Assembly (NCBI GenBank): GCA_965658655.1
Contig: CBFHTA010000002.1
Span: 12,334 to 76,333 of the forward strand
Length of the DNA stretch: 64,000 bases
Direction of reading: 5' to 3'
From: Candidatus Babelota bacterium
GTDB lineage: Bacteria; Babelota; Babeliae; Babelales; CAIQNR01
Shown here one piece after another: positions 1 through 64,000 of this stretch. The stretch's first letter is position 1. Every line of letters begins with the position of its first letter. A program made the translations under genes and the position numbers. Below the pieces are notes generated by a model. It saw only the letters and a program-made list of their open reading frames with translations, made no database searches and had not been told where the DNA came from.

Positions 1-2
1 TA

Positions 3-2096
3 GTGACACTATTAGTAAATATAGTGGCAAGTCCACTGCGTGCAATGCAGTCAATGCTACGTCTTGTTTATGTGGGTGTACGTACGGCTCCACAGAAAGG
101 TATGTTAGGTCAAATTGTTAAAGAGCAATTAATGCATAAAGGTGTGCGCTCTGTAGCTAATGATACTTTAAAGATTACCCAAGAAACTCCAAAAACGGTA
201 CTTTTTGCTGTAGCTCAGAAACAAAAACTTCAAGCAATTGATGGAATTCAAAAACAACCAAGAACTTTATTAGTTGCTCCAAATAAAAAAAATAAACTGG
301 AATCATATAATACAGATATTGGTGAGAGCCAAATTCCTACTCAAGACGTCTTGAAATCTCTTGTAGAAAGTAAACATCAAAAAGAACAGTATGAAGATAA
401 TAAAAGTACATGGTTTACTTTTATTAAGATAAGTTTAATAAGTTTTTATTTAAATTATAGAGTTAAAAAAGTATCTGCTTTAGAAGAATCTAAAGAAATG
501 TCAGAGCAAGAGCTTAAACAGATAGAAATGGTTAAAAGTTTAATTAAAAAAGAACGTGTTTCAGCAGATGATTCATGTTTAATAAAAGTTATATACGATA
601 ATGGAACAAAGGAATTTAGAGAATGTATTATAGATGAATTAGTCACTATAATAGATTTTACTAAAATAGAAGAAAATAAAAAATACGGAAATTTGAAAGA
701 TATAATTACTCTTGTTGTTGCAAAATTGCCAATAGATAAGCAGATAGGGTTTGTTAGGAGCACTTTATTAAAAGAGAATATTTCAAGAGATGAATTACAT
801 ATAATAAAAAAAATATATGAAAATGGAGTAAGTGAATTTAAAAAAGGTCTTCTTGAAAAATTAGATAATGTAATAGATTTTGCTCATTTAGGTAAACATT
901 ACTTTCCTTATCTAGAAGAATTAATTATTGATTTTTTTATGGGATTAAATACAGAAAATAAGATAAGAAATATTGAAAAGATATTTAAAAAAGATAAAGT
1001 TTCACAAAGTGATTTATTTCTTATGGAAGAAATTTATAAAAAAGAAAAAAATGTTATAAAAAATTTTATAGAAGAGTGCTTTTTTGAAGGTTGTTTTGCA
1101 AGTGAAAAAAAACATACACCTACTGATAAGTATTTTCTTAATTATTTTACATCATGTGTGCAAAATAAAAATTTACCCCAAGACCTTAAGAACTTAACTC
1201 ATCGATTGAATCGATATTCTGCTGATAATATTAATAACAATAAAATAACTTTTTTCCATGGGCAAGCATGGTATTGGAATTTGCAAGCCATAATTGTTAA
1301 GAAATTGTATGAATTTAAACATAGAGTAAAAATAGATGGAAATTTTACTTTTTTACGCTTTGTTCAAGCAGAGATGGGTTTATGTGAAAAGCATCAAAAG
1401 AAACTTGTTCAAACAGGGATAAGGGGAACACCAACTTTTTTTTCAGAAGAGCGTTCAAATGTTATTTTTGTAAATCTTGCTCTTTTTGCAAATGGTCCTG
1501 GCTCAAACACTGTTGGGTATGTTTTAAATAATAATGATCAGAGCTTATTGATGAGGCGGAAAAAAGATCTATGCCGATTTGTAAAGATTTTTAAAGATTT
1601 TGGTTTTGAAAAAGAAATTCAAGAGCTACAAAGAATACAGCCTACTCTTTTAAAAGATCTTACAAATTTGCATTTTTCAGCATCTTCCTATGGTAATTTT
1701 GTTACTATTGTTATGCCTAAGCAGCTGGCATCTCAAGTTGCTTATCCAGGAAAAACAGCTGGTCCTAGAATTAAATACAAAAATATGGATGATATTGTTA
1801 GCATTGTAGAGAATTTTGAAAGAATGCCCTTTGAGAATGAGTTTTGCATTGTGCTTGGTCCAAATATAGTTGATCCAATTGAGGCAAAAAAAACGGGCAT
1901 TGAAATTAAATCATGGAATACCGCAAACCCAAAGATTATTGTTTTGCGTGATGCATTGATTGATGAAATTATTGCGTGGTGTGAGGTGGCTCAAAATCAA
2001 ACTAAATCTTATGCAGAGCTTGCTGCGTGGGGGCAGCAGATAGTTGATGATGCAAAAAAGAAACTAGAAGAGGCAAAGTACTTAAGTGATAGGTAA
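3..2096 (+). CDS. Hypothetical protein (697 aa); C-terminal domain with weak ADP-ribosyltransferase-like motifs
   Basis: Long ORF, very AT-rich centre; C-terminal FFHGQ...FVNLALF...ENEFCIV pattern; true start uncertain at window edge. Confidence 0.75.
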   Translation: MTLLVNIVASPLRAMQSMLRLVYVGVRTAPQKGMLGQIVKEQLMHKGVRSVANDTLKITQETPKTVLFAVAQKQKLQAIDGIQKQPRTLLVAPNKKNKLESYNTDIGESQIPTQDVLKSLVESKHQKEQYEDNKSTWFTFIKISLISFYLNYRVKKVSALEESKEMSEQELKQIEMVKSLIKKERVSADDSCLIKVIYDNGTKEFRECIIDELVTIIDFTKIEENKKYGNLKDIITLVVAKLPIDKQIGFVRSTLLKENISRDELHIIKKIYENGVSEFKKGLLEKLDNVIDFAHLGKHYFPYLEELIIDFFMGLNTENKIRNIEKIFKKDKVSQSDLFLMEEIYKKEKNVIKNFIEECFFEGCFASEKKHTPTDKYFLNYFTSCVQNKNLPQDLKNLTHRLNRYSADNINNNKITFFHGQAWYWNLQAIIVKKLYEFKHRVKIDGNFTFLRFVQAEMGLCEKHQKKLVQTGIRGTPTFFSEERSNVIFVNLALFANGPGSNTVGYVLNNNDQSLLMRRKKDLCRFVKIFKDFGFEKEIQELQRIQPTLLKDLTNLHFSASSYGNFVTIVMPKQLASQVAYPGKTAGPRIKYKNMDDIVSIVENFERMPFENEFCIVLGPNIVDPIEAKKTGIEIKSWNTANPKIIVLRDALIDEIIAWCEVAQNQTKSYAELAAWGQQIVDDAKKKLEEAKYLSDR

Positions 2097-2121
2097 GTAA
2101 AAAAGTTGGTCATAATAGTAG

Positions 2122-3123
2122 TTAACTTTTTTTGTACCTATGTAAGCTACGAATTCGCGCTCCGGTTGACAAGTTCAACTCTGGGGCGCGTTTCCATGTG
2201 GCATATAAATTCTTTTTTTGCTCGTTGCTATACACAACTTCTTGGGTGCGTTGAAGGCTTTTCTTTTTAACAGGCTTGCGAATTGCCACCGTCATAGGAG
2301 CATCTTTTTTCAAAGGGCTTAAAGAAGCGAACAGATCTCTGTGTATTCTAAAATGTTTTTTAATGTCGTAACAGAGCGCCAAAATGTTTTTACCAACCAG
2401 GCTACTATAAATCTCTGTTTGGTATGGTTGATTATTGTTTACGAGCAATAATACAGAGTAAGCATTAGAGTGATGAAACTGTGTATATTCATGGGTATAT
2501 TGAGGATGTAGCGTTGGTTTAGAAAACGTAAACGGTTGTTGAGAGTAAAAGGTGTAGAGCTGTTCTATTTTTTCTGCTTTTGGCATAAACAATTTATACT
2601 TTTGTGTGTCTTTAGGGATTGCGGTGCCCAGCTGTATAGCAACTTCTACAGGTTTTTTAATCTTGCGCGTTGCAGCATTAAAAACGAGTCCACCTCTGCC
2701 TTGAGTAATAACAATACATTTACTTTTAAGTGAATGGAGGTAATCAAGACCTTCGGCAAGTTTCTGAGCCGGTGTATTTAAGTGGTTGGTGCTTGGAGAA
2801 GAATCTATCCAATCAAAATAGACACAAAGCGGAGTAGTGTTTTTGGCAGGACTATTAGCAGAAAAGAATGAATAGGGCACTCTAATTTTATTATTATTGG
2901 TGAATGCCTTTAATGTTTTAGCTGCTTCAACATCTTTTTTTGCAGATTCAGCTGCTGCAGGAACTACTACAAAAAAGATATTATGTTTTTTTTGTTCGGG
3001 GTCAAAGAGGGTGGAATTCTTTTCTTTTCCTATTATGTGGAAACTATCGGGAAGACGCGCAAGACGTGCTTGTGCGCTTGCCAGAGATATCAGGGCTATA
3101 CTTATTACTACTCTTTTTTTCAT
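2122..3123 (-). CDS. Secreted hypothetical protein, degenerate alpha/beta-hydrolase-like
   Basis: Signal peptide MKKRVVISIALISLASAQA; CIVITQGRGG...AIQLGTAIP resembles a nucleophile-elbow region lacking the Ser. Confidence 0.7.
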   Translation of the reverse strand: MKKRVVISIALISLASAQARLARLPDSFHIIGKEKNSTLFDPEQKKHNIFFVVVPAAAESAKKDVEAAKTLKAFTNNNKIRVPYSFFSANSPAKNTTPLCVYFDWIDSSPSTNHLNTPAQKLAEGLDYLHSLKSKCIVITQGRGGLVFNAATRKIKKPVEVAIQLGTAIPKDTQKYKLFMPKAEKIEQLYTFYSQQPFTFSKPTLHPQYTHEYTQFHHSNAYSVLLLVNNNQPYQTEIYSSLVGKNILALCYDIKKHFRIHRDLFASLSPLKKDAPMTVAIRKPVKKKSLQRTQEVVYSNEQKKNLYATWKRAPELNLSTGARIRSLHRYKKS

Positions 3124-3167
3124 TTCGATACTCCTTAATTAGAAGTATTAAAATGGCATAAAAATGA

Positions 3168-3356
3168 TTATGAAGTAAAGGGATTACAGGAAAACACCCG
3201 TAGAATAATGTTTTTGATAGCTTTGAAAAGAGATTGGGTTTGAAGTTGTTCGTGAGCGTACAGAGTGCAGCTAACAGGGTATTTACAATGTGCGGGTCCC
3301 AACAATGGGCGAAGACCTTGAATGAAGAACCAAAGAATGTGTGCTATAAAGGACAT
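3168..3356 (-). CDS. yidD: Membrane protein insertion efficiency factor YidD
   Basis: C-K-Y-P-V-S-C-T-L-Y and R...CNPF motifs; directly downstream of rnpA. Confidence 0.9.
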   Translation of the reverse strand: MSFIAHILWFFIQGLRPLLGPAHCKYPVSCTLYAHEQLQTQSLFKAIKNIILRVFSCNPFTS

Positions 3357-3685
3357 GAACCAAAAACTCGATGAAGTAATTTTTTGAGAGTACCAAATGA
3401 GGTATCAATACCTTCGCGTCTAACGATGATAACGAGATCCATTTTTTTGCTATATAATTCGTCTCCAATGAAAATTGCTTTAATTCGACGACGAATAAGA
3501 TTGCGCTGAGGTGAATTGCCTGAACGACGAGGTGTGATAATAAGAACCCTGCCATGCTCGGGTAAAGAAGCTGGAGCTGCTAAAATACGGAGACCTGGAA
3601 TGCGTGCTTTGACGCGGGCCGTGTTTAGCAGCTTAGTAATTTCTGACTGTGTAAACGAGGAAATTTTCTTCGTTACCCGTGGCAT
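3344..3685 (-). CDS. rnpA: Ribonuclease P protein component
   Basis: GNSPQRNLIRRRIK (RNR-type motif); rpmH-rnpA-yidD order. Confidence 0.93.
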   Translation of the reverse strand: MPRVTKKISSFTQSEITKLLNTARVKARIPGLRILAAPASLPEHGRVLIITPRRSGNSPQRNLIRRRIKAIFIGDELYSKKMDLVIIVRREGIDTSFGTLKKLLHRVFGSCPL

Positions 3686-3697
3686 AGTACCCCTAAA

Positions 3698-3841
3698 TTA
3701 CGCCCTTACAGCCAAACGCTTACGACCCTTCGCTCTACGGCGATTTAGGATCTTGCGACCGTGACGTGTGGACATACGTTTACGGAAACCGTGTTTACGG
3801 TTTCTTTTTAATCTACTTTTCTTAAAAAAAGTTACTGACAT
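3698..3841 (-). CDS. rpmH: 50S ribosomal protein L34 (not in ORF track)
   Basis: Hand translation [47 protein letters not shown]; HGFRxRM signature. Confidence 0.96.
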
Positions 3842-3912
3842 GCTCTACCCTTTGGATATCTATAGATTAAGAGAATATACGTTATTCTAAAGGTAATTTA
3901 AGATTTTTTCAA

Positions 3913-4848
3913 CTAAAGAAAGTCTTTAAGCTCAAGGTATCTTTGAGCATCTAGCGCGGCCATGCACCCACTTCCAGAAGAAACAATCGCTTGTTTATAG
4001 CGGAAATCGGCTATATCACCCGCAATAAAAACCCCTTCAACAGAGCTTTTAGTTTTATCTTTAAGGTCAAGATAGCCCATTTTATCCATATTCAGCTGCC
4101 CTTTAAAAAGCTGCGTATTAGGTTTTTGTCCAATGGCTAAGAAGACCACATCTGTTTTGAGGGTTTGTTTCTCTTGAGTTTCTTGGTTAGTAATCTCTAT
4201 TTCCGTTACATGAGACTCATTGCCTTTGATTGCAGTAACAGTGCTGGAGTAAATTATCTTGATTTTGGGATTGTCGAGGACTCGTTTTTGCATTGACGGA
4301 GAGGCTGTAAGCTTATCAAGGATATGAACGATTGTGATTTTGTCGGTGTATTTGGTCATAAAAGAAGCATCTTCCATGGCAGTATCTCCACCACCAACAA
4401 TAACAGCTTCTTTTTCCGGATAGAAGGCGCCATCACACACAGCACAGGTTGTGACCCCTTTTCCCCAATATTCGTCTTCTCCTGGGCATTGTAGTTTGTT
4501 TGGAGATGCACCTGCAGCAATAATGACACTGTTTGCTTTGAGAGTTTCTTTATTGGTGGTCACGGTGAAAGGGTGTTCTTTAAAATTAACGCTGGTAACT
4601 GAGTCAGAAATAAATTCTGTACCAAAATGTTTTGCGTGTTCTTTCATGTTCATCATAAGTTGAGGACCCATGATACTTTTTTCTCCTGGCCAGTTTTCTA
4701 CTGCGGTGGTTCCCATTAATTGGCCACCAGGGTTAGGTCCTTCAATAACGACTGGTTTTAAAAAAGCACGGCTTGCGTATACTGCTGCCGTTAGTCCTGA
4801 TGGTCCCGATCCAATAATAATAACGTTATGTGTGTTATTTGTACTCAT
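3913..4848 (-). CDS. trxB: Thioredoxin reductase
   Basis: GSGPSG FAD site, CAVC redox motif, GGGDTAMEDA NADPH site. Confidence 0.96.
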   Translation of the reverse strand: MSTNNTHNVIIIGSGPSGLTAAVYASRAFLKPVVIEGPNPGGQLMGTTAVENWPGEKSIMGPQLMMNMKEHAKHFGTEFISDSVTSVNFKEHPFTVTTNKETLKANSVIIAAGASPNKLQCPGEDEYWGKGVTTCAVCDGAFYPEKEAVIVGGGDTAMEDASFMTKYTDKITIVHILDKLTASPSMQKRVLDNPKIKIIYSSTVTAIKGNESHVTEIEITNQETQEKQTLKTDVVFLAIGQKPNTQLFKGQLNMDKMGYLDLKDKTKSSVEGVFIAGDIADFRYKQAIVSSGSGCMAALDAQRYLELKDFL

Positions 4849-6155
4849 GTTCCCGATTTAGTTTTTATAAGGTGGTGAATCGCATGATTCAATGTTTTTT
4901 CTTTTAAACAACATTGCACTAATAAAGATGATGAAATAGGAATTTCGTGCCCTAAAAACTTTGTAGAAGGTGGTTCAAAATAAATAAATTCACTTGTCCG
5001 TGCTCGATTCCCTAAATTCAAGTATCCCTTAATGTCTGTATTAGTAATGCCAATATTTTCATGAAAAGCAAGTTGGTGAATGAAAACATCTTCTTTTACT
5101 TGTTTTTCTGCAAGTGCTTTAATCTTCTCTTTAAAGTCTGGTTGCATTTTATAGACTTGGTAATCAGGAGTATCGTGAATAAGATCAAGAATAGTTTTTT
5201 GTTGTCTCAGAATGAGGTGTTGTGGTGCAGAGAATGCATGTTTAGAGAGTAAGAGCTTTAGTGACTCTTCAGCAGTGGCACGGCGTTGGGAGATATCGTT
5301 TCTATAAGAAAAAACTTCAATTAATTTTTGATGGAGCTCTTTACTGTTTCTAATTCGAAAATGCTTTTTAAAATGATCGACACAGAAAAATGCATGAGGT
5401 AATCGATCAACAATGGTAACTTCAAATTTATAATGTGTGTCTAAGTGACTGCTGAAATATTCTTGTAGACATTCATCATCGGTTATAAAAGTGTCGTTTG
5501 GTTTTTTTCCTAAAAAGAGTTTCTTGAAAGGGGCATCGGCTTCTTCTCTGCCAATTTTGAGCCATAAATTTTCTTTGTAGAGTCCGAGCAGTGGTTTATC
5601 TTTTTCGTTGAGTAAACAAACGGTAAAGTTAATCCAGTCTCCAGACTTAATGGTGTTGTCGGTATCTTTTTTTATAGCTGTTTGTTCTTCTTTTAGAAAG
5701 TTTTCTACTTGTCGGTCGAGATCTTTATAATTTTTTCTTTTGGGAGCCTTGAAAGGTAAACGTTTCCAACCTTGTAATGAAATGGGTTGTGCAAGTGTGA
5801 GTGAAAAGCTAAACCGTGCATCTTGATGTGGGTTTAAGCTGATATCTTGTAAGAATGGTTCTCCAGCAAGAAAAACTTTTTTATTATATAACTCTTTGTA
5901 AAGCCAATTAATAACAAAATATTTGAAGAAAAATTCTTTGACATGGTCAACTAAGTGCGGTTGGAAATTTTTTTCAATATAAGAGAGGGGAGTGTTGCCT
6001 TTTGAAAATCCGAAAGTGTGGACTTCTGCTTGTTGAGCTATTGAGGCTTGAGCGTACAATTTTTTTACATAGGTGGCTGGAATAGTTACAACTGCAGAAC
6101 CAAATTGCGGGCTATTAGAATGCAATGCAAAAGACGGTGTTGCAAAACCTGTCAT
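4845..6155 (-). CDS. tig: Trigger factor (divergent)
   Basis: 436 aa; GFSKGNTP variant of the GFRxGxxP loop; FKBP-like middle (GDWINFTV); follows tRNA-Leu as is common for tig. Confidence 0.75.
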   Translation of the reverse strand: MTGFATPSFALHSNSPQFGSAVVTIPATYVKKLYAQASIAQQAEVHTFGFSKGNTPLSYIEKNFQPHLVDHVKEFFFKYFVINWLYKELYNKKVFLAGEPFLQDISLNPHQDARFSFSLTLAQPISLQGWKRLPFKAPKRKNYKDLDRQVENFLKEEQTAIKKDTDNTIKSGDWINFTVCLLNEKDKPLLGLYKENLWLKIGREEADAPFKKLFLGKKPNDTFITDDECLQEYFSSHLDTHYKFEVTIVDRLPHAFFCVDHFKKHFRIRNSKELHQKLIEVFSYRNDISQRRATAEESLKLLLSKHAFSAPQHLILRQQKTILDLIHDTPDYQVYKMQPDFKEKIKALAEKQVKEDVFIHQLAFHENIGITNTDIKGYLNLGNRARTSEFIYFEPPSTKFLGHEIPISSSLLVQCCLKEKTLNHAIHHLIKTKSGT

Positions 6156-6180
6156 TACTACGTACTCCCTTTTTTAATTT

Positions 6181-6267
6181 TGGTGCGAGAGGAGGGACTT
6201 GAACCCACACTCCGATTAAGGAACTGGATCCTAAATCCAGCGCGTCTACCAATTTCGCCACTCTCGC
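6181..6267 (-). tRNA. tRNA-Leu (anticodon TAG)
   Basis: Reverse complement GCGAGAGTGGCGAAATTGGTAGACGCGCTGGATTTAGGATCCAG...GGTTCAAGTCCCTCCTCTCGCACCA; long variable arm, encoded CCA. Confidence 0.95.
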
Positions 6268-6300
6268 ATGCCCCATGTTTATTTCAATCTACTCTTTTAT

Positions 6301-6347
6301 AACCTGCAGTTAAGAGTTCGATGCTCTGCCTATTAAACTAACAGCTT
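6301..6347 (-). pseudogene. Decayed 5' portion of a tRNA-Lys(CTT)
   Basis: Reverse complement AAGCTGT-TA-GTTT-AATAGGCA-GAGC-A-TCGAA-CT-CTT-AA-CTGC-AGGTT; anticodon stem broken, T-arm and 3' acceptor strand absent. Confidence 0.55.
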
Positions 6348-6412
6348 CACAGTAAGTCAATAGCTGAATAACATGCTGGTAGTGTACCAGAGCATCGTTA
6401 AAATGCAACTCT

Positions 6413-7000
6413 TTATGCTTTTAGATCAGCTTCTTTTTTAGTGCTCATTTCTTCTGCTTGCTTGATAAATTTATCAGTAGTTTTCTGTAGCAAGTCGTTT
6501 AAACGCTTTGCAAAGTCTTCTGATATATCTTTTGCCTTTTGTGTATCTCGTACTAGATTCTGATAATGTTTACGAACATTTCTAATACTTACACGGCATT
6601 CTTCAAGTTTTTTGCTGAGAACTTTTTTGAGCTCTTCTCGACGAGCACTGCTCATTTCGGGCAACACCAAACGAATTAAGTTACCATCGTTTTGGGGTGT
6701 TACGCCAACGTCAGATTCTCTAATTGCACGTTCAATGTCGGGCACAACTGTTTGATCCCACGGTTGAATAACAATGAGGCGCCCTTCAGGAGTAGAAATG
6801 TTTGCTAGGCCTTTTAAAGCCATTTCAGTTTCGCCCCCGTAGCACATTACCTTGATATCTTCTACCATAGAAGGATGTGCACGACCAGTACGTAAAGAAA
6901 CGAGCTCATGTTTAAAATGATCGATACTTTTGATCATTTCTTCTTGAGTTGCTTTTTCGAATGGTGCTGTTGCGCCTTCGGAAAGTTTAATTTCCATCAT
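6413..7000 (-). CDS. frr: Ribosome recycling factor
   Basis: LRTGRAHP, IQPWD, RVSIRNVR motifs. Confidence 0.96.
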   Translation of the reverse strand: MMEIKLSEGATAPFEKATQEEMIKSIDHFKHELVSLRTGRAHPSMVEDIKVMCYGGETEMALKGLANISTPEGRLIVIQPWDQTVVPDIERAIRESDVGVTPQNDGNLIRLVLPEMSSARREELKKVLSKKLEECRVSIRNVRKHYQNLVRDTQKAKDISEDFAKRLNDLLQKTTDKFIKQAEEMSTKKEADLKA

Positions 7001-7016
7001 GATTGTTCCTTAGTTC

Positions 7017-7613
7017 TTATGCGCCAATTTCGTAACGAACAAAACGTTTAATTTTGATGTTTTCGCCCATCTTACCTACAACGTCTTGAATCATTTGTTC
7101 AACAGTAAGTTTGTCATTTTTAACAAATTTTTGTTGAAGTAAACATACATCGCCATAAATCTTGTTAACTTTACCTTCAACGATCTTATCTACAAATTCA
7201 GCTTTTTTCCCTTCTTCAACCAACTGTTCTTTGATCAAAGTTTTTTCTTTTTCAAGCCATGCTTGGTCTACACTTGTAGGATCAAGATAAAGAGGTTTCA
7301 TTGCGGCAATGTGCATACCAAGGTCTTGAGCTAATGCAGTGAGAGCTTCGTTGCGAGCAACAAAGTCTGTTTCACAGTTAAGCTCAACTAGTACACCTAC
7401 AGTGCTTCCTGGGTGGATATATGCATGCACTAATCCTTGATCAGTTTCGTTGTCACCACGTTTTGCGGCTACTTTAGCGCCTTTTTTACGTAGCAATTCA
7501 ACTGCTTTCTCCATGTCCCCATCAGATTCTTGAAGGGCTTTTTTGCAGTCCATCATACCCATGCTGGTACGAGTTCTTAATACTTGAATATCATCTAAGC
7601 TTATTTTCGCCAT
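7017..7613 (-). CDS. tsf: Elongation factor Ts (short form)
   Basis: GMMDCKKAL and ELNCETDFVA motifs. Confidence 0.97.
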   Translation of the reverse strand: MAKISLDDIQVLRTRTSMGMMDCKKALQESDGDMEKAVELLRKKGAKVAAKRGDNETDQGLVHAYIHPGSTVGVLVELNCETDFVARNEALTALAQDLGMHIAAMKPLYLDPTSVDQAWLEKEKTLIKEQLVEEGKKAEFVDKIVEGKVNKIYGDVCLLQQKFVKNDKLTVEQMIQDVVGKMGENIKIKRFVRYEIGA

Positions 7614-7697
7614 ATATGCTCCCGGTCGATCGAATTATATTTCTTGATCTTTCTAGTGTGCCAGAAGCAGTATTTTTGGCAATACGGCCCTTAAGTA

Positions 7698-8150
7698 TTA
7701 TTTTTTAGGGGGATAAAGTTGAAAACCTAGAATAGAAAGAGCAATGCTTCCCACTGATGAGGAAGTGAAGATTATTAGAAGTTGCTTAAGAGAAAGGTGA
7801 ATTTTGAGAAATTTATTAAGGATCAGACCGCAAACTATATTTACTAACCAAATAGCGAATATGCCATAAGGACAAAAAATATAAGACTCAGTAAAGCAAG
7901 AGGAAAGAGGTTTGATAGCAGTTGCGATTGTTCGAAATAATTGAACAAAGGGGGTGAGTAGTATGAACATGAAGATGCTTGAGAGCAGATTGGTAGCTAA
8001 TGAAAAGAGAATGCCGTGCCCCAATGATTTCTTTTTTTTAAAGTAGTAAAATAGGTACGATTCAATAAAAAGCTTAACGGTACCTACAACCACAGTCCAT
8101 TGTAGACCGGTGCTTAAGCCATCGTTTATTACTTGTTTTATAGAAGACAT
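7698..8150 (-). CDS. Hypothetical multi-pass membrane protein
   Basis: About 4 hydrophobic segments; start placed at ATG 8150 because the upstream ORF part overlaps a hairpin. Confidence 0.65.
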   Translation of the reverse strand: MSSIKQVINDGLSTGLQWTVVVGTVKLFIESYLFYYFKKKKSLGHGILFSLATNLLSSIFMFILLTPFVQLFRTIATAIKPLSSCFTESYIFCPYGIFAIWLVNIVCGLILNKFLKIHLSLKQLLIIFTSSSVGSIALSILGFQLYPPKK

Positions 8151-8169
8151 ACCGTTCCTTCTTGCTATT

Positions 8170-8207
8170 AAAATGTGAGCTTTGCCCATCTGTAAAGCTC
8201 ACATTTT
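8170..8207. terminator. Intergenic hairpin, probable terminator
   Basis: Perfect 14-bp inverted repeat AAAATGTGAGCTTT / AAAGCTCACATTTT. Confidence 0.7.
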
Positions 8208-8223
8208 GATTATTTATTGTGGA

Positions 8224-8652
8224 TTATCCTTGGTGCTTAGCCTTTTTAGTAGGAGCAGAACATTGCTTTTCAACGCACATGCTCACACAGTTTGCAGCGA
8301 GAATACCTACAAAAAAGCAAAGAGCGAATACTTTTGGTGCAGTTGTTTTTACTTTAAGTTGTTTGCCTATAACCATAAGAAGTACAGTGATTATAACTGT
8401 CATAACAAAAGAGGTCCAAATTGGCTGCATAAAAACGTGGCTACTGGTGTCTACTGCACACATGAAACTGCTCAATATGTTAGCAAAGAAAAGGTTTGTT
8501 AATACCATTAAAGAAACACCGACTACACTGATGTAAGCTGCTTCCTCTCTGCTTTTTTTCCCAAATTTAGAGAACATGAGCATGCTGAATACAACTGCCA
8601 TCATGGTTACTATTTCTTGGTTATAAACACTAAATTGGTGACAAAAATTCAT
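8224..8652 (-). CDS. Small 4-TM membrane protein, tandem paralogue
   Basis: Visibly aligns with 8732..9157 (CHQ..VY, REE.AYI, VIITVLLM..GK, CFF.GI, C..P.K.AKH.G). Confidence 0.8.
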   Translation of the reverse strand: MNFCHQFSVYNQEIVTMMAVVFSMLMFSKFGKKSREEAAYISVVGVSLMVLTNLFFANILSSFMCAVDTSSHVFMQPIWTSFVMTVIITVLLMVIGKQLKVKTTAPKVFALCFFVGILAANCVSMCVEKQCSAPTKKAKHQG

Positions 8653-8678
8653 GATTTAATTCCCTTTATAATAAAAGA

Positions 8679-8706
8679 GTGAGCTGAACAATTTGTTAGA
8701 GCTCAC
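8679..8706. terminator. Intergenic hairpin related to the 8170 hairpin
   Basis: GTGAGCT...AGCTCAC outer stem with inner AACA/TGTT. Confidence 0.6.
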
Positions 8707-8731
8707 ATTAAAGTTTAAATGTGCTTAGTTA

Positions 8732-9157
8732 TTATCCGTGGTGTTTGGCGTTTTTTGCAGGAGGTGTACAGCTACTGTTGATGAACATGCCTACAAAGTT
8801 AGAAAGTGCTATGCCTATAAAGAAACAAATGACCAATGTTTTTGGTGGCATTGCCTTTGCTTTTATTGTTTTTCCTACAATCATAAGAAGTACAGTAATT
8901 ATTACAGCTGCAACTGCAGAGCTCCAAAGAATGTGTAAAGCTTCTGAACCCTGTACAAGGCTTATTACGTTGTGAAGTGGCTCAGCTAGAATAATGTTAA
9001 CCAAGCAAAGTAAAGACATACCAGCCAATGCTATATAAGCTGTTTCTTCCCTGTGCTTTTTAGCAATGCGAGAAAAAGCAACCATTGTGAAAATAGCTGC
9101 TAGAAGAGTACCAACTTGCTCTCCGTAAACATTGAGTTGATGACAAATATCTATCAT
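8732..9157 (-). CDS. Small 4-TM membrane protein, tandem paralogue
   Basis: Aligns with 8224..8652; AGGAG RBS upstream. Confidence 0.8.
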   Translation of the reverse strand: MIDICHQLNVYGEQVGTLLAAIFTMVAFSRIAKKHREETAYIALAGMSLLCLVNIILAEPLHNVISLVQGSEALHILWSSAVAAVIITVLLMIVGKTIKAKAMPPKTLVICFFIGIALSNFVGMFINSSCTPPAKNAKHHG

Positions 9158-9196
9158 TTAGTTCTCCTTATTTTGGATTTAAAAACTCAAAGATTA

Positions 9197-29685: not shown

Positions 29686-30106
29686 AAGTAGAAGGCTTTT
29701 TTAATGTTAAATATATGCAATAGAGTTTCAGAGATCGTAGTTTTTGTTTTTGGTTTTTCAACAAGGCGCATTTATTCGGCTTACTGTATAAAGAAGGGTT
29801 GACCTTGTCAGCCATTATTCGACAGAGTTTAATATGGAGATAATTGCTGAATTAAAACTGCGGTTTCTTTTTATGGCCCGACTGGCATCAGAGAATAGAG
29901 CAGCAATTAAAGGAGTAGTTCAAGGGTGCCGGGTAGTGTCTTATGTGAACCCTCTTCCTTCATAGTACATTGGTGAATTTCTTTCTCTGAGCTTATTTTG
30001 GGACAGAATAATCGTGCATCCTTGTCTTATCTGCTTATTCGAGGTAATATACTCTATATTCGTCGACTAATCGTAAGATCTGATCATTACTAAAAGGGTA
30101 CAGGGT

Positions 30107-32872
30107 ATGTCAGCCGAAAAGGCCCAAGAAAAATTACCAAAGGGTATCAAACCAGTCCTCATTGAAGATGAGCTTAAGAGTTCGTTTTTAGATTACGCCA
30201 TGTCTGTGGTAGTAAGTCGTGCAATTCCAGATATTCGTGATGGCCTTAAGCCAGTACATAGGCGTGTTTTGTACGCTATGTATGAGCTTGGTTATCATTT
30301 TAATAAGCCCTACAGGAAATCTGTACGTGTAGTTGGTGATGTACTTGGTAAGTATCATCCACATGGTGATCAGGCAGTATATAATACTATGGTTGGTATG
30401 GTGCAAGACTTCGCGAAACGTTATCCATTGTTAGATGGTCAGGGTAACTGGGGTTCAGTTGATGGTGACAACGCAGCTGCTATGCGTTATACCGAAGTGA
30501 GAATGAAAAAAATTACGCAAGAAATTCTTGCAGATATCGACAAAAATACTGTTCAGTTTGTACCAAACTTTGATGAATCAACAACTGAACCAGTTATTTT
30601 ACCAAGTCGATTGCCAAACCTATTAATCAATGGAACAGCCGGTATTGCGGTTGGTATGGCAACTAATATTCCACCGCATAATTTGGGTGAAGTAATAGAT
30701 GCATGCTTGGCATTACTTAAAGATGAAAATCTTACATTCGAAGAACTTATTAAATTAGTTCCTGCACCAGATTTTCCTACTGGCGGTATTATTTGTGGTC
30801 GCGGCGGTGTGCTTCAAGCGTACAAAACCGGTCGCGGTAAGGTTATGGTTCGTGGTGTAACAGCTATTGAAGAAACCAAAAAAGGTGGCTCTGCAATTGT
30901 TATTACTGAGCTTCCTTACCAGGTAAATAAAGCAGAACTTATTATTAAGACTGCAGATTTAGTAAAAAATAAAATTATCGAAGGTATTTCTAATATTCGT
31001 GATGAGTCAGACAGACGTGGTATGCGTGTGGTTATAGACATTAAACGCGGTGAAATTCCTGATGTGGTTCTAAATCAACTGTATAAGTATACTTCGCTTC
31101 AAACATCGCTTTCTATTTTGATGCTTGGGTTGCTAGATAACAAACCAATGGTATTTACGCTCAAAGAACTTATTAAGCAGTTCTTGTTGCATAGAGAAAC
31201 GGTTGTGTATCGAAGAACTAAGTATGAACTTGATAAGGCAAAGTCTCGAGAGCATCTTTTAGAAGGTTTTATTATTGCGCTTGATAATATTGACGCAGTA
31301 GTTCAACATATTAAAAAATCTAAAGCAGCTGACGAAGCAATAGCAATTTTGGTTAAAGAATACAAGCTTTCAGAAGAGCAAAGTAAAGCGATTCTTGAAA
31401 TGCGCTTGCAACGTTTGACTGGTTTGGAACAGCAAAAAATTCATAACGAAATTACAGAAATTAAAAAACGCATTGAGTATTTAATGTCTGTATTGCAAGA
31501 TCGAGAAGTTCTTAAAAAAGAAATTGAAGTTGAGCTTAATGAAGTTAAAGCTACGTACGACAACCCAAGACGTACTGTGATTGAAGATAGCTTTACCTCA
31601 TTAACCGATGAAGATTTAATTCCTGATGAAGACGTGGTCGTAACTTTAACTCAAAAAGGTTATGTAAAACGTGTTGGCCTTGAAAACTACGGTGTGCAGC
31701 ATCGTGGTGGTAAAGGTAAAATGGGTATGCAAAAGCTTGACGACAACGATGATGTTGTACGCGATATGTTTGTTGCAAAATCTCATGACGAATTGCTCTT
31801 CTTTACGAGTCTTGGTCGTGTTTACAGTATGCGTGTATATGAAGTTGGTGAAGGTTCTCGTACTTCAAAAGGACGTGCAGTTATTAACTTGCTGCCGTTG
31901 GTAGAGGGTGAATCTGTAGTAAGATTACTTTGTATGCGAGACATGAAAGATAAAAATATTGTGATGGTTACCAAGAAAGGTATCATCAAAAAAACCGATG
32001 CGAAGTCGTTTGCAAAGATTCGTGTGTCAGGTATTCGTGCTCTTGGTCTTAGAGAAGATGACGCACTTTCATTCTGTGGTGTTTCTTCTGGGCAAGATGA
32101 CATTGTTATTGCAACAGCATTTGGTCAGGGCATTAGATTCAATGAAAAAGAAGTACGTGCAATGGGTCGTCAGGCAGCAGGGGTTATTGGTATTCGCCTA
32201 AGAGAAGGTGACTCTGTTGTTGGGATGGAAATCATTGACGACGAAAATAAAAATATTTTGTTTGCAACACAAAATGGTTACGGAAAGCGTACACGTGTAG
32301 GAGACTTCCGTGTGGCTCATCGTGGTGGTTTGGGTGTTCGAACAATCCCAACAGATCGTCGTAATGGTGAGGTTGTTGGGTTGGTTATTGTTAGTGAAAC
32401 GTCTCATATTCTCCTCATCGATGATGCAGGGAAAATTATTCATCTGCTTCCAACCGAAGTTCGTACCATGGGAAGACAGGCTAAAGGGGTTCGCCTTATT
32501 CGTCTTGATTCTGGGCGACGATTGATTTCGATTGCAGCATTTGATGAAGATGAAGACTCAGATTCTGAAGTAAGCTCAAGTGAAGGAGGGTCAGGTGGTG
32601 ACAAACCTGAAACTAAAGCACAAGACGCAGCAGGGTCGCAAGAAGTAAAGGGTGCGATAAAGGCGTCTGAACAAGAAGAACCAGTTGCAGAAATTTCTGA
32701 AGAAGGTACAATTGTTATAGGTGCGAAGGAAGAAATAAGTAATGAACCTGAGAAAGCTGTAATGGCTGACCCTCAGGATGGAACAAAAATTTCAGCAGCG
32801 GCAACGTTGCTTGAAGATGAAATGAATGATACATCGTCGTTTGACAATAGTGATCAGACGATGATTTTTTAA
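30107..32872 (+). CDS. gyrA: DNA gyrase subunit A
   Basis: GKYHPHGD, AAMRYTE, GyrA-box QHRGGKG, long acidic tail. Confidence 0.98.
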   Translation: MSAEKAQEKLPKGIKPVLIEDELKSSFLDYAMSVVVSRAIPDIRDGLKPVHRRVLYAMYELGYHFNKPYRKSVRVVGDVLGKYHPHGDQAVYNTMVGMVQDFAKRYPLLDGQGNWGSVDGDNAAAMRYTEVRMKKITQEILADIDKNTVQFVPNFDESTTEPVILPSRLPNLLINGTAGIAVGMATNIPPHNLGEVIDACLALLKDENLTFEELIKLVPAPDFPTGGIICGRGGVLQAYKTGRGKVMVRGVTAIEETKKGGSAIVITELPYQVNKAELIIKTADLVKNKIIEGISNIRDESDRRGMRVVIDIKRGEIPDVVLNQLYKYTSLQTSLSILMLGLLDNKPMVFTLKELIKQFLLHRETVVYRRTKYELDKAKSREHLLEGFIIALDNIDAVVQHIKKSKAADEAIAILVKEYKLSEEQSKAILEMRLQRLTGLEQQKIHNEITEIKKRIEYLMSVLQDREVLKKEIEVELNEVKATYDNPRRTVIEDSFTSLTDEDLIPDEDVVVTLTQKGYVKRVGLENYGVQHRGGKGKMGMQKLDDNDDVVRDMFVAKSHDELLFFTSLGRVYSMRVYEVGEGSRTSKGRAVINLLPLVEGESVVRLLCMRDMKDKNIVMVTKKGIIKKTDAKSFAKIRVSGIRALGLREDDALSFCGVSSGQDDIVIATAFGQGIRFNEKEVRAMGRQAAGVIGIRLREGDSVVGMEIIDDENKNILFATQNGYGKRTRVGDFRVAHRGGLGVRTIPTDRRNGEVVGLVIVSETSHILLIDDAGKIIHLLPTEVRTMGRQAKGVRLIRLDSGRRLISIAAFDEDEDSDSEVSSSEGGSGGDKPETKAQDAAGSQEVKGAIKASEQEEPVAEISEEGTIVIGAKEEISNEPEKAVMADPQDGTKISAAATLLEDEMNDTSSFDNSDQTMIF

Positions 32873-32896
32873 TCTCTTTTGTAAGGATACGAACGT

Positions 32897-33199
32897 ATGA
32901 AATTGTACGTAGGAAACTTGAGCTTTAACTTGTCAGATAACGATCTTAAAGCAAAATTTGAAGAATTTGGTGCAGTTGAATCTGCTAACATTATTACAGA
33001 TCGTGAAACTGGCCGCTCTAAGGGTTTTGGTTTCGTTGAAATGGTTGACGCTGCTAATGCACAAGAAGCTATTGCACAACTTAACGGTTCTGACTACGAA
33101 GGCCGTAAAGTAATCGTTAACGAAGCTCGTCCTCGTCCAGAACGTACTGGTGGTGGCAGCCGTGGTCCACGTGGTGGAAATGGCGGAGGTCGCTGGTAG
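32897..33199 (+). CDS. RRM-domain RNA-binding protein
   Basis: RNP2 LYVGNL, RNP1 KGFGFVEM, Gly/Arg tail. Confidence 0.95.
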   Translation: MKLYVGNLSFNLSDNDLKAKFEEFGAVESANIITDRETGRSKGFGFVEMVDAANAQEAIAQLNGSDYEGRKVIVNEARPRPERTGGGSRGPRGGNGGGRW

Positions 33200-33229
33200 T
33201 CTGTTTTCAGATTAACTTCGATTTTAAAG

Positions 33230-33258
33230 AAAAGGGTGTCTTCAAGGCACCCTTTTTT
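33230..33258 (+). terminator. Rho-independent terminator
   Basis: AAAAGGGTGTC-TTCAA-GGCACCCTTTTTT. Confidence 0.8.
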
Positions 33259-33272
33259 AATGGAATACATAT

Positions 33273-33635
33273 ATGAAAAATTTTTTTTTAATTGTTTTTC
33301 TAATTGTTTGTTTTTCTCTCTATGGTAACGACCAATTACTTGATGCAGTTAATTCTGTTCGTTTAAAAATTGCTTTAGATAATTTAAACCGATTCTGTGA
33401 AAACATAGAAATGGGAATTAATATAGTGATTACAACTGCTGGCATACTTACCTATAGAGAATTAAGACCAAAATTTTTTTGGGGTAAATACCCGGTATCG
33501 GCAGCTTTATTGCTGACATTCTTGTTAGGAGCAGGGTTGCATGGAGCGTTGCATCTTTATAAAGGCGCAGAAGCTAAAAAAATTACACAAAAAACTCTGA
33601 AATCTGATTTTTCTTTATGTACAAACAACAATTAG
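33273..33635 (+). CDS. Small secreted/membrane hypothetical protein
   Basis: Signal peptide plus two hydrophobic segments; overlaps dprA start. Confidence 0.65.
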   Translation: MKNFFLIVFLIVCFSLYGNDQLLDAVNSVRLKIALDNLNRFCENIEMGINIVITTAGILTYRELRPKFFWGKYPVSAALLLTFLLGAGLHGALHLYKGAEAKKITQKTLKSDFSLCTNNN

Positions 33636-34717
33636 TTCTACATCTTTCTTTAATTGCATCAGTTGGCCCAGATAAAATAGGCAAGCTGGTAAAAGTTCTT
33701 AAAAAAGAAAAAAATCCTGCTAGCTGGTATGCTTATCGGCAACAAGATTTTATGCGTTTAGGGATGACAGCACGGAATGCTCAAACCATTGTTGCGGGTC
33801 TTGCCAATGCGCAAATTCTTAAAGAAGAATTAGAACTTATCGAAAAATATGCGATTAACTGGACCACGATTTTAGATGCTGATTACCCAGCACTTTTAAA
33901 AGAAATTCATACTCCGCCTGCAGTTTTGTATTGGCGAGGAGAACCGGTGTGGCAAACCACAGAAAAAACAGTTGCATTTGTTGGCGCGCGTAAAGGTACG
34001 GCATATGGTCAGAGAGTCGTTAACGCTGTTATTCCAACTTTGGTTGCGGCAGGATACACTATTGTTTCTGGAGGTGCTTATGGTATCGATACTATGGCTC
34101 ATCGAGCTACCCTTGAATGTGGTGGAAAAACAATTGTGGTGATTGGTGCAGGTCTTTTAATCCCGTATTTGGCTGGTAATCAAAAGCTATTTGAGCAAGC
34201 GGCATCTGCAGGAAGTGTTGTAGTCAGTGCTTTTCCATTGATGCACGGTGCTGATAAATGGACATTTCCGGTACGTAATAGAATTATTGCTGGGTTGTCT
34301 CAAGGCTGTGTGGTGGTGCAAGCGGCTAAGAAAAGTGGTGCTTTGATCACCTCAAGTTATGCCTTACAAGAAGGTAGACAGGTCTTTGCAGTACCCGGAC
34401 CGTTTGATGATGAGCTAAGCGTAGGATGCCTAAATTTGATCAAGCAGGGCGCAAAAGTGGTGTGTAGTGCTCAAGACGTCTTAGAAGAATTTGGAGCTCA
34501 AGAAGAGATTTTTGAGCAAATAGAGATCTCTACGGTTGAAGCGCCTAAGCAAAAATTAGACAATTCTATTTTAGTCCATTGCGCTCAACCAATAAGTTTA
34601 TCTGAGCTTATTCAAAAAACAGGCTTAGAAGAAAATAAGCTTAAACAGGATCTTTTTGATCTTCAATTAGATGGCAAAATAGAGCAAGATTTTGCCGGTC
34701 TATGGAAGCTGCTTTAA
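33617..34717 (+). CDS. dprA: DNA-processing protein DprA
   Basis: VSGGAYGIDT.AH, FPVRNRIIAGLS, SGALIT, GR.VFAVPG; C-terminal winged helix. Confidence 0.96.
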   Translation: MYKQQLVLHLSLIASVGPDKIGKLVKVLKKEKNPASWYAYRQQDFMRLGMTARNAQTIVAGLANAQILKEELELIEKYAINWTTILDADYPALLKEIHTPPAVLYWRGEPVWQTTEKTVAFVGARKGTAYGQRVVNAVIPTLVAAGYTIVSGGAYGIDTMAHRATLECGGKTIVVIGAGLLIPYLAGNQKLFEQAASAGSVVVSAFPLMHGADKWTFPVRNRIIAGLSQGCVVVQAAKKSGALITSSYALQEGRQVFAVPGPFDDELSVGCLNLIKQGAKVVCSAQDVLEEFGAQEEIFEQIEISTVEAPKQKLDNSILVHCAQPISLSELIQKTGLEENKLKQDLFDLQLDGKIEQDFAGLWKLL

Positions 34718-34800
34718 GTTTAAAACCTTGACCTGTTGAGGTTTTGGTTTGTGTTGCTACAATTATAAGTAGTATTTTAAGTGGATTTCTGGAGGTTGTT

Positions 34801-34999
34801 GTGAAAAAAAAACTAATATTTTTTATTTTTTCGACCTGAAGATGATTTGCGTGAGTTAAATAAATTAGCTGAGACACAAGAAAAGATTGCTAAAGAGAAA
34901 AGAGAGTTTTATGAAAATTTATCTCGCGAATCTCTTAAGCTTATGAGAGAGAGAGAAGGAATAACTGAGGAAGAGTGGAATAAAAAGTATGGCAAATAA
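34801..34999 (+). pseudogene. Broken small secreted-protein gene behind dprA
   Basis: GTG start MKKKLIFFIFST* matches the start of 35744 (MKQKLILYIFSS); continues out of frame as PEDDLRELNKLAETQ...KKYGK*. Confidence 0.55.
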
Positions 35000-35031
35000 G
35001 TTAGTCTAAAAATTGATTTTGAAAGGTTATT

Positions 35032-35400
35032 ATGAAAAAGTTTTTATTATTGACGCTAATATTATTTGGGAGTGTGTTTGCCAATATGAAACAAAATGCA
35101 TTTAAAGAAAAGATGATACAAGAAGCCGAAAAGGAAATGTTTTGTGCTGAAAAAGATTTAAACAAATCTCGAATAAAAAGATCTTTAGTGGCCACTTTTG
35201 GACTGTTGCTTATGATAGCATCTCTAGATAGTCATTTAAAGAATCATGATAATATTACGGGGCCAGTTTTGATGGGTCTAGTGGGTCTAGGAAATAGTCT
35301 TTTTCGATTTGAGCTAGAGTGGTTTATAAATAAGAAAAGTTATAGTAATGCAAATCGAGCTTTAATCAATGTTTTACGTAAAGTTGATGAGCAAAAATAA
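35032..35400 (+). CDS. Small secreted protein with hydrophobic hairpin
   Basis: Signal peptide MKKFLLLTLILFGSVFA, charged helix, two hydrophobic segments. Confidence 0.7.
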   Translation: MKKFLLLTLILFGSVFANMKQNAFKEKMIQEAEKEMFCAEKDLNKSRIKRSLVATFGLLLMIASLDSHLKNHDNITGPVLMGLVGLGNSLFRFELEWFINKKSYSNANRALINVLRKVDEQK

Positions 35401-35457
35401 TTATTGTTATAAGGTTATTTAAGAAGACCAGTTTTAGGGTTGCACCCGACTTTTTTA

Positions 35458-35664
35458 AAATAGAGATCTCTACGGTTGAAGCGCCTAAGCAAAAATTAGA
35501 CAATTCTATTTTAGTTCATTGCGCTCAACCAATAAGTTTATCTGAGCTTATTCAAAAAACAGGCTTAGAAGAAAACAAGCTTAAACAGGATCTTTTTGAT
35601 CTTCAATTAGATGGTGAAATACAGCAAGACTTTGCCGGCTTATGGCAAGTGGTTAAAACCTTGA
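35458..35664 (+). repeat. Second copy of the dprA 3' end
   Basis: Matches 34518 onward with only 2 mismatches in the first 157 bp; similarity continues through promoter, RBS and signal-peptide codons to ~35777. Confidence 0.95.
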
Positions 35665-35743
35665 AATCCCACTCTAGTTGAGTTATTTCTCTTTTTTTGC
35701 TATAATTTTATAAGTTTAAATTAAATGACTTCTGGGGGTTGTT

Positions 35744-36136
35744 GTGAAACAAAAACTTATACTTTATATTTTTTCGAGTTTATTTTTAGGGTTGCACCCA
35801 AGTAATTCTTTTTTTGATAATGAGTTGAGTCGTACAGAAAAATATATTTCATTTTTAAAGTATAAAGAGTCGCAGCTAAGAGAAAAAGAGAAAGGAATTA
35901 AAACAAATTTAATGTTGCAATTCCAAAAAAACTTACAAAATATTACTATGGGGCCACCGAGACAATTAGGTTTAGTAAGGATGATTAGTTTAGCTTCTTT
36001 TTTAGTGAATTATGTGCCGGCTACTGTGCATTTAAGTTTGACTTATACTGATAACAAGACCACTCAAAAAGAGTTGTCTACCTGTAAAAATTACTCTGAC
36101 ATGCTTAAATCATTAAATAAATCTTTTATTGCATAA
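35744..36136 (+). CDS. Small secreted hypothetical protein
   Basis: GTG start, signal peptide, coiled coil and hydrophobic segment. Confidence 0.7.
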   Translation: MKQKLILYIFSSLFLGLHPSNSFFDNELSRTEKYISFLKYKESQLREKEKGIKTNLMLQFQKNLQNITMGPPRQLGLVRMISLASFLVNYVPATVHLSLTYTDNKTTQKELSTCKNYSDMLKSLNKSFIA

Positions 36137-36151
36137 GTTGGAAATTTTTTG

Positions 36152-36390
36152 CTTAGAAGAGTTTGGAGCTTAAGAGGAGGTTTTGGAGCAAATAGAGATC
36201 TCTAGGTTTGAAGCTCCTAAGGCAAAAGCAGACAATTCTATTTTTAGTTCACTGGGTTCAACTTATAAGTCAGTCTTGACTCATTTAAAAAACAGTCTTA
36301 AAAGAAAGTAAGCTTAAACAGGATCTTTTTGATCTTCAATTGGATGGTAAAATACAGCACGACTCCGCAGGTTTATGGCAGCTTACTTGA
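36152..36390 (+). pseudogene. Third, decayed copy of the dprA 3' end
   Basis: CTTAGAAGAGTTTGGAGCT...AAATAGAGATCTCTA...AAGCTTAAACAGGATCTTTTTGATCTTCAATT matches 34480..34717 with indels and stops. Confidence 0.9.
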
Positions 36391-36499
36391 AGCCCTTTGT
36401 TTTTTTGCCTTTTCCGTTTATTTTGCTATAATTATCCTATCTATTAGGCGCCTAAGGCGTCATTTCTATTAAAGATTTTAGGCTACCAAGGAGTTTGTC

Positions 36500-36793
36500 A
36501 TGCCAGTACCAAAGAGAAAAAGATCTCGTCAGAGAAGAGATAAGCGTTTTGCTAACAAAGGCGTTAAAGTTCGTTCTATTTCAAGCTGTACCAACTGTTC
36601 AGAAGCTGTGTCTTCTCATACAGCGTGTATGTCTTGTGGATTTTATAAAGGCCGCAAAGTGTTAGCTACTAAGTCTGACCGTTCAGTTCGACGTGCAGAT
36701 GAGCGCAAAGAAAAAGAAGGAAAACAAGAAGCATTACGACAAAAGCTTGAAGCTCAAGCAGCTCCAATTGAAGAGCCAAAAAAAGCTGAGTAA
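36500..36793 (+). CDS. rpmF: 50S ribosomal protein L32 with C-terminal extension
   Basis: MPVPKRKRSR, CxxC...CxxCGFYKGR. Confidence 0.93.
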   Translation: MPVPKRKRSRQRRDKRFANKGVKVRSISSCTNCSEAVSSHTACMSCGFYKGRKVLATKSDRSVRRADERKEKEGKQEALRQKLEAQAAPIEEPKKAE

Positions 36794-36840
36794 TCTTTTG
36801 TTTGAGTAGTATGAAGAAAAAACTATAGAGATCGTTCGTA

Positions 36841-37542
36841 GTGAGGATGAGCATGATACAAGCATTAGTCAAAGATTGGTACCGCGAAATTGTTGAAGAT
36901 AAGTATTCACTTGCTTTAACCGTAGTAATAATTTGTGGTGGCGCCTATTGGGGTGGTAGCGAGTTACGTTTGCGCTACAAAAAACACGTGGGTGGAAAAT
37001 CACAGATTGTTGTTGCAGAAGCGATAGAAGAGTATGACAAAGCTTTATATAACCATCTTGAAAAAGAGGGTGGACAAGAACTTGCGTCGCAACAATTTGA
37101 TGATGTTCAAATTGGTTTTGATACTATTTTAAAACAACATAGTGGTTCTTCGTTGGTTCCGTATGCTCTTTCGTTTCAAGCAGATACGTTTGCTTTAAAG
37201 GGTGACTTTAAACAAGCGCTTATTACTTTAGAGGATGGTATTAAAAAAATGTCTTCTTCTGCTCCTGGTTATTACTTACTCAAAACTAAATATGCGCTTT
37301 TACAACTTGATGCTCAACAAGAAACAGAAGGTGTTGCCTTACTGCGTGAACTTGCTTTTAATTCAAGTAATCCAACGTTTGATACAGCTGCCTTTTTCTT
37401 AGGTTACTACTACTGGGCTAAGCACGATAAAGATAAAGCTCGTGATGCTTGGAAGCAACTAGAAACAACAGAAAATAGTAAGTCTAAAAAGGGTGCATCT
37501 CCTTGGTTGCAAGCGGTAAAAGAAAAGCTTCAAAACGTTTAG
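36841..37542 (+). CDS. Membrane-anchored TPR-like protein (YfgM-like)
   Basis: One N-terminal TM followed by TPR-like helices (AAFFLGYYYW...ARDAWKQL). Confidence 0.6.
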   Translation: MRMSMIQALVKDWYREIVEDKYSLALTVVIICGGAYWGGSELRLRYKKHVGGKSQIVVAEAIEEYDKALYNHLEKEGGQELASQQFDDVQIGFDTILKQHSGSSLVPYALSFQADTFALKGDFKQALITLEDGIKKMSSSAPGYYLLKTKYALLQLDAQQETEGVALLRELAFNSSNPTFDTAAFFLGYYYWAKHDKDKARDAWKQLETTENSKSKKGASPWLQAVKEKLQNV

Positions 37543-37551
37543 GAATACGTA

Positions 37552-38973
37552 GTGGCAGATACTAATGTGCGAGTAAGGTTTGCGCCTTCTCCTACGGGAA
37601 ATCTTCATGTGGGCGGTCTACGGACGGCCCTTTTTAATTGGTTATTCGCAAAACATAATAATGGTATGTTCTTAATTCGTGTAGAAGATACAGATAAAGA
37701 ACGCTCTAAAGTAGAACACATGCACGCGCAACTTCAAGCGCTTGATTGGGTTGGTATTAAGAGTGACGAAAAACCGTTATTGCAATCTGAACGTTCTGAA
37801 GTTTATAACAAAATCCTTGTACAGCTATTGGAAGAAAAAAAGATCTATCGTTGCACCTGTAGGCCAGAAGAAATCGAAGAACGGGTTCGTGCAGCGGGTA
37901 TTACCGGAGATCATTATGGTTACGATAGTTTTTGTCGAGATAAAGATCGTCAAGGGCATAGAGATAGACCATCGGTACTTCGCTTTGCACTTCCAGAAGC
38001 TTTTAATGAACTTACCATTAACGATCTTATTCGTGGCAAAGTAACGTTCAAGCGTGAACAGTTAGATGACTTTATTATTGTTCGTTCAGATGGCAGTCCA
38101 ACGTATAACTTTGTGGTAGTTGTTGACGATTATGCTTCAGGTATTTCGCATGTTATTCGTGGAGAAGACCATCTTTCTAATACACCTAAACAGATTTTAT
38201 TGTATGAAGCATGTGGGTACGATTTGCCTAAGTTTGCTCATATCCCGATGATTCTAGGGCCAGAGGGAAACAGGTTGAGTAAGCGTGATGGTGCAGTTAA
38301 TGTGCTTGCCTATCGTGAGGCTGGGTATTTACCTGATGCACTCTTGAATTACATGGTTCGTCTTGGGTGGTCACATGGCGATAAAGAGATTTTTACAAAT
38401 CAAGAATTAATAGATTTATTCTCACTTAAAGCGGTAGGAAAAAAGGCTGCTATTTTTGATTATGCAAAATTAGAGTGGGTTAACAGCGTGTACATGCAAG
38501 AAGCATCTAGTAGTTCTTTGCTAGAGGTTATTGCAGAATATATTGACCTAGAGTGGCGTAATAAGGTACAACAATGGACTGATGCACAGATTGCACAAGC
38601 CATTGAAATGTATAAAGGACGTGTAAAAACAGTCGGCCATCTCGCTCAAGTATTAGTTGAACTTTACAACGGTCCATCTGAATATGCTAAAGAGGATATT
38701 GGTAAGTGGATGACAACCACCGCATGCGGATTGCTTGATCGTTTGATCCTTGTTCTAGAAGAGTATGATTTTGAAAAAGAGTCTCTTAAAGAAGTGGTAA
38801 AAGCATTTTGCAAAGAGCACGAAATAAAGTTGGTAGTTATTGCACAACCAACTCGCATAGCGCTTACCGGCGGTACTATGAGCCCAGGGGTATTTGACCT
38901 GCTTATTTTGTTCGGTAAAGAAGAAAGTATTACACGCCTTAAAGCTTTACAGAGGTTTTTAGAAAAAAAATAA
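37552..38973 (+). CDS. gltX: Glutamate--tRNA ligase
   Basis: RFAPSPTGNLHVGG, HVIRGEDH, LSKR. Confidence 0.97.
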   Translation: MADTNVRVRFAPSPTGNLHVGGLRTALFNWLFAKHNNGMFLIRVEDTDKERSKVEHMHAQLQALDWVGIKSDEKPLLQSERSEVYNKILVQLLEEKKIYRCTCRPEEIEERVRAAGITGDHYGYDSFCRDKDRQGHRDRPSVLRFALPEAFNELTINDLIRGKVTFKREQLDDFIIVRSDGSPTYNFVVVVDDYASGISHVIRGEDHLSNTPKQILLYEACGYDLPKFAHIPMILGPEGNRLSKRDGAVNVLAYREAGYLPDALLNYMVRLGWSHGDKEIFTNQELIDLFSLKAVGKKAAIFDYAKLEWVNSVYMQEASSSSLLEVIAEYIDLEWRNKVQQWTDAQIAQAIEMYKGRVKTVGHLAQVLVELYNGPSEYAKEDIGKWMTTTACGLLDRLILVLEEYDFEKESLKEVVKAFCKEHEIKLVVIAQPTRIALTGGTMSPGVFDLLILFGKEESITRLKALQRFLEKK

Positions 38974-38991
38974 AAAGAAGAGGAGAGGGGC

Positions 38992-39951
38992 ATGAGAGTA
39001 GGGATGGTCTTTTCTGGGTATGGATCTCAATTTGTTGGTATGGGGAAAGAATTGTACGATGGATCTCGTCCAGTTCAAGAAATTTTTGAAGAGGCAGCAA
39101 GTTGTCTTGACACTAATTTTGTAAAATTATGTTTTGCATCCTCAGATGCTGATATCAAAAAAATAGAAAATGCGTATGTAACATTGTTTATAGTGGGTAC
39201 GGCTATTGCTCAGGTACTTAAAGATGCGGGAGTAGAACCGGCTAAAGTTGCTGGCTATGATATGGGCGAATATACCGCAGTGGCAACTATTAATGGTATC
39301 AGTAATCCTGATGCGCTTTATTTATTAAAAAAATATGCAACACTTTTTCAGGCTTTGATAGACGAAAATAAGTATTCTTTAGTACGCATTACCGGAATGA
39401 AGGAAGCTGAAGTCAAAGGCTTTTGTATGCAAGTTACAGGAGGTCAAGAGCGAGCAGATATTGCGGTGTATGAAACAGAAGAAAGTTTTGTGGTATCAGG
39501 AACTACAGAAGCAATGCAAGAACTTACTGAGGCAATAAAGAAAAAAAAAGGTGTGAAAATAAAAATACTCGATGCCGGGGCAGGGCTTCATTCTCCTGTG
39601 ATGGATGACATTGTTAAAAACGTAAAAATGTATCTGGAAAAAGTTGATTTTAAAGATACAAAAGTTCCGTTTATTAGTGGTGTTATTGCAGAACCATTGC
39701 AAACCGGAGAAACGATTCGAGCGTCGCTTATGCAACATATTCATGCACCTACACAATGGGCCAAAGTAATGCAGCTCTTTAAAGATTGCGATATTATTTT
39801 AGAAATTGGTCCAGGCGAGCATTTGCAAGACCTTTTGAAACAGGTTTATCCTGATAAAAAAATCTATCGAGTCTTGACTCCCGAGGATGTTAAGCAAGTA
39901 CAAGCAGACATGGGAATAGAGGTTAAGCCGAGCGTTTCTGAAGAAGATTAA
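38992..39951 (+). CDS. fabD: FabD-like (malonyl-CoA:ACP transacylase fold) protein with substituted catalytic residues
   Basis: FSGYGSQ, GYDMGEY (canonical GHSLGEY), HSPVM, EIGPG. Confidence 0.75.
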   Translation: MRVGMVFSGYGSQFVGMGKELYDGSRPVQEIFEEAASCLDTNFVKLCFASSDADIKKIENAYVTLFIVGTAIAQVLKDAGVEPAKVAGYDMGEYTAVATINGISNPDALYLLKKYATLFQALIDENKYSLVRITGMKEAEVKGFCMQVTGGQERADIAVYETEESFVVSGTTEAMQELTEAIKKKKGVKIKILDAGAGLHSPVMDDIVKNVKMYLEKVDFKDTKVPFISGVIAEPLQTGETIRASLMQHIHAPTQWAKVMQLFKDCDIILEIGPGEHLQDLLKQVYPDKKIYRVLTPEDVKQVQADMGIEVKPSVSEED

Positions 39952-40155
39952 TAGTTAGTTATTTATAAGTCATCCTGATTGATACATCCGTTTAATGGTG
40001 TTCACTTAGGGTGGCTTTTTTTATTACATTTATATCACTTGGAATGAACTAGATAGTGTTGTTTGATTACATAAGAAAGCATTAGGTTTATCTCGAGTGT
40101 TTTTTTATAAAAGTAACGTCAACGAATTATACTATAATCATTACAATTGAGCAGC

Positions 40156-40187
40156 AAAAAAGGCCCGGAATTTCCGAGCCTTTTTTT
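40156..40187. terminator. Bidirectional terminator
   Basis: AAAAAAGGCCCGGAA-T-TTCCGAGCCTTTTTTT. Confidence 0.75.
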
Positions 40188-40227
40188 AGTACTAGCTAAA
40201 GTCTACTAAGGTTTTACTACTATAACC

Positions 40228-41778
40228 TTAGACTGAGAAGTTGAATTGGAAACCAACACTCCAACGATCGAATGTGTTGTTGTCTCCACCAGCGATGTGG
40301 TATGAACCGAGCATACCTACGCCTGGGTTCCACTCGTTGTCAGACCAGTTGTAGTTTAGTCCAGCGAACAAAGTATGTTCTACAGCAGCTTTCATAAGAG
40401 CTGAGTCTGTAACCAAACGGTCGTTAGTAATCCAGTTAGCATTACCAGCACCAGCAGTTACATTAGTCATGCCTGTTGTGTTACCATCGATTTGAATTTT
40501 GCTAGCGAATGTAGCGTTACTCATGTTGTTAGTAGTGAAGTCATAAAGACCGTATGTATCAGCTGCAATAGTATCTACAAATTCTTTGTGTTTTTCTTTG
40601 CCGTGTCCAGCAACTTGGTAACCAAAGTCTAGAGATACATTGCCCATTTGCCAGCAGAAAGTAATGTTTCCGTTGTAAACAACATCAACACCAATTTTTG
40701 CTTTTACTGTACCAACGTTAATCATGTTGTCTAATGTACCAGGACCACTAGTAAAGGCTGTAGCACTAGAGAACTTCTTAACAAGTAAGTAACGTGAGAA
40801 ATCACCACAATCGGTAACATCGTAAGAACGTACTTGTTCGTTGTCAAACAAGTGAGCTGCGTGGAAAGTCATGTTTGCTACAAGTTGGTGCTCGTCATCT
40901 TTATCCCAAAGACGTGCGCCACCTTCTAGAGTACCACCAACACCGAAGCGACCTGCGTAACCAATGATTGGTTCGAACATGTACTCAGCTTTGGTTTTTC
41001 CACCACCGCCAAGAACACCTGTAACACCAAGACCTAAGTGGCAGTGTTCTTTGTTGATGAAGTTGTAACCAAGAGTAACGGTAGAGTCACCAAGTCTGGT
41101 TTCTGTTTGCTTACCATCGATTTTACCGTAAGACCACTTTACAGTGTCTGCAACAGTTTTATCACCTTTAAATGCAGCAATAGCGTCTGCATATGGTTTG
41201 TTAGCAATAACAACAGCATTAGTTTCGTCGTAAATATCACCCGCTACAAGGTTAGTTGCACCAAAAGCAGCTTTGTTGGTTTCTGTTAGTTCAATTTCCC
41301 AACGTGCATTTTGCAATGGCATGTGACTTCTGAAGTAAAGACCATCAAGCCATTCAGCTAAATCAACATACATACCAAAATCAATAACTAGATCTTGTGC
41401 TTTAGGTGCGAATTGAAGTTCAGCTTTGAAGTCGTTACCTAAAATCAAGTTAAGACCAGAAACTTCAGTATCATTCAGTGCACCTGTAGTATTTGCAGGT
41501 CCAATAATAAGAGTGTCGTTTCCGCCTGGAATTAAGTATTTACCGATTTCGCTACGCTTATTGTTAGCGCCGTATTCTAATTGAACTTTGAAGCAAGCTC
41601 TTAGCTCATCAGAATCGTGTTGATAAATAGAACCACTCCAGCCAACATTGCTAGAAGCTGTTCCTGTCATTGAAACTGGCATGAAGACAGATCGTCCACC
41701 AGTTGTTGCATCCGCGTTAACAGCCGCAACACTGAATAGCATTGCAATTGCCAACAAATTTATTTTCAAGAATTTCAT
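40228..41778 (-). CDS. Putative outer-membrane beta-barrel protein, possibly abundant
   Basis: Signal peptide, strand pattern, RLGDSTVTLGY motif, C-terminal WSVGFQFNFSV; codon use looks highly expressed (inference). Confidence 0.7.
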   Translation of the reverse strand: MKFLKINLLAIAMLFSVAAVNADATTGGRSVFMPVSMTGTASSNVGWSGSIYQHDSDELRACFKVQLEYGANNKRSEIGKYLIPGGNDTLIIGPANTTGALNDTEVSGLNLILGNDFKAELQFAPKAQDLVIDFGMYVDLAEWLDGLYFRSHMPLQNARWEIELTETNKAAFGATNLVAGDIYDETNAVVIANKPYADAIAAFKGDKTVADTVKWSYGKIDGKQTETRLGDSTVTLGYNFINKEHCHLGLGVTGVLGGGGKTKAEYMFEPIIGYAGRFGVGGTLEGGARLWDKDDEHQLVANMTFHAAHLFDNEQVRSYDVTDCGDFSRYLLVKKFSSATAFTSGPGTLDNMINVGTVKAKIGVDVVYNGNITFCWQMGNVSLDFGYQVAGHGKEKHKEFVDTIAADTYGLYDFTTNNMSNATFASKIQIDGNTTGMTNVTAGAGNANWITNDRLVTDSALMKAAVEHTLFAGLNYNWSDNEWNPGVGMLGSYHIAGGDNNTFDRWSVGFQFNFSV

Positions 41779-42149
41779 TTATTTTACTCCTTTTCAGATC
41801 CATATATTGGATTGAAATGTATCACCACAACAGTTAGTGTAAATTGCGAAGAATGTTTTTGAATTCTTCATTAACTTTGTCTTACGCTTTTTTTTTGCTT
41901 CCTCCTTTCGTAAGCTTCATTTAGTCTTCTTTAACTTTTTTTTTTACTCTTCTAGCCTTCTTAGGCATCTCTTTCAAGCACACGCTAATACATTTCACTA
42001 TACAAGTCAACTCTTTCCGTTTTAGGTGTCGACTCATTTCAACTTACTCATTATACTCACGTGAAGTTTAAAGTGTAAAGAATTTATATTGTACATATTT
42101 GCTTTACGCTGTTGTTTAGCATCTTACAAAATTATAAAAGGTCTTTGCA

Positions 42150-42947
42150 ATGCAGTTTTTCTATCTTTGGGCGTTTCTTCAAATTGTTCTTGAGTCTCTG
42201 CCGGTCAGTAGTTCGGGCAACGTTTATTTGTGGATTTCGACTTTTCACTCTGTTTTAAATTTTAATTTTTTGCCAGCAATAAATACGTTAGAGTTTGATT
42301 TTCTTTTGCATGGTCCTACCATTTTAATTGTTACTCTTTACTTTTTAGAGAGTTGGGTAAGCGCTCTCAGAGGGTATTTGAAGGGGGCGGGTGGAGCGGC
42401 TTCACTCTTGCTTTATTGTGCATGGGCTGATTTTCTTACTGCGGTTTGGTACGCAGTTTTTAAAGCAGTTGGAAAAAGTTGGTTTCCCTTATCTGTAGGT
42501 TTTTTTGTAACAAGTGTTGCGTTGCTTTCGTTACAGTGGTTGCCAAAAAAGGTTGCTTGTGAAAATGAAACGTTGTCTTTGTATCATGCAACTTTACTAG
42601 GCATGTTTCAGGGAATTGCTTTGCTTCCGGGGCTTTCTCGATTTGGCATAACGTATGTTGTAGCTCGTCATGCGCAGTATAGTTCGGAAAGTGCTTTTAG
42701 GTATTCGTTCTTGTTGCAAATGCCTTTGATTGGTGCTGCATTTTTAAAAGGTTGTTACTCATTTTATTATTTTGAATATAAGGCCCAATTATTGCATCCA
42801 TTGTTCGGTTTAACTATTCTGACAAGTACCATTCTTTCTTACTTTGCACTTGTTTGGGTTGGCATGTTGGTAAGAAAAAATCAGGTATATCTGTTTGGGT
42901 GGTATGTAATAGGATTAGCCGGATTGGCTGTAATGATAGGGAAGTAA
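42150..42947 (+). CDS. uppP: Undecaprenyl-diphosphate phosphatase (BacA/UppP family)
   Basis: ESLPVSSSG and QGIALLPGLSR motifs, multi-TM. Confidence 0.85.
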   Translation: MQFFYLWAFLQIVLESLPVSSSGNVYLWISTFHSVLNFNFLPAINTLEFDFLLHGPTILIVTLYFLESWVSALRGYLKGAGGAASLLLYCAWADFLTAVWYAVFKAVGKSWFPLSVGFFVTSVALLSLQWLPKKVACENETLSLYHATLLGMFQGIALLPGLSRFGITYVVARHAQYSSESAFRYSFLLQMPLIGAAFLKGCYSFYYFEYKAQLLHPLFGLTILTSTILSYFALVWVGMLVRKNQVYLFGWYVIGLAGLAVMIGK

Positions 42948-42995
42948 AATTGCGCTCTAGCTGCGGCTACGGCGGATGATAGTAAAGGAGAAAGT

Positions 42996-45293
42996 ATGGC
43001 GCGTTATTCAAGACGAAATACACCGTTAAGTTCTTATGTTGATGTAGAAAAAGTAGTTGCTGTTTTGTGCGCGTTGTCGGCAGTGTTGGTTGCTGTTGCC
43101 CTTGGAACCTTCAATCCTCATGACGCTTCTTGGTTCTATTATTCAAGCAAGGGGGGAGTTGTTCAGAATTCTGCAGGTTTTGTGGGTGCTGAGGTCGCTG
43201 CGCTTTGTTTTTATCTTTTTGGTACAGTGGCTTACTGTTTAGTTCCTTTTTTGGCGTATTGTGCTTTTTATGCGTATCGGTATAAAACTATTGAAAAAGA
43301 ATGGGATCGTTTTGTTGCCTGTGCACTTTCAATCTTTGCTTTCTCAGGATTGTTTCATTGGTACCATGCGGGATCAAAACCTTACATGATTGCGGGTGGT
43401 TCTGTAGGGCAATTAGTTGCGCAAACACTGGAAGGTTTTTTTGATAAAGTTGGATCCGTTGTGTTTTTGTACGCTTTTTCTTTAGCCATGATTCTAGTTA
43501 TTACACGCATGAGCTTTATAGCGTTATTGCGCACTGTAAAAGATTGTTTTGTTTGGTTGTATGACCATCGCCATTTGTGGTTGATTCCCATGGTGCGAGT
43601 AGTGCAAACGTTGTTTTATGCTATTAAAGTTCCCATTGTATGGACAGTAAAACATTTGTGGGGAGCATTGCGGGGCGCTGATGTACAAGAAGCAGATGAA
43701 TCGGTATTTGCATTTGAACAAGGTGTTGCTGATCAAATAGAAGAAACAGATGAGGCGTTTTGGAATGATTATATTCAACGACAGTCACATTCGGGTGTAA
43801 TGCCTTCTTCTGGAACTGTAGAAGCGCAAGAAGAAGAGGGTGTAGAGAGTGATCCATCTAAGCAAATAAAAGCTCGCGTACAACCAACAAAAACAAACAC
43901 ACGTAAAAGTTATGCAGTTCCTTCTTCAGCTTTATTTTCACCATCAAATAAAGAAGCACACTCTGGTCGTGGAGATGAGAATAAACAGTTAGCCATAACG
44001 CTGGAAGAAAAATTAGAGCGGTTTGGAGTGTATGGGAAAGTTGTTTCTATTAAGCCTGGTCCAGTTATTACGCTGTTTGAGTATCAACCAGATATTGATG
44101 CAAAAGTAAGTAAGATTTTGGCACTTGAGCATGATCTTGCTATGGCATTACAAGCATTGAGTGTGCGTATTGTGGCACCTATTCCTGGAACAAATAAAGT
44201 TGGTTTTGAGGTTGCTAATAAAGAACGAAAAAGTGTACACATGGGAGACATTATTCGATCTTTGGCTTTTCAGCGATCAAAAGCAATATTGCCGTTAGTG
44301 TTAGGTCAAGACACTACTGGAGATACCGTGATTGTTGACCTTCTGGACATGCCTCATTTATTGGTAGCGGGATCTACTGGGTCGGGTAAATCGGTTGCGC
44401 TCAATGCCATGCTTGCCAGTTTGTTATGCAAGTTGCCGCCTGATGAGTTGAAACTTATTATTATTGATCCTAAGCGATTAGAATTTGCTGCAATGCACGA
44501 TATTCCTCATTTGTTGTTTCCTGTAATTACTGAAGCACGTCGTGCTGCTCCAGTGGTTCGTTGGTTGGTACGCGTTATGGAAGAACGGTACGAGATGATG
44601 GCTGCTCAAGGTGTGCGTAGTATTTTTGATTATAAAAAAATGTGCAAGCAAAAGGGGCAACCGGATGAACTGCCATTTATTGTTATGATTATTGATGAAC
44701 TTGCAGATCTTATGATGGTTGCAGGCAAAGATATAGAAGATAGTATCGCTCGTCTTGCACAAATGGCACGAGCTGCAGGAATTCATTTGATTATTGCAAC
44801 GCAACGGCCTTCGGTAGATGTGTTAACTGGTGTTATTAAAGTAAACTTTCCAAGCAGAATGTCTTTTAGGGTAACGTCTAAAGTAGACTCACGAACTATT
44901 CTTGATACTGGTGGCGCAGAGAGCTTGTTGGGTAAAGGAGATATGCTCTTTATGAATGCGCAAAGTTCTCGTATGCGCCGTGTGCATGGAGCATATGTGA
45001 GTGATGCTGAAATACATGCAATGGCTAATCATATTCGCGCACAACAAAAGGTTGAGTATACTGATTTGCAAGAGGCAATATCTGCGTATAAAACAGAAAC
45101 AGAAGTTGCTGATGAGCCGCTTTTACCAGAAGTTTTGGAATTTTTGAAAACGATAGACGATATCTCTATTTCTTCGTTACAACGTCGTTTTAAAATTGGG
45201 TATAATCGCTCTGCGCGTTTAATTGAATTGCTCGAGCAGCAGGGTAAGATTATGCCAGCCAGTGGTTCTAAAATGCGTAAAGTTATTCATTGA
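42996..45293 (+). CDS. ftsK: DNA translocase FtsK
   Basis: N-terminal TMs, PHLLVAGSTGSGKS, IIDELADLM, ATQRPSVDV, gamma domain LQRRFKIGYNRSAR. Confidence 0.97.
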   Translation: MARYSRRNTPLSSYVDVEKVVAVLCALSAVLVAVALGTFNPHDASWFYYSSKGGVVQNSAGFVGAEVAALCFYLFGTVAYCLVPFLAYCAFYAYRYKTIEKEWDRFVACALSIFAFSGLFHWYHAGSKPYMIAGGSVGQLVAQTLEGFFDKVGSVVFLYAFSLAMILVITRMSFIALLRTVKDCFVWLYDHRHLWLIPMVRVVQTLFYAIKVPIVWTVKHLWGALRGADVQEADESVFAFEQGVADQIEETDEAFWNDYIQRQSHSGVMPSSGTVEAQEEEGVESDPSKQIKARVQPTKTNTRKSYAVPSSALFSPSNKEAHSGRGDENKQLAITLEEKLERFGVYGKVVSIKPGPVITLFEYQPDIDAKVSKILALEHDLAMALQALSVRIVAPIPGTNKVGFEVANKERKSVHMGDIIRSLAFQRSKAILPLVLGQDTTGDTVIVDLLDMPHLLVAGSTGSGKSVALNAMLASLLCKLPPDELKLIIIDPKRLEFAAMHDIPHLLFPVITEARRAAPVVRWLVRVMEERYEMMAAQGVRSIFDYKKMCKQKGQPDELPFIVMIIDELADLMMVAGKDIEDSIARLAQMARAAGIHLIIATQRPSVDVLTGVIKVNFPSRMSFRVTSKVDSRTILDTGGAESLLGKGDMLFMNAQSSRMRRVHGAYVSDAEIHAMANHIRAQQKVEYTDLQEAISAYKTETEVADEPLLPEVLEFLKTIDDISISSLQRRFKIGYNRSARLIELLEQQGKIMPASGSKMRKVIH

Positions 45294-45411
45294 TAAACTA
45301 ATAATATTTTGTTGGAGAAGGTAGGGTTTGTTCCTTACTGAATAACAAGTAAAATCTTGATCAGGTAATTTTTTGCTTTCTAACACAAAATACTAAAGCC
45401 TTAAAAGAATT

Positions 45412-45445
45412 AAAAAAGGCCCAACAGTTTTGTCGAGCCTTTTTT
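45412..45445. terminator. Bidirectional terminator
   Basis: AAAAAAGGCCCAACA...TGTCGAGCCTTTTTT. Confidence 0.65.
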
Positions 45446-45465
45446 GTATTTTAAGTTTTTCTGAT

Positions 45466-46839
45466 TTACAATTCTAGTTCATCGTTATCAACTTCTAGTT
45501 CCTCGTCTTCGTTGAACGGATTTAAGAAGCAGATACCATTCCAAACACCTGTTAGGGCAGTATCACAAGCAGCTTTAGCGTTGTTCCAGTAGCTACTACC
45601 GTCAGTAAGGTTGATATTGAGATCAGAAAGTTTAACAACTTTTTTTCGTCTTAGCGCACCAGTTTTAAAGATTTCTTTTGGTGTAGTATATTTAAGTGTT
45701 AATCCTGAAACCTTATCTGTTAATACTGCTACTTGAGTAATTGCAAAAGTTTTTTCTAGTTGTGCATGATTTGTAAGAGCTCGCACAGCATTTTCTTTAG
45801 CTGTCGTACTAGGAGCTGTCTTACATGCTTCTACAAGACGTTCTTTTTCATGAGTCCATTCTTGTAGATTTTGACTCTCAATTTTCGTGCTATGTTTAAG
45901 TTTGAAACGATTAACTTCAGCAGTAAGTGCTTCTTCTGTATCAGCTGTTAGGGTAGTCTTCTTTTTAGGTAGTTCAAGGTTTAAACCGCGAGTTGCACTA
46001 CCTAATTTCTTACTCATTAATCGAGTCGCTACGTAAGCACCTGTGTATGCACCCAAAGCTGAACAACTTGTTGGAAAACCAGTGTGACGCGCAACAAGTG
46101 CAAGAGGAGCTGCTTTTACAAGTGTATGTGGAGAAAGTGTATAATCCATTTGAGTAATTTCAGCTTGGTAAGTAATGTCAAATTGAGAAGCATTAGGCAA
46201 TTGCGTAGCACTTTTACGCTCATTTCCGTCTGTTTTGCAATCTTGAGCAAGTACAAAAGAATGTTTAATAACATTATTCCATAATACTTCTATAAAGTTT
46301 TTGTGCTGAGTATTTCTTTTATCTAATGTAATGGTGTCAGACATGTTTAATGGTTTTGTAAGTAGTACAGATGTGTCGTCTTGTAAAATAAGTGAAACTT
46401 CGTAAGTAAATTTAGCTTCTGGTAAATCTTTAATTTTAAGGTTTCTTTCCATAACTTGTGTAAATGTATTTTTTGCTTGTTGTTCTTGCTCTTTGTTCCA
46501 ACCGTTAAGTTTGACATACGCTGATCTAGAACCTATTTTAAGTTTAATCATAACTTTTTTAATGTCTTGAGTGTTTGCTATATCTACGGTACCAATTTGA
46601 TTCTCTGAGTGAAATCCGTTTTGAATAACACGGTGCATAATTTGACCTGTGACCATTGCGGCTCCAAGAACACCAATGGTTTTCCAGCTCCATCCTTGTG
46701 GGTTCAATAAAGACCAAGAAGCAACTTCTTTAGCACCTTCAGTAACAACTGCAGCACCGGCATCAGTGGTATTTGTAATAGTTGGACAGTTCGCACTAGC
46801 AAGTAGTAAAACTGCTAAAAATAGATTTTTTCTTTCCAT
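45466..46839 (-). CDS. Hypothetical secreted/membrane protein
   Basis: GGAGG RBS, signal peptide, second hydrophobic segment, acidic tail. Confidence 0.7.
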   Translation of the reverse strand: MERKNLFLAVLLLASANCPTITNTTDAGAAVVTEGAKEVASWSLLNPQGWSWKTIGVLGAAMVTGQIMHRVIQNGFHSENQIGTVDIANTQDIKKVMIKLKIGSRSAYVKLNGWNKEQEQQAKNTFTQVMERNLKIKDLPEAKFTYEVSLILQDDTSVLLTKPLNMSDTITLDKRNTQHKNFIEVLWNNVIKHSFVLAQDCKTDGNERKSATQLPNASQFDITYQAEITQMDYTLSPHTLVKAAPLALVARHTGFPTSCSALGAYTGAYVATRLMSKKLGSATRGLNLELPKKKTTLTADTEEALTAEVNRFKLKHSTKIESQNLQEWTHEKERLVEACKTAPSTTAKENAVRALTNHAQLEKTFAITQVAVLTDKVSGLTLKYTTPKEIFKTGALRRKKVVKLSDLNINLTDGSSYWNNAKAACDTALTGVWNGICFLNPFNEDEELEVDNDELEL

Positions 46840-47002
46840 GATTTATAACCTCCATAAACCCCATTTAAAATTCAACCATTTTCATAAATTATATAATAGA
46901 AAATATTTATTGCAAGTGGGGTGCTCCTTGCTTTTAAGCTTAGGGAGCTTAAAAAAAGTCCCACTCAGGCAGGACTTTAATTTCAATAGGCTTAAGTATA
47001 AA

Positions 47003-47437
47003 TCATCCCTGAGAATCATCAACTGGTGCGTTGTATCCGGGTTTTTCAGATTCATTTGAGTTATCGTTTCCCGAGTTTTTAGGCTTGTTTTCGTTGTATA
47101 GGGCTTCGAAAGGGTGGGGAAAGAAAGAACCTTCCGAAAACTCAGGTAAATTTAAGCGTGTTTCTCGAGAGTTCTCTTCTAGCCATACCCCTCCCTCTTT
47201 AAGCCTGTCTCCTATATTTTCTGCAATAGTTCCTAGATCTTGGCCTAAAGCTAATGAAGCATCGAAAAATTTCTGTTCAGAAGTGTTATATTTAGAATTT
47301 TTAAGATGCCATGCGGTACGAAGTCCAGTTGCAGCTACTCCGCTTAAAAGTACAAGTTTTCCGTAGGTTATTTTTGCATGACTAGTCTGTGAAACTCCTG
47401 CAAGTAAACCTAAACTAAGTATAAGTTTTTTGTTCAT
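47003..47437 (-). CDS. Hypothetical secreted protein
   Basis: AGGAG RBS, signal peptide, second hydrophobic segment; followed by a hairpin at ~46955-46980. Confidence 0.7.
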   Translation of the reverse strand: MNKKLILSLGLLAGVSQTSHAKITYGKLVLLSGVAATGLRTAWHLKNSKYNTSEQKFFDASLALGQDLGTIAENIGDRLKEGGVWLEENSRETRLNLPEFSEGSFFPHPFEALYNENKPKNSGNDNSNESEKPGYNAPVDDSQG

Positions 47438-47734
47438 TTTTAATGCTCCTTAAAATTGTAAAACTTTAGTTGGCGCTAGTATAGAGCATATTTAAAAATT
47501 GAGAAGTTCAATATTTGAGTCTTTTTTTTAAAATTTCCTTTAAGAAATTAAAGTAATAATTTTTTAAAGGGGTAGCGTTTTCTTTCTATAAGTAGACTAG
47601 AAGGATGTAAGTGTGAAAAGGTGAAAAAGCGTTAAGCTTAAATATTCTTGACAAATGAGCAAAAGATAGACATCTTGTCGTCCTGTAATAGCTTTGATGT
47701 AATCTATTTTTTCAATCAAAACGGAGAGAATTAC

Positions 47735-49147
47735 ATGCATCTTACTGAGGGATTTTTAAAGGCTGTTCTTCCCGGAGCTTTAGTTCTGCATGGTAAGCTT
47801 GATTGCCAAGTTACCTTTTCGGTTGATTCGCGCTCAATCTTAAAAAGTGAACTGTTTGTACCTGTGCAGGGAGTTAAATCGGATGGACATTCTTTCTTGG
47901 AGCAGGCATTGTCTGCAGGGGCAGGTGCGTTTATAGCGCGGGACAAAAAATTTTTACTTGCTACGTTTCCAAAAGAAATACTTGATAATCGTCTTATTAT
48001 TATAGTTGATAATCCACTCGAAGCGCTCTTTGAGCTTGCTTCAGCTTGGCGTGCTCGCTTTACGTGTAAAGTAATTGGTATTACTGGTTCGGTGGGAAAA
48101 ACATCAACCAAGTACATGCTTGGTTCAATTTTAACGCAAGCGAATAAACGTTGCTTTGTTTCGCATGGTAACCAGAATACACTTCTTGGAATTGCTCTTA
48201 ATATTGTACGTGTAAATGATGATCATCAAGTTGTAGTATTTGAGCTTGGTATAAATGTGCGTGGTGAAATGAAAAAACTTGCACAGTTTTTACGCCCAGA
48301 CATGGCCATTATAACTGGTATTGGGCATAGTCACCTAGAAGGGCTTGGTAGTTTGGCAAGTGTTGCTTCAGAGAAACGTGCAATTTTCAGTTACTTTAAT
48401 GAGTCGAGTATTGGGATTATTAATGGAGACCAAGCAATTTTGAGTGGTGTTGGATATACCCACCCAGTAGTTCGATTTGGTGCTAAAACAACTAATCAAG
48501 TACAAGCTCGTCGAGTAGCTATTAAAAAGAACAAACTTTCGTTTCTCTTAAAAATTTATCAAGAAACTTACCCGGTAACCCTTAACCTTCAGCATCGGGG
48601 AATGATCATGAATGCGTTGGCAGCAACAACAGCAGCACATCTTTTAGATATTGATGGTGTTACTATTGTAGAAGCTCTTCAATCGCTACCTGAGCGTTCA
48701 CAACGATTTGAGCGCTGTTCTCTTAAAGGTTATAGAGGGGTGCTTATAGACGATTGCTATAATGCTTCTCCTGAGAGTATGAGAGCAGCTCTTTTGGCAT
48801 TAGAAGAGTTTGAGAGTTTGGGTAAGAAGGTTGCGGTATTGGGTGACATGCTTGAACTGGGAGAGAATAGTGCTTTTTGGCATCGCCAAGTAGGAAGGTT
48901 TTTACGTAAGACTCCATCGCTGTCACACTTGATTTTGGTAGGCTCAGAAGTACAGTCTATGCAGAAGGTGGTTCCGGTAGGAATTCAGGTGGAAATGGTT
49001 TCGAGTTGGCAAGAGGCTATAGAACGGTTAAAATATACATTAGAGAATGATGCAGTTGTTTTGGTCAAAGGATCGAATGGCATGCAACTGCATAATGTAG
49101 TTGCCGCATTTACCGATAAAAAAAGTTCTGTACCCACAAGCTTATAG
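47735..49147 (+). CDS. murF: UDP-MurNAc-tripeptide--D-Ala-D-Ala ligase
   Basis: GITGSVGKT, DDCYNASPESM, LGDMLELG, VKGS; start moved to ATG 47735. Confidence 0.93.
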   Translation: MHLTEGFLKAVLPGALVLHGKLDCQVTFSVDSRSILKSELFVPVQGVKSDGHSFLEQALSAGAGAFIARDKKFLLATFPKEILDNRLIIIVDNPLEALFELASAWRARFTCKVIGITGSVGKTSTKYMLGSILTQANKRCFVSHGNQNTLLGIALNIVRVNDDHQVVVFELGINVRGEMKKLAQFLRPDMAIITGIGHSHLEGLGSLASVASEKRAIFSYFNESSIGIINGDQAILSGVGYTHPVVRFGAKTTNQVQARRVAIKKNKLSFLLKIYQETYPVTLNLQHRGMIMNALAATTAAHLLDIDGVTIVEALQSLPERSQRFERCSLKGYRGVLIDDCYNASPESMRAALLALEEFESLGKKVAVLGDMLELGENSAFWHRQVGRFLRKTPSLSHLILVGSEVQSMQKVVPVGIQVEMVSSWQEAIERLKYTLENDAVVLVKGSNGMQLHNVVAAFTDKKSSVPTSL

Positions 49148-49156
49148 TGATAGTTT

Positions 49157-50038
49157 ATGACATACCATGTTCCTGTTCTTCTTAAAGAAACGCTTGAGGC
49201 ACTTCGGCTTGAGCCAAATAAAACTTACCTTGATGTTACCTTTGGTGGCGGAGGCCACACTCGTGCTATTCTTGAATCAGATCCTACTATTAAAGTTATA
49301 GGGCTTGATTGGGATAAAGAAGTTATTGAACGGGGCAAGGCATTACAAGAAGAGTTCCCAGACAGATTAACATTGATTTGGGGAAGTTTTGCTCATTTAT
49401 ATAAACTTCTTAAGAAGCATAACATTACGCAGGTTAATGGAGTACTTGGAGATTTTGGTACCTCGCAACACCAAATTCACAATAAAGATGGATTATCTTT
49501 TGCGAATAACACACCGCTTGATATGCGGATGTCTCAAGCACATCATAAAACAACGGCGTATCATATTGTGAATTTTGGGCAACCGGAAGAGTTACGAACA
49601 ATCTTCTGGACCTATGGAGAAGAACGAAACACCAAAGAAATTGTGCAAAAGATTGTAGAAGAGCGAAAAAAGAAAAAAATTAAAACAACTGCAGATTTAG
49701 CTTCTATAATTGAACGTGTTTCGCCTAGACGATCACAGAAAATTCACCCCGCAACACGTGTGTTTCAAGCATTACGTATTTTTGTGAATAAGGAGTTAGA
49801 TAATATTACATCATTTTTGCCGGCAGCGTTGCGTGTACTTGCTCCTGAAGGTCGTTTGGCTTGTATTAGTTTTCATTCATTAGAAGATAGATTGGTAAAA
49901 GAATTCTACAAAGAAGCTGAAGGATTACTCCAAGGTTCTATTGTTAAACCGTTTCCTGTGAAGCCAAGTGAGCAAGAGGTAGCAGAGAATTCACCTTCAA
50001 GATCCGCTAAGCTTCGGGTGTTTGAAAAAAAAACGTGA
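49157..50038 (+). CDS. rsmH: 16S rRNA m4C1402 methyltransferase
   Basis: HVPVLL, DVTFGGGGH, PLDMRM, ISFHSLEDR, SRSAKLR. Confidence 0.97.
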   Translation: MTYHVPVLLKETLEALRLEPNKTYLDVTFGGGGHTRAILESDPTIKVIGLDWDKEVIERGKALQEEFPDRLTLIWGSFAHLYKLLKKHNITQVNGVLGDFGTSQHQIHNKDGLSFANNTPLDMRMSQAHHKTTAYHIVNFGQPEELRTIFWTYGEERNTKEIVQKIVEERKKKKIKTTADLASIIERVSPRRSQKIHPATRVFQALRIFVNKELDNITSFLPAALRVLAPEGRLACISFHSLEDRLVKEFYKEAEGLLQGSIVKPFPVKPSEQEVAENSPSRSAKLRVFEKKT

Positions 50039-50135
50039 GTTTAAAGTTTGACAAATAAGCTGAGTGACATTACATTAAGCACTGAAAGATAGTTTTTGCC
50101 CTTAGTAATGGGGCGCTCTAGACTAAAGGTTCAAA

Positions 50136-50453
50136 ATGAATATAACAGAGGTCAAGATCTATCCGGCTAGGGAGAGAGGCACTAGGCTCAAGGCATACGC
50201 AACAATAGTTTTCGACAACGCCTTTATAGTAAGGGACTTGAAAGTTATTGAAGGCGAAAAAGGATTGTTTGTTTCCATGCCTTCACGCCGAAGAAAAGAT
50301 GGTTCTTTTAGAGACATCGCTCATCCGCTCAATGCAGAAATGCGTAAGCATATAGAAGAGCACGTAGTAGGTGAGTACGAAGTTGTAGAAAAATCAGGAG
50401 GTATTCCAGCCGATGATGGTGGGGATGATTCTGAGGCTCCAGCCGACGAGTAA
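50136..50453 (+). CDS. spoVG: SpoVG family nucleic-acid-binding protein
   Basis: MNITEVKI, GLFVSMPSR, FRDIAHP. Confidence 0.95.
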   Translation: MNITEVKIYPARERGTRLKAYATIVFDNAFIVRDLKVIEGEKGLFVSMPSRRRKDGSFRDIAHPLNAEMRKHIEEHVVGEYEVVEKSGGIPADDGGDDSEAPADE

Positions 50454-50480
50454 AAAAGACAGTAGTAATAAAAGATTTGT

Positions 50481-50555
50481 TGGGGCGTAGCCAAGTGGTA
50501 AGGCATCCGGTTTTGATCCGGACATTCGGAGGTTCGAACCCTTCCGCCCCAGCCA
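50481..50555 (+). tRNA. tRNA-Gln (anticodon TTG)
   Basis: TGGGGCGTAGCCAAGTGGTAAGGCATCCGGTTTTGATCCGG...GGTTCGAACCCTTCCGCCCCAGCCA. Confidence 0.96.
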
Positions 50556-50573
50556 TCATATTGTGAAAAAATT

Positions 50574-50597
50574 AGCAGACTTCGGTCTGCTTTTTTT
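50574..50597 (+). terminator. Terminator after tRNA-Gln
   Basis: AGCAGAC-TTCG-GTCTGCT-TTTTTT. Confidence 0.85.
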
Positions 50598-50610
50598 ATT
50601 GAGGTAGTCT

Positions 50611-51327
50611 ATGAATACTGTTTTGTGGTTCTGTTCTTTTGTAGTTACAGTTCTTTTATTGTTCTGTTACTTTAAATTTCAGTCTCCTATTCCTAAAAAC
50701 AATCGAAAAACAATAGTATTCGATTTTGATGGAACGCTTTGCGACAGTGTTCCTGTTCTAATCGAGGTTCTTAATGTTTTGTCTGATGAATTTGGTTATT
50801 CAAAAGGTGATCCTCAAAGAGAGCAAGAACTGCGTATGATGAGTGCAAAAAAGTTTATTTTGAATGAATTAAAAGTTCCGATGTATCGTATGTTTTATTT
50901 TGAAAAGCGTGCTCGTCAAGAAGCATTAAAGCGTGTAGATAGGTTAGCATTGTTTGATGGTGTAAAAGAAGTTATAGAAAAATTGCAGGCTCAAGGATAT
51001 TGCGTAGGCATTTTGTCTTCTAATTCTGAACAGGCGATTATTAAAGTGCTTGAGCGGGGCAATGTTAAAGTCGACTTTATTTATTCCGGTTCGAGTATTT
51101 TTGGTAAACATAAAGTAATTACTTCTCTACTTAAGGCTCGAGGTCTTTCAAAAGATAACATTGTATATGTGGGTGATGAATTACGTGATAGTGATGCGTG
51201 TAAAGAAGTTGGTATAAAAATGGTAGCAGTTGGTTGGGGATTTAATGCTCCTGAGGCATTTAATAAGATTGGCATAGAAACAATAGCTGATCCTGCTCAG
51301 TTGTTACAAAAGTGTGTTATTACATAA
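50611..51327 (+). CDS. HAD-family phosphatase with N-terminal membrane anchor
   Basis: FDFDGTLCDS, ILSSN, YVGDELRD motifs. Confidence 0.88.
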   Translation: MNTVLWFCSFVVTVLLLFCYFKFQSPIPKNNRKTIVFDFDGTLCDSVPVLIEVLNVLSDEFGYSKGDPQREQELRMMSAKKFILNELKVPMYRMFYFEKRARQEALKRVDRLALFDGVKEVIEKLQAQGYCVGILSSNSEQAIIKVLERGNVKVDFIYSGSSIFGKHKVITSLLKARGLSKDNIVYVGDELRDSDACKEVGIKMVAVGWGFNAPEAFNKIGIETIADPAQLLQKCVIT

Positions 51328-51336
51328 GGTTTATTA

Positions 51337-51945
51337 ATGAATACATTATTATTAGGTTCAACATCGCGTCCGCGTCAAATTTTATTAGAAGATGCATTAA
51401 TTCCCTTTATTGTTGTGGGTCACGATGCTAACGAAGATGACATTAAACATACTACTATCGAAGAAACAGTCTTAAACATTGCGCGTTTAAAAATGCAACA
51501 AGTGTTTATGCCTGCTGATAGAAAAGAGGGCGATGTAATCTTTCTTCTGACGGCTGATTCAATGGGGTGTACTATGGATGGTGTTATTCATGGAAAACCA
51601 AAAAATCGTGAAGATGCAATTGCAAAAATACAAGCGTTGAGTGGAGAGTCTTCTACGTTTACAGGGTTTTGTGTTGAAAAAAGAGTGATGAAAAACGGTT
51701 CGTGGACAACAGAGGATAAACGTGAGGGTGTTGTAGGAGCACGTTGTAAGTTTCAAGTTCCTGATGTCTGGCTTGATCGTTATCTTGAAAATTCATGGGC
51801 ATTAAAAGCAGCAGGTGCAATTGCTGTTGAATTATATGGGGCGCAATTCTTAAAATGGGTAGAAGGGTCTTCTACTGCTGTTATGGGCCTACCAATGTTT
51901 GAAGTTCGTCAATCGCTTGAAGAAATTGGATTTTTTAATTTTTAA
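51337..51945 (+). CDS. maf: Maf-family nucleotide pyrophosphatase
   Basis: LLGSTSRPR, TADS, GKP, AGA, VMGLP motifs. Confidence 0.9.
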   Translation: MNTLLLGSTSRPRQILLEDALIPFIVVGHDANEDDIKHTTIEETVLNIARLKMQQVFMPADRKEGDVIFLLTADSMGCTMDGVIHGKPKNREDAIAKIQALSGESSTFTGFCVEKRVMKNGSWTTEDKREGVVGARCKFQVPDVWLDRYLENSWALKAAGAIAVELYGAQFLKWVEGSSTAVMGLPMFEVRQSLEEIGFFNF

Positions 51946-52066
51946 TTATCGTTAGCATTTCGATTGGAACCAAAGCTCTTATTGTAGACTGTTTTATTTT
52001 TTACTAATTAATAATAAGTAGTACTATCGATGTCTTTTAAAATAAGTGAGAGTGTTGTTTTTAATT

Positions 52067-52567
52067 TCATTTCCTATCTTTAATTGGTCCTTCGAGCCAA
52101 CTTGCATGGACACATGCATCGCAGGATCCAGCTATTGCTTCTAGAGGGAAAAAAGATTTTTTATTCAGAGCATCTCTGTGTTTTTTTGCTGCAGTGTAGT
52201 TATGTATATAAAAGAATGGCCCATGATACTTTGGATCAATTAATTCTTTTGTATTGTTCGATGTTATAATTTCTCCTATCTCTTCAAAAGTTAAACCTGG
52301 TTTTTGGCAAACTGCCAAATATTGAGCTACTTTTGTAGTACCCATTTCCTTCATCGTCATATCTATTGCGCTGTTAATATTAAACATCTCTTTGCAGTCG
52401 GCTTGTATTTGTACAAGATCGCCTTGCATTAGACCTTCAGGCAGATATTGAATGTTTCTTTTGATTTTATATTTTTTGTTTTTTTCAATTATAGGTCCTG
52501 CATCGGCAGCAAAATTGTTTGTAAGGCTTACGAGTAAAAAGAGTACAAGTGTTTTTTTGTATTTCAT
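52067..52567 (-). CDS. Hypothetical secreted protein
   Basis: Signal peptide MKYKKTLVLFLLVSLTNNFAAD. Confidence 0.65.
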   Translation of the reverse strand: MKYKKTLVLFLLVSLTNNFAADAGPIIEKNKKYKIKRNIQYLPEGLMQGDLVQIQADCKEMFNINSAIDMTMKEMGTTKVAQYLAVCQKPGLTFEEIGEIITSNNTKELIDPKYHGPFFYIHNYTAAKKHRDALNKKSFFPLEAIAGSCDACVHASWLEGPIKDRK

Positions 52568-52584
52568 GGTTTAATCTTTTTTTA

Positions 52585-52780
52585 ATATTAAAAACTGCGA
52601 ACTGTTTGTCATCATCTTTGATAGTTGCTTGAGCTCCTGTCGTAGCTTTCTCTGTTAAATTGTGGGTGTACCTCATTGATAGTAATTTTAGTACCTAACT
52701 TTAAACGTTCTATTTGAGGGTTATAGCTAAGTTTACTTGCTACCATAAGAATACAGAGTACGAGTGTTTCATTAATGCAT
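52585..52780 (-). pseudogene. Possible frameshifted remnant of a small secreted protein gene
   Basis: Signal-peptide-like TLVLCILMVAS in one frame and a continuation in another frame (two overlapping short ORFs). Confidence 0.3.
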
Positions 52781-52787
52781 ATGTTTT

Positions 52788-53231
52788 TTAGTGGGTAATA
52801 GTTTTCTTGTTTGGTTTCCAGCACTTGAGTAATTCTTGAAATAAAATCTCTTGTGGGTTGCCTTCGGGATTATTCTCTATTTTTGAGGTTGCTTTTTCTA
52901 CACTAAAATCAACAGTTGCTTTGTCGCATTCTTTGTTGTCTATATTGTCGATTGCTGGCATTAACTTTTTCTCCATGATGCGCTTCATGTTTTGTTCGCT
53001 TATGTTTTCTTGTAAAAGCGTTTCGAGTAAAGCTAAGAAGTCGACAATGCTATATTGTATGTCTTCTGTGCTTTTGAGTTCAGAGTTAACGGCTGTTTGG
53101 AGATCCTGTTTAAGTCCGTTTTCTAATGCATGACTGATAAGTTTTTTAAGTGCTTCTGATTCGTGTTCTAAAAGCCATTGAACAAGGTATAAGAGTTCGT
53201 AAGAAACAGTGAGTTGATTGTCGTTTACCAT
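52788..53231 (-). CDS. Hypothetical cytoplasmic protein
   Basis: AGGAG RBS; helical, downstream of the HspR-like gene. Confidence 0.7.
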   Translation of the reverse strand: MVNDNQLTVSYELLYLVQWLLEHESEALKKLISHALENGLKQDLQTAVNSELKSTEDIQYSIVDFLALLETLLQENISEQNMKRIMEKKLMPAIDNIDNKECDKATVDFSVEKATSKIENNPEGNPQEILFQELLKCWKPNKKTITH

Positions 53232-53323
53232 GATTTCTCCTTATCCCAAAAATCTTGCATATATTGCCTGTCTTTTAGCGTTACTTATTTTGCTCGCCAA
53301 AGAAAACCTTTTTTAAAAAAAGG

Positions 53324-53764
53324 TTACAATTGCTCTTCGTAGTCAACTTCCCAGTTATTTGCATCCTCTGTAGGTGAATTTATTTCTGATTCGGGAGTCT
53401 CTTTTCTGAGTTTGGCAAGACTTTGTGTTGTTAGTTTTATATCGTTTTTATGAGCGTTTTCCTGTTTGAGTAGGTCTTGTTTTGTTTCTTCAAACAAGTT
53501 GTTCATGTCTTTTTGCATCTTCTTTATTTGTCTTTGCAATTTAAGAATCATCTGAACACCCGCTAAATTAATGCCTAGTTTATGTGTAAGATAAATTACT
53601 TCTTCAAGTTTGTTAACATCTTCTTCAGAAAAAAGTCTTGTGTTTCCTTCAGACCGTTTAGGTTGTATTAATCCTTCACGTTCGTACAAACGAATGGTTT
53701 GCTGGTGTACAGAGAACATCTCTGCCACCGCTGATATAGAAAAAAAGGCTTTTTTGCGTTTCAT
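53324..53764 (-). CDS. hspR: MerR-family regulator, HspR-like
   Basis: SISAVAEMFSVHQQTIRLYEREGLI.P.RSEGNTRLFS...LGINLAGV; start moved to ATG 53764. Confidence 0.8.
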   Translation of the reverse strand: MKRKKAFFSISAVAEMFSVHQQTIRLYEREGLIQPKRSEGNTRLFSEEDVNKLEEVIYLTHKLGINLAGVQMILKLQRQIKKMQKDMNNLFEETKQDLLKQENAHKNDIKLTTQSLAKLRKETPESEINSPTEDANNWEVDYEEQL

Positions 53765-53933
53765 GTTTTTCCTTACACTTATATCTAAGTCCCGTTCCAT
53801 CCTACTTATCCTTTTATGGTACATTTCTCTTTTCACAAAGTGTATCATAAAACTTTTCACAAATCATGCTCAATATGGTAGATATAAAAGGGTTTTGAGG
53901 GTGGTTCTGTAGTAAAGAAAGGAGTAAGAAGGG

Positions 53934-54569
53934 ATGAATAGGAAGATAATTATCACATGTTTAAGCTTAACCTGCTTGTTTATAGAGGCAAAATCGGTTC
54001 GAGTTGTTACAGCTCACTTTAAAGAAGAAAAAATTAATGGACATACGTTTATGTATCGTCTGGATGTGGTTGATGGGCGTAAGAAAGAACAGTGGGCTCT
54101 TAATGGTCGGCCGATTGCTCAAGTTGATTATGACACTAAAATTTTAGAAGAAGAGATGAATGAGCGTCGTGCAGAACGGGAGCAGGAGTATCAAAAACAG
54201 ATTAGATTAGCCGAACTTAGAAGCAATATGGCAAATCAAGCAGTTAAGAAACTTCTGGCCAGCACGCTCCAGGAAATCGAGCAAGGTTTAGCTCAAATTG
54301 ATCGTTATGAGTTAAATCCATATTTAGTCTACAGCAAGAGTAGCTTTTACGACGAACTTGACCTCGTCACTTTCAAAGACCAAACAATTCCAGAAGTTAG
54401 GCAGGTTTTGGCCGAAAATTTTGACCATGATCAGGCAAAAGAAAAATTAAGCTTAATTCAGTCCTATCCGCAGCGGCTTTCAAGCTTATTTGAGGCTACT
54501 GTTCAAAATGCTATCAATAGTTGTGATGACCCTAAAAAACTTAAAAACTGGCTTCAGATGCTCTCTTAA
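53934..54569 (+). CDS. Hypothetical secreted protein
   Basis: Signal peptide, coiled-coil middle. Confidence 0.7.
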   Translation: MNRKIIITCLSLTCLFIEAKSVRVVTAHFKEEKINGHTFMYRLDVVDGRKKEQWALNGRPIAQVDYDTKILEEEMNERRAEREQEYQKQIRLAELRSNMANQAVKKLLASTLQEIEQGLAQIDRYELNPYLVYSKSSFYDELDLVTFKDQTIPEVRQVLAENFDHDQAKEKLSLIQSYPQRLSSLFEATVQNAINSCDDPKKLKNWLQMLS

Positions 54570-54662
54570 GCTCATGGCGGGTATTGCTATTTGTAATTTT
54601 TAGTGTATTCTAGGTTTTACTATTAAATGGAATATTTAGGGGGGAATGAGAGGTTTGTTATT

Positions 54663-54986
54663 ATGAAGAAAAATATTTTAGCGTTTATATTGATGGGTTT
54701 TATTGTGGGTGCTCAAATACAATGTGCAGATGCCCAATCAGGCAGTTTGTTGCGTTGGATTGTACCAACAGTGGTCACAGCTGGTGTCGGTTACTATGTT
54801 TATAATGCATTTTTTAAGACTCAAAATGCGATCGAAGCAGATAAGCAAGAAAAGCTTACAAGGACAAAGAAGTATGTTCAAGCAAATAGGGCATCTAGAG
54901 GATTGAGTAATTCTGCAAGGCAGCTTGATGCAGTAAGAGAATTAAATGCAGCAATTAATAACAAGTTTAATAAGAATGTAGAGTAA
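54663..54986 (+). CDS. Small secreted/anchored protein sharing its N-terminal module with 55006
   Basis: MKKNILAFILMG...IVPTVVTAGVGYYVY vs MKKSILSFMLMG...VVPALVTVGALYYVW. Confidence 0.7.
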   Translation: MKKNILAFILMGFIVGAQIQCADAQSGSLLRWIVPTVVTAGVGYYVYNAFFKTQNAIEADKQEKLTRTKKYVQANRASRGLSNSARQLDAVRELNAAINNKFNKNVE

Positions 54987-55005
54987 GGTAACTAGAGAGG
55001 TTATT

Positions 55006-56067
55006 ATGAAAAAATCTATCTTAAGTTTTATGCTGATGGGAGCACTTTTCGCTCCGTTTACCTTTTGTTCTGCTGCTCCAAAAAGAAGTATTACTGCTTT
55101 GGTTGTTCCTGCTCTAGTAACAGTTGGAGCGCTTTATTATGTTTGGTCTCATTGGAACAGCTCTCGTCCTGTTTTTTCTCAACCTAAAAGTTACGATTTT
55201 GCTCTTCCTGCAGCAACAAAAAAACATACAACAACTATTGATGTTATGCCTGCCTCAGAGTTAGGTGCTGTACCAGCACAACAAGCAGTGAAATTAATGC
55301 AATATTCTGTTATGCAACAAGGAGAAAACAACGATGGCGGTGCAAGTTGTGGGTATCATGCACTTAAGAATGCAATTGGTATTTTAACTAAAAATCATAA
55401 TCTCTTTAATGATAGAGCATTCATTAAAAGACAGTTTAGTTTAGATCCAGGGACTTGGCGTGAATGGGTACAAGCAAAGCAGGGTGATAATGGCGAGTGG
55501 GTTCATACTGAGTTTTATGCAGATTTAATTACACGTGCATTTAATGAACGCAATATTAGATGTGGATGGTCTATTCTTAATTCGCAAGGTCAGGCTATTA
55601 ACGATGCTCATGTAGGGGAAGATATTTATGGGGTTTTCCGAATGTTAACATCAGAAGATGCTTATAAACATGCTTTCTTTGTTAATACTGCAAGTGGTTA
55701 TAATGTAGGGCAGCATGGACATTGGTTTGTGGTGATTATGGAAAAAGAAGCTCATGGACCAACAACATATACGGTAATGGATTCTTTAGGTCATGAAAGG
55801 CACGCCGATAATACTGTTTGGACTATTATTAAAAGTATTCATCGCATTGCAAAAATTACTAGTCCAGAAGTGTTAGGAGATGAAAAACAAAAGACAAAAG
55901 TTTTGTTGCTAGATGTGGTTAATGGTTTATCTGATCAAAAGATGAATACAAACCAAAAAGAGAAATTAACAAGTATGGTTTTAGATCTTTATACAATTTT
56001 GCTTTCCCAAGGTGCAGTTGATGAAGAGATAAAAAAGGCGATGGTCAGGTTTATGGTTTTGGTCTAA
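55006..56067 (+). CDS. Secreted/anchored papain-like cysteine protease, Josephin/deubiquitinase-like
   Basis: Q...SCGYHALKN, GHWFVV, VMDSLG in Cys-His-Asp order. Confidence 0.65.
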   Translation: MKKSILSFMLMGALFAPFTFCSAAPKRSITALVVPALVTVGALYYVWSHWNSSRPVFSQPKSYDFALPAATKKHTTTIDVMPASELGAVPAQQAVKLMQYSVMQQGENNDGGASCGYHALKNAIGILTKNHNLFNDRAFIKRQFSLDPGTWREWVQAKQGDNGEWVHTEFYADLITRAFNERNIRCGWSILNSQGQAINDAHVGEDIYGVFRMLTSEDAYKHAFFVNTASGYNVGQHGHWFVVIMEKEAHGPTTYTVMDSLGHERHADNTVWTIIKSIHRIAKITSPEVLGDEKQKTKVLLLDVVNGLSDQKMNTNQKEKLTSMVLDLYTILLSQGAVDEEIKKAMVRFMVLV

Positions 56068-56098
56068 AAAAAGCCCCTAATTACAGGGGCTTTTTTTT
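56066..56098. terminator. Bidirectional terminator
   Basis: AAAAAAAGCCCCT-AATTAC-AGGGGCTTTTTTTT. Confidence 0.85.
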
Positions 56099-57191
56099 AT
56101 ACGTTAAATTTAATGTGTAACCAATCACCATCTTGAACAATGTAATCTTGTCCTTCGGTTCTCATTTTGCCAGCTGTTTTAATAGCAGCTTCTGACTTGT
56201 GTTCAGCAAAGTCTTGATGGTTGCAAACTTCTGCACAAATAAATCCACGCTCTAGATCTGAGTGAATTTCTCCTGCGGCTTTTCGTACAGTAATACCTTT
56301 TGGAATAGGCCATGCACGTGCTTCTTTTGGTCCAACAGTAAAAAATGTAATTAAACCAAGTTCATGGTATGTTTTTTGAATAACTGTGTCTAAACCCGAG
56401 ATGGTCATACCGAGCATTTCGATCATTTCTTGGCGTTGTTCATCGTCAAGCTGCACAAGTTCATGTTCTGTTTTTGCGCATACAGGAATTACACGGTCTG
56501 AACCAAAACGCTCAACTAATGTTTTGAAATGTTTATTTTCTTTGTATGCATCTTCAGTAAAATCACTTTCAGATAAGTTTGCAACAACCAAAAACTTTTT
56601 AGTCGCAATTAACTCAGTGGTTGCTATTCCGCTTTCTAAGAGGGTGTTTCGCGCCTCTTCTACTTTGCTGTTAGTCAAAAAATGGTATAATTTTTTTAAG
56701 AGTTCAAGCTCTGCTTCGAGTGTTTTCTTTTCGGCTGGTTTGTTTTGTACCGCCTTCATTAAGCTTGGTATTTTTGCTTGACGTTTTTCGATAGATTCTA
56801 AATCTTTAAGAATTAATTCAGAAATAATAGTGTCGAAATGATCTAATGGGTCTACGGGGTCGTTGTTTTCAAAGCATCGGATAACATGCAGAATAACGTC
56901 TACTTCTCTAATGTGGCTTAAGAATTTATTTCCCAAACCTTCACCGCTTGCAGCACCTTTAACTAATCCTGCAATATCAACAAATGATACATTTGCTGGA
57001 ATGAGTTTTTTAGACTCATACACATTGGCCATTTCTGTTAATCGTGTGTCTGGCACTTCTGTGATTGCTAGGTGTGGGTCTATCGTACAAAATGGATAAT
57101 TTTCTGCAGGAACCTGAGACTTGGTTAATGCATTAAAAAGGGTAGATTTTCCTACGTTTGGTAGTCCTACAAGGCCGGCTTTAATACTCAT
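56097..57191 (-). CDS. ychF: Ribosome-binding ATPase YchF
   Basis: GLVGLPNVGKSTLFNALT, NYPFCTIDP, DIAGLVKGA, IHSDLERGFI. Confidence 0.97.
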   Translation of the reverse strand: MSIKAGLVGLPNVGKSTLFNALTKSQVPAENYPFCTIDPHLAITEVPDTRLTEMANVYESKKLIPANVSFVDIAGLVKGAASGEGLGNKFLSHIREVDVILHVIRCFENNDPVDPLDHFDTIISELILKDLESIEKRQAKIPSLMKAVQNKPAEKKTLEAELELLKKLYHFLTNSKVEEARNTLLESGIATTELIATKKFLVVANLSESDFTEDAYKENKHFKTLVERFGSDRVIPVCAKTEHELVQLDDEQRQEMIEMLGMTISGLDTVIQKTYHELGLITFFTVGPKEARAWPIPKGITVRKAAGEIHSDLERGFICAEVCNHQDFAEHKSEAAIKTAGKMRTEGQDYIVQDGDWLHIKFNV

Positions 57192-57304
57192 TGTTTTCGG
57201 AGCTTTCGTGCTTTTGGATAACTTAATTACAAGATTTCAGTGTATCATAAAACTTATATTTTGCATCAAAGATATCCTTTTTCCTGTGTACTTTTCTTTT
57301 TATA

Positions 57305-57656
57305 CGGGGTGTTTTGCCCACCCCTTATAAAAAGGGCGCAAACTTAGCAGTATGATTGGTTTAACGGGTCGATGGACTGACTTCGCCTTCGCTTTGCTTG
57401 TGGGTCATTTCACCCCGGTGCCCCTGATAAATGACTTTCTATAGTGTTCCTATATGTAAATGGAAGCCTTAATTGTAGTGGAATGACGATCTAAGATGCG
57501 AGCGTCTGTCCTTCGTAGCTTTAACGAAGCAACATGTTCGATTTTTTCACTGCAAGGGAGATCAAACCGTCCTGGAGCTTTGTGCGTCTTGATTCCAGCA
57601 GGGTACTTGTCTACCCCGTTGGGTGATGCCCGCATAGGACTCCACTCTTTAAGCTC
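57305..57656. ncRNA. Candidate structured non-coding RNA of unknown family
   Basis: GC-rich island in an AT-rich intergenic region with many nested complementary segments; no convincing ORF. Confidence 0.45.
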
Positions 57657-57835
57657 AGCAAAAAACAACCGAAATTATTTTCAACAATAAAAAGCCAACA
57701 GATTTCAACCTCTTTTTAAGGTCAAAATAACAGGTTATGAGTTTTTTATTGCATTTTGTTTCCTAGATATCGTATCCTTGTCTTTAAGCGTAAAAAAATG
57801 AAATCGGGCAGAAGCCCAAAAAAATGGAGAAAATA

Positions 57836-58459
57836 ATGAAAAAAACACTAAAAATAACATTGCTTCTGTCTCTTGCATATGCAGGATCAGCAAACGCAAT
57901 GTATCATTACAATAATGATGGTTCTGGGAGCAATGGTTCTACGAGCAATCCTTTCTCTACGAGCAGTGATGATGATAATTTTGATTCATATCCTACGAGA
58001 TCTACGAGCAGTGATGATAATAATTTAGATCCTATAAACGGTGGCTCTATGATGAATAGTACAGGTTCAGGTGTGCCTATTTCGCCATCTCTTAGAAGAG
58101 AACTTTCTACGATGAGTACATCTGCGGCTTATCAGCTAGGTGTAGCAAATGGTAGAAAAGCAGCAGGTGGTAGCTCAGGTGGAATGAACTCATATGGTAA
58201 CTCAGGTGGAATGACCTCAGGTGGTAGCTCAGGTGGAATGACCTCAGGTGGTAGCTCAGGTGGAATGAACTCATATGGTAACTCAGGTGGAATGAACTCA
58301 TATGGTAACTCAGGTGGAATGACCTCAGGTGGTAGCTCAGGTGGAATGAACTCATATGGTAACTCAGGTGGAATGACCTCAGGTGGTAGCTCAGGTGGAA
58401 TGAGCTCAGGTGGTAGCTCAGGTGGAATGAGCTCAGATGATAACTTTAGTAGTTACTAA
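57836..58459 (+). CDS. Secreted Gly/Ser/Met/Asn-rich repeat protein
   Basis: Signal peptide ending ANA; ten 9-aa repeats. Confidence 0.8.
   Translation: MKKTLKITLLLSLAYAGSANAMYHYNNDGSGSNGSTSNPFSTSSDDDNFDSYPTRSTSSDDNNLDPINGGSMMNSTGSGVPISPSLRRELSTMSTSAAYQLGVANGRKAAGGSSGGMNSYGNSGGMTSGGSSGGMTSGGSSGGMNSYGNSGGMNSYGNSGGMTSGGSSGGMNSYGNSGGMTSGGSSGGMSSGGSSGGMSSDDNFSSY
58169..58438 (+). repeat. 27-bp tandem repeat x10 (G[SN]SGGM[NTS]S[YGD])
   Basis: Constant core CTCAGGTGGAATGA in every unit. Confidence 0.95.
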
Positions 58460-58473
58460 GTTTAGTATCTAAG

Positions 58474-58519
58474 GAAATTAAAAAAGGCACTTTCATTTGA
58501 GAGTGCCTTTTTTAATTTC
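58474..58519. terminator. Rho-independent terminator
   Basis: GAAATTAAAAAAGGCACTTTCA / TGAGAGTGCCTTTTTTAATTTC. Confidence 0.85.
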
Positions 58520-58586
58520 TAGCTTTTTTCAGATTACTTCTATTATCTTTAAAGTATCTTATTTTGAAATTAGAAGGGGTAATGGA

Positions 58587-61196
58587 ATGAAAAAATTGAT
58601 TGTTTTGTTAGTGTTGTTATGTGGAACTGGTTCTTTTATGCAGGCACCAGATGCTTTCACAGATTTTATGACTCAGGCAGGAGATCATGAAGATAGTGGA
58701 AATTCAATTAATAGTCAGTCTGATGGCGGAGAGGGAGATAAACAAGATAGCCAAGAAGAACAAATACTTGATGATAGAGGTCATGATTCTCAATCATCCA
58801 ATTCTTCTAGTCGAACAATACAAAGAACTATTTCTTGGGGTGATGATCCAGTAGAAGACCCAAACACTGCAGGAAACAGAGGAGAAGGGGCTACGATTGA
58901 TAACAATGCAAATATCCCTTCTGCAACACAGATGGCGACTGACAATGCAACAAGCGCATCACGAGGATTATATCTAAAAGATACGCGTTTAGAAAGCGTA
59001 GATGATGAAAATAGCAATTTCTTTAGTTCCCTTTCTCCGGAAGATCAAAAGTTAATGCGAGATAATAGAGATTTAATCTCAGAACATATGATGGATAAAC
59101 TTATTGATAAAAAATTATTTGGGGAGAGACCTTTAAGAGAAGGGGAAACCAGGGAATCTATTATTAATAAATACAAAGGGCGGAAAATAACAGTTGAGGC
59201 ACAGGCGCGACGTGCGGCATCTGACGATACAGGAGTAAAAAAACCAGTTGATCGTAGTCAGCGATCGTTAACTACGGAACGTGAGTTTGATCCTCAATAT
59301 AGTCCTCTAGAAGTAAGCGATTCAGATAATGAAGAACAATTCAACATGCTTAATGAAAGTAGAAGTCAGACCGATGATAGCGAGAATCGTCAATTGGCGA
59401 CAAGAAACACAATGCTTAATAATGATTCTCCAGATGTTTTTTTTAGGAGTCTTTCAGAAGAAGATAAAGGATTTTTGCAAGGACGCATTGATGATAATAA
59501 TCAGACTTCAGCAATCAGAAAGATATTTGAAGAAGAAGGCTTGGAGGGGCGTTCTAAAAGAGATGTGTTTGATGAATATAAAGCTGATTTTGCTTCCGAA
59601 GAAGAACCTGAAAATTTGCAGCATTCAGAAGGTTTAGAAGGTGACATTAAAGAGCTCGAAGCAAAGATAGAGAGAGGTGAGGGGTCGTATTCAGATGAAC
59701 GTTATCTTAAGGAACTTAAAGATACTTTAAAGAAGAGACAGGAATCTTTAGCAAATATAATGGACGCAACAATGGAAAGCAAAGAAAGATTTTCTGGTGA
59801 TTTAAACCTTACTCAACGAAGTTCAACCGAACTTGCCAATTATCGTTCAGAAGCTCTTAAAGATCAAATTGAAAAGGCACGATCAAGACTTGCAAGAGTA
59901 GATCGTGCAGAGAAAGAAGACATTGCTAAAGCTCTTGAGCGATTGGGTGATGATGCTACTGATCAAGAAAAAGATGCCGCTATAGAAAAAGCCAAAGAAG
60001 GTTTAAGTGCCGATAGGAAAAGTCTTGAGGGCGAACTTAATGGGCTTTTAGCAAAAGATCAAACGGTGGGGCAGTATCTTACTATGAGCGATAGGGATCG
60101 AGCATTTAAGTTTCTAGATGCTGTTAGTCAAGAGGTTGACCAAAGGGAAACTTCTTTTGAACAACGGAAAGAAGGTGATCAAAAAGATCCTGCAACATTT
60201 TTTTCTAGCAGTAGGAGTATGCAGGATAGGCTGGGGAAGTATGAAAAGTTATTGACTTCAAAAAGTATGAATGAATTAGCAGATGAAGATCCTCAATTCA
60301 AAGATAAAAGACAGGCTCTTCTAGATAGAGTTGAAAGTCAATTTGATGCTTTGAGAGATCGAGAAAATGAGCTTCTTCCTGTTCGAGCAGATAAGATTTT
60401 GGAAGAAATTAATCGTTCAGATGAACAAGGGAAACGATCTTTTAATATTATAGAATCAGATTTAAACATGCTTGAAAAACGAATTGAAAAACAAAAAGAA
60501 AAGCTTGAGGAAGGTGAGGTTTCACCAGATCCAGGTAAAATGGAAAATCTTGATAAGGCTCAACAGAAAGTTCAAGAAGCATATGATAATCTTGGTAAAA
60601 AAATTATAGAAACATTTAACAAACAAGTTAATAGCTTAGACGGAGAAGTAGAGCATTATCTTGCTTTGAAAAAAGGTACTCGAACACAAGAAGAATATAA
60701 TGTATTGAGCAGTGACGCAGGAAAAGTTTTTAATGAATTGGGAACTCGCATTGACAGTCTTGCCAAGCAAGAAAAAGCTTTAGGAGTTAAGGAAACTACA
60801 AAAAGAAGTTGGTGGTTTGGAAAAAAAAGAACCATCATAGATGACAGTGATGTGTCGGAAGAAGATAAGGCAAAAGTAAAAGAAATACAAGAACAGAAGG
60901 AACAACTGCAAGCGCTACAAGAACGATCAAGAGAAATGTATTCTCGGGTGGAAAATACCGATCCTAAAAATGCACGTGGTTTTAGATCTCTTAGAAAGCG
61001 TTTCCAATGGGGTTTTTTAAGTAGCGAACCTGCGCCAAAAAGATATTCGTTTGATGATTTGAGCCGGTTAGGCGATTCAGGACGAAACAAACTATCTAAA
61101 GAAAATTTGGAGCAATATTCGAACCGTATTAATCAGACTCAAGATCCTCAAGGCCAACCTAAAAAGGGTAGGTCTTTCTTTAGTAAAAAAGGCTAA
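58587..61196 (+). CDS. Large secreted acidic/coiled-coil protein
   Basis: Start moved to ATG 58587 (MKKLIVLLVLLC); disordered N-terminus, long charged helices. Confidence 0.8.
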   Translation: MKKLIVLLVLLCGTGSFMQAPDAFTDFMTQAGDHEDSGNSINSQSDGGEGDKQDSQEEQILDDRGHDSQSSNSSSRTIQRTISWGDDPVEDPNTAGNRGEGATIDNNANIPSATQMATDNATSASRGLYLKDTRLESVDDENSNFFSSLSPEDQKLMRDNRDLISEHMMDKLIDKKLFGERPLREGETRESIINKYKGRKITVEAQARRAASDDTGVKKPVDRSQRSLTTEREFDPQYSPLEVSDSDNEEQFNMLNESRSQTDDSENRQLATRNTMLNNDSPDVFFRSLSEEDKGFLQGRIDDNNQTSAIRKIFEEEGLEGRSKRDVFDEYKADFASEEEPENLQHSEGLEGDIKELEAKIERGEGSYSDERYLKELKDTLKKRQESLANIMDATMESKERFSGDLNLTQRSSTELANYRSEALKDQIEKARSRLARVDRAEKEDIAKALERLGDDATDQEKDAAIEKAKEGLSADRKSLEGELNGLLAKDQTVGQYLTMSDRDRAFKFLDAVSQEVDQRETSFEQRKEGDQKDPATFFSSSRSMQDRLGKYEKLLTSKSMNELADEDPQFKDKRQALLDRVESQFDALRDRENELLPVRADKILEEINRSDEQGKRSFNIIESDLNMLEKRIEKQKEKLEEGEVSPDPGKMENLDKAQQKVQEAYDNLGKKIIETFNKQVNSLDGEVEHYLALKKGTRTQEEYNVLSSDAGKVFNELGTRIDSLAKQEKALGVKETTKRSWWFGKKRTIIDDSDVSEEDKAKVKEIQEQKEQLQALQERSREMYSRVENTDPKNARGFRSLRKRFQWGFLSSEPAPKRYSFDDLSRLGDSGRNKLSKENLEQYSNRINQTQDPQGQPKKGRSFFSKKG

Positions 61197-61383
61197 ATCA
61201 GGGAATACGCAGCAATACGAATTAATGAATTAAATGAAAAGGTCTAAAATTTTCCTTTGAGATAGATTTAAGGTCGGTTTCTTTGTTGAATAAGCTCAGG
61301 AAGGCTTTATTGGTCTCTAACCCTTGTTTTTACCACTCTAGATGAGCTACAATTATGTATATAATTTAGTTTAAAAAAGGTGG

Positions 61384-62826
61384 ATGGAAATGAAAAATTT
61401 AAAGCTTACAGTATTGTTTTTAGGATTGTCTTTGACTGGCTCAATTTGTTCAATGGATGGAGATATTGATACTATTGAAGGTCATCAATCTGTAGGAGAT
61501 GAATTAAGTCCTGATAATGGTTTTGATACTCTTAAAGGTATGGAGCGTACAGGCGCTGGTACAGCTTCAGAGCCATCGGTAAGCGATCAAGATGACTGGG
61601 AGACCGCAAGTAACGATGTTGAGAGTAGACCATCCACTCCAGACAATATGATTGGGCAAAGTGGAGGTGCAAGTGACATTGGTGTAAGTTCTTTTGCTCC
61701 AAATGTTCAAGAAATGGATACTCACGAAGCGGACGTAGGATTAGATCTTAACAGCAGTCAAAAAAGCAACGATTTTTCTGATAGCGATGAAGTTGATTGG
61801 GAAAATGCTGTATTGCGTTCTACCGCTGATCGTACGGCTCGATTGCCTGAAGAGGAAAGAATACGTACAGACCTCTTTGGTAATAGGGTAGACAGAGAAG
61901 GTAATCTCCTTAGTTCCAGAGATAGAGCGTTAGATTCTGGTTCCGGTTATATGGATGTAGCTCCTGATGAGGATGGTAATGTTTCTGAGCCAAATGAATT
62001 TCGTATGGGTGATGACGAAGCAGATGCATCAAGTGATACAGAATTTGATGGAACACTTGATCAGATTAAAGAGCTTGGTGTTTCTAAGTCTGCCGACGAA
62101 AAAGGAAAGTTTACGATTAACCGTTTAGATGATCTTCTTCAAAATGAAGACCTTACTCCAGAACAACGAGCACGAGTAGTCAAAATGTTAGATGATTACG
62201 AGCGTTACGTACGTGAGCGATCAAAAAATTGGTTCAGTAGAAGGATGAGTCGGTTAGAAGGTAACGAGTTTTATGATTACCAAAATGGACTTACTAAAGA
62301 ACAGTTAAGAGATTTAAAGAAAAATAGAAACGGTAAAATGAGGGATGCGGTTTCTCTTTCAAAAATTATAAGCGCCAAAGAAGGGTTAACCTCTGATGAC
62401 CACTTAGGTCTTGCAACTCGAGTTGGTGGTGTTAACTTCTCAGATGGTTACGATCACTTACAAACCGCTTATGAGAAAGCTACAGATCCAACACAAGCAG
62501 GAAAAGTGCTTCAGTATCAAGATGATTATAAGCAATATTTAAATGATATAAGAAAACAAGAAAAAACAGGCAACCGCATTAATACGCAACAAGCTTTGGA
62601 TACAGGAAATAGATTTCATATTCAACATCTTAAAGATGCTGGATACGATACAACTGGAGCGCAAATAAAAGATGATCCAAGCCAACTTGCTCTTAGTTCT
62701 GAATCTGATATAGAAAATCAAGATGCACGACATAAACAGAATTTGGGGCAGTATTATTATGGTGGTAAAAGCGCACAACGCATTTTAGATAACTATAACG
62801 TGAGTGATGCGCGGAGTCTTGAATAA
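61384..62826 (+). CDS. Secreted acidic, largely disordered protein
   Basis: Signal peptide; D/E/S-rich N-terminal half. Confidence 0.78.
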   Translation: MEMKNLKLTVLFLGLSLTGSICSMDGDIDTIEGHQSVGDELSPDNGFDTLKGMERTGAGTASEPSVSDQDDWETASNDVESRPSTPDNMIGQSGGASDIGVSSFAPNVQEMDTHEADVGLDLNSSQKSNDFSDSDEVDWENAVLRSTADRTARLPEEERIRTDLFGNRVDREGNLLSSRDRALDSGSGYMDVAPDEDGNVSEPNEFRMGDDEADASSDTEFDGTLDQIKELGVSKSADEKGKFTINRLDDLLQNEDLTPEQRARVVKMLDDYERYVRERSKNWFSRRMSRLEGNEFYDYQNGLTKEQLRDLKKNRNGKMRDAVSLSKIISAKEGLTSDDHLGLATRVGGVNFSDGYDHLQTAYEKATDPTQAGKVLQYQDDYKQYLNDIRKQEKTGNRINTQQALDTGNRFHIQHLKDAGYDTTGAQIKDDPSQLALSSESDIENQDARHKQNLGQYYYGGKSAQRILDNYNVSDARSLE

Positions 62827-62925
62827 AGATTCAGATCAATAAAAAATGGAAGTAAAGGTTCTATTTACTGAGAGCGAGTAAAAATCTTGGTGGTGGACGA
62901 ATGAATAGAGAGTGGAGGTTTAGTT

Positions 62926-63657
62926 ATGAAGAAACGTATAGTCATAGGTTTACTATTTGTTGGTGCCGCGTATGGTGCGTATACAGATAATGGAAAATTA
63001 ACGCACGAGGAATGGCCTTCTAGTAATCCGAACTATTTGAATGCTATTCCAGGAGAACGAAGTTCAGAACAAAGAAGAAAAGATTTATTGAGGTCTCATA
63101 AATTAGATGAACAAGTACCAAGAGCAACAATTTTGGATGCTTCTTCTCGAAGAAACGCTCCTAATTATTTGAATGCTGCCCCAGCATTGAATAGTTCGCA
63201 TAATACATTTCTTCCACCTTCTTCTGAGCCAACTCATGAAAGTTTAAAGGATATTCAAGAACGATTAGGTGGTACATCTTTTCAAGTTCCTCCTCCCTTA
63301 CCCCCAAGAAGAAGTAAGAAGCCGGTAGCTAGCAAAGCTAAGCCTTCTCCAGATTATCTTAAACCTGATGCTGTTGTGACTCAGCACAACGCTTTAGGGT
63401 TGGGCGATGAGGATGATTTTGGAACTGTTGTTACTAGATCTGGAAGAGCTGTGGTACAAGATGCTCCAGCCCCGCCCCCAAGACGAAGTAAGAAGCCGGT
63501 AGTTAAAAAATCTAAGCCTTCTCCTGATTATCTTGAACCTCACAACGCTTTAAACTCGGACGATGAAGATGATTTTGGAACTGTTGTTACTAGAGATGGA
63601 AGAGCTGTGGTACAAGATGCAGATGACTTTTTTGCAGGTTTTGAATCTGAACTTTAA
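62926..63657 (+). CDS. Secreted disordered protein with repeated eukaryote-like linear motifs
   Basis: GGAGG RBS, signal peptide; PNYLNA x2, PPPxPPRR x2, PSPDYLxP x2, DEDDFGTVVTR x2. Confidence 0.8.
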   Translation: MKKRIVIGLLFVGAAYGAYTDNGKLTHEEWPSSNPNYLNAIPGERSSEQRRKDLLRSHKLDEQVPRATILDASSRRNAPNYLNAAPALNSSHNTFLPPSSEPTHESLKDIQERLGGTSFQVPPPLPPRRSKKPVASKAKPSPDYLKPDAVVTQHNALGLGDEDDFGTVVTRSGRAVVQDAPAPPPRRSKKPVVKKSKPSPDYLEPHNALNSDDEDDFGTVVTRDGRAVVQDADDFFAGFESEL

Positions 63658-63659
63658 TT

Positions 63660-63715
63660 TTTTTAGACTATAAAGAAAGCCGGCATAAAAACCGGCTTTC
63701 TTTATAGTCTAAAAA
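63660..63715. terminator. Long bidirectional terminator (24-bp perfect stem)
   Basis: TTTTTAGACTATAAAGAAAGCCGG-CATAAAAA-CCGGCTTTCTTTATAGTCTAAAAA between convergent genes. Confidence 0.85.
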
Positions 63716-63727
63716 CGAAAAGAAAAA

Positions 63728-64000
63728 CTATTCGTTGATCTCTGCGTCAATTGTATCATCTTTTTTCTCAGATGATTCAGAAGAACCAGCATCAGCCGCG
63801 CCATCTTTACCAGCGGTAGCAGATTCTGCTTGTTTTTCTTTGTAAAGTTGTTCAGCAATTTTTTGCGAAGCAGTCATGAGTTCGTTAGTTGCTTTCTCTA
63901 ACTCTTCTGCATTTTCTGCGTGTGTTTTTAACGCTTCTTTTGCAGTGTCTAGAGCAGCTTTTACTTTATCAACTTCAGCTGCATCAACTTTGTCTTTTTG
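63728..64000 (-). CDS. dnaK: Chaperone DnaK, C-terminal part (runs off window)
   Basis: Hand translation ...ELEKATNELMTASQKIAEQLYK...KKDDTIDAEINE*, typical DnaK lid and tail. Confidence 0.85.
   Translation of the reverse strand, partial: QKDKVDAAEVDKVKAALDTAKEALKTHAENAEELEKATNELMTASQKIAEQLYKEKQAESATAGKDGAADAGSSESSEKKDDTIDAEINE

Follow-up and report, generated by a model that had tools for sequence, protein, structure and literature searches.

Several published systems come close to the locus treated here. For Rhs displacement, homologous recombination with circular intermediates has been proposed, and not a dedicated integrase (PMC2935791; cited in PMC3150448). The tandem lpl paralogs of Staphylococcus aureus have an evolutionary unit made of the 3′ region of one open reading frame (ORF), the intergenic sequence and the 5′ region of the next ORF (Tsuru and Kobayashi 2008, PMC2568036). 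In Streptococcus pneumoniae, transformation creates tandem duplications of 100–900 kb between IS copies (PMC3784515).

The array described here lies between dprA and rpmF in a 928,713-bp genome of a Candidatus Babelota bacterium. All features of the array are on the forward strand, and positions are those of the window, the 64,000-nucleotide stretch of contig CBFHTA010000002.1 that was analysed. Direct repeats of the dprA 3′ end in this interval are real, and every statement of the preliminary description about the sequence itself held. The last 200–239 nt of dprA stand at three sites in direct order and nowhere else in the genome: a BLAST search of all 928,713 bp with 34480–34840 returned only these three array sites, the next best match having E = 0.08. 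Intact dprA (33617..34717; 366 aa; PF02481, E = 7e-69) matches its relatives over the full length and contains copy 1, which covers residues ~288–366 (34479/34480..34717 by sequence comparison). Copy 2 (35458..35664; BLAST and repeat comparison) is an untranslated fossil with a tail that ends in DGEIQQDFAGLWQVV. Copy 3 (36152..36390) is decayed and runs straight into the ancestral promoter of rpmF, the gene for ribosomal protein L32 (36500..36793; PF01783, E = 1e-18).

With 34518–34717 as the in-register reference, 35458–35657 was 94% identical and 36191–36390 was 66% identical without gaps. An alignment with gaps put copy 3 at 82.8% identity with copy 1 (232 nt) and at 83.2% with copy 2 (191 nt). 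The dprA frame of copy 2 stays open, as first reported, for 73 codons, and the ORF list holds no ATG/GTG/TTG ORF of at least 30 aa at that site. Copy 3 has the reported frameshift (at least one) and also an in-frame TAA. Both displaced copies keep a dprA stub of 200–239 nt that is homologous to the live gene, and all three ends code for the same DprA C-terminus, with no alternative, non-homologous C-terminal tips.

The divergence between copies 1 and 2 is mosaic. Over 34518–34674 they differ at 2 of 157 positions (34576, GTC/GTT; 34636, AAT/AAC), both third-position and, as had been claimed, synonymous, while over the diverged tail (34675–34717) they differ at 11 of 43 ungapped positions. Taken over the whole shared length, the 156 positions of the first part hold 2 differences and the remaining 164 hold 54 (Fisher p = 7e-16). 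The shared sequence indeed extends past the stop codon, with promoter, RBS and 11–12 signal-peptide codons in common (51 nt, 88%). Behind every dprA-end copy lies a homologous extended −10 promoter, predicted from consensus matches only, so that there is one per unit and no single Pc: P1 (TTGAGG-16-TACAAT with TG, 34736..34763; its aligned position is homologous to P2 and P3), P2 (TTGAGT-17-TATAAT with TG, 35678..35706) and P3 (TTGCCT-16-TATAAT with TG, 36405..36432), which is the resident rpmF promoter and is kept in the sister species.

Different small genes for putative secreted proteins sit between the copies, as the preliminary description had it (stub at 34801, sp1 at 35032, sp2 at 35744), secretion being predicted from signal peptides. 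The stub (34801..34839) consists of 12 signal-peptide codons followed by TGA. As its homology to the start of sp2 stops after 11 codons at 34834 and picks up again at 35430, we place a 595-nt insert (34835..35429, GC 30.8%) inside the stub. This insert holds the o50 ORF (34847–34999, in a frame open from 34817) and sp1 (35032–35400), an orphan of 122 aa with a signal peptide and a hydrophobic hairpin. Cargo 1 is thus a separate insert in a duplicated signal-peptide stub, and not part of one unit as had been supposed. At the joint of stub and o50, 11 signal-peptide codons are left and o50 is out of frame; judged by its reading frames, this joint is not a native gene. The orphan sp2 (35744..36136, 130 aa, GC 28.8%) has a GTG start after GGGGG, a signal peptide and a hydrophobic segment.

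The 28 nt in front of copy 2 (35430..35457) form the joint of a putative duplication, made of the tag TTTTAGGGTTGCACCC (35432–35447, identical to sp2 codons 14–19) and ~10 nt of filler. Within the window there are exactly two occurrences of the tag, one at 35432 and one, as stated originally, in the next cargo gene (35784–35799). The two occurrences are identical at 16/16 positions, and the first lies 10 nt ahead of copy 2, the second within the signal peptide of sp2. None of 100 shuffles had two matches, even with one mismatch allowed. Units 1 and 2 are therefore arranged head-to-tail in the manner of a tandem duplication, the unit end (the tag, inside sp2) lying 10 nt before the start of copy 2. 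Homologous content was not found across the units: the 595-nt block and the mature part of sp2 lack DNA similarity, and unit 3 has rpmF in the place of sp2.

Could the repeats have arisen in assembly, through two strains' dprA–rpmF alleles being joined in tandem by the shared 157-nt repeat? In the run that holds 97% of the window's words, independent Logan contigs bridge each unique junction with 0 differences (33500–34547, 34645–35487, 35585–36338, and 36312–37000 and onward). The shared repeat does collapse to one double-depth contig (35458–35575, depth 22.6 vs about 9–11), and contigs alone leave the entry and exit of the repeat unphased. However, a single 843-nt contig comprises the copy 1 tail, cargo 1, the tag, the filler and 30 nt of copy 2, and so a real molecule has a second dprA end after cargo 1. 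A further contig of 754 nt joins the copy 2 tail, sp2 and copy 3. The bridging contigs are of similar depth (9.1, 11.6, 7.9 and 9.85), identical pieces occur in two more runs of the same study, and copy 3 is too divergent for a collapse product. We consider an artefact extremely improbable. No joints were found among the Logan contigs, in which rare deletions or circles are invisible. Run X4, from another study, was left out for copy number and habitat (contigs only 85–91% alike, flanks unlike).

Searches for relatives of the cargo gave little. Among 5.8 billion proteins sp1 and sp2 each matched only themselves, as did sp1 in an exhaustive phmmer search of 1.84 billion representatives, and sp2 did not turn up in 15 family genomes. 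An Atlas search gave no usable match for sp2 and matches of 0.88 or less for sp1, and Pfam matches to the array cargo were all sub-threshold. Mature sp1 and sp2 share a weak similarity (Smith–Waterman z = 3.2, 4/500 shuffles), which leaves room for homologous cargo. For structured RNA, Rfam at E ≤ 1 over 32000–38000 gave just STnc390 (E = 0.86, 20 bits vs a gathering score of 50), and the loci of four relatives had no gathering-level match.

The array had been called integron-like and apparently integrase-free. The second term stands. A search of the genome for recombinases, suggested at the same time, returned two tyrosine recombinases, with XerD and XerC as best models and neither beside the array; against the integron-integrase model TIGR02249 they score 131.5 and 119.3 bits, vs a cut-off of 265. 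Resolvase, RVT_1, rve and DDE_Tnp_1 had no match in the genome (95% complete), so no dedicated integrase, resolvase, reverse transcriptase or DDE transposase was found there. The only ORFs between the repeats are small and lack Pfam matches, and none is an element-encoded integrase. The first term does not stand. Six 150-nt stretches of units 2 and 3, folded as single-stranded DNA, showed no single long hairpin like that of attC (z-scores −1.5, −0.1, −2.5, +0.3, −0.5 and 0.05). As there is no attC-type structure, each unit has its own promoter and the tyrosine recombinases are only XerC/XerD-like, the array is not integron-like.

Comparison with relatives identifies the starting state. dprA is followed by rpmF in 21 of 29 relatives' loci, with a gap of ≤162 nt in 14 of those 21, and the rpmF promoter (TTTTTTTGCC..TATAAT) lies directly behind the dprA stop codon, as it does behind copy 3. 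By this correspondence, copy 3, its promoter and rpmF represent the ancestral dprA|rpmF junction, and the oldest, most decayed end is the one that adjoins rpmF, in agreement with the preliminary description. Apart from the genome's own locus, no repeat of the dprA end was found in the 29 relatives' dprA loci. Alignment of the interval among relatives, which had been proposed as a check for variable cargo, showed no cargo or different cargo at the same junction; the insertions are lineage-specific. DprA proteins of 73–82% identity exist (P0002–P0007, on contigs of 2.6–57 kb). In searches for closer genomes, the best match in metagenome_contigs was 46% identical to DprA (33 loci) and genome_contigs gave only the contig of the sister species, at 68% (29 loci). 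We rejected a duplication of a whole sp0–dprA segment with later loss of the 5′ part of the second dprA. sp0 and sp2 are not alike (z = 1.3 over the full length, 0.8 for the mature parts), and they lack DNA similarity whereas the dprA fossil next to sp2 has kept 83% identity.

The layout of gene end, inserted gene and gene-end fossil also occurs at uvrA, rluB, rpsT/PBP and SPOR/SurA in this genome. At uvrA, a 74-nt repeat of the gene end (93%) flanks an ankyrin gene that is missing in the sister species, and the gene that follows downstream is unchanged between the two species. At rluB, a 36-nt repeat (100%) together with the stop region flanks a gene of 560 aa, also missing in the sister species. 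The repeat at rpsT/PBP is a terminator segment (72 nt, 92%) on either side of an Ntox37 toxin and putative immunity pair; here the sister species has its own 95-nt duplication (89.5%) around an unrelated 328-aa gene. At SPOR/SurA, 43 nt (84%) flank a 69-aa gene. In 11 relatives' loci the SPOR and SurA genes co-occur, close to each other in 11/11, and in the sister species, the sole junction read at sequence level, the stop codon overlaps the start codon. The dprA/rpmF, uvrA, rluB and SPOR/SurA junctions are uninterrupted in relatives, and the inserted DNA is flanked by direct target repeats. Because other junctions have the same layout, the role of dprA in transformation looks incidental to the array, and the special link to DprA itself that was drawn initially is not borne out.

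The same scan over 760 kb of family member G004, run as a control, gave 18 filtered pairs and 0 gene-end fossils behind an inserted gene. Among the G004 candidates, a gene-end repeat at C1:397676–398122 was an internal Ser/Thr-rich repeat with masked bases, and a 79-nt pair was two tRNA genes. A P-loop locus of our genome (G000, repeats at C4:34761–35152) has the same layout, but its gene is present in 0/15 family genomes and it was not counted as a housekeeping junction. Elsewhere in G000 (C2:209137–211733), an EndoU toxin gene with an orphan EndoU fragment is a Rhs/CdiA-type displacement locus.

Integrative elements are known to enter the 3′ ends of genes and to supply a replacement end. The direct repeats flanking accessory cargo might accordingly be attL/attR-like remnants of islands or prophages that integrated at the ends of dprA, uvrA, rluB and others by means of their own integrase, which was later lost with most of the island. 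Several features make this very unlikely. Cargo at the five junctions is only 0.3–1.8 kb, with no phage or plasmid gene seen, and the repeats are up to ~285 nt long, reach into promoters, a terminator or the next signal peptide, and share no short core. The genome has only the XerC/XerD-like tyrosine recombinases and no serine recombinase; at 95% completeness, a missed integrase is possible but unlikely.

We propose instead, with slightly more confidence than doubt, that the array records, in fossil form, no fewer than three nested local rearrangements of the closely packed dprA|rpmF junction, made without a dedicated recombinase. In an old event (A), the orphan sp2 would have been placed between two copies of a ~285-nt junction segment, namely the last 239 nt of dprA and the rpmF promoter as far as its −10 box. 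dprA would have stayed whole, rpmF would have kept its promoter, and sp2 would have received a copy of it. Event B, attested by the exact 16-nt tag, would be a tandem duplication of ~342 nt, from dprA nt 34518 to sp2 codon 19, which added one more fossil end, one more promoter and a signal-peptide stub that was dead. In event C, the 595-nt piece (o50 stub and sp1) would have been inserted into this dead stub. The order A–C is a reading by parsimony, with a single closely related genome (70% DprA identity) for comparison. Candidate routes are RecA-dependent insertion-duplication, or replication slippage or template switching followed by illegitimate insertion into neutral duplicated DNA. Event A and the uvrA, rluB and SPOR loci show no remnant of an intermediate duplication, and insertion in a single step, with the target duplicated, is just as possible for them.

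The mosaic divergence bears on the timing of event B. Unit 1 differs from unit 2 by ~33% in its tail, P1 and stub, but hardly or not at all in the flanking 157 nt and the tag, a pattern that may reflect either gene conversion or an imported patch. Either B was recent and the diverged tail, promoter and stub arrived with C, or the 157 nt would have been converted later. If B were old, the 16/16 identity of the tag would be unexpected; if recent, the 33% divergence would need a second, imported patch, which lies nearer to a serial displacement of ends. Counted over tail and promoter, the private differences of the three units (12, 10 and 13) put them at about equal distances, which fits no simple duplication, young or old.

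In such a serial displacement, DNA from relatives (dprA tail, promoter, signal-peptide start and cargo) would recombine into dprA through homology on the left and join illegitimately, or via a circular intermediate, on the right, and each time the resident end would be pushed downstream; uptake by competence could feed the process. The mosaic divergence is in keeping with this. In the last 15 codons the live copy has 5–6 states foreign to copy 2, copy 3 and the sister species, vs 1–2 in copy 2, and as the genome has no other dprA copy, the divergent tail cannot stem from elsewhere in it. Wherever comparable (dprA/rpmF and SPOR/SurA), the downstream fossil keeps the ancestral junction, the downstream neighbour at uvrA is as in the sister species, and that species has different cargo at the same junctions. 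Genes for RecA, DprA and a ComEC-like protein are present, and the Rhs model of homologous recombination with circular intermediates is published (PMC2935791). To this extent the earlier suggestion of feeding by homologous recombination or transformation can be kept, since the mosaic allows an imported patch of tail, promoter and cargo.

Other observations speak against displacement. It should leave asymmetric divergence, but a relative-rate count of copy 1 vs copy 2 over tail and promoter was symmetric (12 vs 10, p = 0.83). The tag shows a local tandem duplication of resident DNA into sp2, and not an incoming cassette, to be the source of the copy 1/copy 2 pair; the stub–o50 joint is no native gene. 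At uvrA the displaced copy is more derived than the in-gene copy (4 sites vs 1). No donor allele was found, and sp1 and sp2 lack relatives, as described above. On balance displacement is a possible but doubtful origin, and we favour nested local rearrangements.

Greedy ORFs cover 91% of this 0.93-Mb genome. Since the genes of a packed genome share promoters, overlapping stop and start codons and terminators, almost any insertion should do harm. Under nested rearrangement, both flanking genes would be protected by a copied gene end that often comes with the expression signal of the neighbour; duplication of the junction leaves both neighbours intact and gives the newcomer a working promoter or RBS (predicted), and the dead duplicate is a safe landing site for the next insertion. 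Its recurrence at four other housekeeping junctions suggests that this layout is a genome-wide, recombinase-free way of gaining accessory genes. More speculatively, and in our view improbably as yet, this whole genus of reduced, host-dependent bacteria would gain accessory genes (orphan secreted, ankyrin, toxin–immunity), incoming or relocated, at housekeeping 3′ ends without a recombinase, each with a copied end and the neighbour's expression signal, with arrays built by repeated use of a junction and the process driven by homologous recombination and DNA uptake. If so, recombinase-free capture would be functionally akin to that of integron cassettes or to Rhs tip displacement, though open to genes other than those for toxins. 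If general in the lineage, such arrays would make gene gain in uncultured intracellular bacteria datable from its footprints, would be a source of orphan secreted proteins, and would allow a test of whether the competence genes that reduced genomes retain do feed gene acquisition. If this is merely ordinary segmental duplication, the locus is still a clean worked example, and no new system.

How, then, does the array compare with known systems? Like integron arrays, it has small genes piled serially at one chromosomal site, with older ones farther from the entry; unlike integrons, it lacks IntI, attI, attC and a common Pc, each unit has its own or a copied promoter, and the repeats are copies of the target. 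As in Campbell-type insertion-duplication, the insert is flanked by direct repeats of the target, and RecA-type recombination would suffice. The duplications made by S. pneumoniae transformation differ, in that the repeats here are 43–285 nt and lie at gene ends, with no donor circle or repeat-bearing donor known. The span shared by copies 1 and 2 (the end of dprA, the promoter and RBS of the intergenic gap, and the opening codons of the following gene) is exactly a unit of the lpl kind. There, however, neighbouring paralogs recombine at a central conserved region, whereas dprA, the upstream gene here, is a housekeeping gene in single copy, and the cargo proteins have no detectable relationship. 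Like Rhs/CdiA arrays, the locus has a live gene and then a row of displaced 3′ ends with gene stubs and cargo between them. In contrast to Rhs/CdiA, the displaced ends come from housekeeping genes and code for the same domain, not for alternative toxin tips; the cargo is no immunity gene for the end but consists of orphan signal-peptide genes not tied to it; and the repeat takes in the neighbour's promoter, RBS or terminator.

The dprA gene is intact (33617-34717, 366 aa; PF02481, E=7e-69), and, as the preliminary description had claimed, three copies of its 3' end occur in direct orientation, each in register. Relative to copy 1, the end of the gene itself (34518-34717), copy 2 (35458-35657) is 94% identical and copy 3 (36191-36390) is 66% identical in an ungapped alignment. 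With gaps allowed, copy 3 starts at 36152, equivalent to dprA nt 34479, and matches copy 1 at 82.8% identity (232 nt) and copy 2 at 83.2% (191 nt). The whole genome (928,713 bp, 4 contigs) contains dprA-end sequence in these three places only, with the next match at E=0.08. The near-identity described for the first 157 bp of copies 1 and 2 was confirmed: 2 of 157 positions mismatch between 34518 and 34674 (34576 and 34636, both synonymous), and 11 of 43 ungapped positions differ from there to the stop. The dprA frame does stay open through copy 2, where no start-codon ORF of at least 30 aa was listed. Copy 3, beside rpmF, carries an in-frame TAA as well as the frameshift already reported.

Behind each copy, at homologous positions, lies a promoter with an extended -10 element: P1 (TTGAGG-16-TACAAT, 34736-34763), P2 (TTGAGT-17-TATAAT, 35678-35706) and P3 (TTGCCT-16-TATAAT, 36405-36432). 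As the promoter scan overall gave no enrichment (12 sites vs 10.3±3.1 in shuffles), the argument rests on these positions and not on the count. The homology of copies 1 and 2 was said to continue past the stop into promoter, RBS and signal-peptide codons, and indeed the RBS and the first 11 such codons are common to units 1 and 2 (51 nt, 88%). In unit 1 this homology ends at 34834, and the resulting stub has a TGA at 34837-34839. A 595-nt block (34835-35429) then separates the stub from the tag, an exact 16-nt sequence. The block holds o50, a 50-aa ORF whose reading frame is open from 34817 and differs from that of the stub, and the orphan signal-peptide gene sp1 (35032-35400). Homology to the signal peptide of sp2 (35744-36136), the gene carried by unit 2, restarts at 35430 with the tag, and copy 2 starts about 10 nt further on. 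The reported recurrence of the tag proved exact (35432 and 35784) and is not expected by chance, two matches being found in 0 of 100 shuffles. Unit 3 leads straight into rpmF (36500-36793).

Both sp1 and sp2 have an RBS-like motif, begin with a signal-peptide-like stretch and contain a hydrophobic segment in the middle. Their GC contents (30.9% and 28.8%) compare with a genome mean of 37.1% and a 5th percentile of 30.2% among 194 ORFs of similar size. The searches run detected no relatives of either gene, and their Atlas recognition scores were low (2189 and 1646). They may be young or fast-evolving putative genes.

Assembly correctness was assessed in Logan contigs. Those of run X1, which may come from the source sample, contain 97% of the stretch's sampled words and bridge all unique junctions with 0 differences and at even depth. 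The shared 157-nt repeat is collapsed into a single contig of double depth, and phasing through it depends on the original assembly; identical pieces occur in two further runs of the same study. The dprA array is a real, multi-step structure. Contigs of run X4, which belongs to a different study, resemble parts of 34369-35645 and 36409-36917 at 85-91%. The matching parts are the dprA end, 34900-35039 (in a 1787-nt contig with unlike flanks), rpmF, and another piece like the dprA end whose flanks also differ. X4 may represent a relative that has an o50-like sequence and at least two copies of the dprA end, a resemblance too weak to use.

DprA is present in 39 of 41 genomes searched. Candidatus Babeliales or Dependentiae are the sources of its named homologs at 44-48% identity, so the genome analysed probably belongs to that phylum. 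rpmF follows dprA in 21 of 29 relatives' loci, with a gap of at most 162 nt in 14 and of 217-711 nt in the remaining 7, and the relatives' rpmF promoter lies directly behind the dprA stop. Copy 3 is followed by the same T-rich promoter stretch (TTTTTTTGCC through the TATAAT box) that precedes rpmF in the sister species, G001, with 2-3 base differences. Copy 3, P3 and rpmF therefore make up the ancestral junction. In G001, whose DprA is 70% identical, a 613-nt gap contains a single unrelated gene of 124 aa, whose product has a signal peptide and hydrophobic segments, and the G001 dprA locus has no dprA-end repeat. In two genomes of another family (L025 in G040 and L038 in G020), a 146-156-aa secreted-protein gene sits between dprA and rpmF; these two proteins are similar to one another. 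The variation in cargo anticipated across relatives was found, junction cargo differing by lineage, and a dprA-end repeat is absent from all 29 relatives' dprA loci.

Other features of these loci were also recorded. In G003, the 710 nt between dprA and rpmF (L019 2599-3308) hold no ORF of at least 50 aa and no Rfam family at gathering score. Upstream, the ORF sp0 (33273-33635, 120 aa), with a signal peptide and two hydrophobic stretches, lies between an RRM-protein gene and dprA, whose start it overlaps by 19 nt. A tblastn search detected it in none of the 29 relatives' loci, making it a further lineage-specific small gene here, without flanking duplication. The public title of one sister-species contig, L072, names a gammaproteobacterium; its dprA, rpmF and TPR genes are 68-81% identical to the window's, and the label seems at odds with this content.

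In the older of the events we propose, sp2 would have come to lie between duplicates of a segment of ~285 nt that starts at dprA 34479 and stops ~3 nt beyond the -10 box; homology of units 2 and 3 ends at 35707/36433. A head-to-tail duplication of ~342 nt, from dprA 34518 to sp2 codon 19 (35458-35799), would have made the copy-1/copy-2 pair. The tag is the decisive evidence: it is the final piece of the unit common to these copies and immediately precedes the start of copy 2, the joint that such a duplication would leave. The 595-nt block breaks up the duplicated stub. Since only 11 signal-peptide codons precede it, a number insufficient for a functional signal peptide, the joint of stub and o50 is no native gene. 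With the stub interrupted in this way, the block would be a later insertion into it, or part of a replacement patch.

Divergence between units 1 and 2 is mosaic: 2 of 156 columns differ in the first part, compared to 54 of 164 in the tail, promoter, RBS and stub (Fisher p=7e-16). In tail and promoter, the three units lie at roughly equal distances from one another (12, 10 and 13 private differences; relative-rate p=0.83); in the first part the private differences are 1, 1 and 24 for units 1, 2 and 3. This could reflect an old duplication with its first 157 nt homogenised by gene conversion, but at 20-30% divergence the perfect tag would then be a 0.3-3% coincidence by our own arithmetic. Alternatively, the duplication is recent, and the diverged tail, P1 and stub arrived along with the 595-nt block in a single patch of 756 nt (34674-35429). 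This patch has homology at its left end but not at its right, the shape that homology-facilitated illegitimate recombination gives. Consistent with a patch, the live tail (..GKIEQDFAGLWKLL) has 5-6 states absent from copy 2, copy 3 and G001, and has no possible source elsewhere in the genome; relatives' DprA mostly ends ..IQQDFAGLWQxx. The data at hand are compatible with both readings, and two observations favour the recent duplication and patch.

The genome, 95% complete, encodes two tyrosine recombinases, with XerD and XerC as best matches, and gave no match to Resolvase, RVT_1, rve or DDE_Tnp_1. The description of the array as integrase-free therefore holds within the searches run. RecA, DprA and a ComEC-family ORF are present, and DNA uptake is possible.

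Comparing the genome with itself in 10-kb windows yielded 41 filtered repeat rows (19 annotated, plus 16 partly overlapping candidates). A gene end, inserted gene(s) and a fossil of the same end were found in this order at four further housekeeping junctions. At uvrA, a gene for a 555-aa ankyrin-repeat protein lies between the two copies of a 74-nt repeat (93%; C2:214398-214471 and 212534-212607), and the fossil is the more derived copy (4 sites vs 1). In G001 the ankyrin gene is missing and a homolog of the next gene lies directly behind uvrA; this downstream neighbour is the same gene in both species. A 36-nt repeat (100%) of an rluB-like gene, with its stop region, serves again as the 3' terminus of a 560-aa gene absent from the G001 locus. 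At the convergent rpsT/PBP pair (C1:516181-519176), a 72-nt repeat (92%) of the rpsT stop, shared terminator and PBP end flanks a gene for a secreted Ntox37-domain protein and a 97-aa ORF, which is likely its immunity gene. In G001 this junction (L140 283-1570) has its own duplication of terminator and PBP end (95 nt, 89.5%), around an unrelated 328-aa secreted-protein gene. The copies within each species share species-specific states, which points to either independent events or concerted evolution. Between the SPOR-domain and SurA-like genes, a 43-nt repeat (84%, RBS included) flanks a 69-aa gene; the two genes are close together, with nothing inserted, in 11/11 relatives' loci having both, and in G001, the sole junction read at sequence level, stop overlaps start. 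Wherever comparable (dprA/rpmF and SPOR/SurA), the downstream fossil keeps the ancestral junction.

The same method applied to 760 kb of G004, which belongs to another genus of the family, returned 18 filtered pairs, 0 of them of this type; they were tRNA genes, internal repeats and tandem paralogs with common promoter and signal-peptide starts. Junction-duplicating gene gain looks enriched in the genus of the window's genome.

The self-comparison also returned other repeats. Many tandem signal-peptide gene pairs (C1:215691-216581, 351697-352663, 193199-194001, 427317-428126 and 409163-410000; C2:150690-153381) have only the upstream region and first codons in common and differ in their mature parts; one pair has 54 nt in common at 100% identity, and G004 has similar pairs. 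C2:209137-211733 encodes a 521-aa protein that carries a bacterial EndoU nuclease domain at its C-terminus; behind it lie an ORF of 146 aa and an EndoU fragment of 141 aa, the latter repeating 222 nt of the toxin gene (80% identity). The arrangement resembles a polymorphic-toxin locus with an orphan tip. A 616-nt repeat (95%; 24794-25409 and 25502-26117) lies inside a single 1710-aa minus-strand ORF (C2:34642-39774). An 82-nt direct repeat (79%; C4:29683-29764 and 30593-30674) has one copy just beyond a gene's 3' end and the other at the 5' end of its divergent neighbour.

The dprA array is one case, and the only stacked case, of gene gain by junction duplication. The proposed integron-like array did not hold up as a mechanism, and neither did the link to DprA's own function, the same layout being present at four other housekeeping junctions. 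Among the papers listed by full-text searches on Dependentiae gene transfer and on illegitimate recombination with duplication, none describes gene-end fossils at housekeeping junctions, which is not proof of absence. Tandem duplications are known to arise through transformation (PMC3784515). Among the systems compared, Rhs C-terminal displacement has the closest layout: in that model, acquired alternatives displace resident tips via homologous recombination with circular intermediates (PMC2935791). The dprA array differs in that its ends are not alternative tips. The '3' ORF - intergenic - 5' ORF' unit of the S. aureus lpl paralogs (PMC2568036) is matched by the repeated dprA unit.
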